Below are positions 1 through 64,000 of a stretch of DNA of 64,000 nucleotides, piece after piece (within the stretch, counting starts at the first letter, position 1; every line of letters begins with the position of its first letter). The stretch is from the NCBI GenBank assembly GCA_963749075.1, contig CAVVLJ010000017.1, positions 864,001 through 928,000 on the forward strand, read 5' to 3'. The notes under the pieces were generated by a model, which made no database searches, was not told where the DNA came from, and saw only the letters and a program-made list of their open reading frames with translations. The position numbers and the translations under genes were made by a program. The DNA is from an uncultured Pseudomonadota bacterium (lineage in GTDB: Bacteria; Pseudomonadota; Alphaproteobacteria; JACZXZ01).

Positions 1-1494
1 CGTAACGCCGACGTACCGAAGGGCCGTCGGATCGAGTTCCGGGTAGGAATCAACCTCGGGGACGTTATCGTCGATGGCGATGACATCCATGGCGATGGCG
101 TCAATATCGCGGCCCGGCTGGAAGGGTTGGCGCAATCTGGGGGCATTTGCTTATCGCAGACCGTCCTCAACCACGCGCGTGGCAAGGTGCCGCTCGAAGC
201 CGAGGACGCGGGTGTTCAGACGCTAAAGAACATCGACCGGCCGGTCCATGTCTATCGCGTGATATTGGGGCCAACCGCGCGGCGTGCCGCATCTACGGAG
301 TCGGCCTTACCCCTGCCCGACAAGCCGTCGATCGCCGTGCTCCCCTTCGTCAACATGAGTGGCGATCCAGAGCAGGAGTTCTTCGCTGACGGCCTCACCG
401 AGGACATCATCACCGAGCTGTCCCGTTTCCACGACCTGGTCGTCATCTCCCGCAACTCGGCATTCGTGTACAAGGGCAAGACGGTCAGGGTCCAAGACGT
501 CGCGCGCGAGTTCGGCGTCCACTACATCGTCGAGGGGAGCGTGCGCAAGGCGAGCGACCGCGTCCGCGTCACGGTGCAGCTCATCGACGCCGAGGCCGAT
601 CGGCACATCTGGGCCGAGCGCTACGACCGCAAGCTCGAGGACATCTTCTCCGTCCAGGACGAGGTGACCACGGCGATCGTCGCCACGCTGCCCGGCCGCG
701 TCGAGGCCGCCACGCATGACCGCGCGAAGCGCAAGACGACCGGCAACATGGCGGCTTATGAGTGCGTGCTCGCGGCCAAGGTGCTGCACCACCGCTCGGT
801 CCGGGAGGACAACGCCGAGGCGCAGCGCCTGCTCGACCGTGCGCTTGCGCTCGACCCGAACTATGCCCATGCTCACGCCTGGAAGGCATGCGTGCTGGGC
901 CAGGCGTGGACCTATGGATGGTGCGCGGATCGTGACGCCACCTTCCAGCAGGTGGCCGAGGAGTTGGAGATCGCTCTGGCACTCGACGACAACGACAGCG
1001 ACGTGCACCGCGTCCTCGCCGCAGTGAGCCTGGTACACGACAATCACGACAAGGCCGCGTACCATCAGGAGCGGGCGCTCGCACTCAATCCCAACTACGA
1101 CCTCGTCGTGGTGCAGCAGGGCGAACTTCTGACGTGGCTGGGGCGGCCGGAGGAGGGCATCGATTGGATCAAGAAGGCGATGCGCCTCAACCCGTACCAC
1201 CCCGAGCGCTTCTGGAATCACCTGGGCCGGGCGTATTTTATGGCGCGTCGCTACGCCGAGGCGGTCGAGGCTTTCAGTCGCATCACCAGGCCGGATCACA
1301 CGCATCACGCATTTCTCGCGGCCTCCTTGGCTCAGATGGACGACCAGACCGCGGCAGCGGCACACACCCAGGCGGTGTTGAAACGAGAACCGAAATTCTC
1401 CGTGCAAAGTTATCTGGCAACGTTGCATTACAAGCGCGACAGCGACCGTGTGCACCATCGCGAGGGCTTGCGCAAGGCCGGGCTGCCGGAGTGA
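1..1494 (+). CDS. Class III adenylate/guanylate cyclase - TolB-like - TPR protein (5' end outside window)
   Basis: Frame is open from base 1: FRVGINLGDVIVDGDDIHGDGVNIAARLE (cyclase signature), then PDKPSIAVLPFVNMSGDPEQEFFADGLTEDII (TolB-like) and TPR helices. Confidence 0.9.
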   Translation, partial: RNADVPKGRRIEFRVGINLGDVIVDGDDIHGDGVNIAARLEGLAQSGGICLSQTVLNHARGKVPLEAEDAGVQTLKNIDRPVHVYRVILGPTARRAASTESALPLPDKPSIAVLPFVNMSGDPEQEFFADGLTEDIITELSRFHDLVVISRNSAFVYKGKTVRVQDVAREFGVHYIVEGSVRKASDRVRVTVQLIDAEADRHIWAERYDRKLEDIFSVQDEVTTAIVATLPGRVEAATHDRAKRKTTGNMAAYECVLAAKVLHHRSVREDNAEAQRLLDRALALDPNYAHAHAWKACVLGQAWTYGWCADRDATFQQVAEELEIALALDDNDSDVHRVLAAVSLVHDNHDKAAYHQERALALNPNYDLVVVQQGELLTWLGRPEEGIDWIKKAMRLNPYHPERFWNHLGRAYFMARRYAEAVEAFSRITRPDHTHHAFLAASLAQMDDQTAAAAHTQAVLKREPKFSVQSYLATLHYKRDSDRVHHREGLRKAGLPE

Positions 1495-1588
1495 TCGGTG
1501 CCTGATCCAAGGCTAGGTAAAGGAACACCACGCCATTAATCGCTCAATTCGTCCACCCGACCTAATGTCCCTTGTGACCCAAAGCGGA

Positions 1589-1670
1589 GTGCGCCGGGAG
1601 AGCGGCGAGGAGTAGGTAGTGCAAGTCCACTACGATAAAGGTCCGTATGCGTGATACGTCCGGTACGCCG
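1589..1670 (+). mobile_element. Probable group II intron 5'-end relic (no RT ORF)
   Basis: Starts with the canonical GTGCG 5' boundary; GTGCGCCGGGAGAGCGGCG...GTGCAAGTCCACTACGAT resembles bacterial group II intron 5' ends as I recall them; CCGTATGCG..GTACG downstream looks like a decayed domain V. Confidence 0.45.
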
Positions 1671-1728
1671 TGCCATGAATAGCCGAAACCGAGGGTAATG
1701 TAGTGACGGTCGGTCTGCCGGCTGAGGG

Positions 1729-3141
1729 TTAATCGGTCGGTCGAATGTTCTGATTTACCCGAAAGAAGTTCTTGGGATCGTACTTCATCTTGATGCCGGC
1801 CAGACGCTGATAGTTGTCTCGATAGGTGGCTTGAACGCGGTCCTGGCCCTCTTCCATCATGAAGTTCACGTACGCGCCACCCGCCGAATATGGACGCATG
1901 GCGTCCCAATAGTCTTTGCACCATGCCGTGATTTTTTCGCTGTTGGCGGGGTCGGGGTCCACGCCCACGATCGCCTCGGCGAACAGCGCTTCGCGGAAAC
2001 TGTATGCGGTATCGTTTTTGCCGACGCGCTGTGCCGCGCCATTGACGGGATAGAGGTGCATCGTGGAGAGCATGGTCGGTATCTTAGACCCGTGTTCGAC
2101 GTGCCGGGCAATGGCTTCATCGCTCAATTCCGTGAAGTTGTCAGCCCGCCAATACCATTGCAGGCCGGGAACGAACAGAGGGTCAAACAGGCTTTGCACG
2201 GCCGGAAATGGCGCAGGCCCGACGTGGTCAAAAAGCGGGTTACCCAGCGATCGCATCGGCTTCAGGGATTCTTCCGTCTGTTCGGCAGACCCGGTGCAGC
2301 ACCACACGATGCCGCATACTTTCTTATGGTGGAGATGCTCAGGGAACATTGGGGCGGGCGGGACGACAAGAAAAGCGAAAAAGCCGCTTACCTCCTCGGG
2401 AGCTTCCTTGATGAAGTCTCGATAGGCGCTGAGGACATTCGCGGCCTCGTCGAGCGGCCAGAACGTCGGGCCGAAGTGGACCATCTTGACCGGATGGAGC
2501 CGAAATTCGAAGGAAGTGACCACTCCGAAGTTTCCGCCACCGCCGCGCACCGCCCAAAACAGATCGGGATTCTCTTCGCTGCTCGCCGTCACGAAGCTCC
2601 CATCGGCCAAAACCATGTCCACAGAGAGCAGATTGTCGATCGTCAGGCCGAACCTGCGCGTGAGATAGCCGATACCTCCGCCCAGGGTGAGCCCAGCCAC
2701 TCCGGTGGTGGAGATGAAGCCGCATGGTGTGGCCATGCCGAAGGCGTGCGTTGCATGATCCACGTCGCCCCAAACGCACCCTGCCTCAACGCGGACGGTT
2801 CTGTCCGCGGGGTTCACGCGAATGCCCTTCATTCGTGAAAGGTCGACCACCAGACCGTCGTCACAGGTCCCTAGGCCGGCGCCGTTATGGCCGCCGCCGC
2901 GAATTGCCGTCAATAGGTCATTTCCCGCGCCAAACTCCACCGCCGCTATAACGTCGGCAACGTCCACGCACCGCGCAATGAGACGTGGGCGTTTATCGAT
3001 CATTCCGTTATAGACCTTGCGCGCGGATTCATAGGCGGCATCCGTCGGCTGAATAAGCTCCCCACGGAAAGAACTCTTCAATTGATCTACAGATTGTGGA
3101 GGCATAGGGTTCTCCCGATCACCATGATGTTTGATCCCCAT
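1729..3141 (-). CDS. FAD-binding oxidoreductase, berberine-bridge-enzyme/VAO family
   Basis: RGGGHNGAG flavinylation motif, GLTLGGGIG, DLFWAVRGGGGNFGVVT, C-terminal YVNF...KYDPKNFFRVNQNI; true start may be the MPPQ Met near 3105. Confidence 0.92.
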   Translation of the reverse strand: MGIKHHGDRENPMPPQSVDQLKSSFRGELIQPTDAAYESARKVYNGMIDKRPRLIARCVDVADVIAAVEFGAGNDLLTAIRGGGHNGAGLGTCDDGLVVDLSRMKGIRVNPADRTVRVEAGCVWGDVDHATHAFGMATPCGFISTTGVAGLTLGGGIGYLTRRFGLTIDNLLSVDMVLADGSFVTASSEENPDLFWAVRGGGGNFGVVTSFEFRLHPVKMVHFGPTFWPLDEAANVLSAYRDFIKEAPEEVSGFFAFLVVPPAPMFPEHLHHKKVCGIVWCCTGSAEQTEESLKPMRSLGNPLFDHVGPAPFPAVQSLFDPLFVPGLQWYWRADNFTELSDEAIARHVEHGSKIPTMLSTMHLYPVNGAAQRVGKNDTAYSFREALFAEAIVGVDPDPANSEKITAWCKDYWDAMRPYSAGGAYVNFMMEEGQDRVQATYRDNYQRLAGIKMKYDPKNFFRVNQNIRPTD

Positions 3142-3682
3142 TCAACCGACGTTCCCCGTGTGTGACCGACCAAACCAGCCCTCTTTTGGGGAGGGTACGC
3201 CAATCGCGGCTGCCGACAAAGCCGGAATTCGACATTGCTGAGCTGAATTTCGGAAAGGCGTGATCCGTAGTCGGTCGAACTTCCGCTTCAGGCACGTCTC
3301 TTCTGTTAGCCGCGGTGCATCGTGATGGCGCCTCTTGGACGCAGAGCGGGTGGTGAGCAGCCGTACCCGGGGCGCCGAACATTCCCCCCGAGGTGAACCG
3401 GCATTGGAAAGGCTGCCTCTCGCCGGCTGCGATCGCCGCCCGCGCCAGCATCAGAGGGGCCATCATCGTTAGTGGGGCTACAAATGGCGGAAGAAGTGCA
3501 CTTTCAGCACGGAAAAGCTGTGAGAGTACCAGCCCTGCAGGTCGGGCGACTCGATGATTTGACTGCTCGGCAGCGATTGCGATCAAATATCGTTGTGACG
3601 ACACCCCGGTGAGACGCAAAATAATGTTTGCGGACCGCGAATCCGGGGAATGTCGATTAAGTCGATTAAGGAGGGTGTAACT

Positions 3683-4111
3683 ATGGCGGCGTCACACAAA
3701 GGCGAATGTTTCTGCGGGGCGGTTCAGGTGGAGGTTTCGGGCGAACCTGAAGGCATGGGCTATTGTCACTGCCAATCATGCCGATCCTGGTCGGGCGGCC
3801 CGGTCAATGCCTTCACTCTATGGAAACCTGACGCCGTACGGATCATCAAGGGTGCTGAGCATGTCGCCACATTCCAAAAGACGGAAGTAAGCCAGCGCCA
3901 ATTCTGCACCAAATGCGGCGGCCACCTCATGACCAACCATCCTACGCTGGGACTCGTCGATGTGTTCGCTGCGACGTTGCCGACGCTCAAGTTCACCCCC
4001 GGCGTCCACGTGAATTATGCGGAGACAGTTCTGCCCATGCGGGACGGACTCCCTAAGCTGAAGGATTTTCCCAAGGAATTTGGCGGTTCTGGTGAAGTCG
4101 TTCCGGATTAG
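3683..4111 (+). CDS. GFA family (glutathione-dependent formaldehyde-activating/CENP-V) Zn protein
   Basis: GECFCGAV, YCHCQSCR and FCTKCG Cys motifs; AGGAGG SD before ATG 3683. Confidence 0.9.
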   Translation: MAASHKGECFCGAVQVEVSGEPEGMGYCHCQSCRSWSGGPVNAFTLWKPDAVRIIKGAEHVATFQKTEVSQRQFCTKCGGHLMTNHPTLGLVDVFAATLPTLKFTPGVHVNYAETVLPMRDGLPKLKDFPKEFGGSGEVVPD

Positions 4112-4389
4112 AAGACGACGGTGGCTTGTGGCTAGAGGAGAAGCTATCACTCAGTCCCCCTTTATGCGTGAAATAGCCCGATAAACAGGCGCTGGTCAGC
4201 CGAATAGACAATTGCCCACCGCTCGCGGTTTAGTGCACCCAAGGTCCGCAACATTGCGGACCAACGCCCTCCTCCACTCAGGGTCCCCTTTGGGTTCGTG
4301 AGCGGGCATTCAAGCGGGTACCGAGGGTCTGATTCGCTCCACTAGCTCCACCGTCTACCGGCTTGACCGGGCGTGCGACCGGATGATCT

Positions 4390-4767
4390 TTGTTTGGATC
4401 GGACATCGCGGAGGAGCCTATCGATGGACGCGCGGGCGAGGAAAATCGATGCCGCGCGGTGTACGAGGCGCTTCTCGAGCGGATCGAGGACCTCGAGGAT
4501 GCCGTGCGGCTCATCGAGGACGAACGCGACGAGGCGAAGCGAGATTATCTGCCGGCCGAGCTCGTCGCCCGCCTGGTCGCCGGCGAGCACCCGGTCAGGA
4601 TCTGGTGCTACCACCGCGGCCTCAAGCTCGCCGAGCTCGCAGCCAATAGCGGCGTCGCGGCGAGCTACGTCTCCGAGATCGAGACCGGCAAGAAGCCGGG
4701 CTCGGTCGCTGCCATCAGGAAGCTCGCGGCGGGCCTCAAGGTCGAGGTCGACGACCTGATCCGCTGA
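4390..4767 (+). CDS. XRE-family HTH protein (antitoxin-like); N-terminus uncertain or degenerate
   Basis: YEALLERIEDLED...LPAELVARLVAGEHPVRIW..RGLKLAELAANSGVAASYVSEIETGKK. Confidence 0.75.
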   Translation: MFGSDIAEEPIDGRAGEENRCRAVYEALLERIEDLEDAVRLIEDERDEAKRDYLPAELVARLVAGEHPVRIWCYHRGLKLAELAANSGVAASYVSEIETGKKPGSVAAIRKLAAGLKVEVDDLIR

Positions 4768-4894
4768 CCCGAGTACCGCCCACGCGCCGTTGCGTGGACC
4801 GCGGCGGCGGGTTATCGTCGGGCTTCGGAGCGCGCTTGGAGAGACGTCGAGCGCACGGCCGCCTCGGCGACGGCCGCGCGCGCTGGGGGTGGCG

Positions 4895-6448
4895 TTGGGG
4901 TACCTGCCGAACTACGACGAGGACGTCTTCATCAGCTACGCGCACAATGACGACGACGTCTATGCGTCGGAGCCGCGCGGCTGGGTGACCCAGCTCCATT
5001 ACGACCTCGAGCAGCGCGTCACCGGCTACCTCGGCTCCCAGGCGCGCCTCTGGCGCGACATCGAGATCCGCAACAACGAGCATTTCGACGAGAAGATCTC
5101 CAACCGCCTGGCCAAGACGGCGACGCTGCTCTCCGTCATCAGCCCGAGCTTCATCAAGCGGCCGTGGTGCCTGCGCGAGCTCGAGGAGTTCGCCCTGCAC
5201 GCGGAGGGCGGCACCGGCATCCGCGTCGACGAGGAGCGCTCGCGCATCTTCAAGGTCGAGAAGATCCCGATCGACCGCGACGCCCTTCCCTCCCCCATGC
5301 AGGGGACCAAGACCTACCGCTTCTACGGCCCCGATCCGCGCCAGCCCAACCGCAGCCACGAGTTCCGCCCGCAACTCGGCGGCGATTACTTCCTGCGCTA
5401 CTACGAGGAGATGGACGAGCTCGCCAAGGACATCGCCACGGTGCTGCGCGAGCTCGCCGAGCTCACCGCGTCGGGCGGCGCGCAGCCGGGAGCCGCGGCG
5501 CAAGCCCAGCTCGCCGTCTACGTCGCCGAGACCACCTCGGACCTCGACGACAAGCTCGGCGAGGTGCGCCGCGACCTCAAGGACCGCGGCTATCTCGTCC
5601 TGCCCTCGGCCGATCTCCCCTACCGCGCCAAGGACTATCGCGACAAGGTGCGCGAGTGCCTCAAGCGCGCGGCCCTCTCGGTGCATCTCGTGGGCGCGCA
5701 ATACGGCTTCGTGCCCGAGGGCGAGGCGAGCAAATCGAACGTCTGGCTGCAGCACGACCTGGCGATCGAGCGCGGCGCCGATGCCGGCTTCGAGCGGCTC
5801 ATCTGGATGCCGCCGGGTCTCTCGCCGAGCGACGAGCGCCAGCGCCGCTTCGTCGATTACCTGCGCGAGGACCCGGCGGCGCAGAAGGGCGCCGACCTCC
5901 TCGAGACCAAGCTCGAGGACCTGAAGACGGTGATCCAGGAGAAGCTGCGCCAGATCGGCGAGCGCAACTCGGCGAAGCAACGCCGCCCCCAAGCCGCGCG
6001 CGCGGCGGCGCAGCGCAAGGCCGCCGGCGAGCCGCTCCGCATCTATCTCATCTGCGATCCCCTCGACCGCCAGCAGCCGCAGCTCGTGGCGCTGCGCCGC
6101 TTCCTCCTCGCCAAGGGCTACGAGCCGATGCTGCCGAGCGAGAGCGAGGACGAGGCCGAGACGCTCGCCGACCACATCGACAATCTCGAGCTGTGCGACG
6201 CCTGCCTCGTCTATTACGGCGCCGGCTCGGCCCGCTGGTTCGACGCCAAGCTCAAGGACTTCCGCAAGATCCTGAGCCGCCGCCCGCAGCCGGTGCTCGC
6301 CAAGGCCGTCTACATCGCAGCACCCGAGACCCCCGCCAAGGCCGAGGTCGAGACCAACGAGGCGCTGGTGCTCAAGGGGGGTGCTGCCTTCGCGCCCGAG
6401 ACCCTGGCACCCTTCCTCGGCCGGCTCGGCAGCGCCGCATCGGCCTGA
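4895..6448 (+). CDS. TIR-domain protein with two further TIR/DUF4062-like Rossmannoid domains
   Basis: DVFISYAHND...LWRD...ISPSFIKRPWCLREL (TIR with catalytic Glu); second unit VYVAETTSDL..SVHLVGAQYG; third unit IYLICD..LELCDACLVYYG; probable TTG start after GGGGG. Confidence 0.85.
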   Translation: MGYLPNYDEDVFISYAHNDDDVYASEPRGWVTQLHYDLEQRVTGYLGSQARLWRDIEIRNNEHFDEKISNRLAKTATLLSVISPSFIKRPWCLRELEEFALHAEGGTGIRVDEERSRIFKVEKIPIDRDALPSPMQGTKTYRFYGPDPRQPNRSHEFRPQLGGDYFLRYYEEMDELAKDIATVLRELAELTASGGAQPGAAAQAQLAVYVAETTSDLDDKLGEVRRDLKDRGYLVLPSADLPYRAKDYRDKVRECLKRAALSVHLVGAQYGFVPEGEASKSNVWLQHDLAIERGADAGFERLIWMPPGLSPSDERQRRFVDYLREDPAAQKGADLLETKLEDLKTVIQEKLRQIGERNSAKQRRPQAARAAAQRKAAGEPLRIYLICDPLDRQQPQLVALRRFLLAKGYEPMLPSESEDEAETLADHIDNLELCDACLVYYGAGSARWFDAKLKDFRKILSRRPQPVLAKAVYIAAPETPAKAEVETNEALVLKGGAAFAPETLAPFLGRLGSAASA

Positions 6449-6455
6449 GCCGCCT

Positions 6456-9400
6456 ATGCCCGACGAACCGCGGCTCCACCCCTTCCCGGGCCTCAGGCCC
6501 TTCGAGACCGACGAGGAGTACCTCTTCTTCGGGCGCGAGGGCCAGAGCGAGGAGATCCTCCGGCGTCTCAGGCGCAACCGCTTCCTCGCGGTGGTCGGCA
6601 GCTCGGGGAGCGGCAAGTCCTCGCTCGTCCGCGCCGGGCTCCTGCCCTATCTCTACGGCGGCTTTCTCGCCAAGGCCGGCTCGCACTGGCGCGTCGCCAT
6701 CTTCCGACCCGGCAGCGACCCCTTGGGCGGCCTCGCGCGCGCGCTCAACGACGCCGCCGTGCTCGGTGCCGGGGGCCTGAGTGCCGAGGACGCGGCGCGC
6801 AACGCCGTCCTCCTCGAGGTGACGCTGCGGCGGAGCGGGCTCGGCCTCATCGAGGCCGTGCGCCTCGCGCGCCTCGAGGGTCACGAGAACGTCCTCGTCG
6901 TCGTCGACCAGTTCGAGGAGCTCTTCCGCTACGCGGCTGCCGGCGGGGCGCCGAGCAAGGAGGGCGACGCCGACGCCTTCGTCAAGCTCCTCCTCGAGGC
7001 GAGCGGGCAGAGCGGGCTGCCGATCTATGTCGTGCTCACCATGCGCTCGGACTTCATCGGCGACTGCGCGCGCTTCCGCGACCTGCCGGAGGCGGTGACC
7101 GCGGGGCTCTTCCTCATTCCCCGCATGACGCGCGACCAGCGGCGCGCCGCCATCGAGGAGCCGGTGCACGTGGCGGGCGCCGAGATCTCGCGCCGGCTCG
7201 TCAACCGCCTCTTGAACGACGTGGGCGACAACCCCGACCAGCTTCCCATCCTCCAGCACGCGCTGATGCGGGGCTGGGACTATTGGACGGCGCGCGCGGG
7301 CGAGGGACGGCCGCTCGATCTCGAGGACTACCAGGCGATCGGCGGCATGGCCGAGGCCCTCTCGCGCCATGCCGACGAGGCCTATGACGGGCTCGCGGAC
7401 GAGCGCCAGCGGCAGATCGCCCGCCGGGTCCTCCAATGCCTCACCGAGAAGGGCACCGACAACCGCGAGACGCGGCACCCGAGCACGGTCGCGGCCATCG
7501 CCGCGGCCGCCGGCGTCGAGGCGGCGGAGGTGATCGCGGTCGTCGAGGCATTCCGCCGGCCGGGCCGCTCGTTCCTCACACCCTCGGCCGAGGTGCCGCT
7601 CGAGGCGAGCTCGGTCATCGACATCTCCCACGAAAGCCTGATCCGCGGCTGGCGGCGGCTCAAGGGCTGGGTCGAGGAGGAGGCGGAGTCGGCGCGGGTC
7701 TACCGCCGCCTCGCCGAGACGGCGGCGCTGCGCGCGCAAGGCCAGGCCGGGCTGTGGCACGATCCCGATCTCGCGCATGCGCTCTCCTGGCAGGCGCGCG
7801 AGCGGCCCAACGCCGCCTGGGCGGAGCGCTACCACCTTGGCTTCGAGGCGGCGATGGCCTTCCTCGAGGAGAGCCGGGTCGCGCGCGACGCCGAGAAGGC
7901 GGCCGAGGAGCGCCGCCGCAACGAGGCGTTGCGCCGCGCGCGGCGCGTGACCGCGGCGGTCACCTTCGCCCTCGCCGTCGTGGCGCTTCTCGTCGTCTAC
8001 GCCTGGGGGCAGAAGCGACAGGCCGAGGAGAAGCAGCGCGAAGCGACCCTCGCCGCCGAGGACCTGCGGGTGGAGGCGCGCCAATCGCGAAGACAGCTCT
8101 TCTCCGATCAGCAGACCATCACGGCCATGACCGACACGCTGATCGACAACGCGGCGCTCGAGGGCACCCTCTATCCGCGGCGGCGCAAGGTGACCGCGCT
8201 CACCGAGATCGGCGATCACGAGGGCGCCATCGCCCAGCTCGATACCATCCTCGCGGCCGATCCCGAGAACCTCGCTTCGATCTTCGATCGCGGCTACGAA
8301 TACCTCCTCGTCGGACGTCCCGAGAAGGCCATCTCCGACATCCGGAAATACCTCGGCAAGCACGAGGAATGGAACGCCTACAGCAATCTCGCCATTGCCG
8401 AGGCGATGCGGCGCAACTACGGCGCGGCGATCAAGGCCATCGAGCAGGCGATCGCGCATCACGATCCGACGAGCCTCAACATCTTCGACAGCGAGGTGGC
8501 GCCGGAAATCCAGGAGGCCACGCGCCATACCATCCTCTTTGCCGACAGCGCCAGCCTGTTCGTCGCCCTGCATTATGAATTGGCGGTGCTCTATGCCTTC
8601 ACGGGCGATCCCCGCTTCGAGAAGGCGCTCGATGAGGCCAACGCGGAGGAAGGCAAGTTCCGGGGCTCGAGCGACGCATACCTGTTGGCGCTCAACTGGG
8701 CATGGCTCGACGTAAGGGCGCAGGAGCGCGACGAGAACGGCGAGCTCATCGACTACGGCGTCTACGCCGGCAAGGGTGCCCTCTGGGAGCGCGCGGCGCT
8801 GAGCCGTCCGCGCTACGGCGATTGGGCCCGGCAGTCCTTCCTCGCGTTCCAGAAGGCCTATGCCGCGCGCCCCGAGCCCCGCTATGCGGCGCTCGCCGAG
8901 TGGGTGGCACGCCAGCTCGGCAGCCAGGAGCTCGGCGGCGGCGAGACGATGGCGGCCGAGAGCGAGGATCCGCGCGACATGGAATTGCGCGCCGAGGAGC
9001 TCGAGAGCCGCACCTGGGGCGAGGACCCCATGTCCCATGCCGAGGCGCAGCGAAGCTACAGCTCCGCCATCGAGCTGCTCGAGAAGGAAGTCGCCGGCAA
9101 CGACCTGCGGCGGCGGGACCTCCTCATCGCCCTCCATCTGCGCCGCGGTCAGATGCGCCTCGACGTGAACGACGCCAAGGGCGCGCGGGACGACGCCAAG
9201 CGCGTCATAGCGCTCGACGGCACGGTCTCGGACGCCTATCGCCTCCTTGCCCGCACGGACCTCGACGACAAGGAGCGGCGCGGCGATTATGAGGCGGCGC
9301 TCAAATACGATCCCGCCAACCCCGATGCCCTGCAGGATTACGCGGACATGCTTGAGCGGACCGCGCCCGGCCCGCAGCGCCAGGCGGATCTCGAGCATGC

Positions 9401-9914
9401 CATGGCGCTGCTCAAGAGGCGCATGCACGCGGCGGTCTCCTGGTCCTCGGACTACGAGCAGCTGGCGCGGCTCGAGCTCGAGCTCGGACACGCGGGCGAG
9501 GCGCTCGCCTCGGCGAGCTCGGCGATCGCACTCGCTCCCGGCAAAGGCGGGCTCTACCTCCTGCGCCGCGACATCGAGAAGGGGCTCGGGCGAAGCGAGA
9601 GACTTGCCACCCTCCATCTCGCCGCGGGCTACCGCGCGGGCGGCGACGCTCTGGCGCGCAACGGCCGGTATGGCCCGGCGCTGGCGTTCTACATGCGGGC
9701 ACTCAAGACCGTCGCGTCGCTCGCGGGCGCCGAGGACGACGACGAGCGCTTCGAGCTCGAGGCGTGCATGCGAACGCTCTCCGAGTTCCTCACCGCGAGA
9801 TATTCCGAGGACTACGCCAGCCGGTTCTGGCGCAGCATTGCCGCTGCCGCATTCCTCGAGGGCCGCCGCGAGCTCGTCGACGCGGAGGCTCGCCGGGTCG
9901 AAACGGAGCATTGA
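6456..9914 (+). CDS. nSTAND1-type P-loop NTPase, single TM helix, C-terminal TPR array
   Basis: PFPGLRPF..FFGRE, Walker A GSSGSGKSS, Walker B VVVDQFEELF, LTMRSDF, QLPILQHAL, IDISHESLIRGWRRL; TM VTAAVTFALAVVALLVVYAWG at about 7947-8009; TPR-like helices follow. Confidence 0.88.
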   Translation: MPDEPRLHPFPGLRPFETDEEYLFFGREGQSEEILRRLRRNRFLAVVGSSGSGKSSLVRAGLLPYLYGGFLAKAGSHWRVAIFRPGSDPLGGLARALNDAAVLGAGGLSAEDAARNAVLLEVTLRRSGLGLIEAVRLARLEGHENVLVVVDQFEELFRYAAAGGAPSKEGDADAFVKLLLEASGQSGLPIYVVLTMRSDFIGDCARFRDLPEAVTAGLFLIPRMTRDQRRAAIEEPVHVAGAEISRRLVNRLLNDVGDNPDQLPILQHALMRGWDYWTARAGEGRPLDLEDYQAIGGMAEALSRHADEAYDGLADERQRQIARRVLQCLTEKGTDNRETRHPSTVAAIAAAAGVEAAEVIAVVEAFRRPGRSFLTPSAEVPLEASSVIDISHESLIRGWRRLKGWVEEEAESARVYRRLAETAALRAQGQAGLWHDPDLAHALSWQARERPNAAWAERYHLGFEAAMAFLEESRVARDAEKAAEERRRNEALRRARRVTAAVTFALAVVALLVVYAWGQKRQAEEKQREATLAAEDLRVEARQSRRQLFSDQQTITAMTDTLIDNAALEGTLYPRRRKVTALTEIGDHEGAIAQLDTILAADPENLASIFDRGYEYLLVGRPEKAISDIRKYLGKHEEWNAYSNLAIAEAMRRNYGAAIKAIEQAIAHHDPTSLNIFDSEVAPEIQEATRHTILFADSASLFVALHYELAVLYAFTGDPRFEKALDEANAEEGKFRGSSDAYLLALNWAWLDVRAQERDENGELIDYGVYAGKGALWERAALSRPRYGDWARQSFLAFQKAYAARPEPRYAALAEWVARQLGSQELGGGETMAAESEDPRDMELRAEELESRTWGEDPMSHAEAQRSYSSAIELLEKEVAGNDLRRRDLLIALHLRRGQMRLDVNDAKGARDDAKRVIALDGTVSDAYRLLARTDLDDKERRGDYEAALKYDPANPDALQDYADMLERTAPGPQRQADLEHAMALLKRRMHAAVSWSSDYEQLARLELELGHAGEALASASSAIALAPGKGGLYLLRRDIEKGLGRSERLATLHLAAGYRAGGDALARNGRYGPALAFYMRALKTVASLAGAEDDDERFELEACMRTLSEFLTARYSEDYASRFWRSIAAAAFLEGRRELVDAEARRVETEH

Positions 9915-9929
9915 AGGAGCGGCGGAGCG

Positions 9930-11069
9930 TCACTTCTTCGCCTTGTCCGTGGGCGGCGCCACGCCGTAGGCCGTCTCCAGCAGCTGCGCGGACTTCTCCT
10001 CCTTCTCCTGGCGCAGCACGGCCGCGAGATCCCTGACGATGGCGGCGACGCTCGCGCTCCCCTTGCCCTCGACCGCCTCGTAAATGGCGAGCGCGTGACG
10101 GAAGTTCTGCTCGGCCTCCTTGAGCCTCTCCTCCTGCCACGAGTAGAGGCGCGCCAGCTCGAAATAGCGGTAGCCCGTCACGCGGAGGTCGGGCCAGTCG
10201 TGGTCGAAGGTCGCGGTGACGTCGCGAAGCAGCTCCTCGGCCTCCTTGAAATCGCGCGCGGCGGCCGGCCCCTCCTTCTTCGCGCGATGCCGGTAGCCGC
10301 TCGTCATGTCGAGCTCCGCCAGCTTGAATTTGACCGTGAGAGGGTCGTCCTCGCCGAGCATATTGCTCGCGGCAGCCAGGCGATTGAGCGAAAAGCGCCG
10401 GCTGCCCTCCATGAGCTGAGCGTTCTTGCTGTCCGCCGTTGCCCAGATCTTGAGCGCCGCGCGGTCGTCCTCCTTGGCCTCGTCGAGGCGGCCCTCCTCT
10501 TCGAGAATGATGCCGTGCCAGGCAAGCGTGAGGGCGGTCCTGGTGTCGCCTTCGGCCAGCAGCTTCCGCTGGAGCGCCAGCTCGACAAGGCGGCAGAGCT
10601 CGGCTTCCTTGAGCCGGAGGGCCTCCTTGCGCCGGCTGTCGTCGCTCTCGGGACCGTCGTCGAGCGCTCTCCAGCGCGAGAAGTAGTTGTAGGCCAGCCG
10701 CGCGAAGCTGTTCGCCGCGGGCAGCAGCGCTGCATCCGCCGACGCGAGGCCCGGCGGTGCCTGGCGGGCAAAAATGTCCTCGGCCCGCTTGTTGCCGAGG
10801 TCGATCTCGGTGAAATCCAGCATGAGCTGCGTGAGCGCGGGACGCGGACCGGCGGGATCCCTCTCCTTGGCGACGTCGCCCGCGGCCATCAGCAGCGCCT
10901 CGGCGCCGGCGAAATCGTCGGCCGCGGTCGCGTCGACTGCGGCATCGACGTAAGCCTGCCAGGGATCGGCGGCGGCTGCCGCGCGCCCCGGCGCAGCCAG
11001 GGCGCAGGCCAGGAGGAGCAGGAGCGCCGCCGTCAGGGAGCTGCCGCGGCGGCGCAGCGCTGCGATCAA
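9930..11069 (-). CDS. Secreted TPR-repeat protein (kinesin-light-chain-like repeats); start approximate
   Basis: Signal-like RRRGSSLTAALLLLLACALAAPGRAAAA; repeats such as EAEQNFRHALAIYEAVEG and EAKEDDRAALKIW. Confidence 0.7.
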   Translation of the reverse strand: MIAALRRRGSSLTAALLLLLACALAAPGRAAAAADPWQAYVDAAVDATAADDFAGAEALLMAAGDVAKERDPAGPRPALTQLMLDFTEIDLGNKRAEDIFARQAPPGLASADAALLPAANSFARLAYNYFSRWRALDDGPESDDSRRKEALRLKEAELCRLVELALQRKLLAEGDTRTALTLAWHGIILEEEGRLDEAKEDDRAALKIWATADSKNAQLMEGSRRFSLNRLAAASNMLGEDDPLTVKFKLAELDMTSGYRHRAKKEGPAAARDFKEAEELLRDVTATFDHDWPDLRVTGYRYFELARLYSWQEERLKEAEQNFRHALAIYEAVEGKGSASVAAIVRDLAAVLRQEKEEKSAQLLETAYGVAPPTDKAKK

Positions 11070-11242
11070 GCGGCGACGGCAGCAGAAATGCCCCGTCGCC
11101 GCGCCAGCGCGCAGACCCGAGTGGAATTCCGCCTGCAAGGGTGAGGCACCTCCGCTCGCGCCATGATGCCACGAGCACTCCCTTGCGCCAAGACCAGCGC
11201 GGCGATTGCAGGCGCGCGGCGCGCCGCCGATCGGGTTCAATT

Positions 11243-11263
11243 CAATTATACGTGATATAATTG
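11243..11263. promoter_or_regulatory. AT-rich inverted repeat, putative regulator operator
   Basis: CAATTATA-CGTGA-TATAATTG, a perfect 8-bp IR in a divergent intergenic region. Confidence 0.5.
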
Positions 11264-11419
11264 TCCAATAAGCACGTTTGACACGTCCATTTCGGATATT
11301 ATCGTCATGAGGGGCGCCGCTGCGAGCTGGATCGCTTACGGGCGCCTTACAAGACCCGCCGAAGCGCAGTCTGCGCCCGGCGTCGCGCGTAGAAGGATAG
11401 AGAGCAAGCGAGGCCGCAC

Positions 11420-11608
11420 ATGCCGATCGAACCCCTTCGCAGTTGGCGCCATGCGGGCGACGAGCCCGCACTCCACGAAGTTCTCGCCGACCCGCTGGTG
11501 CATCTCGTGATGCGCCGCGACGGGATCACGGCCGGCGAATTGCAGAGCGCCATCGAGGGCGCACGCGCGAGCCTGCGGAGGGGTGTTTGTCCGTGCGCCG
11601 TTGCCTGA
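11420..11608 (+). CDS. Small hypothetical protein
   Basis: EPALHEVLADPLVHLVMRRDG motif typical of small alphaproteobacterial proteins; GAGG SD. Confidence 0.6.
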   Translation: MPIEPLRSWRHAGDEPALHEVLADPLVHLVMRRDGITAGELQSAIEGARASLRRGVCPCAVA

Positions 11609-11848
11609 GCGCGGGCCGGCCGAGCCGTGAGCGACGGGCCGCGCACACGTGGAAGTGAACGCGATTCCGCGCGCGCGGCCGCCTCGCCGCTTTCCGCCTC
11701 AGCGGCAAGTTGCTATCATTTGTCTCGAGTGCGCGCTCGTCCGGGCAGCGCCGGCCGACGGCATGGTTTCCTTGCGGCTGCGGCGCCAGTACTTTGAGCG
11801 CCGCGCTTCGGCCACCGCCAATCCGCCAGCCGCTCACGGAGGGTTCTG

Positions 11849-12598
11849 ATGGCGCAGCATGACGCATTCGGCCGCGCGCGCCGCGCTTTCCTGCGCCTCG
11901 CCGCCGCCACGGCGCTCATGGCCACGGCACGGCCGCTCGCCGCCTCCGCGCAATCGGCCGGCGCTGCCGCGCTCAAGATCGGCGTCATCGGCTCGGGCCG
12001 CCTCGGGGGCACGGTCGGCTCGCTGTGGGTCAAGGCGGGCCACCCGGTGCTGTTCTCCTCGCGCAAGCCCGAGGAGCTCAAGGGCCTCGTCGAGAGCCTC
12101 GGGCCGCTGGCGCGCGCCGGCACCGTGGCGGAGGCCATCGCATTCGGAGAGGCGATCCTCGTCGCCGTGCCCTACGCAGCACTACCGCAGCTCGGCCGCG
12201 ATTACGCCGCGGCACTCGCCGGCAAGGTGGTGCTCGACGCCTGCAATGCGATCGCCGCCCGCGACGGCGAGATCGCAAACGAGGCGAAGGAGAAAGGCGT
12301 CGGCCTGACCAGCGCCAAATACCTGCCGGGCGTGCGCCTGGTGCGCGCCTTCAACACCTTGTCCTACAGGGTCCTCTTGAGCGACGCGCACCGCGCCGGA
12401 GCGCCCGTGGCGATCCCCCTTGCCGGCGACGACCCCGCGGCGCTCAAGGTGGCCTCGCTTCTGGTGCGCGATGCCGGCTTCGATCCGGTGGTGGTGGGTC
12501 CGCTCGCGCGCGCCAGCGATTTTGCCAGCGGAACGCCGGTCTACCTGCAGGAGCTGACGGCGCCGGAGCTGCGTCGGCGCCTGTCGGTCAAAGAGTAA
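11849..12598 (+). CDS. NADP oxidoreductase (F420-dependent NADP reductase-like family) with Tat signal
   Basis: RRAFL plus hydrophobic stretch plus ASA cleavage site; Rossmann GVIGSGRLG; VRAFNT; GDD...AGFDPVVVG. Confidence 0.85.
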   Translation: MAQHDAFGRARRAFLRLAAATALMATARPLAASAQSAGAAALKIGVIGSGRLGGTVGSLWVKAGHPVLFSSRKPEELKGLVESLGPLARAGTVAEAIAFGEAILVAVPYAALPQLGRDYAAALAGKVVLDACNAIAARDGEIANEAKEKGVGLTSAKYLPGVRLVRAFNTLSYRVLLSDAHRAGAPVAIPLAGDDPAALKVASLLVRDAGFDPVVVGPLARASDFASGTPVYLQELTAPELRRRLSVKE

Positions 12599-12605
12599 GC
12601 CCGCC

Positions 12606-13949
12606 ATGGCTGAGAGCGACGGCACCACCACCTTGCACCGCTGGGTCGCGCGGGCGGTTCCGGTGACGCCGGCGGAGCTCGCGGCACTGCTCTGGTCCTT
12701 CGCCTATTTCTTCTCGCTCCTCGCCGGCTACTACGTGCTGCGGCCGCTGCGCGACCAGATGGGCATCGCCGGCGGCGTGCGCAACCTGCCGTGGATGTTC
12801 ACCGCGACCTTCCTCGTGCTGCTCCTCGCCCAGCCGCTCTATGGCGCGCTCGTGGCGCGGCTGCCGCGCGCGCGCTTCATTCCCACCGTCTATCACTTCT
12901 TCGTCGTCAACCTCGCGGCCTTCTGGGTGCTCCTCACGCTCCACGTCGCCACCGTCGAGGTGGCGCGCGTCTTCTTCGTCTGGGTCAGCGTCTTCAACCT
13001 CTTCGCGATCACGGTGTTCTGGTCCTTCATGGCCAACATCTTCACGAGCGAGCAGGGCAAGCGCCTCTTCGGCTTCATCGGCGCCGGCGGCACCGCGGGA
13101 GCGCTCCTGGGGCCGATCATCACGATCTGGCTCTCGGTCCCGCTCGGGCCGGTCAATCTCCTCATCGCCGCGGCCGTCCTCCTCGAATTCGCCGTCCTGT
13201 GCGCGCGCCGCCTGGAGAGGGCCGCGCGTGCCGGGGGCCACGTGCCTGAAGCGCCGCGCGCGGCCGCAGCCACAGCACCCGACGCCGAGCAGGCGCGCAT
13301 CGGCGGCAGCGCCTTCGCCGGCCTCATCGAGGTCTGCCGCTCGCCCTATCTCCTCGGCATCGCCGCCTGGGTCAGCCTGCTCTCCTTCACCGGCACCTTC
13401 CTTTATTACCAGCAGGCGAACATCGTCTCGGCGACCATCCATGGCGCGGGCGCGCAGACGCGGCTCTTCGCCGGCATCGATCTTGCGGTCAGCCTTCTTA
13501 CGCTGGCGACGCAATCCTTCGCCACCGGGCGCCTCCTCAAGCGCTTCGGCATCGCACCGGCGGCGGCGGCACTGCCCGCCGTCTATGTCGTGGCCTTCTC
13601 CGTCTTGGCCGTCGTACCCGGCCTCGCCGCCGTGGTCTTCTTCCAGACCATCCAGCGCATGATGAATTTCGCGATCTCCAACCCGGCGCGGCAGGTCTTC
13701 TACACCGTGGTCGCGCGCGAGGAGAAGTACAAGGCGAAGAACCTCATCGACGTGGTCGTCTTCCGCGGCTCGGATGCGCTCTACGGCTGGCTCTTCCTCA
13801 GCCTGCAGACGCTCGGCCTCAAGCTCGCCGCGATCGCCGCCTTCGCCATCCCGGTGGCGCTCGGCTGGTTCGTGCTATCGGCAGCGCTCGGCCGCACGCA
13901 GGAGCGCCGCGCCGCACTCATTGCTCCGCAGCCGGCGCAAGGAGACTGA
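12606..13949 (+). CDS. MFS-fold NTP/NDP exchange (NTT/TLC, ATP:ADP antiporter-like) transporter
   Basis: About 12 TM segments; YYVLRPLRD, FWSFMANIFTSEQGKRLFGFI and EEKYKAKNLIDVVVFRGSD family motifs. Confidence 0.8.
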   Translation: MAESDGTTTLHRWVARAVPVTPAELAALLWSFAYFFSLLAGYYVLRPLRDQMGIAGGVRNLPWMFTATFLVLLLAQPLYGALVARLPRARFIPTVYHFFVVNLAAFWVLLTLHVATVEVARVFFVWVSVFNLFAITVFWSFMANIFTSEQGKRLFGFIGAGGTAGALLGPIITIWLSVPLGPVNLLIAAAVLLEFAVLCARRLERAARAGGHVPEAPRAAAATAPDAEQARIGGSAFAGLIEVCRSPYLLGIAAWVSLLSFTGTFLYYQQANIVSATIHGAGAQTRLFAGIDLAVSLLTLATQSFATGRLLKRFGIAPAAAALPAVYVVAFSVLAVVPGLAAVVFFQTIQRMMNFAISNPARQVFYTVVAREEKYKAKNLIDVVVFRGSDALYGWLFLSLQTLGLKLAAIAAFAIPVALGWFVLSAALGRTQERRAALIAPQPAQGD

Positions 13950-13950
13950 C

Positions 13951-14865
13951 ATGACCCGCCTCACCAGACGCGATTTCACGGCGCTTGCCGCAGGGCTGGG
14001 TGCTGCCTCGCTGCTGCCGACGCTCGCCTCGGCACAGGGCTCTGCCCCAGCCGTCATTGCCAAGACCATTCCCTCGAGCGGCGAGCGCCTGCCGGCGGTC
14101 GGCCTCGGCACCTCGGGCGTCTTCGACGTAGGCAGCGACGCGGCAAAGCGCGCGGTCCTCGCCGAGGTGGTGCACAACCTCGTCGCCGGCGGTGGCAAGA
14201 TCATCGACACCGCCTCGACCTACGGCTCCTCCGAGGGGGTGGTGGGCGACCTCGTGGCCGCGGCCAAGCTGCGCAAGGACGTCTTCATCGCGACCAAGCT
14301 CGAGTCGCCGGACGCGGCCGAGCTCAAGCAGTCGCTCACGCGGCTGCATACCCCGCAGGTCGACCTCCTCCAGCTCCACAATGTCAACGAGAAAGGCCAG
14401 TCGCTCGCGCAGTTCCGCGACTGGAAATCCAAAGGCGTGTGCCGCTACATCGGCATCACGTCTACCTTCCACGGCGATTTCGGCGCCGTCGAGGCGGTGC
14501 TGCGGCGCGAGAAGCCGGATTTCGTGCAGATCGACTACTCGCTCGACGACCGCGAGGCGGAGAAGCGGGTGCTGCCGCTCGCCCTCGAGGTGAAGGCCGC
14601 CGTGCTGACCGCGCTGCCCTACGGCCGCGGCCGCCTCTTCCGCGCCGTGCACGGCAAGCCGCTGCCCGATTGGGCGAAGGAGTTCGACGCCGCGAGCTGG
14701 GGGCAATTCTTCCTCAAGTACCTCATCGGCAACGAGGCGGTGACGGCGGTCATTCCGGGCACCGCCGATCCGGCGCACATGAACGACAATCTGGGCGCCA
14801 TGCGCGGCCGCCTGCCCGACGCGGCCGAGCGCGCGCGCATGGTCGCGTTCGTGCAGTCGCTGTAA
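13951..14865 (+). CDS. Aldo/keto reductase with Tat signal
   Basis: TRRDF plus h-region plus ASA; GLGT, IDTASTYG, ATK, LLQLHN catalytic tetrad; AAGGAG SD. Confidence 0.9.
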   Translation: MTRLTRRDFTALAAGLGAASLLPTLASAQGSAPAVIAKTIPSSGERLPAVGLGTSGVFDVGSDAAKRAVLAEVVHNLVAGGGKIIDTASTYGSSEGVVGDLVAAAKLRKDVFIATKLESPDAAELKQSLTRLHTPQVDLLQLHNVNEKGQSLAQFRDWKSKGVCRYIGITSTFHGDFGAVEAVLRREKPDFVQIDYSLDDREAEKRVLPLALEVKAAVLTALPYGRGRLFRAVHGKPLPDWAKEFDAASWGQFFLKYLIGNEAVTAVIPGTADPAHMNDNLGAMRGRLPDAAERARMVAFVQSL

Positions 14866-15009
14866 GCGGCGCTGACGGACGGCGGCGGCAGGCACGGCGC
14901 CGCCCGTTGCGGATATCTCCGAACGTAACTATGTTGCTGCTGCGGCGTCGCCCGCGCCGGGGCATCCGCCGCGCCTCGGCAATTCGCAACTGACACTATG
15001 GGAAGCGCC

Positions 15010-15522
15010 ATGAGAACGACCGCAATGCGCCTTGTGCCGCTCCTCTCCCTCATCCTGGTCCTCTCGGCAGCGCCGATCGCGCGCGCGGCGGCGCCGGATC
15101 CCATGCTGGTGAACCGGGTCGTGGCACTCGTGAACGAGGCCCGCCAGCAACAGGGGCTGGCTCCCGTGGTCATCAACGGGAAGCTCATGCAGGTCGCCCA
15201 GGCCTTTGCCGAGGATCTCGCGAGCCGCCGCACGCTCGCGCACACCGACGCAGAGGGCCGCGACATCGGCCAGCGCTTCATGGCCGCCGACTACGTCTAT
15301 TCGCTGGCCAACGAGGCGGTCTACGGCGGCACCTCCAGCCCCGACGAGGCCGTGGCCACGCTGCTCTCGCAAGCCGGCAACCGCGACGCGCTCCTCAATC
15401 CGGCCGCTCACGACGTGGGCGTCGGCTATGCCTTCCGGCCCGACGACACGGCGAACCTCGGCCTCGGCTCCTATTGGGTGATCGATCTCGGCACTCAGGT
15501 CGAGCGCGGCCCGGGCCCGTGA
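15010..15522 (+). CDS. CAP/SCP-domain secreted protein
   Basis: Signal peptide; LVNEARQQQGLAP, AHTDAEG, DVGVGY, YWVIDLG. Confidence 0.8.
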   Translation: MRTTAMRLVPLLSLILVLSAAPIARAAAPDPMLVNRVVALVNEARQQQGLAPVVINGKLMQVAQAFAEDLASRRTLAHTDAEGRDIGQRFMAADYVYSLANEAVYGGTSSPDEAVATLLSQAGNRDALLNPAAHDVGVGYAFRPDDTANLGLGSYWVIDLGTQVERGPGP

Positions 15523-15537
15523 GCCGCCGGCGCGCCC

Positions 15538-16647
15538 TCATTTCGTGACGGTCACCGGCGCGCTCAGATAGCGCTCCACCACCGCCATGTCGGGATCGCA
15601 GCCGAGGCCCGGCCCCTCGGGCACCGCGACCTTGCCGCCCTTCGCTTGCAGCGCGGCGCCGAAGGGGCTCGCCTCGAGCTCGAGATAGAGGCGCTCGAAG
15701 GGCGCCTCGTGGGGAAGCGTTGCGGCGAGATGCAGCGAGGCGAGATAACCCGGGCCGAAATAGGCGCAGTGCGGCACCAGGCGCACGCCGAACGCCTCGG
15801 CGAGCGCCACCACCTTCCGCATCTCGCTGATACCGCCGATCTTGGTGACGCTCGGCTGCGCCACGTCGATGGCACCCGCCTCGAACATGTGGCGGAAATC
15901 GTGGAGGCCGCTCGCGTTCTCGCCGGCGGCGAGCGGGATGCCGCACGCGCGCACGCGCGCCAGGCCGCGGTGATCCTCGGGCGGCCACACCGGCTCCTCG
16001 AGCCAGGCGAGACGAAGGGGGAGGAGCGCTTCGGCCATCTCGCGCGCCTCGGCCACCGACCATGGGCAGTTGGTATCGAGCATCAAGGCGACATCGGCGC
16101 CGAGCGCCTCGCGCGCGGCGGCGACCGGCGCCAGCGTGATCTCGTGGAGCTTGACGGCGCGGTAGCCCTCCTGGGCCGCGCGCGCCGCCGTCTCGCGCAC
16201 GCTGCGCGGCTCGCCGTAGCGCAGCAGGCTCGCATAGGCGCTGAGCTCGCGCCGCGCGCTGCCGCCGAGGAGCTCGAAGAGCGGCCGGCCGCAGCGCTTG
16301 CCGGCAATGTCCCAGAGGGCGATGTCGATCGCCGAGAGGCCGTAGACGACCGGGCCGTTGCGTCCGAAGAGGTGGAGCTTCTGCGCCATCTCCGCCATGA
16401 GCGCCGTGATGTCGCCCGCCTCGCGGCCGATGAAGTGGGGAGCGATCAGCGTATCGATGGCCGTCTTGGTGGCGGGAGCTACGGCATGCCCGAAGCCCTC
16501 GCCCCAGCCGCTCAAGCCCTCGTCGGTCTCGAGCTTGACGAGAAGCATGGCCATGCGGCTCCAGCTTTGCCCCGCGAGCATCTGGGTCGCGGCACCGGTG
16601 GCGAAGGGAATATGGGCGAGGAGGGTCGAGATCGCCGTGATCTTCAT
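15538..16647 (-). CDS. Mandelate racemase/muconate lactonizing enzyme (enolase superfamily)
   Basis: GLSGWGE, SAIDIALWDIAGK, LMLDTN, WLEEP, AAGEN, QPSVTKIGG; GGAGG SD. Confidence 0.9.
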   Translation of the reverse strand: MKITAISTLLAHIPFATGAATQMLAGQSWSRMAMLLVKLETDEGLSGWGEGFGHAVAPATKTAIDTLIAPHFIGREAGDITALMAEMAQKLHLFGRNGPVVYGLSAIDIALWDIAGKRCGRPLFELLGGSARRELSAYASLLRYGEPRSVRETAARAAQEGYRAVKLHEITLAPVAAAREALGADVALMLDTNCPWSVAEAREMAEALLPLRLAWLEEPVWPPEDHRGLARVRACGIPLAAGENASGLHDFRHMFEAGAIDVAQPSVTKIGGISEMRKVVALAEAFGVRLVPHCAYFGPGYLASLHLAATLPHEAPFERLYLELEASPFGAALQAKGGKVAVPEGPGLGCDPDMAVVERYLSAPVTVTK

Positions 16648-16833
16648 GGGGCGGCAGCCTCCCTTGTGCGCGCCGGGGCGCGCGGCGGGCGAGGATAGCC
16701 CATTCGAATCGAGGCTCGCCAGCGCCCCGCCGACGAGGGCGGCACGATTCAGCTCCGCTGGCGTTCGTGCTAGACTCGCCTGCCCGCGGCCCGTTCGGGT
16801 CGCTGCGGCCGGTCTCGGCAGACGGGGGGAAGC

Positions 16834-17706
16834 ATGTGGCGGATCATGTTGGGCATCGTGGTTGCAGCACTCCTCTTGGGTGAGGCCAACGCCCAGCAGC
16901 AGCAGAAGCGGGCGGCAGCCGCCTGGATCACCGACAAGAAGGGCTGCCGCGTGTGGGACCCGGAGCCCAAGCCGGACGAGAGCGCCGCCTGGGACGGGCC
17001 TTGCCCGAACAACGTCGCCAGCGGAAAGGGCGTGCTGCAATGGTATCAGGGCGGCAAGCCGACCGATCGCTATGAGGGCGAGTACGGCGATGGGCGGCCC
17101 AACGGCAAGGGCGTCTATATCTGGGCGAACGGCAATCGCTACGAGGGCGAGTTCAAGAACGCGCTGCCGAGCGGCCACGGCGTCGTCGCGATGGCGAGCG
17201 GCTCGCGCTACGAGGGCGAGTGGGCGGAGGGCAGACCTAACGGCCACGGCGTCTATCAATGGTCGAACGGCAACCGCTACGAGGGCGAATTCAAGAACGC
17301 GCTGCCGAACGGCGAGGGCGTCGCCACCACGACAAGCGGCTTCCGCTACGAGGGCGAGTGGAAGGACGGGCTGCCCAACGGCCACGGCGTCAAAGCCTGG
17401 GCGAGCGGCGAGCGCTACGACGGCGAGCTCAAGAACAATCAGCGCAACGGGCCGGGCGTCTTCGTCTATGCCGACGGCAGCCGCTACGACGGCGAATGGC
17501 AGGACGGGCGCCGCAACGGCCGCGGCGTCTACGCCTGGACGAACGGCAACCGCTACGAGGGCGAGTGGAAGGACGATCGCGCCGAGGGTCAGGGAACCTA
17601 CCGCACGGCTGCGGGCGAGGTTTTCACCGGCACGTGGAAGGCCGGCTGCTTCCGGGAGGGCAAGCGCAGTGCCTGGGTTGACATCGCGAAGCCGGCATGC
17701 AAGTGA
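16834..17706 (+). CDS. Secreted MORN-repeat protein (single module)
   Basis: Signal peptide; about 9 YEGEW/F..G..NG.G repeats with 23-aa period; Cys-containing caps. Confidence 0.9.
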   Translation: MWRIMLGIVVAALLLGEANAQQQQKRAAAAWITDKKGCRVWDPEPKPDESAAWDGPCPNNVASGKGVLQWYQGGKPTDRYEGEYGDGRPNGKGVYIWANGNRYEGEFKNALPSGHGVVAMASGSRYEGEWAEGRPNGHGVYQWSNGNRYEGEFKNALPNGEGVATTTSGFRYEGEWKDGLPNGHGVKAWASGERYDGELKNNQRNGPGVFVYADGSRYDGEWQDGRRNGRGVYAWTNGNRYEGEWKDDRAEGQGTYRTAAGEVFTGTWKAGCFREGKRSAWVDIAKPACK

Positions 17707-17774
17707 CTGCGGCGCGCGGCACGGGGGCGGGGCCACCGCTTGCCGCCGCGGGTATGCGTGAGAAGAGACGGCGC

Positions 17775-19415
17775 ATGAGGCGTATCGCATTGGGCTTTGC
17801 CTTGGCCGTCTCGGCCCTTGCGGTGTGGGCGTCGAGCCGGGCCGAGGCGCAGCAGCCGGCGGAGCCTCAACCGGGATGGATGGCGGACGCCAAGGGATGC
17901 CAGGTGTGGAACCCGGACCCGGCGCCCAATCAGAGCTTCAGCTGGAGCGGCGCCTGCAAGGACGGCTTCGCCGACGGCACGGGCGTGCTGCAGTGGTACG
18001 AGAACGGCAAGCCCACCGACCGCTACGAGGGCGGCTTCAGCACCGGCCACGCCAACGGCCATGCGATCTATGTCTGGGAGAACGGCGACCGCTTCGAGGG
18101 CGAGTTCAAGGACGACCTGCGCAACGGCTATGGCGTGGTCAAGTTCGCCGACGGCGACGTTTACAAGGGCATGTTCAAGGACGACCGGCGCCAGGGCTAC
18201 GGCACCGTCGTGTTCTCCAACGGCGACAGCTACGAAGGCGAATGGAAGGACGGGCTGGCCAACGGGCAAGGCACGCGCAAGGATGCCGACGGCGAGGTCT
18301 TCACCGGCATCTGGGTGAAGGGCTGCTTCCGCAAGGGCGACCGCCTGGCCTGGATCGGCGCCGACGAGGCGGACTGCAGGAGGATGCCGCAGTATCAGCA
18401 GCCGACGCAGGAAGCCCAAGCGCCGACGGCCCAGGCATCGCCGGCGCAAGGACAGCCGGCGCAGCCCGCGCAGGCAGCGCCCGCCCAGCCCACGCCCACG
18501 CAGACGCCGCCCGCGCAAGCGGCGCAGGCGCAGCCTCAGCCCGCTCAGCCGCAGCCTGCCGCGCAACCGCCGCAACAGCCCGCGCCGCAGCCGGCGCCTC
18601 AGGCTGGCCAGACGCCATCGGTGCAGGTCGAGACCCTGCCGCCGCCGTCTCAGGCGCAGCCGGGACAGGCACCGCCGCCTCAGGCACAGCCCCCTCAGGC
18701 ACAGCCCCCTCAGGCACAACCGCCTCAGGCGCCGCCACCTCCGCAAGTGCAGCCGCAGCAGCCGGCTGAGGCGCCGCCGGCTCAGCCGCAAGCGCCGCCG
18801 CAGCAGGTCCAGGCCCCTGCCCCGCCACCGCCGGTCGCGTGGATCGCCACAACGGCCGGATGCCGGGTGCGCAACCCGGAGCCGAAGCCGAACGAAAGCG
18901 TGAGCTGGAGCGGCCGCTGCGCAAACGGCGTCGCCACGGGGACCGGCCGGCTGCAATGGTTCCTCGCCGGCCGCCCGAGCGAGCGCTATGACGGCCTCAT
19001 GAGCGAGGGCCGCCCGGACGGGCGCGGCATCTATGTCTGGGCCAACGGCACCCGCTACGAGGGCGAGTTCAAGGACGGCGCCCAGAGCGGCCGCGGCAGC
19101 AAGCTGTGGAGCAACGGCGACCGCTACGACGGCGAGTTCAACGACAGCAAGCGGGACGGCAAGGGGCTCTTCGTATGGGTCAGCGGCGACCTCTACGACG
19201 GCGAATGGAAGGCCGGCGTGCGCAGCGGCGAGGGCGTCTATGTCTGGGTCGGCGGCAATCGCTATCAGGGCGCCTGGAGCGACGGCAAGGCGAACGGCAC
19301 GGGCACCTTTACCGAGGCGGGCGGCGAGATCTACTCGGGCAACTGGTCGCAGGGCTGCTTCCGCGACGGCCAGCGCTGGGCCGCGGTCGGAGCGGATCCG
19401 GCCGCCTGCAAGTGA
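17775..19415 (+). CDS. Secreted MORN-repeat protein, two modules joined by a Pro/Gln-rich linker
   Basis: Signal peptide; two GC.V.NP...W.G.C...LQW MORN blocks; P/Q/A linker at about 18385-18835. Confidence 0.9.
   Translation: MRRIALGFALAVSALAVWASSRAEAQQPAEPQPGWMADAKGCQVWNPDPAPNQSFSWSGACKDGFADGTGVLQWYENGKPTDRYEGGFSTGHANGHAIYVWENGDRFEGEFKDDLRNGYGVVKFADGDVYKGMFKDDRRQGYGTVVFSNGDSYEGEWKDGLANGQGTRKDADGEVFTGIWVKGCFRKGDRLAWIGADEADCRRMPQYQQPTQEAQAPTAQASPAQGQPAQPAQAAPAQPTPTQTPPAQAAQAQPQPAQPQPAAQPPQQPAPQPAPQAGQTPSVQVETLPPPSQAQPGQAPPPQAQPPQAQPPQAQPPQAPPPPQVQPQQPAEAPPAQPQAPPQQVQAPAPPPPVAWIATTAGCRVRNPEPKPNESVSWSGRCANGVATGTGRLQWFLAGRPSERYDGLMSEGRPDGRGIYVWANGTRYEGEFKDGAQSGRGSKLWSNGDRYDGEFNDSKRDGKGLFVWVSGDLYDGEWKAGVRSGEGVYVWVGGNRYQGAWSDGKANGTGTFTEAGGEIYSGNWSQGCFRDGQRWAAVGADPAACK
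18678..18730 (+). repeat. 15-bp coding tandem repeat (QAQPP)n
   Basis: CCTCAGGCACAGCCC repeated about 3.5 times. Confidence 0.8.
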
Positions 19416-19440
19416 GGCGGCTCAGGAGCGCGTAAGCCCG

Positions 19441-19767
19441 TCAGCGCCGCCGTGCCGCCGCCCGCGCGAGATAGGCCGCGAACCAGGCGAGCAGCAGCGG
19501 GAGCAGCGCGAGCGCCAACATGGCCTCGTAATTCTCCGCGTGGAAGCGCATCTCGCTTGCATAAGCCTGGTCGGCGGCGTCTTGGCAAAACTTCGCCTTG
19601 TCCGCCTCGCCGGTCGCGTATTTCTCGCACATGTGGCGCGTGGCCTCGGCGTAGAAGTGGGCGCGCGCCGGGCTCGGCCTGTGGCTCTCCACGTAATACA
19701 CGAGGGCAGCCAGGAACCAGGCAACCGACAGCAGGATGGCGATGAGCCGCCGCCGCCGCGCGGACAC
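19441..19767 (-). CDS. Small two-TM hypothetical membrane protein
   Basis: AAGGAG SD then GTG; LIAILLSVAWFLAALVYY and MLALALLPLLLAWFAAYL hydrophobic segments; two Cys in the loop. Confidence 0.6.
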   Translation of the reverse strand: MSARRRRLIAILLSVAWFLAALVYYVESHRPSPARAHFYAEATRHMCEKYATGEADKAKFCQDAADQAYASEMRFHAENYEAMLALALLPLLLAWFAAYLARAAARRR

Positions 19768-19873
19768 GACGGTCAGCTCCTTGACCTCGATGAACGCGCC
19801 ATCGTCGCGATCCCGCAGCACTCCGCTTCGCGCATCGAGGGGAGGGCGCGCCCTGCGCCCATGAGGCCGGGCG

Positions 19874-22441
19874 TCAGCTGGTGAAGCGCTGCCACCAGCC
19901 GCGCTTCTTCGGCAGCTGCGCCTCCTCGTCGCGGCCGACCTCGATGACCGGCATCGCCGGCGGCCGCTCCGGGTCGGCGGCGGCGCCGTCCACGGGTGCC
20001 GTCTCCGCCGCCGCAAGGGGGCTCTCTTGCACCTCCTCGTGGCGGGGCGCCTGGTGCTGCTGCGGCTGCGGGGGCAGAGCCGGTGCGGGGACATGCTCGT
20101 GGGCCGCCGCCGGCTCGTCCACCGTCACCCAGGCGGGTGCTGCGGGCGCATGTTCGACAGGCGCCGCCGGCTCGTGCACCGTGACCCACGCGGCCGCGGC
20201 GGGGGCATGCTCGACGGCTGCCGCCGGCTCGCGCGCCTCGCTCCAGTCGGGTGCCGCGGGCGTCTCGGGGGTGGGGGCGGCGGCGGGCTCGCCGAGCGGC
20301 TGCTCGCTGCGCCGGCGGCGGCCGCCGCGCCGGCCGCGGGCACGGCGGCGGCGGTTCTCGCGCTCGGCAGCACCAAGCGGCGGCTGTGCTAAGGGCTCGG
20401 GCGGCGCTGCGGCGGCACCCTCGGCGCCCTCCTCCGGCCCCGCGCCGGGCTCGTCCGCGAAGAACGGCAATTCCGCGGCATCCTCCGAGGGGTCCAGGGC
20501 ATCGCGGCCCGCTGCTGCGGCCCCGGCGGCCGCGCTGTCCTCCTCGCCGCCGCGACGGCGCCGCCGGCGCCGGCGGCGGCGCTTGCGGACCTCGCCAGCC
20601 TCGCCCTGGGGACGCTCCACCGCAGCCTCGACGGCCACGGCCTCACGCTCGGCCGGGCTCTCGGGCGCGCTCTCGGCCGTGCTCTCGGGCGCGCTCTCGG
20701 CCGTGCTCTCGGGCGCGCTCTCCGGGAGCTCCTCCGGCTCCGGCGCCGGGGCGGCCTCGAGGCCGGCCGCGCCGCTGACGGTCTCATGGCTCACCGGTGC
20801 GAGGACCTGCTCGTCGGCGGCGGCGAGCTTGACGCGCTCGAGGCGGTAGGCGGGAGGCACGAGAGCGTCGTCGGTGTCGACGAAGACGCTGAAGCGGTAG
20901 CGCCGCTCGAGGTCGGCGAGCGTGGCGCGCTTCTGGTTGAGGATGTAGAGCGCCACCGCCGTCGGCACCGTCAAGCGGAGCTCGGCGCTGCGCTGGCGGA
21001 TGCCCTCCTCCTCGAGCCCGCGCAGCACGTGCAGGACCGTCGATTCGGTCGAGCGCACCCAGCCCGAGCCGGCGCATTGCACGCAGTGCATCATGGTGGC
21101 CTCGATGAGGCTCGGCCGCAGGCGCTGGCGGGAGAGCTCGAGAAGGCCGAAGGGGCTGATGCGCCCGATCTGGATGCGCGCGCGGTCGGCGCGCATCGCC
21201 TCCTTGAGGCGGCGCTCGACCGCCGTGTTGTTGCGCTGCTCCTCCATGTCGATGAAGTCGATGACCACGAGACCGGCGAGATCCCTCAAGCGGAGCTGGC
21301 GCGCGATCTCCTCCGCCGCCTCGAGATTGGTCCTGAGCGCCGTCTCCTCGATGTTGCGCTCCTTGGTGGAGCGGCCGGAATTCACGTCGATCGAGACGAG
21401 CGCCTCGGTCGGCGTGATGACGATGTAGCCGCCCGACTTGAGCTGCATGGACGGGCTGTAGATCAGGTCGATCTGGCTCTCCACCTGGAAGCGGTGGAAG
21501 AGCGGGATGACGTCGTCCTTGTAGGAGTGCACGCGCTTGGCGTGGCTCGGCGTGAGCACGCGCATGAACTCCTTGGCGGCGCGGTAGCCCTCCTCGCCCT
21601 CGACCTGGATCTCGTCGATGTCGCGGTCGTAGAGGTCGCGGATCGCGCGCTTGATGAGATTGGCCTCCTCGTAGATGAGGGCCGGCGCCGTCGACTTGAG
21701 CGTGAGATCGCGGATCTCGTCCCACAGGCGCATGAGGTACTCGAGGTCGCGCTTGATCTCGGCCTTGCTGCGCTCCATGCCGGCGGTGCGCACGATGACC
21801 GACATGCCCTCGGGAATCTCGAACTCCTCGAGGATGCTCTTGAGCCGGCGGCGGTCCTTGAGGTCGGTGATCTTGCGCGAGATGCCGCCGCCGCGCGGCG
21901 TATTGGGCATCAAGACGCAATAGCGCCCGGCGAGCGAGAGGTAGGTGGTGAGCGCTGCACCCTTGTTGCCGCGCTCCTCCTTGACGACCTGCACCAGCAT
22001 GATCTGCCGGCGCTTGATCACCTCCTGGATCTTGTAGTGCCGCGGTGCTCGGAAGCGGCGGGGTGCTACCTCCTCGATATCGTCGCCGCCGACGGTCTCC
22101 ACCTCCTCGCCCTCGCCGCCCTCGCCGCCGCCGCCCTCGGAGGAGCGCTCGGCATAGGCGCGGTCCTGCTCGAGAAGCGCCTCGCGGTCGGCGATCGGGA
22201 TGCGGTAGTAGTCGGGATGCACCTCGTTGAAGGCGAGGAAGCCGTGGCGGTTGCCGCCGTAGTCGACAAAGGCCGCCTGCAGCGACGGCTCGACGCGCGT
22301 CACCTTGGCAAGATAAATGTTGCCCTTGAGCTGTTTCTTGGTGGCGGTTTCGAAATCGAAGTCTTCGAGACGGTTACCCTTCAGCACCGCCACCCGCGTT
22401 TCCTCGGGGTGGGCGGCGTCGATCAGCATACGCATTGCCAT
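19874..22441 (-). CDS. rne: Ribonuclease E
   Basis: MLIDAAHPEETRV, KGNIYLAKVTRVEPSLQAAFVDYG, IDVNSGR, DFIDM, CxxC Zn link; charge-patterned disordered CTD ending KKRGWWQRF. Confidence 0.97.
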   Translation of the reverse strand: MAMRMLIDAAHPEETRVAVLKGNRLEDFDFETATKKQLKGNIYLAKVTRVEPSLQAAFVDYGGNRHGFLAFNEVHPDYYRIPIADREALLEQDRAYAERSSEGGGGEGGEGEEVETVGGDDIEEVAPRRFRAPRHYKIQEVIKRRQIMLVQVVKEERGNKGAALTTYLSLAGRYCVLMPNTPRGGGISRKITDLKDRRRLKSILEEFEIPEGMSVIVRTAGMERSKAEIKRDLEYLMRLWDEIRDLTLKSTAPALIYEEANLIKRAIRDLYDRDIDEIQVEGEEGYRAAKEFMRVLTPSHAKRVHSYKDDVIPLFHRFQVESQIDLIYSPSMQLKSGGYIVITPTEALVSIDVNSGRSTKERNIEETALRTNLEAAEEIARQLRLRDLAGLVVIDFIDMEEQRNNTAVERRLKEAMRADRARIQIGRISPFGLLELSRQRLRPSLIEATMMHCVQCAGSGWVRSTESTVLHVLRGLEEEGIRQRSAELRLTVPTAVALYILNQKRATLADLERRYRFSVFVDTDDALVPPAYRLERVKLAAADEQVLAPVSHETVSGAAGLEAAPAPEPEELPESAPESTAESAPESTAESAPESPAEREAVAVEAAVERPQGEAGEVRKRRRRRRRRRRGGEEDSAAAGAAAAGRDALDPSEDAAELPFFADEPGAGPEEGAEGAAAAPPEPLAQPPLGAAERENRRRRARGRRGGRRRRSEQPLGEPAAAPTPETPAAPDWSEAREPAAAVEHAPAAAAWVTVHEPAAPVEHAPAAPAWVTVDEPAAAHEHVPAPALPPQPQQHQAPRHEEVQESPLAAAETAPVDGAAADPERPPAMPVIEVGRDEEAQLPKKRGWWQRFTS

Positions 22442-22944
22442 CAGGCAGGCTCTCCGGCGCACGCCGCTTCGGCGACCCGCGCGAACAACGGGCGGCAGCG
22501 TGCCTTGGCTATGCGGAGCGGGTTCCCGCGGGCTCTACCCGCCGAACACGGCACCCGCAAAAGAGAGCAGGGCCATGACGGGGATCGCGTCAGGCGACCG
22601 CTTTCGCGGTCACGGTTGAACCCGTCTCCGAATGTTCCACACATCGCCCGCAGCTTGACCGGCATGCCGGGCCTCGGCGGCCAGGGCCGCCCCGATCGTC
22701 AAGGGGGCCCCGCCCGCGCGCCTGCCCGGCAGTACGCGGCGCCCGCCCTAGAGATGCGGGCTAGGCGGCTGCGGCGGTTCGCATGCCTAACATACCGGGC
22801 GCAGCGCCCGGGAACAATTGAATATTATCGGGAGGCAACCCGGGCGGCCGGGCCGGCATGGCGGGTGGGGGTGCCGTGGGCGGCGGCTCGGCCGCGTCTT
22901 TTCATTGCACTCCCGAGTCGCTATCCGTATATTTGGTAGGCAGA

Positions 22945-24183
22945 ATGGAACGGAACCGCAACCTGTGGCGCGCCGGCCGGCTCACGGCGATCGCCGTAGC
23001 GCTTGCGCTCGCCTGCGGCGCCGTCCCCGGCCGGGCGCTTGCCCGTGTTGCGGCCGAGCCTGCCGCGACCGGCGTGCGCATCGCTGCCGTAACACCCGCT
23101 ACGCGCTTCGTCCTCGACCTCACAGCGGACGTGCCTTTCAAGGTCTACACCATGCGCGAGCCCTATCGCGTGGTGGTGGATCTGCCCGAGCTCACCTGGC
23201 GGGTGGCCGCCGCGGCCGCGGCGCAGCACGGCGGGGTGATCGAGCGTTTCCGCTTCGGCCTCTTCAGGCCGGGCACCTTCCGCGTCGTGCTCGACGTGAG
23301 CCGGCCGGTCGCCGTGCACGGTGCTATCGCGCTGCCGGCCCGCGGCAGCCGCGTTCGCCGCCTGGTGCTCGACCTCGTCCCGGTGAGCAAAAGCGAGTTC
23401 GACCGCAGCTACGTCGGCCCGCCGGCGCCCGAGCCGCCCGGCTTGCGGCCGCCGTCCGCGCCCGCGGAGAAGGCGAAGCCGGGCGACGGCAGGCACGTGG
23501 TGGCGATCGACCCCGGCCACGGCGGCGTCGATCCCGGAGCCACCGGCGTGAGCGGCACCTACGAGAAGGAGCTGACGCTGGCGGCCGCCAAGGAGCTCAA
23601 GCGCCAGCTCGAGACCGGCGGGCGCTACCGCGTCGTCCTCACGCGCGACAAGGACGTCTTCCTCACCTTGCGCGAGCGCGTGCAGGTCGCGCGCTCCGCC
23701 CATGCCGAGCTCTTCATCTCGCTCCACGCCGACAGCATCGGCAGCGACAACATCACGGGGAGCTCGGTCTACATGCTCTCGGACAAGGCCTCCGACGCGC
23801 AAGCCGCAGCGCTCGCCGCCGACGAGAACAAGTCCGACGTGATCGCGGGCGCCAACCTCAACGCGTACTCGGACGAGGTCGCGGACATCCTCATCGACCT
23901 CGCCCAGCGCGAGACCAAGAACGATTCCGCCAAATACGCGCACGAGCTCGTGCAGGAGCTCGACAAGAGCGGCCGCGTCCTCGAGCACGCCATCCGCTCG
24001 GCCGGCTTCGCGGTGCTGAAGGCGCCCGACGTGCCCTCGGTGCTGCTCGAGATGGGCTATCTCTCCAACCCCGCGGAGGAGCGCGAGTTGCGCGAGCCCG
24101 CCTATCGTGCCAAGCTGATGGCTGCGGTGAAGCGTGCGGTCGACCTCTACTTCGCGGAGCGCGACCGGTTGACGAAGTCATAA
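22945..24183 (+). CDS. amiC: N-acetylmuramoyl-L-alanine amidase (AMIN plus Amidase_3)
   Basis: IDPGHGGVDPGA, FISLHADS, SVLLEMGYLSN; divergent from rne and upstream of PBP1A. Confidence 0.92.
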   Translation: MERNRNLWRAGRLTAIAVALALACGAVPGRALARVAAEPAATGVRIAAVTPATRFVLDLTADVPFKVYTMREPYRVVVDLPELTWRVAAAAAAQHGGVIERFRFGLFRPGTFRVVLDVSRPVAVHGAIALPARGSRVRRLVLDLVPVSKSEFDRSYVGPPAPEPPGLRPPSAPAEKAKPGDGRHVVAIDPGHGGVDPGATGVSGTYEKELTLAAAKELKRQLETGGRYRVVLTRDKDVFLTLRERVQVARSAHAELFISLHADSIGSDNITGSSVYMLSDKASDAQAAALAADENKSDVIAGANLNAYSDEVADILIDLAQRETKNDSAKYAHELVQELDKSGRVLEHAIRSAGFAVLKAPDVPSVLLEMGYLSNPAEERELREPAYRAKLMAAVKRAVDLYFAERDRLTKS

Positions 24184-24270
24184 CTCCGCCGCAATTAGTC
24201 GCCTAGCATGGCGCCCCGGCGCGCGCGTTCGGCGAGGCTTCGCGGGGCAGCGGACCACGGCTCGACCAGC

Positions 24271-26745
24271 ATGATGAAATCGATGCTCAAGCGGCTGCTG
24301 CGCGCGTTCGTGCTGGTGGCCGTGCTCGCTCTTCTCGCCGCCGGCGGGGCGGTCGCCCTCTTCTACCACTACGGCCGCGGCCTGCCCGACTATCACCAGC
24401 TCGCCGACTACGAGCCGCCGATCGCCACGCGCGTGCTGGCCGGCGACGGGCGGCTCCTCGCCGAATATGCCACCGAGCGCCGCGTCTTCGTGCCCATCGA
24501 GGCGGTGCCCAAGCGGGTGATCGAGGCCTTCCTCGCCGCCGAGGACCGCAACTTCTATAGCCACCCGGGCATCGACATCTTCTCGGTCATCCGTGCGGCG
24601 CTGCAGAACCTCATGCACCTCGGGCAGAACCGCCGGCCGGTGGGCGCCTCCACCATCACCCAGCAGGTCGCCAAGAACTTCCTCCTCACCAACGAGGTTT
24701 CCTTATCGCGCAAGATCAAGGAGGCGATCCTCGCCTTCCGCATCGAGGGCACCTTCACCAAGGAGCACATCCTCGAGCTCTACATGAACGAGATCTACCT
24801 GGGCGGCGGCTCCTACGGGGTTGCCGCCGCGGCGCTCAATTACTTCGACAAATCGCTCGACCAGCTCACGCTCTCCGAGGCCGCTTTCCTCGCAGCGCTG
24901 CCCAAGGCGCCCAACAACTACAACCCGAGCCGCTATCCCGAGGCCGCCAAGTCGCGGCGCGACTGGGTGATCGACCGCATGGCCGAGGACGGCTACGTGA
25001 GCGCCGGCGAGGCGGCCGCCGCCAAGCGCGAGCCGCTCGTCGCGCACAAGGGCGGCGAGCCCGAGTTCGCCAATGCCGGCTATTTCAGCGAGGAGGTGCG
25101 CCGCGAGCTCGTCAGCCGCTTCGGCGAGAAGGCGCTCTACGCGGGCGGCCTTTCGGTGCGCACCACCGTCGATCCCACCCTCCAGGGCTATGCGGACCAG
25201 GCGCTGAGGGACGGGCTCGTGGCCTACGACCGCCGTCACGGCTGGCGGGGTGCGCTCGGCAAGATCGAGATCGGCGCCAATGCGGACGACGGCGCCTGGG
25301 CAGCACCGCTCGCCGAGTTCCAGCGCCCGGTCGGCCTCGGCAAATGGCAGCTCGCGGTCGTGCTCGGCGTCGACGAGGCGGGTGCCGCCATCGGCCTCGG
25401 CAAGGGCGAGAGGGGCCGCATCCCCTTCGCTGAGCTCAAATGGGCGCGGCCGGAGCTTCCCGACCAGCGCACCGGCCCCCTGCCGCGCCGCGCCGCGGAC
25501 GTGCTCGCCAAGGGCGACGTGGTCGCGGTCGAGGCGGTCGACAAGGCGGCCGACGGCAAGCCTCTGCCGGCCGGGAGCTACGCGCTCCGCCAGATTCCCG
25601 AGCTGAGCGGCGCCATCGTGGTGCTCGACCCGCATACCGGCCGCGTGCTCGCCATGAGCGGCGGCTATCAGTTCGAGCGCGGGCGCGACGAATACGACCG
25701 CGCGGTGCAGGCCAAGCGGCAGCCCGGCTCGGCCTTCAAGCCCTTCGTGTACCTCACCGCCATGGACAACGGCTTCACCTCGTCGTCGCTGGTCCTCGAT
25801 GCGCCCTTCGTGATCGACCAGGGCCCGGGCCTGGGCAAATGGAAGCCGGCCAACTACGAGAAGAACTTCCACGGGCCGATGCCGCTGCGCTACGGCCTCG
25901 AGCATTCGCGCAACCTGATGACCGTGCGCCTCGCCCAGAGCATCGGCATGGACAAGGTGGCCGCTACCGCCGAGCGCTTCGGCATCGTCGACCAGATGCC
26001 GCCGGAGCTCGCCATGTCGCTCGGCGCCGGCGAGACGACGCTTCTGCGCCTCGGCACCGCCTACGGCGAGCTCGTCAACGGCGGCAAGAAGATCACGCCC
26101 ACGCTCATCGACTGGGTGCAGGACCGCCACGGCAAGCTCGTCTACCGCCACGACCAGCGCCCATGCCCCGAGTGCGACGACGTGAGCTGGCACGACCAGG
26201 ACGTGCCCGACATCCCCGATACGCGCCAGCAGCTCGACGATCCGCGCAGCATCTACCAGGTCGTCGCCATGATGCAGGGCGTCGTCGAGCGCGGCACGGG
26301 CGTGCGCGCGCGGATCCTGGGGAAGCCCGTGGCGGGCAAGACCGGCACCACCGACGACGACAAGGACACCTGGTTCCTCGGCTTCACCCCCGACCTCCTC
26401 TGCGGCGTCTACATGGGCTTCGATCAGCCGCGCACCCAGGGGCCGGGCGAGCAGGGCTCCTCGGTGGCGCTGCCGGTCTTCATCGATTTCATGCAGCAGG
26501 CGCTCAAGGACAAGCCCGCCATCCCCTTCCGCATCCCGCCCGGCCTCACCATGGCGCGCGTGCGCGAATCGGACGGCCTCGCCGCCGCACCCGGCGACAA
26601 GGGCATCGTGCTCGAGCCCTTCAAGCCCGGCACCGTGCCGCAGGCGGCAGGCCCGGTGCTCGACGGCAGCGTGGACGGCTCGGACACCGGCGAGCCGCCG
26701 CCCCGCGTGCCCGCCGCCTCCGAGGGCACGGGTGGGATTTATTGA
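24271..26745 (+). CDS. mrcA: Penicillin-binding protein 1A
   Basis: AEDRNFY, GASTITQQVAKN, RKIKEA transglycosylase motifs; SAFK, SRN and KTGT transpeptidase motifs. Confidence 0.95.
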   Translation: MMKSMLKRLLRAFVLVAVLALLAAGGAVALFYHYGRGLPDYHQLADYEPPIATRVLAGDGRLLAEYATERRVFVPIEAVPKRVIEAFLAAEDRNFYSHPGIDIFSVIRAALQNLMHLGQNRRPVGASTITQQVAKNFLLTNEVSLSRKIKEAILAFRIEGTFTKEHILELYMNEIYLGGGSYGVAAAALNYFDKSLDQLTLSEAAFLAALPKAPNNYNPSRYPEAAKSRRDWVIDRMAEDGYVSAGEAAAAKREPLVAHKGGEPEFANAGYFSEEVRRELVSRFGEKALYAGGLSVRTTVDPTLQGYADQALRDGLVAYDRRHGWRGALGKIEIGANADDGAWAAPLAEFQRPVGLGKWQLAVVLGVDEAGAAIGLGKGERGRIPFAELKWARPELPDQRTGPLPRRAADVLAKGDVVAVEAVDKAADGKPLPAGSYALRQIPELSGAIVVLDPHTGRVLAMSGGYQFERGRDEYDRAVQAKRQPGSAFKPFVYLTAMDNGFTSSSLVLDAPFVIDQGPGLGKWKPANYEKNFHGPMPLRYGLEHSRNLMTVRLAQSIGMDKVAATAERFGIVDQMPPELAMSLGAGETTLLRLGTAYGELVNGGKKITPTLIDWVQDRHGKLVYRHDQRPCPECDDVSWHDQDVPDIPDTRQQLDDPRSIYQVVAMMQGVVERGTGVRARILGKPVAGKTGTTDDDKDTWFLGFTPDLLCGVYMGFDQPRTQGPGEQGSSVALPVFIDFMQQALKDKPAIPFRIPPGLTMARVRESDGLAAAPGDKGIVLEPFKPGTVPQAAGPVLDGSVDGSDTGEPPPRVPAASEGTGGIY

Positions 26746-26848
26746 GATCATGTTGCGGCTCGGGAGCCGCCGAGGGCACTGCCCGCGATCACCAGGCGGT
26801 GATCTCATTTCCAGCCGCACGCCGCCCCGCCGACTGCGGCGAATCGTA

Positions 26849-26899
26849 TAGTCCAATGGACTACAGGGAGTGATTGCCAGAGGCCGTCCATTGGACTAG
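26849..26899. promoter_or_regulatory. Paired palindromic operators upstream of an HTH antitoxin
   Basis: TAGTCCAATGGACTA (26849-26863) and GTCCATTGGAC (26886-26896). Confidence 0.6.
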
Positions 26900-26935
26900 A
26901 GCGTGGTCCAGTGAAATCGAATCGGGCATTCACAT

Positions 26936-26963
26936 CGTCATTCCCGCGAGAGCGGAAATCCAG
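26936..26963. repeat. REP-like palindromic element (GTCATTCCCGCG..AGCGG.AATCCAG type)
   Basis: CGTCATTCCCGCGAGAGCGGAAATCCAG hairpin. Confidence 0.65.
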
Positions 26964-27000
26964 CTCATGCTCTGGCCGAGAGTTACGGCAGGAGACAACG

Positions 27001-27297
27001 ATGAGCAAGGTGGCTGACGGCATTCGTCGCGGTCTGGAGGACGCCGTGGCCTATGCCAAGGGCAGAGCGGACGAGAGCCGGTACCGCGTCCATGTGCCGA
27101 AGAAGATCGACGTGCGCGCCATCCGCGCGAGGCTGGGCATGACGCAGGAAGAATTCGCGCGACGCTTCGGCTTCAGCGTCAATACCCTGCGGCATTGGGA
27201 GCAGGGCAAGCGGCAGCCGGAGGGGCCGGCGCGCGCCTATCTCCTGGTCATCGACCGGGCGCCCAAGATCGTGCAGAGAGCATTGAAGGCGGCGTGA
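27001..27297 (+). CDS. XRE/HigA-like (YiaG-type) antitoxin, orphan
   Basis: GLEDAVAYAKG...DVRAIRARLGMTQEEFARRFGFSVNTLRHWEQGKRQPEGPARAYL; AGGAG SD. Confidence 0.88.
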   Translation: MSKVADGIRRGLEDAVAYAKGRADESRYRVHVPKKIDVRAIRARLGMTQEEFARRFGFSVNTLRHWEQGKRQPEGPARAYLLVIDRAPKIVQRALKAA

Positions 27298-27367
27298 GGG
27301 CGCGGGCGCAGGAATATTCGGGCGAATGGCCCTTGCCCAATGGGGCCTCCCGCTCTAAGACAACGCC

Positions 27368-28514
27368 ATGCGCAGCGAAATCGAAGCGATCGCGGGCCAA
27401 ATCGAGCAGTCCCTCGAGCTGCTGAGGAGGCATCTTTGACTTGGACGGCGCCGAGCGGAAGCTCGTAGCACTCAACGCGCGCGCCGAGGACCCCAAGCTG
27501 TGGGACGACCCTGAGGGCGCCCAGCGCCTGATGCGCGAGCGCACGCTCGTCGAGAAGAAGGTCGCCGGCTTCCGCGCCCTCGAGCGCGAGTACAAGGACA
27601 GCCTCGAGCTCATCGAGATGGCGGAAGCGGAGGGCGACGCCGGCGTTGCCGCCGACGCCGAGGCCAGTTTACGCGCCGTGGCTGCTCGCGCCGCCAAGGA
27701 GGAGCTCGCGAGCCTGCTCTCGGGCGAGGCGGATGCGAACGACGCCTTCCTCGAGGTGCACGCCGGCGCCGGCGGCACCGAGTCCCAGGACTGGGCGGAG
27801 ATGCTGCTCCGCATGTACATGCGCTGGGCCGAGCAGCGCGGCTACAAGGTTGAGTTCATCGAGGAGAGCCCGGGCGAGGAGGCCGGCATCAAGTCCGCCA
27901 CGCTCAAGGTCTCGGGCGACCACGCCTACGGCTGGCTCAAGACCGAGTCGGGCGTGCACCGCCTGGTCCGCATCTCGCCCTTCGATTCGAACGCGCGCCG
28001 CCACACGAGCTTCGCCTCGATCTGGGTCTATCCGGTGATCGACGACACCATCGCCATCGACATCCAGGAGAAGGACCTGCGCATCGACACCTACCGCGCC
28101 TCGGGTGCGGGCGGCCAGCACGTCAACCGCACGGACAGCGCCGTGCGCATCACCCACCTGCCGAGCGGCATCGTCGTGCAGTGCCAGAACGACCGCTCGC
28201 AGCACCGCAACCGCGCCACCGCCTTCGCCATGCTCAAGGCGCGGCTCTACGAGGAGGAGCTCAGGAAGCGCGAGGCGGCCCTCCAGAAGGAGCACGAGGC
28301 CAAGAGCGAGATCGCCTGGGGCCACCAGATCCGCTCCTACGTGCTGCATCCCTACCAGATGGTGAAGGACCTGCGCACCGGCGTGGAGACGAGCGACTCG
28401 AAGGGCGTGCTCGACGGCGGCCTCGACCGCTTCCTCGAGGCCTCCTTGGCTGGGCGCATCAAGGGCGGCGAAGGTCCCGCCGCGGAGGCCGGCGCAGCAC
28501 CGCCCGCCACGTAG
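27368..28514 (+). CDS. prfB: Peptide chain release factor 2, programmed +1 frameshift at 27434-27440
   Basis: ATG 27368 MRSEIEAI...; AGGAGG-CAT-CTT-TGA-C slippery site; SPF and GAGGQHVN motifs. Confidence 0.97.
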
Positions 28515-28571
28515 CCACCCTCTTTGAAATGAGATGAAAGAGCAGGATACCCGCCTGCCGCGGGCGGCAAC

Positions 28572-28658
28572 TCACACCAGAATCGACAGCAAGAGCAGCG
28601 AAACGATGCCCACGGCCATCGCCGCCATGGGCAGGATCATGTACCAGTCACGTCGCAT
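28572..28658 (-). CDS. Putative 28-aa single-TM small protein
   Basis: AAGGAGG SD 9 nt before ATG; [28 protein letters not shown]. Confidence 0.55.
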
Positions 28659-28850
28659 CGCCCGCCGCCTCCTTGTTGCGCTGCGAACGTGATACGCCGG
28701 AGGGCGCGCCCACCTTGCGCCGGTACCACGCGGTCCTGCTCGCGATGGCGTGACTTGAAAGCGGGCGCCGGGCATGACATCTCAAGGAGGCGGCGGGCGG
28801 GGGCGGGCCTTTTGCCGCCGCGCGCCGCGAGGCTTTCGGGAGAGACCGCC

Positions 28851-29513
28851 ATGTGGGCATTCGCAAGGAAAAAACTCGCGCTGCCGACGCGCGAGGAGGC
28901 GCTGCCGGGACGCGCCACGCCCATCCGCTCGGGCGAGCGCCACTTCGTCAGCGGCCGGCCGCTCAAGCCACCCTTTCCCGCCGGCCTCGAGCAGGCGGTC
29001 TTCGGCCTCGGCTGCTTCTGGGGCGCCGAGCGCTGCTTCTGGCAGGCCAAGGGCGTCTACGTCACCGCCGTCGGCTATGCCGGCGGCGAGACGCCCAACC
29101 CGAGCTACGAGGAGGTGTGCAGCGGCCTGACCGGCCATACCGAGGCCGTGCTCGTCGTCTATGATCCGAAGCTCGCGAGCTACGAGAGCCTCCTCAAGCT
29201 CTTCTGGGAAAGCCACGACCCCACCCAAGGCATGCGCCAGGGCAACGACGCAGGCACCCAGTACCGCTCGGCGATCTATGCTTACGGTGCGGCCCAGAAG
29301 CGCGCCGCCGAGGCCTCGCGCGATGCCTTCCAGAAGGCGCTCAATGCAGCCGGCCACGGCGCCATCACGACCGAGATCCGCGGGGCGCCGCCCTTCTACT
29401 ACGCCGAGGACTATCACCAGCAGTACCTCGCCAAGAACCCGCACGGCTATTGCGGGCTCGGCGGCACCGGCGTGAGCTGCCCGGTCGGCATCGCGGCAAG
29501 TGCTGCGGAGTGA
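28851..29513 (+). CDS. msrA: Peptide methionine sulfoxide reductase A
   Basis: [36 protein letters not shown]. Confidence 0.97.
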
Positions 29514-29542
29514 AGCCGCACTGGTGCCTCGGACCGGGTGCG

Positions 29543-29662
29543 GCGGGTCCTTCGAGACGCTCGCTGCGCTCGCTCCTCAGGATGAGGCTAACTCTTTCTG
29601 CCACACACAAATTTAACTCATCCTGAGGAGTGCCCCGAAGGGGCGCGTCTCGAAGGACCCGC
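29543..29662. repeat. Inverted pair of REP-like units (RIME/MITE-like) between convergent genes
   Basis: GCGGGTCCTTCGAGACGC...CTCCTCAGGATGAG, an AT-rich spacer, then CTCATCCTGAGGAG...GCGTCTCGAAGGACCCGC. Confidence 0.85.
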
Positions 29663-29730
29663 GGTGGCGCTGCAAACCTCCTTGCAATGTATGAACACCG
29701 CAATAGCGGGCGTGGTGCGCTGCTCCGCCC

Positions 29731-30195
29731 TCACAGCCGCTTGAGTGCCGCCAGTACCTCCTCGACGTGGCCGGGGATTTTCACCTTGCGCCACACGCCG
29801 CGCACCTTGCCGGCCTTGTCGATGAGGAAGGTGGCGCGCTCGATGCCCATGTACTTGCGGCCGTACATGCTCTTCTCCACCCAGGTGCCGTAGGCGCTGC
29901 ACACGGCGCCGTCCTCGTCGGAGACGAGGGCGAAGGGGAGCTTGTACTTGGCCTTGAACTTGTCGTGGGAGGCGGCGCTGTCGCGCGAGACGCCGATCAC
30001 CGCGGCATGCGCCTTGCCGAAGTCCGGCAGCGCGTCGCGGAAGCCGCAGGCCTCCTTGGTGCAGCCCGAGGTGTCGTCCTTCGGATAGAAGTAGAGGATG
30101 ACGTTCTTGCCCTTGAGCTTGGCGAGGCTGAGCTTGCCGCCGCCGTCGGTCCCTGCTGTGAAGTCGGGCGCCGCATCGCCTACATCGACGCTCAT
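29731..30195 (-). CDS. bcp: Peroxiredoxin Bcp/PrxQ
   Basis: YFYPKDDTSGCTKEAC, KSMYGRKYMGIERATFLID. Confidence 0.95.
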   Translation of the reverse strand: MSVDVGDAAPDFTAGTDGGGKLSLAKLKGKNVILYFYPKDDTSGCTKEACGFRDALPDFGKAHAAVIGVSRDSAASHDKFKAKYKLPFALVSDEDGAVCSAYGTWVEKSMYGRKYMGIERATFLIDKAGKVRGVWRKVKIPGHVEEVLAALKRL

Positions 30196-33100
30196 GGCAT
30201 GGCCTCCTTGGTTGCTTCGCTGGCTTCGCTGGCTTCGCGGGCGGCCGCGGCGCGCGCGGCCGGCTCGGCGATGAGGGTTGCGAAATGCTTGTGGACGCGC
30301 CGCGCGGTGTCGCGCAGCTGGTGCTTGAGGGCGAGGAAGTCGGCAGCACCGGCAGCGCGCGCGATGACGCGGCGCAGGCCCTCGGGTGCTGCCGCCTCCG
30401 CGAAGCGGCGCTCCTCGGCGAGGCGGACGATGCCCTGCACCCGGCGCCAGAGCCGGGTCGCCGCGATGAGCTCGAGGGCGGTCTCGCGCGGCAGGTAGCC
30501 GCAGGCCGCGAGCCGCTCGAAGGCGTCCGTCGTATTGCTGCCGAGCACCTCGGGCCGCCGCGCCGCGTGGCGCAGCTGGAGATACTGCGCGATGAACTCG
30601 AGGTCGACGAAGCCGCCGCGCACGCGCTTGCCTTCCCAGATGTCCTCGCTGCGGTGCGTGCGCTCGATGCGCGCGCGCATGTCGGCCACGTCGAGGAGGA
30701 GCTGCTCAGCGTCGCGCTCGGCCGTGAGCACGGAGAGGAGGGCGGCCTCGATGCGCGCCGCCAAGGCGGAGGCGCCATAGACCACGCGGGCGCGGGTGAG
30801 CGCCATGTGCTCCCACGTCCAGGCCGATTGCCGCTGATAGTCGGCGAAGCCCTTGAGGCTGGTGGCGAGCGGCCCCTTCTCGCCGGACGGCCGCAAGCGC
30901 ATGTCGACGTCGTAGAGCCGGCCCTCCGCGGTGGGCGAGACGAGCGCCCCCAGCAGGCGTTGCGAGAGCCGCACGTAATAATGACTGGGGGCGAGCGGCC
31001 GCCGCCCGTCGGAGGCCTCCACCTCCTCGGCTGCCTCGTAGATGAAGAGGAGATCGAGATCGGAACGTCATGGTCATCTCGCGGCCGCCGAGCTTGCCGA
31101 GGGCGACGACGGCGAGCGAGCCTGCCGCGATGCGGCCGTGGCTCTCCGCGAGCTCGGCCGTGACCGGCTCGGCGAGGGCGCCGATCACGCTTTCCGCGAT
31201 GTCGGCAAGCATGGGCCCGGCCGCCTCGGGGTCGAGCGTGCCGCGCAGCATCTGCGCGCCGACCTGGAATTTGCGGTCGTTCGCCCAGCGCCGCGCGATG
31301 TCGAGCACGTCCTCGAAGTCGCGCGCCTGGCGAAGCGCCTCGGCGAGGCTCTCGCCGAGCGCCGGCTTAGCCGGCAGGCTTGCGAAGAAATCGCTCGAGA
31401 GCACGGCGTCGAGGAGAATGGGATGCTGGGCGAGCTGCGCAGCGAGGCGTGGAGCGCTCCCCATGATGTCGGCCACGAGGGCGAGCAGGCCCGGGTTCGA
31501 ATGGAAGAGGGCGAAGAGCTGCACGCCCGAAGGCAGGCGGGAGAGGAAGCGGTCGAAGCTCATGAAGGCCGCGTCGGGATTGACGGCGCGGCCGAGCGCC
31601 TGGAGGAGTGCCGGGGTGAGCTCCGTCAGGAGCTCCCGCGCGCGCGTGCTGCGCATGGCGCGGTAGCGGCCGTGGTGCCAGCCGCGGATGGTGGCCGAAA
31701 CCGCCTTGGGCTCCCGGAAGCCGAGCTTGGCGATGGTCAGAAGCGTCTCGGGGTCGTGGTCGGCGCCGGTGAAGACGAGATTCCCGGCGGCCGCACCCAG
31801 TTCCGGCGCCTCCTCGAAGAGGCGCCCGTAATGCCCCTCGACGCGCCTGAGATGGCGGAGGAGCTCGGCGCCGAAGCTCGCGGCATCGGCGAAGCCGAGG
31901 AAGACGGCCAGTGCCGCGAGCCCGTCCGGGCGGCTCGGCAGCGTCTGGGTCTGCTGGTCGTCGATCATCTGCAGGCGATGCTCGACCTTGCGCAGAAAGG
32001 CGTAGCTCTCGCCGAGCTCGGCTGCCACCTCGTTCCGCACGTGGCCGCCTGCCACCAGCGCCGCCAGCGCCTCGCCGGTGCCGCGCACGCGCACGCCCGG
32101 CTCGCGTCCGCCCCAGATGAGCTGCTGGGTTTGCGCGAAGAACTCGATCTCGCGGATGCCGCCGCGGCCGAGCTTGAGGTTGTGCCCGGCGATGGCGATC
32201 TTGTCGCCGCCGCGGTGCGCGTGGATCTGGCGCTTGATCGAATGGATGTCGCGGATGGCCGCGAAGTCGAGGTGACGGCGCCAGAGGAAGGGCTTGAGGC
32301 GGCCGAGGAAGGCCTCGCCCGCGGCGAGATCGCCGGCAATCGCGCGCGCCTTGATGAAGGCGGCGCGCTCCCAGTTCTGCCCGAGGCTCTCGTAGTAGAG
32401 CTCGGCCGCCGCCGTCGAGATGGCGACCGGGGTGGCCGCCGGGTCGGGACGCAGGCGCAGGTCGGTGCGGAAGACGTAGCCCTCGGGCGTGCGCTCCTGC
32501 ATCATGCGCACGAGGCTGCGCGTGAGGCGTATGAAGTTGCGCGGCAGCGCCTCGCGCTCGGCGCTCGCCACCTTGTCGTCGTCGTAGAGCACGACGAGAT
32601 CGATGTCGCTCGAGTAATTGAGCTCGCGGGCGCCGAGCTTGCCGAGCCCGAGCACGAAGAAACCCGATTGGCGCTCCGGCTCGTCCGCGCGGTCGAGCGC
32701 AAGCCAGCCGGCCTGAGCGGCCTGCCAGAGGAGCTGGCGCACCGCGAGCCGCAGGCTCGCCTCCGCGAAGTCGCTGAGCGCCGCGGTGACGCGCGCGAGG
32801 GGCCACAGCCCCGCGATATCGGCAAGGGCGACGGTGAGGGCGATGCGGCGCTTGGCCACCCTCAGTGCCGCCATCACCTCGTCGCCCGTGCGCTCCCGCG
32901 CATCCACCCGGCCGAGCCGATCGAGCACGCGCGCATAGCTCTCGTCGGCGCCGCACTGCAGCAACTCGCTAGTGAAGGCGATGTCGACGAGGACGCATTG
33001 GGTGAGGAAGGGGCTATTGCCGAAAAGTGCCTCGAAAAGGCGGCGCGCCGCCGAGTCGCGCGCCAGCGCCGCCGCCGCCTCGGCCAATGCCGCATCCCCG

Positions 33101-33207
33101 CTCGCCGCGGCGCGCTCGGCCCAATGCTCGAGCCCGACCGCAGTGCCATTCGCATCTGCCGCCTTGGGAAGGTCGGGCAAATCCGCTAAGAAGGTGGAAT
33201 GGATCAT
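30192..33207 (-). CDS. glnE: Glutamine synthetase adenylyltransferase/deadenylylase, split by a +1 indel near 31064
   Basis: GKLGARELNYSSDIDL, DLRLRP, NLKLGRGGIREIEF; second NT domain GKLGGREMTMT/SDLDLLFIY is restored by removing one base; DMRLRPSG, WEHMAL. Confidence 0.92.
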
Positions 33208-33419
33208 GTCCGCTCGGCCCGCCAATCGGCAAACCTGCGCGAAGGCCGCCTAGCGGTCAAGTCTCGTCGGAAGGTGGCCGTGCTCGAGCTCCCGCAACTC
33301 TCCGCCCTCGGCCACGCGAGGCACCGGCCAGCACCTCGGGATGCGGGGCCGGGTGCTTCCGTTTCGCCGCGGCGGAGCGCGCCCTTGCGTTGCGCTCGAC
33401 GCCGCGAGGCGGCGCTTTA

Positions 33420-36400
33420 GTGGTCAGGCGCTCGGCAAAACTCCTCGTCGAGGTGCTCGGCACGCTGGTGGCCGGCGTCGCGATCCTGGTGGCCGCGGCG
33501 GCGTGGCGCCTCTCGGCGGGGCCGATCTCGCTCGATTTCCTTACCCCCTATGTCGAGGAGGCGCTCTCCGCTCCCGACAGCAATATCAGGCTGCGGCTCG
33601 AGCACACGGTCGTGGCGTGGGGCGGCTGGCGGCGCACGCTCGATCTGGAGGCGCTCGGCGTGCACGTCCTCGATGCCGGCGGCCGGGCCCTCCTCACGCT
33701 CCCGGCAATCTCGGTGCGGCTCAGCGCGCGCGCGCTCCTCGAGGGCGTCGTGGCGCCGACCTCCCTCGACATCCGCGGCGCCCGCCTCTATCTGCACCGC
33801 GACCCGAGCGGGAAGTTCAACCTCGAGCTCGGCGACGAGTTCGCCGAGCGCGGTCAGCCCAGCGTGCTGCCGCTCATGATCAACGACATGCTGCAGCAGC
33901 CCGATCCCCAGCGGCCGATCAGCTTTCTGCGCCGGGTGAGCATCGTCAACGCCGATCTCGTGGTCGACGACAGCCACTGGGAGAACGTCCTGGAAGGCGC
34001 AGCTCGAGCGCCTGGTGCTGGAGCGCGACGTAGCCGGCGTCCACGCGGAGGCGGCGCTCGATCTCAACGTGCAAGGCACCACCACGCATTTCGACATGAG
34101 CGGGCTCTATCGCGCGGCATCGCGGACGCTCGGCCTCGAGGTCGCCTTCGCCGGGCTCAATCCCGCCGTCTTCGCCCAGGCCACACCCCAGCTGGCGCCG
34201 CTCGAGCATCTGGCGCTGCCGTTTGCCGGCAAGGTCTCTGCGGAGATCGGCATCGACGGCGCGCTCGATCTGCTGCACTTCGACGTGACCGCCGGCGAGG
34301 GCCGCCTCGTGCTCCCCGATCTCTACCCCGAGGACCTCGCGGTGAAGAGCCTTGCCGCGAAGGGCACGCTCAGCGAGCACGGCACAGCACTCGCCGTCGA
34401 GGAGGCCAACGTCGACCTCGGCGGCGCCACGTTCACCTTCAGCGGCACCGCGCGCGGCCTCGACGGCAACAGCCAGGTGGCGCTCGAGCTCACGGGCATG
34501 AACGTCAAGGTCGACGATCTGCCGAGCCTGTGGCCGGCGAGCATAGCGCCCAACCCGCGGCGCTGGATCACCGACAACCTCTCGAGCGGCACGGTCGATA
34601 CGCTCTACGTCTCGCTCCTCGCCCACGGCAGCGGCCTCGACCCGCAGACGCTGGAGACCGACCGCATCGACGGCACCATGCGGCTCTCCGGCATCAACGT
34701 GCGCTATCTCGGCAAGATGCCCAAGGTGCGCGGCACCGCCGGCACGGTGCGCTTCGACGAGAAGAGCTTCAACATCAGCATCGACAAGGGCTCGGTGCAG
34801 GGCATCGGCATCGATGCGGGGACCATCGCCATCACCGGGCTCGACCTCCACGACCAATACATCGCCATCGACCTCTCGCTTCACGGTGCGCTGCGCTCGA
34901 TGCTCCAGCTCGTCGACGACGAGCCGCTCCGCTACGCTGCGGCGCTCGGTATCGATCCCAAGAAGGTCTCGGGCGACGCCGCCGTCCGCCTTGCCTTCAA
35001 GTTCGAGCTGATCAACCAGCTGCGCTTCCCGCAAATCGACGTGCACGCCGCCGCGGACATGAAGGACGTGGCGCTGGCGTCGATCTTCCTCGGCCACGAC
35101 ATGAGCCACGGCAATCTCGCGCTCAAGGTCGGCAAGGAGGGCATGGAGATCGGCGGCACGGCAGTGCTCGGCGCCGTGCCCGTGACGCTCTCCTGGAGCG
35201 AGACGTTCGGTCAATCGCCCGAGCGCCGGATGCGCCTTGCCGGCGTGCTCGACGACAGCGCCCGCAAGGCGCTCGGCCTGGATACGGGCGAATTCCTGAG
35301 CGGACCCGTTCCGCTCGAGCTCGAGCTCAGGCGGGCGGCGCGGCGCCCAGCCGACATCGATCTCTCGCTCGACCTTGCCAAGGCAACCTTGGCGTTCCCG
35401 CGCGTCGACTGGCGCAAGCCGCCGGGCATCGCGGGCAAGGCCCACGTCAGGCTCGTCCTCGATGACGACAAGATAAGCGCCGTTCCCGACTTCTCGATCG
35501 AGGCCGGCGATTTGTCGGCGCATGGCGAGGCGCGCTTCGCGGCCGACAGCGGCCGCTTCCAGGCGCTGCGCTTCGATCGCCTGGCACTCGGCCGCGACCG
35601 GCTGAGCGGCGCCGTCACGCGCCGGACGGACGGCGTCTACGCCATCGAGCTCAACGGCGAGGCGCTCGATGCGGCAGCTTTGCTCAACGCGAAGGGCGGC
35701 GGCACGAATGAGCGCGGGCCGGCGCTTGCCGTCAAGCTCGCGGTGAAGAAGCTCTGGCTGAGCCACGCGCCGGCACCGCCGCTCGGCGCCGTCGCCGGCA
35801 CCATCGAGCTGGACGGCTCCCGCGTGGCGCGCGCGGCGCTCGACGCCCGGACGGCGGGCGGCGCGCCGTTCCACCTCGGGATCGTTCCCGCCGCCGGCAA
35901 GCGCAACGTCATCTTGAGCTGCGCAGACGCCGGAGAGCTGCTCAAGGCCGTCGACTTCGCCGACAACGTGGTGGGCGGCAAGCTCGCGCTCAGCGGGACC
36001 GCCGACGACACCAAGGCCGAGAGCCCGCTTGCCGGCACGGTGCGCGTCGCCGACTTCAAGGTGCTGCAGGCTCCCACTCTCGCCAAGCTGCTCACGCTGG
36101 CCTCGCTCACCGGCATCGGCGACAGGCTCGCGGGCAAGGGCATCCACTTCAACTCCCTCCTGGCGTCCTTCGCCAAGACGGGCGACCGCATCGAGTTCCG
36201 CGACGGCCGCACCGCCGGCTCCGAGCTCGGCGTCACCTTTGGCGGCTGGCTCGATCTCGGCAGCGACAAGCTCGCCATCGACGGCACGATCGTGCCCGTC
36301 TATTCGCTCAACAGCATCCTGGGGAACATCCCCGGCCTGAATGACATTCTGGTCGGCCCCAAGGGCGGCGGCGTCTTTGCCGCGACCTACCGGGCGTCGG

Positions 36401-36549
36401 GCAATCTCAGCGATCCCGACGTGACGGTGAACGCGCTCTCGGTCCTTGCACCGGGGATCCTGCGCGGGATCATCGATCTGATCTTCCCGGGCGGCTCCAC
36501 GGTTCCCCCGACCGAACCCTACGAGAACCCCTTCCGCGGCAGCCAGTAG
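33420..36549 (+). CDS. YhdP/AsmA-like (DUF3971, AsmA_2) envelope protein, split by a +1 indel near 33990
   Basis: N-terminal TM, GPISLDFLTP; removing one C gives HWENVWKAQLERLVLERD; C-terminal GTIVPVYSLNSILGNIP...VNALSVLAPGILR. Confidence 0.85.
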
Positions 36550-36655
36550 GCGGCGGAGCGGAGGGCGCTGTTCGCTTGTGGGCGTGCCGCCTTGCTTATA
36601 GGGTCGCCGAGAGCACCAGGCGCACGGGCAATCCGATCAGGGAGAAAGCCGGCCC

Positions 36656-37411
36656 ATGGACGAAGCCGCCATCCGCAAGGCAGCCGGTCTTCTCGTCGAG
36701 GCGCGGCGAACGGGAGTGCCGCTCGGCCAGCTTCCCGAGGGTTGCCATCCCGCGAGCGTCGCCGAGGCGCATGCCATCCAGGACGCGGCGGTGGCGCTCT
36801 TGGGCGAGCCCGTCGCCGGATGGAAGGTGGCGCTCGCGGGCGACGGCTCGGTGATGCGCGGGGTCATCCTGCAATCCCGGGTCTGGGAGAGCCCGGCGCG
36901 CGTGCCGGCGGCACTCGTGCCGCTGCTCGGGGTGGAGGCGGAGATCGCCTTCCGCTTCGAGCGCGACCTGCCGCCGCGGCCGGAGGCCTATGCGCGGGAG
37001 GCGGTGGAGGCGGCGGTGACCGCGATCGTGGCGATCGAGATCGTGGCCTCGCGCTTCCAAAGCTACCGCGACACGCCGCTCCTCGACCGCGCGGCGGATT
37101 TCGTCTCGAACGGCGGCTTCGTCCGCGGCACGCTGCAGCCACGCTGGCGCGAGCACGAGCTTTCCTCCCTCGAGGTGACGCTCGCCATCGACGGCGAGAC
37201 CATCGTGAGCCGGCAGGGCGGCCACCCCGCGGTCGATCCGCTCCTCCCCGCGATCGCCCTCGTCAACGAGCTGAGGCGCGGGCCGGGCGTGCGGAGCGGC
37301 CAGCTCGTGACGACCGGCACCTATAGCGGCCTCAACTTCGCGAAACCCGGGCAGAGCGTCGCGGCGAGCTTCGCCGACTTCGGCACGGCGGAAGTCCGCT
37401 TCGACGCGTGA
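36656..37411 (+). CDS. 2-keto-4-pentenoate hydratase-like (FAH superfamily)
   Basis: AHAIQ, GWKVA, VEAEIAF, AIEIVASR, AD..SNG, GQLVTTGT. Confidence 0.85.
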   Translation: MDEAAIRKAAGLLVEARRTGVPLGQLPEGCHPASVAEAHAIQDAAVALLGEPVAGWKVALAGDGSVMRGVILQSRVWESPARVPAALVPLLGVEAEIAFRFERDLPPRPEAYAREAVEAAVTAIVAIEIVASRFQSYRDTPLLDRAADFVSNGGFVRGTLQPRWREHELSSLEVTLAIDGETIVSRQGGHPAVDPLLPAIALVNELRRGPGVRSGQLVTTGTYSGLNFAKPGQSVAASFADFGTAEVRFDA

Positions 37412-37435
37412 GTGCCGCGTCCCGTCCGCCGGCGG

Positions 37436-37570
37436 CTAATCGGCGAAGCCCAAGAGCCCTGGCAGCGCGAGCGTGAACCAGGGGACGAAGGCCACCACCA
37501 GCAGGTCGAGCAGCAGCACCAGCACATAGGGGATCATGATGCGCGAGGCGCGCTCCATCGGCGCGCGCGC
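37436..37570 (-). pseudogene. C-terminal relic of a TRAP transporter large permease (DctM-like)
   Basis: APMERASRIMIPYVLVLLLDLLVVAFVPWFTLALP resembles the last helix of DctM; no upstream body. Confidence 0.55.
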
Positions 37571-37700
37571 CGCCGCACCGCGGCGGCAAGGGCGCCCGCG
37601 AGCATGTACGGCCCTCCTGACGGCCACATTCGGACTGAGGACAGGACATGCTTGACCGCGGCCCGAAGCGTCACCTGGAATTCTCCATTAGTGAATTGTC

Positions 37701-37717
37701 GTTCTGGTATACTGAAC
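37701..37717. promoter_or_regulatory. Putative IclR operator
   Basis: GTTCTGGTATACTGAAC near-palindrome directly before the iclR ATG. Confidence 0.55.
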
Positions 37718-37718
37718 C

Positions 37719-38490
37719 ATGTATTCCAGCCTCGCCCGCGGAATTGCGGCGCTCGAGATCCTGGCGCAGGGAGGCGGGCCGCTCGGCCTCGCTGAAATCG
37801 CTCGGCGGCTTCAGAACGTCCAAATCGGGCATGCATGGGTTGCTGGCCGCTCTTGTCCGCTGCGGCTGCGTCAATCGGACTTCGGGCGGTTTCTATTCTC
37901 TCGGTCTCAAGGCCTGGGAGATCGGGCGAACGGTGCCGACCGCGCGCCTCGTGCAGGCCGCCGCTCCCGTCATGGAACGGCTCGCCGCGCAAGTGAATGA
38001 CGGCGTGATCCTCGGTGTCTTGAACGGCTTCGACGTTGTGTACGTGCATCTGGTCGGAAGCCCGCAGGCGGTCCGCATCCATGCGGAAGTGGGACAACGG
38101 ATACCGGCGCACTGCACGTCGACGGGTCTGGCCCTGCTCGCCTTTCGCGAGCCGGGCTACCTCGAGCGGGTCCTGCCCAAGCGCCTGCCGGCGCCGACGG
38201 AGGAGACCATCAGCGAGCCGGACCAGTTGCGTCGGGAGCTCGAGCGCGTCCGCGCGCGCGGCTATGCGCTCAACCGCGGCGGCTGGCGTTCGGACGTTGG
38301 CGGCATCGCGGTGCCGATCAAGGCAAATCCGGCATTCGGGTCGGCCGGCCTGTGCATTGCCGTGCCGCGCTATCGCATGACGCGGCAATGGATCAAGGCC
38401 GCTGCCGCCGACTTGGCCGATGCAGCTGCCGCGATCGCCGCGGCCTTGGCGCTTCCGCCGGGCCCGCTCGGGCTGGCAGCCGCCTCATGA
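37719..38490 (+). CDS. IclR-family regulator, +1 indel near 37814
   Basis: MYSSLARGIAALEIL..GLAEIARRLQ joins TSKSGMHGLLAAL (HTH) after removing one A; PAHCTSTGLALLA, VRARGYA, GIAVPI. Confidence 0.85.
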
Positions 38491-40547
38491 GTGCGCCGAA
38501 TGGCGGCTGGCGCATCGGCGTCGATGTCGGCGGAACCTTCACCGACCTCGTCTTGGCCGGACCCGGACAGGGATTTCGCGTCTTCAAAGTGCCGTCGGTT
38601 CCGGCAGATCCGAGCCAGGGCGTGCTGAGCGCGCTTGACAGGGCCGCCGAGGCCGAAGAGCTGCCGATCCGCGAGCTCCTCGGCCGCTGCACGCTGTTCG
38701 TCCATGGTTCGACGATCGCCACCAATACGGTGCTCGAAGGCAAGGGGGCGCGCGTCGGCATGCTCGCGACGGCTGGATTTCGCGACGCCGTGGAAATTCG
38801 CCGCGGCGCGCGCGACGATCCGTGGGACCATCGGACTCCCTACCCGCCGGTCCTCGTGCCGCGCTATCTGCGGCTTCCGATCCGGGGGCGGATCGACGGC
38901 AAGGGGCGCGAAGTGGAGCCGCTGGCCGCGGATGAAATTCCAGCGGCGCTCGAGGTCTTTCGCAACGAGAGCGTCGAAGCGGTGGCCATTTGCCTTTTCA
39001 ACAGCTTCGCCAATCCCGCCCATGAGCGCGAAGCCGCCAAGAGACTCGAAGGCTTTGCCAACGGGTTCGTATCGCTCTCGAGCGAGATCTCGCCGATCAT
39101 GGGAGAATACGAACGCTCGTCGACCGCCGTTCTGAATGCCTATGTCGCTCCCCGCACCCTCTCCTACCTTCGCTCCCTCAACGGGCGGCTCGGCGAATTG
39201 GGGCTCGGCTCGCCGCTCTTGCTCATTCAAAGCAACGGCGGCGTCGTCTCCGTGGCGGAGCTCGGCGATCGGCCGGTCACCCTGCTTCTGTCGGGGCCGG
39301 CTGCGGGTCGCGGCGCCCTGCAATATTACAGCGGGGCGATCGGCTCCACGGACCTCGTGTCGATGGAGATCGGCGGCACCAGCTGCGACGTCATCCTGAT
39401 GAGCCAAGGCGAGGTCGCCTTCACGGACATGCTCGATATCGGCGGCTACAAGTGCGCGAGTCCTGCGATCGAGGTCCATACGATCGGCGCGGGAGGCGGC
39501 ACCATCGCGCGCGTGGATGCGGCGGGTCTGCTTCAGGTCGGCCCGAAAGGTGCGGGTGCCTACCCGGGCCCGGCCTGTTACGGCCTCGGCGGCAGCGATC
39601 CCACCATCACCGACGCTCAAGTCGTGCTTGGGCGACTGAAGTCGGGCTCGTACGCCGGCGGTGCGATGACGATCGACGGCGGATTGGCGGCCAAAGCGAT
39701 CGAAGAAGCGATTGCAGCTCCGCTCGGGCTGTCGCTCGAACGGGCGGCGGCCGGCATGATCCAGCTCATGGAGCAGAAGCTGCTTCACGCCGTCCAGCGC
39801 GTCAGCACGGAGCGCGGCCACGACCCGCGCCGACTGACCCTGGTCGCAGCAGGGGGTGCGGGCCCTCTGCATGCCGCGGCCGTATCCCGCGCGCTCGGCT
39901 GCTCGCGGGCCTACGTTCCGCGCCTGTCCGGGGCGTTTTGCGCGCTCGGCATGCTGCACGCGGACGTGCGCCACGACTACCTTCGCATGTTCATCGAGAA
40001 GCTCCACGGCGCGGACGCGGACGCGGTCGAGACGATATTTCGCGAGCTCGAGGAGCAGGCGACCGCGGCACTGGCGCGCGAGGGATTCGCCCAAGTCGAC
40101 ATGCGCCTCGCCCGCGCGCTCGACCTCCGTTACATAGCCCAGCAATGGGATATTACGGTCCCCTTGGGCACGGCCTTCGACCCGGCCGTCGTTCGCCGCG
40201 ATTTCGAGCTGGAGCATGACCGCTTGTTCGGTCATACCCAGCCCGGCGGAGCGATCGAAATCACGAAGCTCCGGATGAGCGGCTTCGGGCGGATTCCCCG
40301 TCTCCAGCAAGTCGAGGCCCCGCGCGCCACGGCGGACCCCCAACCGACCGAGCATCGCCGCGTCTGGATCGACGGCCGGACCGACTGGTGCGAGACGCCG
40401 GTCTACGACGGCACGCGGCTCCAAGCCGGAAACGTCATCGCCGGCCCCGCCGTGATCGACGAGACGACGACGACGCTGCTGCTGGGCAAAGGCGACCGGC
40501 TCACGGTCGATGCAAGCGGCAATTACAGCATCGAGATTTCGAGGTAG
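38487..40547 (+). CDS. Hydantoinase A/5-oxoprolinase ATP-binding subunit
   Basis: IGVDVGGTFTD, HGSTIATN, SGPAAG, EIGGTSCD, TIGAGGG, PGPACYG. Confidence 0.93.
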   Translation: MSAPNGGWRIGVDVGGTFTDLVLAGPGQGFRVFKVPSVPADPSQGVLSALDRAAEAEELPIRELLGRCTLFVHGSTIATNTVLEGKGARVGMLATAGFRDAVEIRRGARDDPWDHRTPYPPVLVPRYLRLPIRGRIDGKGREVEPLAADEIPAALEVFRNESVEAVAICLFNSFANPAHEREAAKRLEGFANGFVSLSSEISPIMGEYERSSTAVLNAYVAPRTLSYLRSLNGRLGELGLGSPLLLIQSNGGVVSVAELGDRPVTLLLSGPAAGRGALQYYSGAIGSTDLVSMEIGGTSCDVILMSQGEVAFTDMLDIGGYKCASPAIEVHTIGAGGGTIARVDAAGLLQVGPKGAGAYPGPACYGLGGSDPTITDAQVVLGRLKSGSYAGGAMTIDGGLAAKAIEEAIAAPLGLSLERAAAGMIQLMEQKLLHAVQRVSTERGHDPRRLTLVAAGGAGPLHAAAVSRALGCSRAYVPRLSGAFCALGMLHADVRHDYLRMFIEKLHGADADAVETIFRELEEQATAALAREGFAQVDMRLARALDLRYIAQQWDITVPLGTAFDPAVVRRDFELEHDRLFGHTQPGGAIEITKLRMSGFGRIPRLQQVEAPRATADPQPTEHRRVWIDGRTDWCETPVYDGTRLQAGNVIAGPAVIDETTTTLLLGKGDRLTVDASGNYSIEISR

Positions 40548-42295
40548 TGCCGGTGCCCCACGCCGACCCCATCACGCTTGCGCTCGTGCAGAATCGGCTG
40601 GACCAGATCGCCAAACAGATGGGCTGGGTCATGGTGCGCACGTCGCGCAGCCCGATCTTCAATCAGTCGCACGATTTTTCCTGCTTCATCACCGATGCCA
40701 AAGGCACGATCGTCTCGCAGGCCGACGGCATTCCGATCCATACGGGCGGCGGCGGATTTGCCGTGCGGGCACTGATCGCGGCTTTCGCAGGCGGCATCGC
40801 CGAGGGCGACGCGTTCTTGCTCAACGATCCCTACGTGGCCGGCGGCAACCATCTCCCCGACTGGGTCGTGGCGCGCCCGGTCTTTGCCGAGGGAATGCTC
40901 CTCGCCTTTGCTTGCAACCGGGCGCATCAGTCCGACATCGGCGGGGGTGCCGCGGGAACCTACAATCCGCAGGCGACCGAGATATTCCACGAGGGCATCC
41001 GGTTGCCGCCGCTGAAGCTGATCGAGGAGGGCCGCGCGCGCGACGACCTCTGGCAGCTCCTGATGATCAATTCGCGCTGTCCGGATTTGCTGGACGGCGA
41101 TCTCCGCGCGATGCTCGGCGCCACGCGGGTCGGCGTCGAAGAGATCAGGCGCATCGCGGGCGATTTCGGCCCGCTCGAGACGGCCGCCCTTTTCGGCGAA
41201 ATCCTCGATCATGCCGATAGGCGCCTGCGATCCGCCATCTCGGAGCTTCCCGACGGGACCTACCGTGCCGAGGAACGCTTCGACAACGACTGCTTCGTCA
41301 ACGTGAAGGTCGCCTTGCGCATGACGCTCACGAAGACCGCGGACCGCATGGTCGTCGATTTCACCGGCACGGACCCCCAGATCCGCGGCTTCAAGAATTC
41401 CTCGCTCGCCAACACCTATTCGGCCGTCTATGCCGGCATCGCCTCGTTCTTCGACAGCGACCTCCCGCGCAACGAGGGCACGTTCCGGAGCGTATCGATC
41501 ATCGCGCCGCGCGGAACGGTCGTGAATGCGATGGCTCCAGCGGCGCTCACCATGTGCACGGTCTTCCCGGCTCACGAGATCATGCATATGGTCTGGTGGG
41601 CGTTGGGTCAGGCCGATCCGAAACGCGCCATCGCCGGATGGGGGAAAAACGTCTTTCCGGTCACCTCCGGCCGCGACGCCGATAGCATGACCTGGGTCAT
41701 GTACAATTGGGGCGGCAACTCCGGGGCCGGCGCGGTCGAAGGGCGCGACGGCTTCAATCAGATGGGGCCCATGGTCACGCTCGGCGGCCTCGTCATTCCC
41801 AATGCCGAAACCTACGAGCAGCTCTACCCCATCACGGTGCGCCGCCACGAGCTGCGCACGGACGGCGGCGGGCCGGGCCGCTATCGCGGCGGCACCGGAG
41901 TGGCCTACGAGGTCGACGTGCATTGCCCGGCCGAATACTCCTTCCGCGGCGAGGGCGTCACGCGGCCAACTGGGCTCGGCGTGGAGGGCGGGCGAGCGGG
42001 CTCCGCCGGCGAGGTGCGGATCACCCAAGCGGACGGCGCATCGCGCACCCCCGATCCCTATTGTCTCTGGGCGCTCCCACCGGTGCGGCTGTCGATCCTG
42101 TCCTCGGGCGGCGGCGGCTTCGGGGATCCCCTCGCCCGGCCGGTCGATCTGGTGGTGCGCGACGTGCGCGATGGACTGGTGAGCTGGGAAGCAGCCGAGA
42201 CGGAGTACGGGGTCGTGCTGTCGGCCGACGGCCGGTCAGCGGACGGCGCCGCCACCCGACAACTAAGGCAGACGAGGTGCGCAAACCTCAATTGA
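40547..42295 (+). CDS. Hydantoinase B/5-oxoprolinase subunit
   Basis: SPIFNQSHDFS, NDPYVAGGNHLPD, HQSDIGG, EIFHEG, GGGGFGDP. Confidence 0.93.
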   Translation: MPVPHADPITLALVQNRLDQIAKQMGWVMVRTSRSPIFNQSHDFSCFITDAKGTIVSQADGIPIHTGGGGFAVRALIAAFAGGIAEGDAFLLNDPYVAGGNHLPDWVVARPVFAEGMLLAFACNRAHQSDIGGGAAGTYNPQATEIFHEGIRLPPLKLIEEGRARDDLWQLLMINSRCPDLLDGDLRAMLGATRVGVEEIRRIAGDFGPLETAALFGEILDHADRRLRSAISELPDGTYRAEERFDNDCFVNVKVALRMTLTKTADRMVVDFTGTDPQIRGFKNSSLANTYSAVYAGIASFFDSDLPRNEGTFRSVSIIAPRGTVVNAMAPAALTMCTVFPAHEIMHMVWWALGQADPKRAIAGWGKNVFPVTSGRDADSMTWVMYNWGGNSGAGAVEGRDGFNQMGPMVTLGGLVIPNAETYEQLYPITVRRHELRTDGGGPGRYRGGTGVAYEVDVHCPAEYSFRGEGVTRPTGLGVEGGRAGSAGEVRITQADGASRTPDPYCLWALPPVRLSILSSGGGGFGDPLARPVDLVVRDVRDGLVSWEAAETEYGVVLSADGRSADGAATRQLRQTRCANLN

Positions 42296-42302
42296 CAGGG
42301 AG

Positions 42303-43397
42303 ATGGCAATGACCAAGCGAACGGCGTTCAACCGGAGCCTGCTCAAGGCGGCATGCTGCGCACTGCTCTCTGTCGGCACCGTCGGCTGGGCAACGATGCC
42401 CGGCAGCCGTGCCGACGAGCTTCCCGTGAGCGACAAGATCCCGGCAGCGGTGACCAAGATTCGAGTCATGACCTACAACGGCGCCTACACGTCGCTGCCT
42501 GCGCACATCGCCAAGGACCTCGGCTTCTACGCAAAATACAATCTCGACGCCGAGCTGACCGTGGTGAATTCCGGACCGGCCGGCGTCGCCGCCCTGCTCG
42601 GCGGAAGCCTCGACTTCATCGAACCGCCGACCGATCAGATCATCGAGAACCAGATCAAGGGAACCGACCTCAAGATCGTCGTCGGCAACGAAATAAAGAA
42701 CTTCTTCAATCTCATCGTATCGGCCAAGGTGCCGCTTCCGCACGCCGGCAAGGGCTATCCGGAGGTCATGCATGACCTCAAGGGCCTGCGCATCGGGGTC
42801 AACGCCCTCGGCGCGAGCACGCACCTGATGATGAACGCGCTCCTCAAGGGTGCCGGGATGACGCCGGACGACGTGACCTACGCCGCCGACGGCTCGTCGA
42901 ATACGGCGCTTGCCGCCTGGCAAGCGGACCGCATCGATGCCCAGATGGCCTTCACGCCGTTTCCCGAAATCATCCAGGCGCTGGGTACCGGGCGGTCGGC
43001 CATCGACCTCAGCAACGGACAGGGACCGGCGATCCTGCAGAAGCTCGGCGCGGCATTCGAGGATTTCTCGGCAAAGGGCTCCTACATCCGCGAACACCCG
43101 GATGTCGTGAACGCCTTCATCAAGGCGCATGTCGATGCGATCGACTGGATCAAGAATCCGGCCAACCGGGGCAAGCTGGCCGAGGAGGTCGGCAGCTACG
43201 TGAATACGGCGATCATTCCTGCGGACAAGCGGAGCGAAACCGTGGGCTTGATGATCGACAACTACAACCGCTACTTCGGCTATACGGTCGACCGCGGGGC
43301 CGTCGATGCGTGGAATCAATACCTCATCGAGAATCAGCTGATTCCGCATGCGGTGGACGCGGCGGACGTCATCTATGCAGGGGCGCCGAAACCTTGA
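42303..43397 (+). CDS. ABC transporter substrate-binding protein, NitT/TauT family
   Basis: Signal peptide; IAKDLGFYAKYNLD, DLKGLRIGV, REHPDVVNAFIKA. Confidence 0.85.
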   Translation: MAMTKRTAFNRSLLKAACCALLSVGTVGWATMPGSRADELPVSDKIPAAVTKIRVMTYNGAYTSLPAHIAKDLGFYAKYNLDAELTVVNSGPAGVAALLGGSLDFIEPPTDQIIENQIKGTDLKIVVGNEIKNFFNLIVSAKVPLPHAGKGYPEVMHDLKGLRIGVNALGASTHLMMNALLKGAGMTPDDVTYAADGSSNTALAAWQADRIDAQMAFTPFPEIIQALGTGRSAIDLSNGQGPAILQKLGAAFEDFSAKGSYIREHPDVVNAFIKAHVDAIDWIKNPANRGKLAEEVGSYVNTAIIPADKRSETVGLMIDNYNRYFGYTVDRGAVDAWNQYLIENQLIPHAVDAADVIYAGAPKP

Positions 43398-44194
43398 GCA
43401 GCGAGACGGACGACGCCGGCGGGATTCTGATCGAGGGTGTGGTCCACTCCTACCGGAGCTCGCGAGCGCACCTGCCGGCACTCGATCGCATCTCTCTTAC
43501 CATCAGGCGCGGCGAGTTCGTCGCATTGGTGGGGCCGAGCGGCTGCGGCAAGACGACGTTGCTCGACATCTTGAGCGGCCTCATCCGGCTGCAGCAGGGC
43601 CGCGTGCTCTTGGCCCACGCTCCGCCCGCCGCCGGGCGCCGCGACACCGCCCGCATGTTCGCCCGGGACGCGCTCTTGCCGTGGCGGACGGCTTACGCCA
43701 ACGTGGATTTCGCCCTCTCGACGCGGAATCCGGACAGTCTCCGGCGCCGCACCATCATTCAATCCATGCTGCAGGACGTGGGCCTCGAGGGCTTCGAAAA
43801 CGCATATCCGCGAAAGCTCTCGCAGGGCATGCGGCAACGCGTGGCGTTGGCAAGGACGTTTTCGTTGGAGAGCAGTTTCATCTTCCTCGACGAGCCCTTC
43901 GGCGCCCTCGACGCACAGACGAAACTGGTGCTGCAAGACAAACTTCTGCACCTCTGGGAGAAATTCCAAAGCACGGTCGTTCTCGTCAGCCACGATCTGG
44001 CCGAGGCCGTGGCGCTGGCCGATCGCGTCGTCGTCATGTCCTCGCGACCCGGGCGCATCGCCGCCGACGTGTCGATCGCCCTCCCGCGACCGCGGTCCGT
44101 GGCCGCCCTGCAAAGCATGAGCGCATTCCACGATCTCTATTCCCGGCTGTGGCGGGAGCTCGAACGGGCGACGGGCGCAGTCGCGGGAGCGTGA
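43394..44194 (+). CDS. ABC ATP-binding protein, NitT/TauT family
   Basis: GPSGCGKTT, LSQGMRQR, LDEPFGALD, SHDLAEA. Confidence 0.92.
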   Translation: MSSETDDAGGILIEGVVHSYRSSRAHLPALDRISLTIRRGEFVALVGPSGCGKTTLLDILSGLIRLQQGRVLLAHAPPAAGRRDTARMFARDALLPWRTAYANVDFALSTRNPDSLRRRTIIQSMLQDVGLEGFENAYPRKLSQGMRQRVALARTFSLESSFIFLDEPFGALDAQTKLVLQDKLLHLWEKFQSTVVLVSHDLAEAVALADRVVVMSSRPGRIAADVSIALPRPRSVAALQSMSAFHDLYSRLWRELERATGAVAGA

Positions 44195-44195
44195 A

Positions 44196-45017
44196 TTGGC
44201 AAGGCCGACGACCGATGAGCCGCTCGAGCCGGGTTCGCCGCCAGGCGACGACGTCGGCCGATGGCACAAGGGGATGCCCATCCTCCTCGGGCGCCTCATC
44301 GTGCTTTTGGTATTTCTCGGCGCTTGGGAGGGATTGGCGCGTACGAACGCGATTCCGGCGGCGTTCATCGGGCAACCCTCGAAGTTCCTGCCGTTTCTCG
44401 CCGCTCAGCTCTGGAACGGAACAATTCCCCGCGCCGCCGTCGATACGCTTTCGGCCACCCTGACGGCCTTTGCGGTGGGCGGCATTCTCGCACTGGCGAC
44501 GGCGCTTGCACTCGCGGTTTCTCCGCTATTGAAGGCCTTGATCGACCCCTATATCGACGCGCTGAACGCCCTGCCGCGGGTGGCTCTCGTTCCGCTGTTC
44601 ATCGTCTGGTTCGGATTGGGGACATTGTCCAAAGTCGTTTCCGGCGTCTCCCTCATGTATTTCATCCTGCTCTACAACACGATTGCCGGCGCCCAATCGG
44701 TCGACCCTGATCATCTTCAACTCGCGCGCAGCCTCGGGCTGCCGCAAAGGCAGGTCTTTCTCCGCATCGTGATCCCGACGGCCGTGCCGTCCATTTTCGT
44801 AGGCCTCAGGCTCGGCCTCGTCTATACGCTGCTTGGCGTCGTGACCGCGGAGCTGATCGCCGGCGGAAAGGGTCTGGGCAGCCTGATCAGCTATTATTCC
44901 AACACCTTCGATGCGAACGGCGTTTTTGCGGTGCTTCTCGTGTTGATCGTGGTGGCCGACGTGCTCTCCATGATCATGACCAGGATCGAGCAATGGCTCA
45001 CGCGCTGGAACAGATAG
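44196..45017 (+). CDS. ABC permease, NitT/TauT family
   Basis: LPRVALVPLFIVWFG, EAA-like ARSLG, VTAELI. Confidence 0.9.
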   Translation: MARPTTDEPLEPGSPPGDDVGRWHKGMPILLGRLIVLLVFLGAWEGLARTNAIPAAFIGQPSKFLPFLAAQLWNGTIPRAAVDTLSATLTAFAVGGILALATALALAVSPLLKALIDPYIDALNALPRVALVPLFIVWFGLGTLSKVVSGVSLMYFILLYNTIAGAQSVDPDHLQLARSLGLPQRQVFLRIVIPTAVPSIFVGLRLGLVYTLLGVVTAELIAGGKGLGSLISYYSNTFDANGVFAVLLVLIVVADVLSMIMTRIEQWLTRWNR

Positions 45018-45050
45018 GGGCCGGGAGAGAGAGACGCCGCCCGGTGCGGG

Positions 45051-46301
45051 ATGGAGGACTCCAAGATGACTTCGCTGCCGAAGACCGGAAGATCATGGGA
45101 TGAGCTTGACCGCGAGATGGATGCCGCCGCAGCAGGCGATGTCGATTGGCGGCATGGCCGGCTCGGAGTCTATATCCATTATGCGGGCGACGACGTTCTC
45201 GAGGTGGCGAAGAAGGCTTATCTGAAGTTCTTCTCCGAGAACGGCCTCGGGCCCAAGGCCTTCCCAAGTTTGGCGCGGTTCGAGAGCGACGTTGTGGCCA
45301 TGACGCTCGGCCTGCTGCACGGCGGACCCGATGCGCGCGGTGCCATGACGACGGGCGGAACCGAAAGTATCTTTCTTGCGGTCAAATCGGCGCGCGATCG
45401 TGCGCGCCTCAAGCATCCGACCCTGGATCGGCCGCAGATCGTCGTGCCGAGAACGGCGCATCCGGCGTTCAACAAGGCAGCCCACTGGCTCGGGCTCGAG
45501 GTGCTTCGCGTTCCCGTCGGCAAGGATTTCCGGGCCGATGTGGAGGCCATGGCAGCCGCGGTCGGGCCGCGGACGATCATGCTCGTAGGCTCGGCGCCGG
45601 CCTTCCCTCACGGCGTCATGGATCCGATTCCCGAGCTCGGGACCCTTGCCGAAAATCATGGACTGTGGCTGCACGTCGATGCCTGCGTCGGCGGCTTCAT
45701 CGCACCCTTCGCGAAGCGTCTCGGCAATCCGCTTCCCGACTTCGATTTTGCCGTACCGGGCGTCGTCTCGATTTCCGCCGATCTGCACAAATACGGCTAC
45801 ACAGCGAAGGGCGCCTCGACAATCCTCTACCGCAACAATGAGGCGTTTGGATTTCAGGCCTATACGTTTTCCGATTGGCCGCGCGGCACATATGCGACGC
45901 AGACGCTGGTGGGCACGCGGCCGGGCGGTGCCATCGCGGCGGCCTGGGCGGTGATGAATTTCCTCGGCGAAGAAGGATACCTCGAGGTGACCCGCCGCAT
46001 CCTCGCGACAAGGAAGGCCATTGGCGACGGCGTCGCAAAGCTCGGGCTCGAGGTCTGGGGAAAGCCCGAGCTCAGCATCGTCGGCTACGGCTCGCGCGAG
46101 CTCGACATGGCTGCCGTTGCGGACCGCCTGGCCTCCCGCGGCTGGTTCGTGGGACGGCTGGCCGAGCCGCCGGGCATTCACCTCATGCTCAATCTCACCC
46201 ACGAGGCCATCGTCGGAGACTATTTGAGCAACCTCGAATGGTCGATCGGTGAGGTCCGCGCCGGCCGGGCGCGATCGACGATCTCGCAAGCGACCTATTG
46301 A
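45051..46301 (+). CDS. PLP-dependent sphingosine-1-phosphate-lyase-like aldolase/decarboxylase
   Basis: TTGGTESI, HPAFNKA, SAP.FPHGVMDPI, HVDACVGG, SISADLHKYG, GTRPGG. Confidence 0.85.
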   Translation: MEDSKMTSLPKTGRSWDELDREMDAAAAGDVDWRHGRLGVYIHYAGDDVLEVAKKAYLKFFSENGLGPKAFPSLARFESDVVAMTLGLLHGGPDARGAMTTGGTESIFLAVKSARDRARLKHPTLDRPQIVVPRTAHPAFNKAAHWLGLEVLRVPVGKDFRADVEAMAAAVGPRTIMLVGSAPAFPHGVMDPIPELGTLAENHGLWLHVDACVGGFIAPFAKRLGNPLPDFDFAVPGVVSISADLHKYGYTAKGASTILYRNNEAFGFQAYTFSDWPRGTYATQTLVGTRPGGAIAAAWAVMNFLGEEGYLEVTRRILATRKAIGDGVAKLGLEVWGKPELSIVGYGSRELDMAAVADRLASRGWFVGRLAEPPGIHLMLNLTHEAIVGDYLSNLEWSIGEVRAGRARSTISQATY

Positions 46302-46369
46302 GCGCGAGCGGGCTGACCCTGCCGCTCGACATTCAGGGCGGCGCTGCAACACGGCGTTGGAGGGCACCG

Positions 46370-47725
46370 ATGAATAGAGGCTCGAATGCCGACCGAATCT
46401 TTCATCGCGAGCTGGGCCGGGACTATCCGACCATCGATCGCGGCGACGGAATCTATCTCTACGACACGACGGGAAAGCGGTACATCGACGGTGCCGGCGG
46501 CGTCTTCGTCACGAACCTCGGTCATGGCAACAAGGCGGTTGTGGAAGCGCTGATTTCTCAGGCCCGGCGGGTCGGATTCGCGCATACCGGCAGCTTCACG
46601 AGCCAAGCGGCGATGGACTTCGCGGCCAAGCTCATCGAGCTTGCGCCGAATGGCTTCGCCAAGGTCTGGATGTCGACCTCGGGATCGACCGCCAACGAGA
46701 CCGCGATCAAATTGGCGCGCCAGTACCATCTCTTGACCGGAAATGCGGAGAAGACCCGCGTCATTGCGCGCTGGAACAGCTATCACGGGAGTACGCTCGG
46801 GGCACTGTCTCTCACGGGACAGCCCAGGCGCCGCGAACCGTACGAACCATACCTGTTGGGTTTTCCCCACATCGATCCCCCCTATTGCTACCGCTGTCCG
46901 CTCGGCAAGTCTCCGGCGACGTGCCATATCGACTGCGCCGACGAGCTCGAAAAAATCATTCGGCTGCTCGGCCCGCGGTATGTCTCTGCATTCATCCTCG
47001 AGCCGGTGTCCGGAGGACCTCTCGGCGCTCTCCCGGCTCCGGACGGCTATTTCCGCAAGGTCCGCGAGATTTGCGATCGATACGATGTCCTGCTCGTCGT
47101 TGACGAAGTCGTTTCCGGAATCGGACGTACCGGCCGGAACTTCGGGGTGGATCACTGGGGCGTCATTCCGGATCTGATTACGGTCGCGAAGGGCGTCGGG
47201 AGCGGATATGTGCCGATCGGGGCCACTCTGGTGCACGAAAGGATCTACAGCGCGTTCGAGACCGCGGCGGCGTCGTTTCGCCATGGCGAGACCTTCGCCG
47301 GACACGCGTTGGTTTGCGCCGTCGGCCTGGCAACGCTTCTGGAAATTGAACGGAATGGACTCGTCGAACGCGCGCGTGTCATGGGCGGATACCTCGGAAA
47401 GGCGCTTGAGGGGCTGCGCACTTTGCCGAGTGTCGGGGACGTTCGAGGGAAGGGGCTGCTCCGCGGAATCGAGTTGGTCCGGGACAAGGCAAGCAAAGCT
47501 CCCTACCCGCGGTCGCATCAGGTCGCGGAAAGGGTCGCCGCCGAGGCCGCGTCTCTCGGACTCTTGATCGTCGCAGGGAGCGGTTGCGTTGACGGCGTGG
47601 ATGGGGACACGCTTGCACTGGCGCCGCCATTCATCACGACCGAGGCGGACATCGATGAGATCGTCGGCATTCTGGGGACGGCGATCACGTCCATTGCGAA
47701 TGCCGAAATGTCCGCGTCCGCCTGA
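46370..47725 (+). CDS. Class III aminotransferase
   Basis: GKRYIDG, SGSTANE, SYHGST, DEVVSGIGRTG, AKGVGSGY. Confidence 0.92.
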   Translation: MNRGSNADRIFHRELGRDYPTIDRGDGIYLYDTTGKRYIDGAGGVFVTNLGHGNKAVVEALISQARRVGFAHTGSFTSQAAMDFAAKLIELAPNGFAKVWMSTSGSTANETAIKLARQYHLLTGNAEKTRVIARWNSYHGSTLGALSLTGQPRRREPYEPYLLGFPHIDPPYCYRCPLGKSPATCHIDCADELEKIIRLLGPRYVSAFILEPVSGGPLGALPAPDGYFRKVREICDRYDVLLVVDEVVSGIGRTGRNFGVDHWGVIPDLITVAKGVGSGYVPIGATLVHERIYSAFETAAASFRHGETFAGHALVCAVGLATLLEIERNGLVERARVMGGYLGKALEGLRTLPSVGDVRGKGLLRGIELVRDKASKAPYPRSHQVAERVAAEAASLGLLIVAGSGCVDGVDGDTLALAPPFITTEADIDEIVGILGTAITSIANAEMSASA

Positions 47726-47827
47726 TCCAAGGCACCGGCAATAGAACGCTGGTGCGGCCCTAAATGGCGAGTTAACGCGCCAATGCCGCGAGACCGGCGA
47801 GAAAGGCCGCCCCGGCCCGCCGGCGGC

Positions 47828-49081
47828 TCAGCCGAGCCTGACGAGGGCGTGGCGCTTCCTGCCGTGGGAGAGCTTGATGACGCCCTCGGCCGTGAGGTCG
47901 GCCAAGGTGAGCTGGCGCATCTCGTCGCCGACCACGGCATCGTTCACGCGCACGGCACCCTCGCGGATCTTACGGCGCGCGTCGCTGTTGCTCGCGGCGA
48001 GCCTGGCCTCGACGAGCGCCTGAAGGAGCGGCAGCCCGGAGGCGAGTGCCGTCCGGCTCACCGCGGCCTCGGGCAGCGCGTCGCCGAAGCGGCCCTCGAC
48101 AAAGGTGAGCCGCGCGGTCGCCGCCGCCGCCTTGGCCGCCGCCGCGCCGTGGCAGAGCGCAGTCGCCGCATCGGCGAGCACGGTCTTGGCCTCGTTGACG
48201 GCGCTGCCGGGGAGCGCCTCGAGCCGGGCGATCTCGTCGAGCGGGAGCTCGGTGAAGAGGCGGAGGAAGCGCCCCACGTCGGCGTCGTGCGTGTTGCGCC
48301 AGAACTGCCAATAGTCGTAGGCGCTGAGCATCTCGGCGTTGAGCCACACGGCGCCCGCCGACGTCTTCCCCATCTTGGCGCCCGAGGCGGTCGCGATGAG
48401 CGGGGTGGTGAGCGCGAAGAGCTCGCGGCCGTCGGCGCGGCGGGCGAGCTCGACGCCGTTCACGATGTTGCCCCACTGGTCGGAGCCGCCCATCTGCAGC
48501 GCGCAGCCATGGCGCCGGGCAAGCTCCAGGAAGTCGTAGGCCTGCACCACCATGTAGTTGAACTCGAGGAAGGAGAGCGGCTGCTCGCGCTCGAGCCGCA
48601 GCTTGACGCTGTCCATGGAGAGCATGCGGTTGACCGAGAAGTGCCGGCCGATGTCGCGCAGGAACGGGATGTACTCGAGCCGGTCGAGCCACTCCGCGTT
48701 GTCGACCATGAGGGCGTCGCCCGGGCCCCGGCCGAAGACGAGGAACTTCTCGAAGACGGCCTTGATGCTCGCCATGTTGGCGGCGATGTCGGCCTCGCTC
48801 AGGAGCTTGCGCACCTCGTCCTTGCCGGAGGGATCGCCGACCTTGGTGGTGCCGCCGCCCATGAGCACGATCGGCCTGTGCCCGCTCTTCTGGAAGTGGC
48901 GCAGCAGCATGACGCCGACGAGGTTGCCCACGTGGAGGCTCGGCGCCGTGCAGTCGAAGCCGATGTAGGCGACGACGGGACCGCCGGCCAGGCGCGCGTC
49001 GAGCGCTGCGGGATCGCTGATCTGGTGGACGAACCCGCGCTCCGTGACGGTCTTGAGAAAGGCGGAGCGGAACTCGGTCAT
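47828..49081 (-). CDS. tyrS: Tyrosine--tRNA ligase
   Basis: [15 protein letters not shown] (HIGH), [17 protein letters not shown]-terminal S4 domain. Confidence 0.97.
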
Positions 49082-49217
49082 GGGCCTGCTGCAAAGGGAA
49101 GCGGCGGGCGTCATTGCCCGGTTGCCGGAAGCGCCGTGCTTTAGCACAATCGACCGCAAGGGACAACGCCGCGGCAGCCGGTGCGGCGGGCGCCGGATGG
49201 GCGGACGAGAGGCAAGC

Positions 49218-50309
49218 GTGAAACTGCCGGCGACAGCACTCGGGCTCATGAGCGGCACCTCGCTCGACGGCATCGACGTGGCGTGCCTCGCGAGCGACGG
49301 CGAGGGCCGCATCGAGCCGGGTCCGTGGGCGAGCTACCCTTACGACGCGGGCTTGCGCGAGCTCGTGCGCAGCGTGCTCGGCGGCAAGGGCGAGGTGGCC
49401 GCGGCGGAGCGGGAGCTCACCATGGCCCACGCGGCGGCCGTAGAGCGCTTTCTCGCGAGCCATGGTCTCGCGCCGCGGGAGATCGATCTCCTGGGCTTTC
49501 ACGGCCATACCATCCTCCACCGCCCCCAGGAGGGGCGCACCTGGCAGATCGGCGACGGAGCACTCCTCGCGCGCGAGACCGGCATCGCCGTGGTCAACGA
49601 CTTCCGCAGCGCCGACATGGCCGAGGGCGGCGAAGGGGCGCCGCTTGTCCCCCTCTTCCACGCGGCCTTGGCGGAGGGCCTGGCACGGCCGCTCGCCGTC
49701 CTCAACCTGGGCGGCGTCGCGAACGTGAGCTGGATCGGCGAGGACGGCACGGTGCTCGCCTTCGATACCGGCCCGGGCAACGCGCCGCTCGACGATTGGC
49801 TCCGCCGCCACACCGGCCGCATCATGGACGAGGGCGGAGCGCTGGCCCGCCAGGGCCGCGTCGACCCCGCCGTGCTCGCCGCCTTTCTCGACCATCCCTA
49901 TTTCGCGCGCCGGCCGCCGAAGTCCCTCGACCGCGACGATTTCGGCTGGCGCATGGTGGAGCATCTCGGCGCCGCGGACGGCGCCGCCACGCTGACCGCA
50001 CTCGCGGCCCATGGCGTGGCGGCGGCGGCGCGCCACTTCCCCCGCCCGGCCCGGCGCTGGCTCGTGACGGGCGGCGGGCGGCACAATCCGGCACTGATGG
50101 CGGCACTCGCCCAAGCGCTCGGCACGGCGCTCGAGCCGGTCGAGGCAGTCGGCTGGCAGGGCGACGCGCTCGAGGCCCAGGCCTTCGCCTGGCTCGCGGT
50201 GCGCGCACGCCGCGGCTTGCCCCTGAGCCTCCCCTCCACCACCGGCGTGCGGCGACCTACGTCCGGCGGCCGTTTCCACCCGGCGCCGCGTGCGGATGGA
50301 GCGTCTTAA
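49218..50309 (+). CDS. anmK: Anhydro-N-acetylmuramic acid kinase
   Basis: [43 protein letters not shown]. Confidence 0.95.
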
Positions 50310-50327
50310 GCGCTGTGAAGATTTGCA

Positions 50328-50349
50328 TGTAGCACGCATTTGTGCTACA
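50328..50349. promoter_or_regulatory. TA operator palindrome
   Basis: TGTAGCAC-N6-GTGCTACA upstream of the antitoxin. Confidence 0.7.
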
Positions 50350-50380
50350 AAGAGCGAGGCGGCGTCGTGGAGACCGTTCG

Positions 50381-50629
50381 ATGAGCAAAACGATCAGCTT
50401 GCGTGAGGCCAACCAAGGTTTTGCCCGCTGCATCCGCCAGGTCGAGGCGGGCGAGGACTATGTCATCACGCGCAAGGGCAAGCCGGTCGCCCGGCTTGTC
50501 CCCATCGCGGGCCCTCGCGCGCTCAGCGCTGCGCAACAGGCAGCGCGGGCTCGGGCGCGGGCGCGCATGGAGAAAGGGTGGCCGATCGGCGCCGGCGCGC
50601 TCGACCGCGATGGGCTCCATGAGCGTTGA
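50381..50629 (+). CDS. Phd/YefM-family antitoxin
   Basis: ISLREAN..F...V..GE..VITRKGKPVARLVP. Confidence 0.9.
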   Translation: MSKTISLREANQGFARCIRQVEAGEDYVITRKGKPVARLVPIAGPRALSAAQQAARARARARMEKGWPIGAGALDRDGLHER

Positions 50630-51086
50630 GGCCGAGCGCTTCACACTTGATACGAACATTCTCGTCTATAGCGTCGATCATGCAGCAGGTGCTCGCCACC
50701 ATCTGGCGGCCGAGATCGTAGACCGCGCGGTGGTGTGCGACTGCTGGCTCACGCTCCAGGCGCTCGCAGAGTTTTACGCCGTGGTGACGCGCAAGGGCGC
50801 CGTCTCTCGGGGCGAGGCCGCTGCACAAGCGAGCGATTGGCTCGACCTTTTCCCTTGTGCCGCCGCGTCGCAGACCGCGCTACGCACGGCATTCGGCGCC
50901 GCCGCAGGAAGACATACATCTTTTTGGGACGCTCTTCTTCTCGCCACCGCTGTCGAGGCCGGCTGCACCGCGGTCCTTACCGAGGATATGGCGGACGGTG
51001 CCAGCTTCGCCGGCATACGAATCTACAACCCTTTCGCCGGCACCAAGCTGGCAGCACCCGCGCGCAGGCTCCTCGGCATGGAATAG
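50619..51086 (+). CDS. PIN-domain (VapC-like) toxin
   Basis: LDTNILVY, QALAEF, SFWDALL, LTEDM; overlaps the antitoxin. Confidence 0.9.
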   Translation: MSVEAERFTLDTNILVYSVDHAAGARHHLAAEIVDRAVVCDCWLTLQALAEFYAVVTRKGAVSRGEAAAQASDWLDLFPCAAASQTALRTAFGAAAGRHTSFWDALLLATAVEAGCTAVLTEDMADGASFAGIRIYNPFAGTKLAAPARRLLGME

Positions 51087-51099
51087 CGCGGCTGGCGCC

Positions 51100-51750
51100 C
51101 TACTCCGCGGCCTGGGCGAGGCGCTGGTCGAGGTAGCTCTCCATGTTGGAGACCACGGCGGCGAGCTGGTCGCTGAAGAAGTGGTTGGCGCCCGGGATGA
51201 TGCGGTAGTCGATCTTGATGCCGCGCTGGTGGTTGAGCTTGTCGACCAGCTTGTTGACGGCCTCGAGCGGCACCACCTCGTCGGAGTTGCCCTGGATGAT
51301 CATGCCCGAGGCCGGGCAGGGGGCGAGGAACGAGAAGTCGTAGATGTTGGCGGGGGGTGCTACCGAGATGAAGCCGGCGATCTCCGGCCGCCGCATGAGG
51401 AGCTGCATGCCGATCCAGGCGCCGAATGAGAAGCCGGCGATCCAGCAGCTCGCCGCATTGGGGTTGAAGGTCTGCAGCCAGTCGAGCGCCGAGGCGGCAT
51501 CCGAGAGCTCGCCCTCGCCGCGGTCGAAGCTGCCCTGCGAGCGCCCGACGCCGCGGAAGTTGAAGCGCAAGCTGGAGAAGCCGCGGCGCACGAAGGACTG
51601 GAAGAGGTTGTAGACGATCTTGTTGTTCATGGTGCCGCCGTGCTGCGGGTGGGGGTGCAGCAGCAGCGCCACCGGCGCGTTCGGCATCTTGCTGTGATGA
51701 TAGCGGCCCTCGATGCGGCCGTCCGGTCCGTTGAAGATCACTTCGGGCAT
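51100..51750 (-). CDS. Alpha/beta hydrolase (conserved, divergent from cysE)
   Basis: HPHPQHGGTMNNK, RFNFRGVGRS, GFSFG nucleophile elbow, GANHFF. Confidence 0.92.
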   Translation of the reverse strand: MPEVIFNGPDGRIEGRYHHSKMPNAPVALLLHPHPQHGGTMNNKIVYNLFQSFVRRGFSSLRFNFRGVGRSQGSFDRGEGELSDAASALDWLQTFNPNAASCWIAGFSFGAWIGMQLLMRRPEIAGFISVAPPANIYDFSFLAPCPASGMIIQGNSDEVVPLEAVNKLVDKLNHQRGIKIDYRIIPGANHFFSDQLAAVVSNMESYLDQRLAQAAE

Positions 51751-51965
51751 TGGCCGACACTTCCTCCCGCGGCATCCCCGATCGGGCGAGGACCCGCCCC
51801 GACAGGCGCTCCGGGCCGCCCTCTCCTGCGGCAGCCGCCCGAGCCGCTGAACTTGACCGATAATAACGGGCAAATTATATGCCCGCCTGAAGCCCGCGGG
51901 CGGCGAGGCGACCGCAAAGCGCCGCAGCAGCCCTGAGGCACCCCGAGACATATCGCAGTCGGACC

Positions 51966-52709
51966 ATGGATTTCAAGAGTTTGCGCGAGCAGATCGATTC
52001 CATGATGGCACGCGACCCCGCGGCGCGCTCGCGCCTCGAGGTGGTGCTGGCCTATCCCTGCCTCCATGCCATCGTCTTCCACGCCCTTGCCCACGGGGCC
52101 TGGCGGCACGGCTGGCGGCTCTTGGGCCGCATCCTCTCCAACCTCGGCCGCTTCCTGACCGGCATCGAGATCCATCCGGGTGCTACCATCGGCCGCCGCC
52201 TCTTCATCGACCACGGCATGGGCGTCGTCATCGGCGAGACCGCCGTGGTCGGCGACGACGTGACGCTCTACCACGACGTGACCCTGGGCGGCGTGCTGCC
52301 CGCGGTCAATTCGGCGTCCCAGGTCGGTATTAAGCGCCACCCCACCCTCGGCAACGGGGTCATCGTCGGCTCGGGCGCCCAGATCCTCGGTGCGATTACG
52401 GTGGGCGAGGGCGCGCGCGTCGGCGCCAATGCGGTGGTGACCAAGGACGTGCCCGCGGGCGTCACCGTGGTGGGCAACCCGGCGCGCATCGTCATGCCCA
52501 AGGACAAGCGCACGAGCAAGGAGTTCCTCGCCTACGGCACGCCCACGGGGGACGTCGTCGACCCCTTCCTCCGCGCCATCGAGGACCTGCGCGGCAACGT
52601 GCAGGCGCTCAATGAGCGGGTGGCCGAGCTCGAGGCCCAGCTCGCCGCGCGCGAGGCTGACGATGAGGCCGCGGAGCGGGCAAGCGCTGTTTCCTCCCGC
52701 CAGCCGTGA
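51966..52709 (+). CDS. cysE: Serine O-acetyltransferase
   Basis: [32 protein letters not shown]. Confidence 0.95.
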
Positions 52710-53818
52710 ACGGCGAGATCTATCTCGACTACAACGCGACCGCGCCCTTGCGGCCCGAAGTGCCGCGCGCGATCGCGGAGGCGCTCGCCGAGCTCGGCAA
52801 TCCCTCCTCGGTGCACCGCTTCGGCCAGCGTGCGAGGAAGCGCCTCGAGGAGGCGCGCGAGACGCTCGCCGCCCTCGTGCGAGCCGAGCCGGGCAGCATC
52901 GTCTTCACGGGCGGCGGCACCGAGGCCAACAACCTGGCGCTTGCCGGCGGCGGCCGCGAGCGCCTCCTCGTCTCCGCCATCGAGCATGATTCGGTGCTCG
53001 CCGCGGCACCCGAGGCCGAGCGCATTCCGGTCGGCCCCGACGGCAGGGTGCGCCTCGAGGCGCTCGAGGCCATGCTCCGCGCGGACGCGCGGCCGGCCCT
53101 CGTCGCCGTCATGCTCGCCAACAACGAGACGGGCGTCGTCCAGCCGCTCGCAGAGGTAGCATCCCTCGCCCACGCCCACGGCGCCCTCCTCCACGCCGAC
53201 GCGGTCCAGGCCGCGGGCAAGCTTGCCCTCGATTTCCCTGCCCTCGGCGCCGATTTCATGTCGCTTTCCGCCCACAAGCTCGGCGGCCCGCAGGGCGTGG
53301 GCGCCCTCCTGGTGCGGCCGGGCGTGAGGCTGGCGGCCCTCCATCGCGGCGGCGGGCAGGAGCGCGGCTTGCGCGCCGGCACCGAGAATGTCCCCGGCAT
53401 CGCCGGCTTCGCGGCAGCGGCAGCGGCCGCGCAGCAGGGATTGGCCGCCTACGCGCGTATCTCCTCTTTACGCGACCGGCTGGAGGAGGGCGTAGCGGAG
53501 CTCTCGCCCGCGACGCGCTTCTTCGGCCGGGGCGTGCCGCGCCTTGCCAATACCGCCTGCTTCACCATGCCCGGCGTTGCGAGCGAAACACAGGTCATCG
53601 CCCTCGATCTCGCCGGCATCGCGGTGAGCGCCGGCTCGGCCTGCTCCTCGGGCAAGGTGCGGCCGTCCCATGTGCTCTCCGCCATGGGGGCCGCGGAGAG
53701 CGAGGCCGCGAGCGCCATCCGCGTGAGCCTCGGCTGGCTCACCACGGCCGAGGAGGTCGAGCGCTTCATCGCGGCCTGGGGGGCGCTCCATGCCCGTCTC
53801 GGTGCCAGGGCCGCCTGA
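52706..53818 (+). CDS. Cysteine desulfurase (NifS/IscS-like)
   Basis: [36 protein letters not shown]. Confidence 0.92.
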
Positions 53819-53841
53819 AGGGCTCGCGCCGCGGGGGGAGG

Positions 53842-53874
53842 GCGAGCTTGCGCATCGGCTGCGGGAGGTTTACC
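53842..53874 (+). pseudogene. Relic of a second cysteine desulfurase (IscS C-terminal motif)
   Basis: Intergenic DNA translates as [11 protein letters not shown], compare IscS S(I/L)R(F/I)G.GRFT. Confidence 0.5.
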
Positions 53875-53919
53875 CGAGGAGCGGCGGACCTGCAGGAGCT
53901 GGAGACGGAGAGGAGTGCG

Positions 53920-54255
53920 ATGCCGAGGATGGTCTTCATCGAGCGCAACGGCAACCGCAAGGAGGTGGAGGCGCCCCTCGGCATGTCGCTCCTCGAGATC
54001 GCCCATCGCAACGACGTCGACCTCGAGGGCGCCTGCGAGGGCTCGCTATCCTGCTCGACCTGCCACGTCGTCGTCGAGCCCGATTGGTTCGACATGCTCG
54101 CCGAGCCGAGCGAGGACGAGGAGGACATGCTCGATCTCGCCTTGGGCCTCACCAAGACCTCGCGCCTCGGCTGCCAGATCAAGATGACCGAGGAGCTCGA
54201 CGGCCTGACCGTGCGCCTCCCCGCCGGCAGCCGCAACCTCCTCCTCGGCGACTGA
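53920..54255 (+). CDS. fdx: 2Fe-2S ferredoxin (adrenodoxin/ISC type)
   Basis: [29 protein letters not shown]. Confidence 0.93.
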
Positions 54256-54262
54256 GGCGGCC

Positions 54263-55393
54263 ATGATGAACAGCCTCGCCATCGCCAAGCCTCCCCGCGA
54301 GACGCGCGTCGTCGTCGCCATGTCGGGCGGCGTCGACAGCTCGACCGTGGCCGCCCTCCTCCGCGAGGAGGGCTACGAGGTCATCGGCTTGACGCTCCAG
54401 CTCTACGACCACGGGGCGGCGAGCGGGAAGAAGGGCGCCTGCTGCGCCGGCCAGGACATCTACGACGCCCGCCGCGTGGCGGAGCGCCTGGCGATCCCCC
54501 ACTACGTGCTCGACTACGAGGGCCGCTTCAAGCGCGAGGTCATGGCGCCCTTCGCCGCAAGCTATCTCGCCGGCGAGACGCCCATCCCTTGCGTCAATTG
54601 CAATGCGCGGGTGAAGTTCCGCGACCTCCTGGCGCTTACGCGCGAGCTCGGCGCCGAGGCACTCGCGACCGGCCACTACGTGCGCCGCGTCGAGGGACCG
54701 GCGGGGCCCGAGCTCCACCGCGCCGCCGACCCGGCGCGCGACCAGAGCTATTTCCTCTTCTCGACCACGCGGGAGCAGCTCGCCCACTTGCGCTTTCCGC
54801 TGGGCGCGCGGCTCAAGGCGGAGACGCGGGCGCTCGCCGAGCGCCTCGGGCTTGCGGTCGCCCAAAAGCCCGACAGCCAGGACATCTGCTTCGTGCCAGA
54901 GGGCTCCTATGCGGGCGCCGTCGAGCGCTTGCGTCCCGGTGCCGCCGAGCCCGGCGAGATCGTCGATCTCGCGGGCCGCGTGCTCGGCCGGCATGCGGGC
55001 ATCATCCATTTCACCGTGGGCCAGCGCCGCGGCCTCAACGTGGGCGGCAGCGCCGAGCCGCTCTTCGTCGTGCGCTTCGACGCCGCCTCGCGGCGCGTGG
55101 TGGTGGGCCCGCGCGCGGCACTTGCGCGCGATACGGTCGCGCTCCGCGAGATGAATTGGCTCGACGCAGAGCCGCTGCCGGAGGGCGGCCGGCCGGTGAC
55201 GGCCAAGCTGCGCTCGGCGCAAGCGCCGCTCGCGGCCAGGGTGACGCCGCTTCCCGGCGGCCGCGCCGAGCTCAGCCTCGCGGCACCGCACGAGGGCATC
55301 GCCCCCGGCCAGGCCGCGGTGCTCTACGACGGCACGCGCCTCTTGGGCGGCGGCTGGATCGAGGCCGCGGCATTGCGCCGCGAGGCCGCATAA
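54263..55393 (+). CDS. mnmA: tRNA 2-thiouridylase
   Basis: [45 protein letters not shown]. Confidence 0.96.
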
Positions 55394-55409
55394 GGGAGCG
55401 CGTCACATC

Positions 55410-55712
55410 ATGAGCCTCGAGAGCATGACCGCCGAACTCGGCCGCCGCGCCTCCCAGAACGCCCCGCTCGGCTACAAGGTCAAGTTCGACCTGGGCGCCG
55501 ACGGGATCATCTATTGGGACGGCACGGAGGCGGCCGCCAAGGTCACCAACGACGACGCCGAGGCCGACACGGTGATCCACCTCTCGGCCGACGATTTCGC
55601 CAAGCTCATGACCGGCGCCCTCGACCCCACCATGGCCTTCATGCTCGGCAAGCTCAAGGTCGAGGGCAAGCTTGGCGTCGCCATGAAGCTCACGACGCTC
55701 TTGGGCGATTGA
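55410..55712 (+). CDS. SCP2 sterol/lipid-binding domain protein
   Basis: LDPTMAFMLGKLKVEG. Confidence 0.88.
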   Translation: MSLESMTAELGRRASQNAPLGYKVKFDLGADGIIYWDGTEAAAKVTNDDAEADTVIHLSADDFAKLMTGALDPTMAFMLGKLKVEGKLGVAMKLTTLLGD

Positions 55713-55720
55713 CCTCCAGT

Positions 55721-55872
55721 CCTCTCCTCCTTCAGGAGGAGAGGAAGGGGCCCATCGCGAAAGCGATGGGAAGGTGAGGAGGACGAGCGCTTGTGCGCTT
55801 CTGCGGCCGGCGATGTGCCATGCATAGCCATCTCCTCACCCCAACCCTCTCCTCCTCAAGGAGGAGAGGGAG
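55721..55872. repeat. Composite REP-like hairpin element
   Basis: CCTCTCCTCCTTCAGGAGGAGAGG, CCCATCGCGAAAGCGATGGG and GGTGAGGAG matched by CTCCTCACC and CCCTCTCCTCCTCAAGGAGGAGAGGG. Confidence 0.8.
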
Positions 55873-55933
55873 ATCGGCGCCGCTCGAGTTTCGAAAATCT
55901 CACGCCGAGACACCGCCCACCATGCCCCTTCGC

Positions 55934-55963
55934 TTGACAGCTTCGCGGCTTTCGCCCTATAGG
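55934..55963 (+). promoter_or_regulatory. Sigma70-type promoter for the tRNA
   Basis: TTGACA, 17-18 nt spacer, (C)TATAGG, then a GC-rich discriminator. Confidence 0.6.
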
Positions 55964-56016
55964 CCTTGCCGGCACCGCACCGTCTCGCCATCTTCGAGCG
56001 GCGGCGCTCATCCCGT

Positions 56017-56093
56017 GGCGGAGTAGCTCAGCTGGTTAGAGCAGCGGAATCATAATCCGTGTGTCGGGGGTTCAAGTCCCTCCTCCGCTACCA
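56017..56093 (+). tRNA. tRNA-Met(CAT), probably elongator
   Basis: 77-nt cloverleaf: GGCGGAG acceptor, TAGCTCAGCTGGTTAGAGC D-arm, CAT at 56051-56053, GGTTCAAGTCC T-arm, encoded CCA. Confidence 0.95.
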
Positions 56094-56219
56094 ACACAAT
56101 ATTGATAATACATACATATTTCGAAGAACGCCGATCTGTTGGATGCCCCTCCGAGCCGCTCGGCTCCGGCTCTCGACGACAGCGGCCGAGGACGAGGCCC
56201 TACTGGGAAAGACCGTATC

Positions 56220-56594
56220 ATGGTCGGATTCATCGTTCGCGCGGCGCTCGTCGCACTCGGTCTCTGGCTGGCCTCGAGAATCGTGCCGGGAGTCGAGGTG
56301 GGCTCGGTCGGCAGTCTGCTCTGGGCGGCGCTGCTCCTGGGCGTCGTCAACGCCGTCGTTCGGCCGGTCCTGGTGATCCTGACCCTCCCGATCACGCTGA
56401 TCACGCTCGGCCTTTTCCTCCTCGTCATAAACGGGCTGATGATCGAGCTCGTCACCGTCTTCGTGGCCGGGTTCATCGTCCATGGGCTTATGTCGGCGAT
56501 CCTCTGCGCTCTGATCGTCAGCCTGACGAGCTGGCTCGTCTCCTGGTTCATCGGCCCGCGGGGCAGGATCGAGGTGGTGGTCGTCCGACGGTAG
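56220..56594 (+). CDS. Phage-holin-like membrane protein (YvlD/DUF360 family)
   Basis: LGVVNAVVRPVLVILTLPITLITLGLFLLVING signature. Confidence 0.88.
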   Translation: MVGFIVRAALVALGLWLASRIVPGVEVGSVGSLLWAALLLGVVNAVVRPVLVILTLPITLITLGLFLLVINGLMIELVTVFVAGFIVHGLMSAILCALIVSLTSWLVSWFIGPRGRIEVVVVRR

Positions 56595-56630
56595 GCCTGC
56601 GTCGCGAAGCGTGTGCTTCGGGAGATCCGC

Positions 56631-56981
56631 CTAAACCACCCTCCGCACGATGTGATGCCGGTTGCGCGTGTAGGGCCGCACCTCGGTGGCCCAGCGGCCG
56701 AGCTCCGACGCCGCGGCCCAGGCCGCGCTGGTGAGGACGGCCGGGCTGTCGATCTCGTAGATCGCCGTGTATGTGGGCGCACCCTCGCCCGTGAGCCGCT
56801 TCGTCTCCCCGCCGATGTTGAGGCTGGCGGGCTCGGTGCAGAGCCGCGTGACCGAGCGCACGCCCGGCACCTTCAAGAGGTTCGGCACGTGCTCGCGGTC
56901 GTAGACCTCGTTGAAGAGCGCCTCCTTCTCGGGCGCCACGTTCATGCTCGCGATGAAGACGTATTTCGTTGCAATCGCCAT
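56631..56981 (-). CDS. Dimeric alpha-beta barrel (EthD/DUF4286-like) protein
   Basis: EALFNEVYDREHVPNLLKVPGV, YTAIYEIDS. Confidence 0.7.
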   Translation of the reverse strand: MAIATKYVFIASMNVAPEKEALFNEVYDREHVPNLLKVPGVRSVTRLCTEPASLNIGGETKRLTGEGAPTYTAIYEIDSPAVLTSAAWAAASELGRWATEVRPYTRNRHHIVRRVV

Positions 56982-57090
56982 TTCGCTCTCCCTTGCACGC
57001 GTCGTCCGTCGCAATTATACGGGCCGTCTATGGCCAGCGGATCGAAATCGACCGTGGACGCGCGACCTCGGTAGTGCGCTCACGGTCCGT

Positions 57091-57549
57091 CTAATGCGTG
57101 TCGAATTCGCCCAGGGGGAGTTCCCATTCCAGGTGCGCATACAATTCGAGGAGATATTGGGACACAGGATCAGACACATCAACGAAGCGGACACTCATCC
57201 TCCTTACTCTCGCGATCTCTCGCTCAAACACAGGGCGAAACCTCGCATCCTGAGCTAAGGCTGCTCGTGATCCCTCGGGCTTGTATGTTGCGGGCAACTT
57301 CAGCGCCAGACGTGCTTGCTTGAATGCGAACGTAGCGGAGTAATGGTTCCGTCTAAAGTGGCCTCGTAATCTTGCCAGCAAATTCCGTGTGCGACCGACG
57401 TGAACCGGCCGTCCTCCCTCGAAGAAAGCATAGACGCCTTTTCGGCCCAGGAGAGTAGCGTCCACCTTCTCGATGGCGCTTGCCTCAGCGGCTAGCTTCG
57501 CAAATAGAACGGGTATCTGTTCCGTCGCTCTAGCAAAGTCCTTGTTCAT
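57091..57549 (-). CDS. Stand-alone GIY-YIG nuclease-family protein
   Basis: GVYAF...VHVGRTRNLLARLRGH and LLELY; visibly lower GC than the flanks. Confidence 0.78.
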   Translation of the reverse strand: MNKDFARATEQIPVLFAKLAAEASAIEKVDATLLGRKGVYAFFEGGRPVHVGRTRNLLARLRGHFRRNHYSATFAFKQARLALKLPATYKPEGSRAALAQDARFRPVFEREIARVRRMSVRFVDVSDPVSQYLLELYAHLEWELPLGEFDTH

Positions 57550-57725
57550 ATCGTCCCCATCCGCGAGACATCATGACCTGCTCCCGTCCGGTCCCTCATC
57601 GGTAACCTTCGTCAAGAAGCCTTGGACGGCCACTGCTCCAGCACCCAGGGCGGCGCTCCAAGGGTCGAACCGGTGCAAGGACCGGAAGCCGTGCGGGAAA
57701 CGGCGGGATATGGTATGTTAAATCT

Positions 57726-57953
57726 ATGGTTGCGAAAGTCCTTAAAGACGTGATCGAGCAAGCGGAGGCTTGGCCGGAAGAGGATCAGGCTGAGCTTGCG
57801 GAATACGCACGCGACATAGAGGCGCGTCGCCGTGGCGTGTACCATGCGACGCCAGCAGAGTTGGAGGCGATCGACGAGGCTGACCGCAGCGGCATAGCGT
57901 CCGATCAGGAGATCGAAGCGGCCTTCAGAACGTTCCGCCGGAATGAAGGTTGA
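57726..57953 (+). CDS. Putative antitoxin (addiction-module type)
   Basis: Small acidic protein (ELEAIDEADR...ASDQEIEAAF) overlapping a ParE-like gene. Confidence 0.75.
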   Translation: MVAKVLKDVIEQAEAWPEEDQAELAEYARDIEARRRGVYHATPAELEAIDEADRSGIASDQEIEAAFRTFRRNEG

Positions 57954-58230
57954 GTATACCACCCGCGCAGCGGCCGATCTTCGCAAAGTTTCTGCTGACG
58001 GCCGCCCTTTCGGCGAGGCAGTCGCCGCGGCAATCGAGGCGCGGATCCGTCAAGTTGTCGCGCACATCTCCGAGCATCCCGAGGCTGCGCCGCGCATTGC
58101 GGAGCGACCGGGCGTGCGCGTCGTGCCGCTCAGTCGTTACCCGTACAGGATTTTCTACAGAGTCCTGGAAGGTAGAGTGAGGATACTTCACATTCGGCAC
58201 ACTTCGCGGCGGCCGTGGAAAGGAGATTGA
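57943..58230 (+). CDS. RelE/ParE-family toxin
   Basis: MKVEYTTRAAADL...YPYRIFYRV...VRILHIRHTSR. Confidence 0.85.
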   Translation: MKVEYTTRAAADLRKVSADGRPFGEAVAAAIEARIRQVVAHISEHPEAAPRIAERPGVRVVPLSRYPYRIFYRVLEGRVRILHIRHTSRRPWKGD

Positions 58231-58329
58231 TAGGCGGACCATCCACGATCGTGTCCGAATAGAATGCTCCTCGGACCGAAGCTTCCTCCGCGGGACAGCC
58301 GTCCGCGGCAGAACCTCGAGATCGCCGCC

Positions 58330-58405
58330 CTACCTCCACCACCTCAGCGCCGCCGCCGCCGCCGCTGCGATCTCGGCCTCCGCAACCGCGAATGAGAACC
58401 GCACG
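58330..58405 (-). pseudogene. Diverged duplicate of the 3' end of the aminotransferase at 63002-64000
   Basis: Translates as VRFSFAVAEAEIAAAAAAALRWWR-stop versus LRFSFAGSEAEIAAAAEALKRWR. Confidence 0.75.
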
Positions 58406-58416
58406 CCCGGCCTCGT

Positions 58417-59448
58417 CTACCGCAGCTCCCGCCGCACCATCTCGGCACCCTCGCCGAGCGCCTTGAGCTTGCCGAAGGCGGTTGCGCGCGGGAGGTATTT
58501 CATGCCGCAGTCGGGAGCCGGGATGAGGCGATCGGCGGGGACGCGCTTGAGCGCCGCGCGGATGCGCGAAGCTACCGTCTCGGCGCTTTCGACCTCGGGG
58601 TCGCCCAGGTTGAGCACGCCGAGGATGATGGTCTTGCCGGCGAGCTCGTCGAGCACGCCGAGATCGAGCTTGGGCTGGGCGGCCTCGATCGAGATCTGCC
58701 GTGCCGAGCTGTCGGCGAGCTGGGGGAGGAAGGAATAGGCGGTCGGCTTGTTGTCGCCCACGAGCTGCGCGTAGCCGAAGCAGAGGTGCACCGCCGTCGT
58801 GGCCTTGAGCCCCGCGAGCGCCCGGTCGATCGCCTTGACCGCATAGCGCTTGGCCGCCTCGGGATCGTTGCGCAGCCAGGGCTCGTCCAGCTGGATCACG
58901 TCGGCGCCAGCGGCCTCGAGCTCGCGCGCCTCCGCGTTCACCGCCGCGGCGAAGTCGAGCGCCATCTCCTCGTCGTCGCGATAGAACTCGTTCTTCGCCT
59001 GCTGCGCCATGGTGAAGGGCCCCGGCAGCGTGATCTTGGCCAGGCGCTCGGTGTTGCGGCGGAGGAACTGCATGTCGCGCAGCTCGACCGCGTGCCGGCG
59101 GCGGATCGGGCCGGTCACGCGCGGCACGAGCGTCTCCTGCCCCGTGCGGTTGACGATCGTGCCGGGATTGGCGATGTCCATGCCGTCGAGCGCCGTCGCG
59201 AAGCGGTTCGAGTAGCTCTCGCGGCGCATCTCGCCGTCGCTGACGATGTCGATCCCCGCCCGCTCCATGTCGCGGATGGCGAGCAAGGTGGCGTCGTCCT
59301 GCGCCTCCTCGAGATAGGGCTCGGGCACCCGCCAGATCTCCGTCATGCGCACCCGCGGCACGGTCTTGGAGAGCTTGGCGCGGTCGATCAGCCACTCGGG
59401 CTGCGGATAGCTGCCGACCACGGTGGTCGGTAAGATGCGCTGCGTCAT
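58417..59448 (-). CDS. Single-domain cobalamin-independent methionine synthase-like (MetE C-terminal family) Zn enzyme
   Basis: TTVVGSYPQP, SDGEMRR, KITLPGP, IQLDEP, HLC, PDCG Zn ligands. Confidence 0.88.
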   Translation of the reverse strand: MTQRILPTTVVGSYPQPEWLIDRAKLSKTVPRVRMTEIWRVPEPYLEEAQDDATLLAIRDMERAGIDIVSDGEMRRESYSNRFATALDGMDIANPGTIVNRTGQETLVPRVTGPIRRRHAVELRDMQFLRRNTERLAKITLPGPFTMAQQAKNEFYRDDEEMALDFAAAVNAEARELEAAGADVIQLDEPWLRNDPEAAKRYAVKAIDRALAGLKATTAVHLCFGYAQLVGDNKPTAYSFLPQLADSSARQISIEAAQPKLDLGVLDELAGKTIILGVLNLGDPEVESAETVASRIRAALKRVPADRLIPAPDCGMKYLPRATAFGKLKALGEGAEMVRRELR

Positions 59449-59491
59449 CGCGCGGCCCTCCTTCTTGCTGTCGCTCTCGTCCCGCCCGGCG

Positions 59492-60298
59492 TCACGCCGT
59501 GACCGCCGCCACCTCGGCGGACGGACCAGCGGCCTCGCCGCCGCCGCGCCGTCCCGCCGTCTGCCAGATCACCGTGCGCCGCTCGACCGCGCGCACCAGC
59601 GCGTTGAAGGCGACGGTCAGGAGGATGATGAGCAGCACGGCGGCGAAGACGTGGGTGCTGTCGAGGACGGTACGGTAGCGCGTCACGAGATAGCCGATGC
59701 CGGCGGCGGACGTGAGCATCTCCGAGACCACGACGCCCACGATGACGAGGGCGCCGCCCAGGCGCAGGCCCGCGAGCACCGTCGGGATCGAGGCCGGAAT
59801 GATCACCCGCGCCACGCGCTGGGAAAACGAGGCGCCCATGCTGCGCGCGGCGAGGAGAAGCTGGGGATCGATGGTGCGGATGCCGGCGGCGGTGCCGAGC
59901 ATCGTGGGAAAGAAGCCGTAGACCCCGGCGAAGGCAATCTTCGATTCCGAGCCGATGCCGAGCCAGGCGGTGAAGACCGGGTAGAGGATCACGATCGGCA
60001 CGGCATAGAGCGTCGAGAAGAGCGGCAAAAGGAGACTGCGCGTGAGCGCGAAGCCGCCGACCGCGGCACCCGCGAGGATGCCGCCGCCGCAGGCGATGAC
60101 CATGGCGAGCGCCATCTCGTAAAGCGTCACCCAGAGTGCCGCCGCATATTCCTGCCAGTCGGCGACGGCGGCCGCGATGGTCGCGCTGAGCGGCGGCAGG
60201 AAGAGCACGGGCACGAGGCCGAGGCGGGGCAGCGCCTCCCACAGCACGATCAGCGTGACGACGATGATCCGGCGCGCGGCAGCGGGGGAAGGGCGCAT
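59492..60298 (-). CDS. ABC permease, NitT/TauT family
   Basis: VPIVILYP, AARSMGAS, VVSEM. Confidence 0.9.
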   Translation of the reverse strand: MRPSPAAARRIIVVTLIVLWEALPRLGLVPVLFLPPLSATIAAAVADWQEYAAALWVTLYEMALAMVIACGGGILAGAAVGGFALTRSLLLPLFSTLYAVPIVILYPVFTAWLGIGSESKIAFAGVYGFFPTMLGTAAGIRTIDPQLLLAARSMGASFSQRVARVIIPASIPTVLAGLRLGGALVIVGVVVSEMLTSAAGIGYLVTRYRTVLDSTHVFAAVLLIILLTVAFNALVRAVERRTVIWQTAGRRGGGEAAGPSAEVAAVTA

Positions 60299-60306
60299 CG
60301 CCTACC

Positions 60307-61086
60307 TCACGCCGCCGAGCGGATCTGCCGCCAGATGCGGTCGCGCAGGCGCCCAAAGGCGTCGCTCGCCATCATCTCGTAGGTGCGCGGGCGCGCGAGC
60401 GCCACCTCGATGCGGTCGATGATGCGGCCGGGGCGCGGCGACATCACCAGCACCTCGTCGGCGAGATAGACCGCCTCGGTCAAGCTGTGGGTGACGAAGA
60501 CCACGGTCTTCCCGGTTTTGGACCAGATGCGCAGCAGCTCCTCTCCCATGGTCATGCGCGTCTGCTCGTCGAGGGCGGCGAAGGGCTCGTCCATGAGCAG
60601 GACCGGCGGGTCCTGGACGAGGCCGCGGGCGATCGCGACGCGCTGCTTCATGCCGCCCGAGAGCTCGTGGGGATAGCGGCCGTCGAAGCCCTCGAGCCCG
60701 ACGAGACGCAGCATGGCCGCCGCGCGCCGGCGCCGCTCTTCTCGCGGCAGGCGGCGGATGGCAAGGGGGAACTCGACGTTCTCGACGGCGGTGAGCCAGG
60801 GGAAGAGGCTCGCGTCCTGGAAGACGACGCCGACGCGGTCGGGGTCGGGATCGAGGATCGGCCGGCCGTCGCAGAGGATCGTCCCCGCCATGGGGCGCCT
60901 CAAGCCCGCCATCATCATGAGGAGCGAGGATTTGCCGCAGCCGCTCGGGCCGACCACGACGGCAAAGCGTCCGGGTGCGACCGAGAGCGAGACGCCGGAG
61001 AGCGCCGGCACCTCGCCGCCGGCGCCGGCATAGACGTGGGTCACCTCCTGGACCTCGACGGCCCCCCGCTCGCGCAACGCGGTCAC
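60307..61086 (-). CDS. ABC ATP-binding protein
   Basis: GPSGCGKS, LSGGMKQR, MDEPFAALD, THSLTEA; start 61086 (GTG) or 61095 (ATG). Confidence 0.92.
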   Translation of the reverse strand: MTALRERGAVEVQEVTHVYAGAGGEVPALSGVSLSVAPGRFAVVVGPSGCGKSSLLMMMAGLRRPMAGTILCDGRPILDPDPDRVGVVFQDASLFPWLTAVENVEFPLAIRRLPREERRRRAAAMLRLVGLEGFDGRYPHELSGGMKQRVAIARGLVQDPPVLLMDEPFAALDEQTRMTMGEELLRIWSKTGKTVVFVTHSLTEAVYLADEVLVMSPRPGRIIDRIEVALARPRTYEMMASDAFGRLRDRIWRQIRSAA

Positions 61087-61835
61087 GCTCGCCATGCGCT
61101 CGACCGCGTCTCGAGCCAGCGGATCGCCTCGTTGCAGGCGATCGAGAGCAGCGCCACCAGCAGCACGCTGGCGTAGAGCTGCGGCATCATGAAGTCGTCG
61201 CCCCAATTGGCGATGCGATTGCCGATGCCGGTGCGCGAGGCGTACATCTCGGCGAGGATGACGCCGGTGAAATTGAAGATCATCGCGATGCGCAGCGTCT
61301 CGAGCAGCACCGGCAGCATGCTCGGCGCATAGACCCGCGTCACGGTCTGGAGCCGCCCGGCACCGCAGGCGCGCGCCACGAGGAGGTGATCGGCGCGCAC
61401 CGATTCGACCGCGGCCGCGGCCCCCATGATGAGGATGAAGACGGTCGAGAGCATGCCGAAGGCGACCTTCTGCCAGAAGCCGATGCCGAGCGCCAGGATC
61501 ATCAGCGGCAGGAAGATCGATTTCGGAATGCTGAGCACGAAGAAGAAGAGCGGCTTGAGCACGCGGCCGGCATAGTCGCTCTCCGCCACGAGCACGCCGA
61601 CCGCGGCCCCGAGCGGCACCGCGAGGGCGAAAGCGACGAGTATCTCGCCGATCGTCATCAAAAGGTCGCTCTTCATCGCCGGGCGGCCGAGAATGTCGAG
61701 CAGCGTGACGACCGTGGTGCTGAAGGGCGGCAGGAGCTGCGCGTTCACCGCACCGCTCCGCGGCAGCGCCTCCCACGCCGCGAGAAGGGCGGCGAGGATG
61801 GCGAACCGCCCGAGAAGGATGCCGCTCCGGCTCAC
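61083..61835 (-). CDS. ABC permease, NitT/TauT family
   Basis: IPKSIFLP, VARACGA, ILAEMY. Confidence 0.88.
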   Translation of the reverse strand: MSRSGILLGRFAILAALLAAWEALPRSGAVNAQLLPPFSTTVVTLLDILGRPAMKSDLLMTIGEILVAFALAVPLGAAVGVLVAESDYAGRVLKPLFFFVLSIPKSIFLPLMILALGIGFWQKVAFGMLSTVFILIMGAAAAVESVRADHLLVARACGAGRLQTVTRVYAPSMLPVLLETLRIAMIFNFTGVILAEMYASRTGIGNRIANWGDDFMMPQLYASVLLVALLSIACNEAIRWLETRSSAWRA

Positions 61836-61846
61836 GCTTCCCCCCT

Positions 61847-62809
61847 TCAGGGCTTGGTCGGCACCGGCTTGAAGGTGGTGACGAAGATCCGGTCCGCGGG
61901 GGCGAGGTCCTTCATGCCGCCGAGGGCGGCGAGCTCGAGCGCGCGCACCACCCATTCCTTTTGGATGACGCCGTTGGCCGAGAGCTTGACGATGTTGCCC
62001 TCGTATTCCATGGCGGCGATCTCGGGAGGGATCTCGTCGATCTCGGAGATCGTCTTGATCGCCGCCTCGCGGTTGTTGCGCAGGTAGGCGAGCGCGCCAT
62101 AGATCGCGTTCACCGTGCGCTGCACGAGCTGAGGCTTCTCCTCGATCATCTTGTCGGTCGCGATCCAGCCGCCGTTGAGATGGGGCGGCACGGCTGTGCC
62201 GTAGTCGATCAGGCTCACCGCCTGCTTCGAGCGCATCATCTGGAAGGAGAGCGGCGAGTAGAGCACCGCGGCGTCCACGTTGCCTGAGAGCATGTTGGGG
62301 ACGAGCCCGCCGCCGCCGAGGGGCACGCGGGTGAAGTTGATCTTCTTGTCCTGGATCGTCCAGAGCGCCAGGAGATCGGTGCCGGAGCCCGCCGAGGTGA
62401 TGCCGACCTTCTTGCCGTCGAGCTGGGACACGTTGGTGATCTTCGAGCCGGTCGGCACCATGAGATGCCAGCCGAAATAGGCGAGAGCACCGCAGGTGAC
62501 GAGCTTGGACTTGATGCCCTTGGTGACGCCTGCCGCGACCAGCGAGGGGGCATCCAAGATCACGTCGGCGGCGCCGGCGGCGAGCCCCTCGAAGGCCTCG
62601 CCCCCGCTCCGGTAGACGGTGAGCTCGGCCGTGATCCCTTCCTTGGCGAAGAGCTTCTGCCTGACCGCGGTCTCGGCAAGAACGGTTGGCCAATAGGTCT
62701 TGGTCGGCAGCCCGATGCGCACCGTATCGTCGGCGCGCGCCTCGACGGCGGCGCCGGTCCAGAGCGCCGCGAGCGCCACTCCCAAGGCAAGACGAATGCA
62801 TGCTCGCAT
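61847..62809 (-). CDS. ABC substrate-binding protein, NitT/TauT family
   Basis: Signal peptide; LFAKEGI, LDGKKVGITSAGSGT, EKPQLVQR. Confidence 0.88.
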   Translation of the reverse strand: MRACIRLALGVALAALWTGAAVEARADDTVRIGLPTKTYWPTVLAETAVRQKLFAKEGITAELTVYRSGGEAFEGLAAGAADVILDAPSLVAAGVTKGIKSKLVTCGALAYFGWHLMVPTGSKITNVSQLDGKKVGITSAGSGTDLLALWTIQDKKINFTRVPLGGGGLVPNMLSGNVDAAVLYSPLSFQMMRSKQAVSLIDYGTAVPPHLNGGWIATDKMIEEKPQLVQRTVNAIYGALAYLRNNREAAIKTISEIDEIPPEIAAMEYEGNIVKLSANGVIQKEWVVRALELAALGGMKDLAPADRIFVTTFKPVPTKP

Positions 62810-63001
62810 GATCGTTTCCTCCCCAGTGCCGTTCGGATGTTCTTGTTGCGGCCGGCCCCGAACGCTTCACAGACTATGACCCGCCGTGCTGGTGCGTTGC
62901 AAGCCTCCCGCGCCGCGTGCGGCGAGGCTTCCGCCCGCCGCATGACCTCTTCGAGCAGCGTTGCCGTCAGGCCGCTATCGTGCCGAGCCGGCTTGCCTGC
63001 G

Positions 63002-64000
63002 TCAGCGCTGAGCCCGCGGAGCGCTGCCCTCCCTCCACCGCTTCAACGCCTCCGCCGCCGCCGCGATCTCCGCCTCCGACCCCGCGAAGGAGAAGCGCAA
63101 CGTACGCCTGCCCCGCGCCGCGTCGAAATCGGTGCCCGGTGCGGCGGCCACGCCCGCCTCCTCGAGCATGCGCTTAGAGAAGGCCTCGCTGTCGTTGGTC
63201 AAGTGGTGCACGTCGGCATAGAGGTAGAAGGCGCCGTCGGCGGGCGCGAAACGGTCGAAGCCGGCGTTCGGGAGCTCGCGCAAGAGGAGGGCGCGGTTGC
63301 GCGCGTAGCCGGCCACGATGGTATCGAGCTCGGCCGTGCACTCGAAGGCCGTCTCGGCCGCGATCTGGCTCAAGGCGGGCGGGCTGATGTAGAGGTTCTG
63401 CGCCAGGCACTCGATGGGGCGCACGAGATCGCGAGGTGCCACCATCCAGCCGATGCGCCAGCCGGTCATCGCGTAGTATTTCGAGAAGCTGTTGACCACG
63501 ATGGCCGCCTCGCTCGCGGCGAGCGCCGTCGCCGCCGGCGCCTCGTAGGTGATGCCGTGGTAGATCTCGTCGGAGACGAAGCGGATGCCGCTCGTCTCGC
63601 AGTGCCGCGCCAGGCGTGCCAGCTCGTCGGCCGCCAGCATGGTGCCGGCCGGATTGGAGGGGCTCGCGACGATGAGCCCGTCGAGCGGGCCCACCTCCTC
63701 GACGAGCTCGACCGTCGGCTGGAAACGCGTCGCCTCGCCCGCCTCGATGATCACCGGCTCGATGCCGAATGCGGTCAGGATGTTGCGGTAGGCGGGGTAG
63801 CTCGGCGAGGCGAGCGCCACGCGGTCGCCGGGATCGAAGGCGGCGAGGAAGGCGGTGACGAAGGCGCCCGAGGAGCCGGTGGTGACGACGATGCGCTCGC
63901 GCGGCACGGCTATGCCGTAGCGCTCCCGATAATGCCGCGCGATGCGCTCGCGCAAAGTAGCGGTGCCGAGCGCCTCGGTATAGCCGAGCCGGTCGCTGCC
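63002..64000 (-). CDS. Class I/II (aspartate-type) aminotransferase, 5' end outside window
   Basis: TTGSS, SPSNPAG, SDEIYHG, NSFSKYYAMTGWRIGW, LRFSFA. Confidence 0.92.
   Translation of the reverse strand, partial: GSDRLGYTEALGTATLRERIARHYRERYGIAVPRERIVVTTGSSGAFVTAFLAAFDPGDRVALASPSYPAYRNILTAFGIEPVIIEAGEATRFQPTVELVEEVGPLDGLIVASPSNPAGTMLAADELARLARHCETSGIRFVSDEIYHGITYEAPAATALAASEAAIVVNSFSKYYAMTGWRIGWMVAPRDLVRPIECLAQNLYISPPALSQIAAETAFECTAELDTIVAGYARNRALLLRELPNAGFDRFAPADGAFYLYADVHHLTNDSEAFSKRMLEEAGVAAAPGTDFDAARGRRTLRFSFAGSEAEIAAAAEALKRWREGSAPRAQR

Follow-up and report, generated by a model that had tools for sequence, protein, structure and literature searches.

A two-gene locus encoding a three-domain TIR-type protein and a predicted membrane-spanning nSTAND1 receptor in an uncultured alphaproteobacterium

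In a 64,000-nucleotide stretch of DNA from an uncultured alphaproteobacterium (here referred to as the window), a gene for a TIR-type protein is followed almost immediately by one for a STAND NTPase with a hydrophobic segment and a long repeat region. The locus raises the question of whether the two proteins work as a sensor and its effector and, if so, on which side of the membrane the sensing takes place. Our reading of the locus, drawn from sequence, is that a STAND sensor would sit in the membrane in type-II orientation and a TIR effector would act in trans, and we lean, with some reserve, towards a two-gene conflict-type (immune-like) module in which a membrane nSTAND1 sensor is served by a separate TIR partner. 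The two genes and the spacer between them are as follows.

4895..6448, + strand: TIR-partner gene, encoding a 517-aa constant partner with a TIR domain and two TIR/DUF4062-like domains (translation, Pfam, AlphaFold model)
6449..6455, + strand: intergenic spacer of 7 nt, GCCGCCT (sequence read directly)
6456..9914, + strand: nSTAND1-TM-repeat receptor gene, encoding 1152 aa (translation, Pfam)

Domains of the TIR-type partner

Gene 1 starts with a TTG at 4895 (M-G-Y-L-P), giving an N-terminus that matches those of its homologues, and stops with a TGA at 6446-6448. More than 700 full-length homologues share 48-65% identity with the protein, and about 2,100 representatives at the 50% identity level match it at an E value of 1e-30 or better. 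The sequence-only reading pictured a single TIR domain on this protein; the AlphaFold model (pLDDT 86) contains three alpha/beta domains instead, and as modelled the protein is made up of three TIR-type domains.

4895..5479, + strand: domain 1, residues 1-195, a TIR fold carrying WCLRE(95)L (Foldseek, conserved E95/W91)
5504..5980, + strand: domain 2, residues 204-362, DUF4062/NIR-like, with a TIR / nucleoside deoxyribosyltransferase-like fold (sub-threshold Pfam, VIA-align)
6020..6445, + strand: domain 3, residues 376-517, flavodoxin-like alpha/beta, TIR-like or receiver-like (model, VIA-align)

Domain 1 is recognized by Pfam TIR_2 (PF13676) at residues 11-100 (score, 44.2 bits; cut-off, 28; E, 3.1e-11), and Foldseek aligns it with the TIR domains of RPP1, RUN1, and SPARTA at a probability of 1.00. 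The TIR motif noticed at the outset, W91-C92-L93-R94-E95-L96, is indeed kept, and W91 and E95 are invariant among homologues (28/28 in alignment A1 and 20/20 in alignment A3). E95 occupies what we take to be the position of the catalytic glutamate of TIR enzymes, in agreement with passages from the literature, and from this conserved residue we infer that the TIR partner is a candidate NADase.

Domain 2 scores 19.3 bits against Pfam DUF4062 (PF13271; E, 1.3e-3), under the cut-off of 24.7. A precomputed PF13271 match is present on some homologues of the TIR protein, and DUF4062 is found on 17-65% of the members of the nearest Atlas clusters. By VIA-align, the domain lies closest to MilB (Z, 11.4; rmsd, 3.6; 134 aligned), followed by RCL (11.1), the MAL TIR domain (11.0), and SEFIR (11.0). 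MilB, RCL, and TIR are fold neighbors that it has in common with the DUF4062/NIR NADases (Swarozyc, NIR-Avs2, and TEP1), for which passages of the NIR preprint report the CMP hydrolase MilB, RCL, and TIR as the fold neighborhood; in contrast to these enzymes, it falls below the Pfam cut-off and is the middle one of three tandem domains, preceded by a classical TIR domain. Domain 3 is modelled with a pLDDT of 91 and aligns best with the RPS4 TIR domain (Z, 11.0), but since receiver domains and small GTPases score nearly as high (Z, 10-10.8), it is left as TIR-like or receiver-like. Comparison of domains 2 and 3 by hhalign covered 114 columns with an E value of only 0.13, and neither domain was matched to domain 1; as hhalign gave no sequence relationship, it is the shared fold that links the three domains. 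Searches of solved structures with domains 2 and 3, using individual sequences as well as a profile, returned chance matches only, and a catalytic residue could therefore not be placed in domain 2. A Foldseek search with a two-domain model retrieved mostly tandem Rossmann-like or receiver proteins, such as PleD, and VIA-align was the more informative of the two.

It is conceivable that the TIR-type domains are noncatalytic scaffolds that assemble on the activated STAND protein, the real effector being encoded elsewhere or absent. No catalytic residue is demonstrable in domains 2 and 3 by hhalign and the structure searches, and TIR domains without activity (TIR-FT as well as FxsC-C) are proposed, in passages of bioRxiv 10.64898/2026.10.19.760177, to serve multimerization in TIR-ParA systems. 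However, domain 1 keeps the WxxxE glutamate in every aligned homologue, and the loci are without a third conserved cytoplasmic gene, which makes a pure scaffold very unlikely. For the preferred reading, in which domain 1 is a putative enzyme, the tri-domain partner could reveal how inactive TIR-type domains shape the assembly of an active one.

The putative receptor: a constant NTPase, a hydrophobic segment, and a variable C-terminal domain

6480..7727, + strand: nSTAND1 NTPase module, residues 9-424, Walker motifs A (GSGKSS) and B (VDQFEE) both intact (Pfam, genome search with the same coordinates)
7728..7946, + strand: juxtamembrane region, conserved and helical, with an Arg-rich end (RRRNEALRRARR) (alignment A4)
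7947..8012, + strand: predicted single transmembrane helix, residues 498-519 (hydropathy, position kept in homologues)
8013..9911, + strand: variable C-terminal domain, residues 520-1152, TPR-like and predicted to be periplasmic (weak TPR matches)

Gene 2 runs from an ATG at 6456 to a stop codon at 9912-9914 and, as had been described, begins 7 nt after the TIR gene. The match to Pfam nSTAND1 (PF20703; cut-off, 27.1 bits) reaches 339.7 bits and covers profile positions 1-369 of 379; the Walker A residues G51, S52, G53, K54, and S55 and the Walker B residues D151, Q152, F153, E154, and E155 are invariant (20/20). Since this match begins at residue 9 with the first position of the profile, the receptor has no N-terminal effector, and the same arrangement is seen in 19 aligned homologues, which bears out the earlier statement that the gene opens directly with its NTPase. 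In Pfam scans, the receptor showed no match to the signal-binding domains SLOG, Macro, SAVED, and STING and none to the ParA family.

Behind the NTPase, the window receptor has a single uncharged hydrophobic stretch (mean Kyte-Doolittle hydropathy, 2.5 over 19 residues) that is preceded by 7 K/R within 15 residues. One uncharged segment of 19-30 residues, located at 480-535 and bracketed by charged residues, is present in 25/25 partners (the window plus 24 loci, proteins of >560 aa), conserved in position and variable in sequence. The mean number of K/R is 5.8 ahead of the segment and 3.3 behind it, and the count ahead is the higher one in 20 of 22 proteins, equal in 2, and lower in none, although these 22 proteins are kin and their counts are thus not independent. 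Judged by hydropathy and charge bias, the NTPase is most likely cytoplasmic and the repeat domain periplasmic, which would give a type II single-pass protein. If the segment were instead a buried helix or a peripheral anchor, the repeats would be cytoplasmic, as in ordinary Avs/NLR proteins. A fully uncharged stretch of fixed position, free sequence, and charged borders in every partner, a consistent charge bias, and, in one subclade, the presence of a secreted-protein gene at the same place (see below) all stand against such a noncrossing segment, and we would be greatly surprised if it proved correct.

The sequence-only reading had described one transmembrane helix followed by about 630 aa of TPR-like repeats. 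One such segment, followed by 633 aa, is what we find, but the TPR character of this region is weak. At the whole-protein level, TPR_17 reaches 31.3 bits and TPR_2 reaches 30.5 bits, above their cut-offs of 24.4 and 27, respectively, and no individual TPR repeat in the domain passes the Pfam cut-off alone; with scattered matches of this kind, the term "TPR-like" is fair yet weakly supported. An Atlas look-up of the domain led to generic TPR clusters (0.87-0.90), which we take as a lead only.

Identity in the NTPase part is 52-75% in 21/21 loci, whereas homology in the C-terminal domain (31-47% identity) extends across all or most of it in only 6 of these 21, among them one (L016) in which a contig end shortens the domain. 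Elsewhere the place of this domain is taken by unrelated TPR arrays or a WD40 propeller, with partner lengths of 742-1539 aa, and the window-type domain was found only on nSTAND1 proteins. These comparisons support the view that the postmembrane domain varies as a sensor does and that the NTPase part is constant. An apparent inversion in the STAND gene of one locus (L018) was considered as a possible switch and dropped because its junction, a perfect 24-nt palindrome, is typical of an assembly fold-back. It is of note that identity among the TIR proteins, and likewise among the NTPases, amounts to 50-75%, which is unusually high for rapidly evolving immune genes and speaks against an immune reading.

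Linkage and surroundings of the pair

Co-conservation of the two genes, on which the sequence-only reading depended, is borne out: the nSTAND1 gene directly follows the TIR gene in 44/44 related loci where the TIR gene is complete and 100 nt or more lie beyond it (the other 12 of 56 have at most 86 nt downstream or a cut gene). The computed spacing in the 44 loci is 2-35 nt, and linkage persists where the TIR proteins share only 26-35% identity (L057 and L063). At least one natural fusion exists, a protein of 1291 aa (P0127) in which TIR, domain 2, and nSTAND1 (374-805) are followed by a hydrophobic segment at about 876 and then WD40; the TIR module therefore occupies the effector position of STAND proteins. 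A second candidate fusion (P0128, 1465 aa) was set aside, as residues from about 400 to 510, where domain 3 is expected, are low complexity and Arg rich and the protein may be a frameshifted call. There are also nSTAND1 proteins that span the membrane and have their effector fused to them. The contrast with single-chain systems drawn earlier holds insofar as the effector lies on a separate gene, but the split arrangement is one variant among membrane-spanning nSTAND1 proteins.

The assembly of the two proteins was addressed by complex prediction, one of the checks proposed with the idea of recruitment in trans. For residues 1-478 of the STAND protein with the TIR protein, an ipSAE of 0.57 was obtained, compared to 0.00 for the best of three controls, with an agreement of at least 96% of contacts between runs and a partner pLDDT of at least 81. 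In the calibration of the tool, 116 of 157 solved complexes reached the mark, as did 2 of 215 mismatched pairs; those that reached it with a score of 0.60 or under were only 18 of the 157 solved complexes and both mismatches. At this score, the prediction lends weak support to binding of the TIR protein to the cytoplasmic part of the STAND protein. The predicted complex may echo solved structures of plant TIR-NLR proteins.

Two neighboring genes in the window deserve mention.

4390..4767, + strand: XRE-type HTH gene, upstream neighbor (HTH_31, E 2.5e-8; HTH_3, E 7.3e-8)
9930..11069, - strand: possible third component, a convergent secreted-protein gene (N-terminal signal peptide, TPR_12 at the C terminus)

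The XRE-type gene was rejected as a member of the module, as none of the 56 other loci has a relative of it. The convergent gene, whose stop codon is separated from that of the receptor gene by 15 nt, encodes a signal-peptide-like N-terminus, as read from the DNA, and a TPR_12 match. Homologues with signal peptides occupy the same place only in three loci (L009, L012, and L018), and the secreted TPR protein is perhaps a third component in the subclade of the window. Apart from this gene and a relative of a BBE oxidase (L063), the neighbors in the window do not recur in other loci. Clustering of all flanking ORFs for a conserved third cytoplasmic gene yielded none; the groups that emerged consisted of alternative reading frames of the pair or reflected synteny between close relatives (an MFS transporter, 5 loci). 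Among 53 flanking ORFs from 18 loci, those named by Pfam are mainly transporters, porins, and metabolic enzymes, with no defense-island context, and a further TIR-nSTAND1 gene adjoins the pair in one locus alone (L011). No relative of the pair was found among the viral contigs searched, and the plasmids searched gave only two weak TIR-only matches, both on Caballeronia plasmids.

Such neighbors, chiefly housekeeping and transport genes, would suit nonimmune envelope signaling, in which the STAND switch would report a periplasmic cue (a nutrient, the state of the cell wall, or a partner cell) and the TIR-like protein would be an adaptor or second-messenger enzyme in ordinary physiology. The strong conservation of the cytoplasmic parts fits this as well, the secreted TPR gene resembles those for accessory periplasmic proteins of sensory systems, and bacterial STAND proteins also act as regulators, according to passages of PMC8195603. 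However, the pair is very patchy, being found in 0/60 relatives and 0/400 other genomes of the class, the flanks differ among loci, and whole outer domains are exchanged. Furthermore, neither a DNA-binding nor another output domain is present, and TIR/DUF4062 with STAND is a known immune pairing in passages of the literature. Taken together, ordinary signaling seems unlikely to us.

Returning to the immune-like module, we infer a defense role with NADase activity as the output, direct binding of the two proteins, the type II topology, and a trigger that lies at the envelope. The receptor would be an inner-membrane protein with a cytoplasmic nSTAND1 domain joined through a helical stalk to one transmembrane helix, beyond which lie variable periplasmic repeats (TPR in the window and WD40 in a distant relative), and the constant cytoplasmic TIR partner would stand in for the effector that single-chain STAND/NLR proteins carry at their N terminus. 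The periplasmic repeats, possibly together with the secreted TPR protein encoded downstream, would read an envelope ligand or perturbation, and the signal would be relayed via the helix to the NTPase, which would swap its nucleotide and oligomerize beneath the membrane. The oligomer would cluster the tri-domain TIR protein, and the TIR site, which requires TIR-TIR contacts, would hydrolyze NAD+ or make an ADP-ribose-derived signal, leading to growth arrest or death.

Relation to described systems

The sequence-only reading had proposed checking whether the two-gene receptor was already named. No PADLOC system model matches it, the best matches being PDC-S66 on the TIR protein (E, 4.8e-5) and P-loop-only matches on the STAND protein. 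Passages of bioRxiv 10.64898/2026.10.19.760177 already predict NTPase sensors with an upstream effector gene, namely, receptor-like ParA systems (PCTM and TIR-ParA subtype iii), which are the closest described concept. In these passages, the effector (TIR in TIR-ParA) is encoded upstream of the gene for the receptor, a type-II single-pass protein with a cytoplasmic NTPase switch, a transmembrane helix, and a variable periplasmic sensor that can be TPR. Sometimes an additional downstream gene encodes an extracytoplasmic ligand-binding protein, as the secreted TPR gene might in the window. TIR-ParA also carries extra inactive TIR domains on its TIR protein, comparable to the extra TIR-type domains here. 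In contrast, the switch in the window is an nSTAND1 AAA+-type NTPase and the ParA domain is absent. The same passages list soluble STAND modules to which ParA is joined, as well as rare cases of TIR fused directly to STAND, and a split TIR plus nSTAND1-TM receptor is not among the systems they describe.

With Avs/AVAST and bNACHT proteins, the pair has in common the tripartite logic of an effector, a STAND NTPase, and a C-terminal repeat sensor, and TIR and DUF4062 domains are NADase effectors of STAND/Avs proteins in passages of 10.64898/2026.09.04.749371 and 10.64898/2026.05.01.722283. Those systems are single chain and mostly soluble cytoplasmic sensors of phage proteins, whereas the window pair has its effector on a protein of its own, with three domains, and its sensor past a predicted membrane helix; PADLOC Avs models do not match the pair, and its NTPase clade is nSTAND1, not NACHT. 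A category of bNACHT proteins with transmembrane C-termini has already been noted in the literature. The FxSxx-COOH system similarly combines a TIR-like protein bearing an extra inactive TIR-like domain (FxsC) with an NTPase-TPR partner (FxsT). However, domain 1 matches NCBIfam FxsC_Nterm only partially and at 43.4 bits, far under the cut-off of 130, the window pair is without ParA and has no FxsAB peptide-maturation genes nearby, and its receptor has a predicted membrane helix.

Thoeris suggests a reversed logic, in which the TIR protein would be both sensor and signal maker and the membrane STAND protein the effector, for example through an oligomer that gathers transmembrane helices and damages the membrane. 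The TIR gene of Thoeris makes a signal and many of its effectors span the membrane, according to passages of 10.64898/2025.12.03.692087, and domain 1 has ThsB matches, weak ones at an E value of 0.007; ThcB4 reaches 14.7 bits against a cut-off of 220. Against this, the STAND protein is without a known nucleotide-signal-binding domain, its big outer domain varies as a sensor would, the P0127 fusion has the TIR module in the effector position, and one helix per subunit makes a poor pore former. We consider the reversed order quite unlikely and retain the STAND protein as the probable sensor.

To our knowledge, the characterized STAND/NLR immune receptors of bacteria, plants, and animals are cytoplasmic sensors, and we know of no transmembrane signaling by a characterized STAND/NLR protein. 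A bolder reading, possible though on balance doubtful, is that widespread NLR-like receptors of soil bacteria span the inner membrane, sense envelope attack (phage entry, toxins, or cell wall damage) via swappable periplasmic TPR or WD40 domains, and relay the signal to an nSTAND1 NTPase on the other side, which nucleates the separate tri-TIR protein into an NAD+-consuming assembly, with the secreted TPR protein as a coreceptor in some lineages. If true, NLR-type switches could be driven across a membrane, and bacteria could detect attack before, or without, the entry of foreign proteins into the cytoplasm. The family is large, and because its cytoplasmic parts are constant and its outer domains exchangeable, it invites domain swaps.

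The label "Toll-receptor-like", given to the locus in the sequence-only reading, did not stand. Both Toll-like receptors and the window pair have extracytoplasmic solenoid repeats, one membrane helix, and a TIR-dependent output (all predicted here), but Toll-like receptors are type I proteins that carry TIR on the same chain and have no NTPase. In the window, the predicted orientation is type II, the reverse of theirs, with a STAND NTPase placed in between, and TIR is absent from the receptor chain and resides on the other protein, so the likeness is a loose analogy only.

The TIR-nSTAND1 gene pair and its conservation

The span 4895-9914 is taken up by two co-directional genes in G+C-rich surroundings (about 0.70). 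These genes and two of their neighbors are as follows.

Features at the locus (positions in the window)
4390-4767, + strand: small HTH gene of XRE type (HTH_31/HTH_3), 128 nt ahead of the TIR gene
4895 (TTG) to 6446-6448 (TGA), + strand: gene 1, TIR protein, 517 aa by translation
6456 (ATG) to 9914, + strand: gene 2, STAND protein, 1152 aa by translation
9930-11069, - strand: gene for a secreted TPR_12 protein, with a signal-peptide-like N-terminus (MIAALRRRGSSLTAALLLLLACALAAPGRAAAAA, followed by DPW) and a C-terminal TPR_12

The sequence-only reading had described a TIR gene followed after 7 nt by a STAND gene that lacks an N-terminal effector, and this two-gene description is borne out and extended by our data, with both products exceeding the Pfam cut-offs: TIR_2 at 44.2 bits (cut-off 28; residues 11-100) for gene 1 and nSTAND1 at 339.7 bits (cut-off 27.1; residues 9-424) for gene 2. 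The MGYLP... N-terminus of the gene 1 product is identical in homologues, and the start of gene 2 indeed lies seven bases past the gene 1 stop, with TGA ending at 6448. Since nSTAND1 begins at residue 9 of the STAND protein, the latter carries no fused effector; this also holds for 19 aligned homologues, which share an N-terminus of the form M-x-x-E-P-x-x-H/N-P-F-P-G-L-R. Neither Walker A (GSGKSS) nor Walker B (DQFEE) varies in this alignment. PADLOC models gave no named system for the pair; the best match was PDC-S66 on the TIR protein (E 4.8e-5), and matches on the STAND protein were to the P-loop only. The sole NCBIfam match on the pair was to FxsC_Nterm, below threshold (43 bits versus a cut-off of 130).

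The comparison covered 56 related loci, of which 50 came from metagenomes and 6 from genomes (Xanthobacteraceae and other alphaproteobacterial MAGs). An nSTAND1 gene followed the TIR gene, at a computed spacing of 2 to 35 nt, in all 44 loci in which the TIR gene is complete and 100 nt or more of sequence lies beyond it (the other 12 are cut or have at most 86 nt downstream), and the linkage is kept in the distant members L057 (35% identity) and L063 (26% identity); the two genes are thus co-conserved. The genes flanking the pair are otherwise not common to the loci; among 53 ORFs from 18 loci, those named by Pfam are mostly transporters, porins, and enzymes, and no relative of the XRE-type HTH gene was found in the 56 other loci. 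This is not an obvious defense island. No relatives of the pair were found on viral contigs, none of substance was found on plasmids, and the gene was not found in 60 relatives or in 400 other genomes (an even sample of the class, 336 of high quality).

For STAND residues 1-478 and the TIR protein, a complex was predicted from alignments drawn from the same loci. The complex scored 0.57, with the best of 3 controls at 0.00 and the verdict "weak support"; 96% or more of the contacts recurred between runs, and the partner had a pLDDT of at least 81. In calibration, 116 of 157 solved complexes passed the mark, as did 2 of 215 mismatched pairs, and the range at or below 0.60, into which this score falls, holds 18 of those 157 complexes and both mismatches. 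The pass could echo solved plant TIR-NLR complexes.

Domains of the TIR protein

The AlphaFold model of the TIR protein (28-sequence alignment; mean pLDDT 86) has three alpha/beta domains, comprising residues 1-195, 204-362, and 376-517, and in a structure search the whole model matched the TIR domains of plant NLRs (RPP1 and RUN1) and SPARTA. The TIR catalytic motif noted previously is present in domain 1 as W91-C-L-R-E95-L, with W91 and E95 being invariant in 28/28 and 20/20 homologues. Domains 2 and 3 were modelled separately (pLDDT 91) and aligned to 48,161 PDB representatives. The structures nearest to domain 2 were the CMP hydrolase MilB (Z 11.4), RCL (11.1), the MAL TIR (11.0), and SEFIR (11.0), and the NIR preprint gives the same structural neighborhood for DUF4062. 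The Pfam match of DUF4062 to domain 2 is below threshold (19.3 bits versus a cut-off of 24.7), and the Atlas clusters nearest to domains 2 and 3 carry DUF4062 on 17-65% of members. Conserved acidic residues of domain 2 include E212, E275, and D288. Preprints of 2026 describe DUF4062 as a TIR-like NADase that is active in phage defense and in human TEP1. Domain 3 is flavodoxin-like and could belong to any of several classes, with receiver domains, small GTPases, and the RPS4 TIR (Z 11.0) tied in the structure alignment. The Atlas also contains clusters of stand-alone proteins of 250-340 aa that resemble domains 2 and 3.

More than 700 clusters (90% identity) match the TIR protein over its full length at 48-65% identity, and about 2,120 representatives (50% identity) match it at an E value of 1e-30 or better. 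Longer proteins, among them P0124, P0125, P0126, and members of the 50%-identity set, can carry the three-domain module as their C-terminal part, with lengths of 640-840 aa and 970-1450 aa, one form having an N-terminal AAA-type ATPase. A search among longer proteins also yielded P0127 (1291 aa), in which a TIR domain and domain 2 precede nSTAND1 (374-805), a hydrophobic segment (~876), and WD40 repeats; by its domain order, P0127 is a natural fusion of the TIR and nSTAND1 parts.

A predicted membrane segment and the variable domain after it

The NTPase of the STAND protein is followed by a conserved helical region ending in RRRNEALRRARR and by the uncharged stretch VTAAVTFALAVVALLVVYAWGQ (residues 498-519). 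Each of the 25 partner proteins of >560 aa (from the window and 24 loci, some being near-duplicates) has a single uncharged segment at positions 480-535, 19-30 residues long; its sequence varies between proteins, with charged residues on both borders. In the 22 nonduplicate proteins, the mean number of K/R in 15 residues is 5.8 before the stretch and 3.3 after it, with more before than after in 20, equal numbers in 2, and fewer in none, counts that are not independent, as the proteins are related. The conserved segment and the charge bias agree with the predicted single membrane helix of the sequence-only reading. NTPases require cytoplasmic nucleotide, and with only a single predicted helix, the C-terminal repeats are predicted to lie outside the cytoplasm. 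The outer domain was counted at 633 residues, in line with the earlier estimate of about 630; its TPR-like character is reflected in scattered Pfam matches only.

Compared with the window protein, the region ahead of the helix has 52-75% identity in 21/21 loci. For the region beyond the helix, homology spans the whole length or most of it in just 6 of these 21 (L009, L012, L016, which is shortened by a contig end, L036, L046, and L047), at 31-47% identity, and the remaining loci have at most one TPR in common with the window outer domain, or nothing. Across loci, Pfam revealed canonical TPR arrays of varied length, match-free regions, and, in L057, a WD40 propeller, and the STAND partners range from 742 to 1539 aa in total. 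Relatives of the window-type outer domain turned up on nSTAND1 proteins alone; in a search of proteins of 633-2016 aa, 9 of them were full length.

Single-chain forms also occur. An alphaproteobacterial MAG encodes TIR_2 (26-142), nSTAND1 (200-623), a hydrophobic segment (~683), and TPR repeats in one chain (L011:4872-7826); this gene adjoins a split pair on its upstream side, an exception to the nondefense flanks, and two related systems therefore stand in tandem. A further nSTAND1 protein, 1421 aa long, is encoded in the genome of the window itself (G000:C17:29346-33611; L067:1847-6112). Its N-terminal domain, roughly 200 aa in size, has no Pfam match and precedes nSTAND1 (209-635); one hydrophobic segment lies some 50 aa beyond the NTPase and is followed by strong TPR matches. 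It is apparently a single-chain membrane-spanning form. Given these two proteins, membrane-spanning nSTAND1 proteins would be a broader theme, of which the split form with a tridomain partner is one version.

Known systems and the genomic neighborhood

In published work, nSTAND1 is defined as a central NTPase of counter-invader systems (eLife 2021;10:e70394), one category of bacterial NACHT proteins has transmembrane C-termini "likely recognising intramembrane or periplasmic signals" (bioRxiv 10.1101/2022.07.19.500537), and DGR-diversified NACHT targets have predicted periplasmic lectin domains (PNAS 2024, PMC10907252). The nearest concept is that of the PCTM and receptor-like TIR-ParA systems (bioRxiv 10.64898/2026.10.19.760177), in which an upstream effector gene accompanies a type-II single-pass protein that has ParA as its cytoplasmic switch and a periplasmic part made of varying domains, TPR among them, and in which the TIR proteins often have an extra inactive TIR domain. 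The same preprint mentions that ParA can be grafted onto soluble STAND modules, nSTAND1 being one, and that TIR and STAND are in rare cases fused directly; a split TIR and membrane-spanning nSTAND1 receptor was not found in its main-text portions, nor was this architecture described elsewhere in the open-access literature searched by text. Receptor-like NTPase sensors paired with upstream effectors are no longer a new idea, and the unusual, testable claim at the core of this locus is the proposed transmembrane signaling by an NLR-type NTPase. The reading as a membrane-anchored STAND protein with a TIR effector in trans was right in outline, but the analogy to Toll receptors fails on orientation and chain arrangement.

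The secreted TPR_12 gene and the STAND gene are arranged tail to tail, and their stop codons are 15 nt apart. Homologues with a signal peptide are found at the same place in only L009, L012, and L018, which have the window's outer-domain type in common and differ in their upstream genes. Together with the window these are four loci, which are close kin, so that a third component of the module is a lead only, and the protein may be a periplasmic co-sensor. In L018 (5297-5556), some 200 nt of STAND coding sequence are found on the other strand; an inversion switch was considered, and the perfect 24-nt palindromic junction makes this most likely an assembly fold-back.

Upstream of the pair, positions 1000-4500 have a G+C content of 0.57-0.60, versus about 0.70 on both sides, and contain a BBE-type FAD oxidase gene, an unannotated ORF, and a GFA-family gene; this stretch may be foreign DNA. 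Positions 1-1494 (+ strand) belong to a gene that extends beyond the window start; in the C-terminal portion of the protein encoded here, TPR repeats come after the last section of a guanylate/adenylate cyclase domain.
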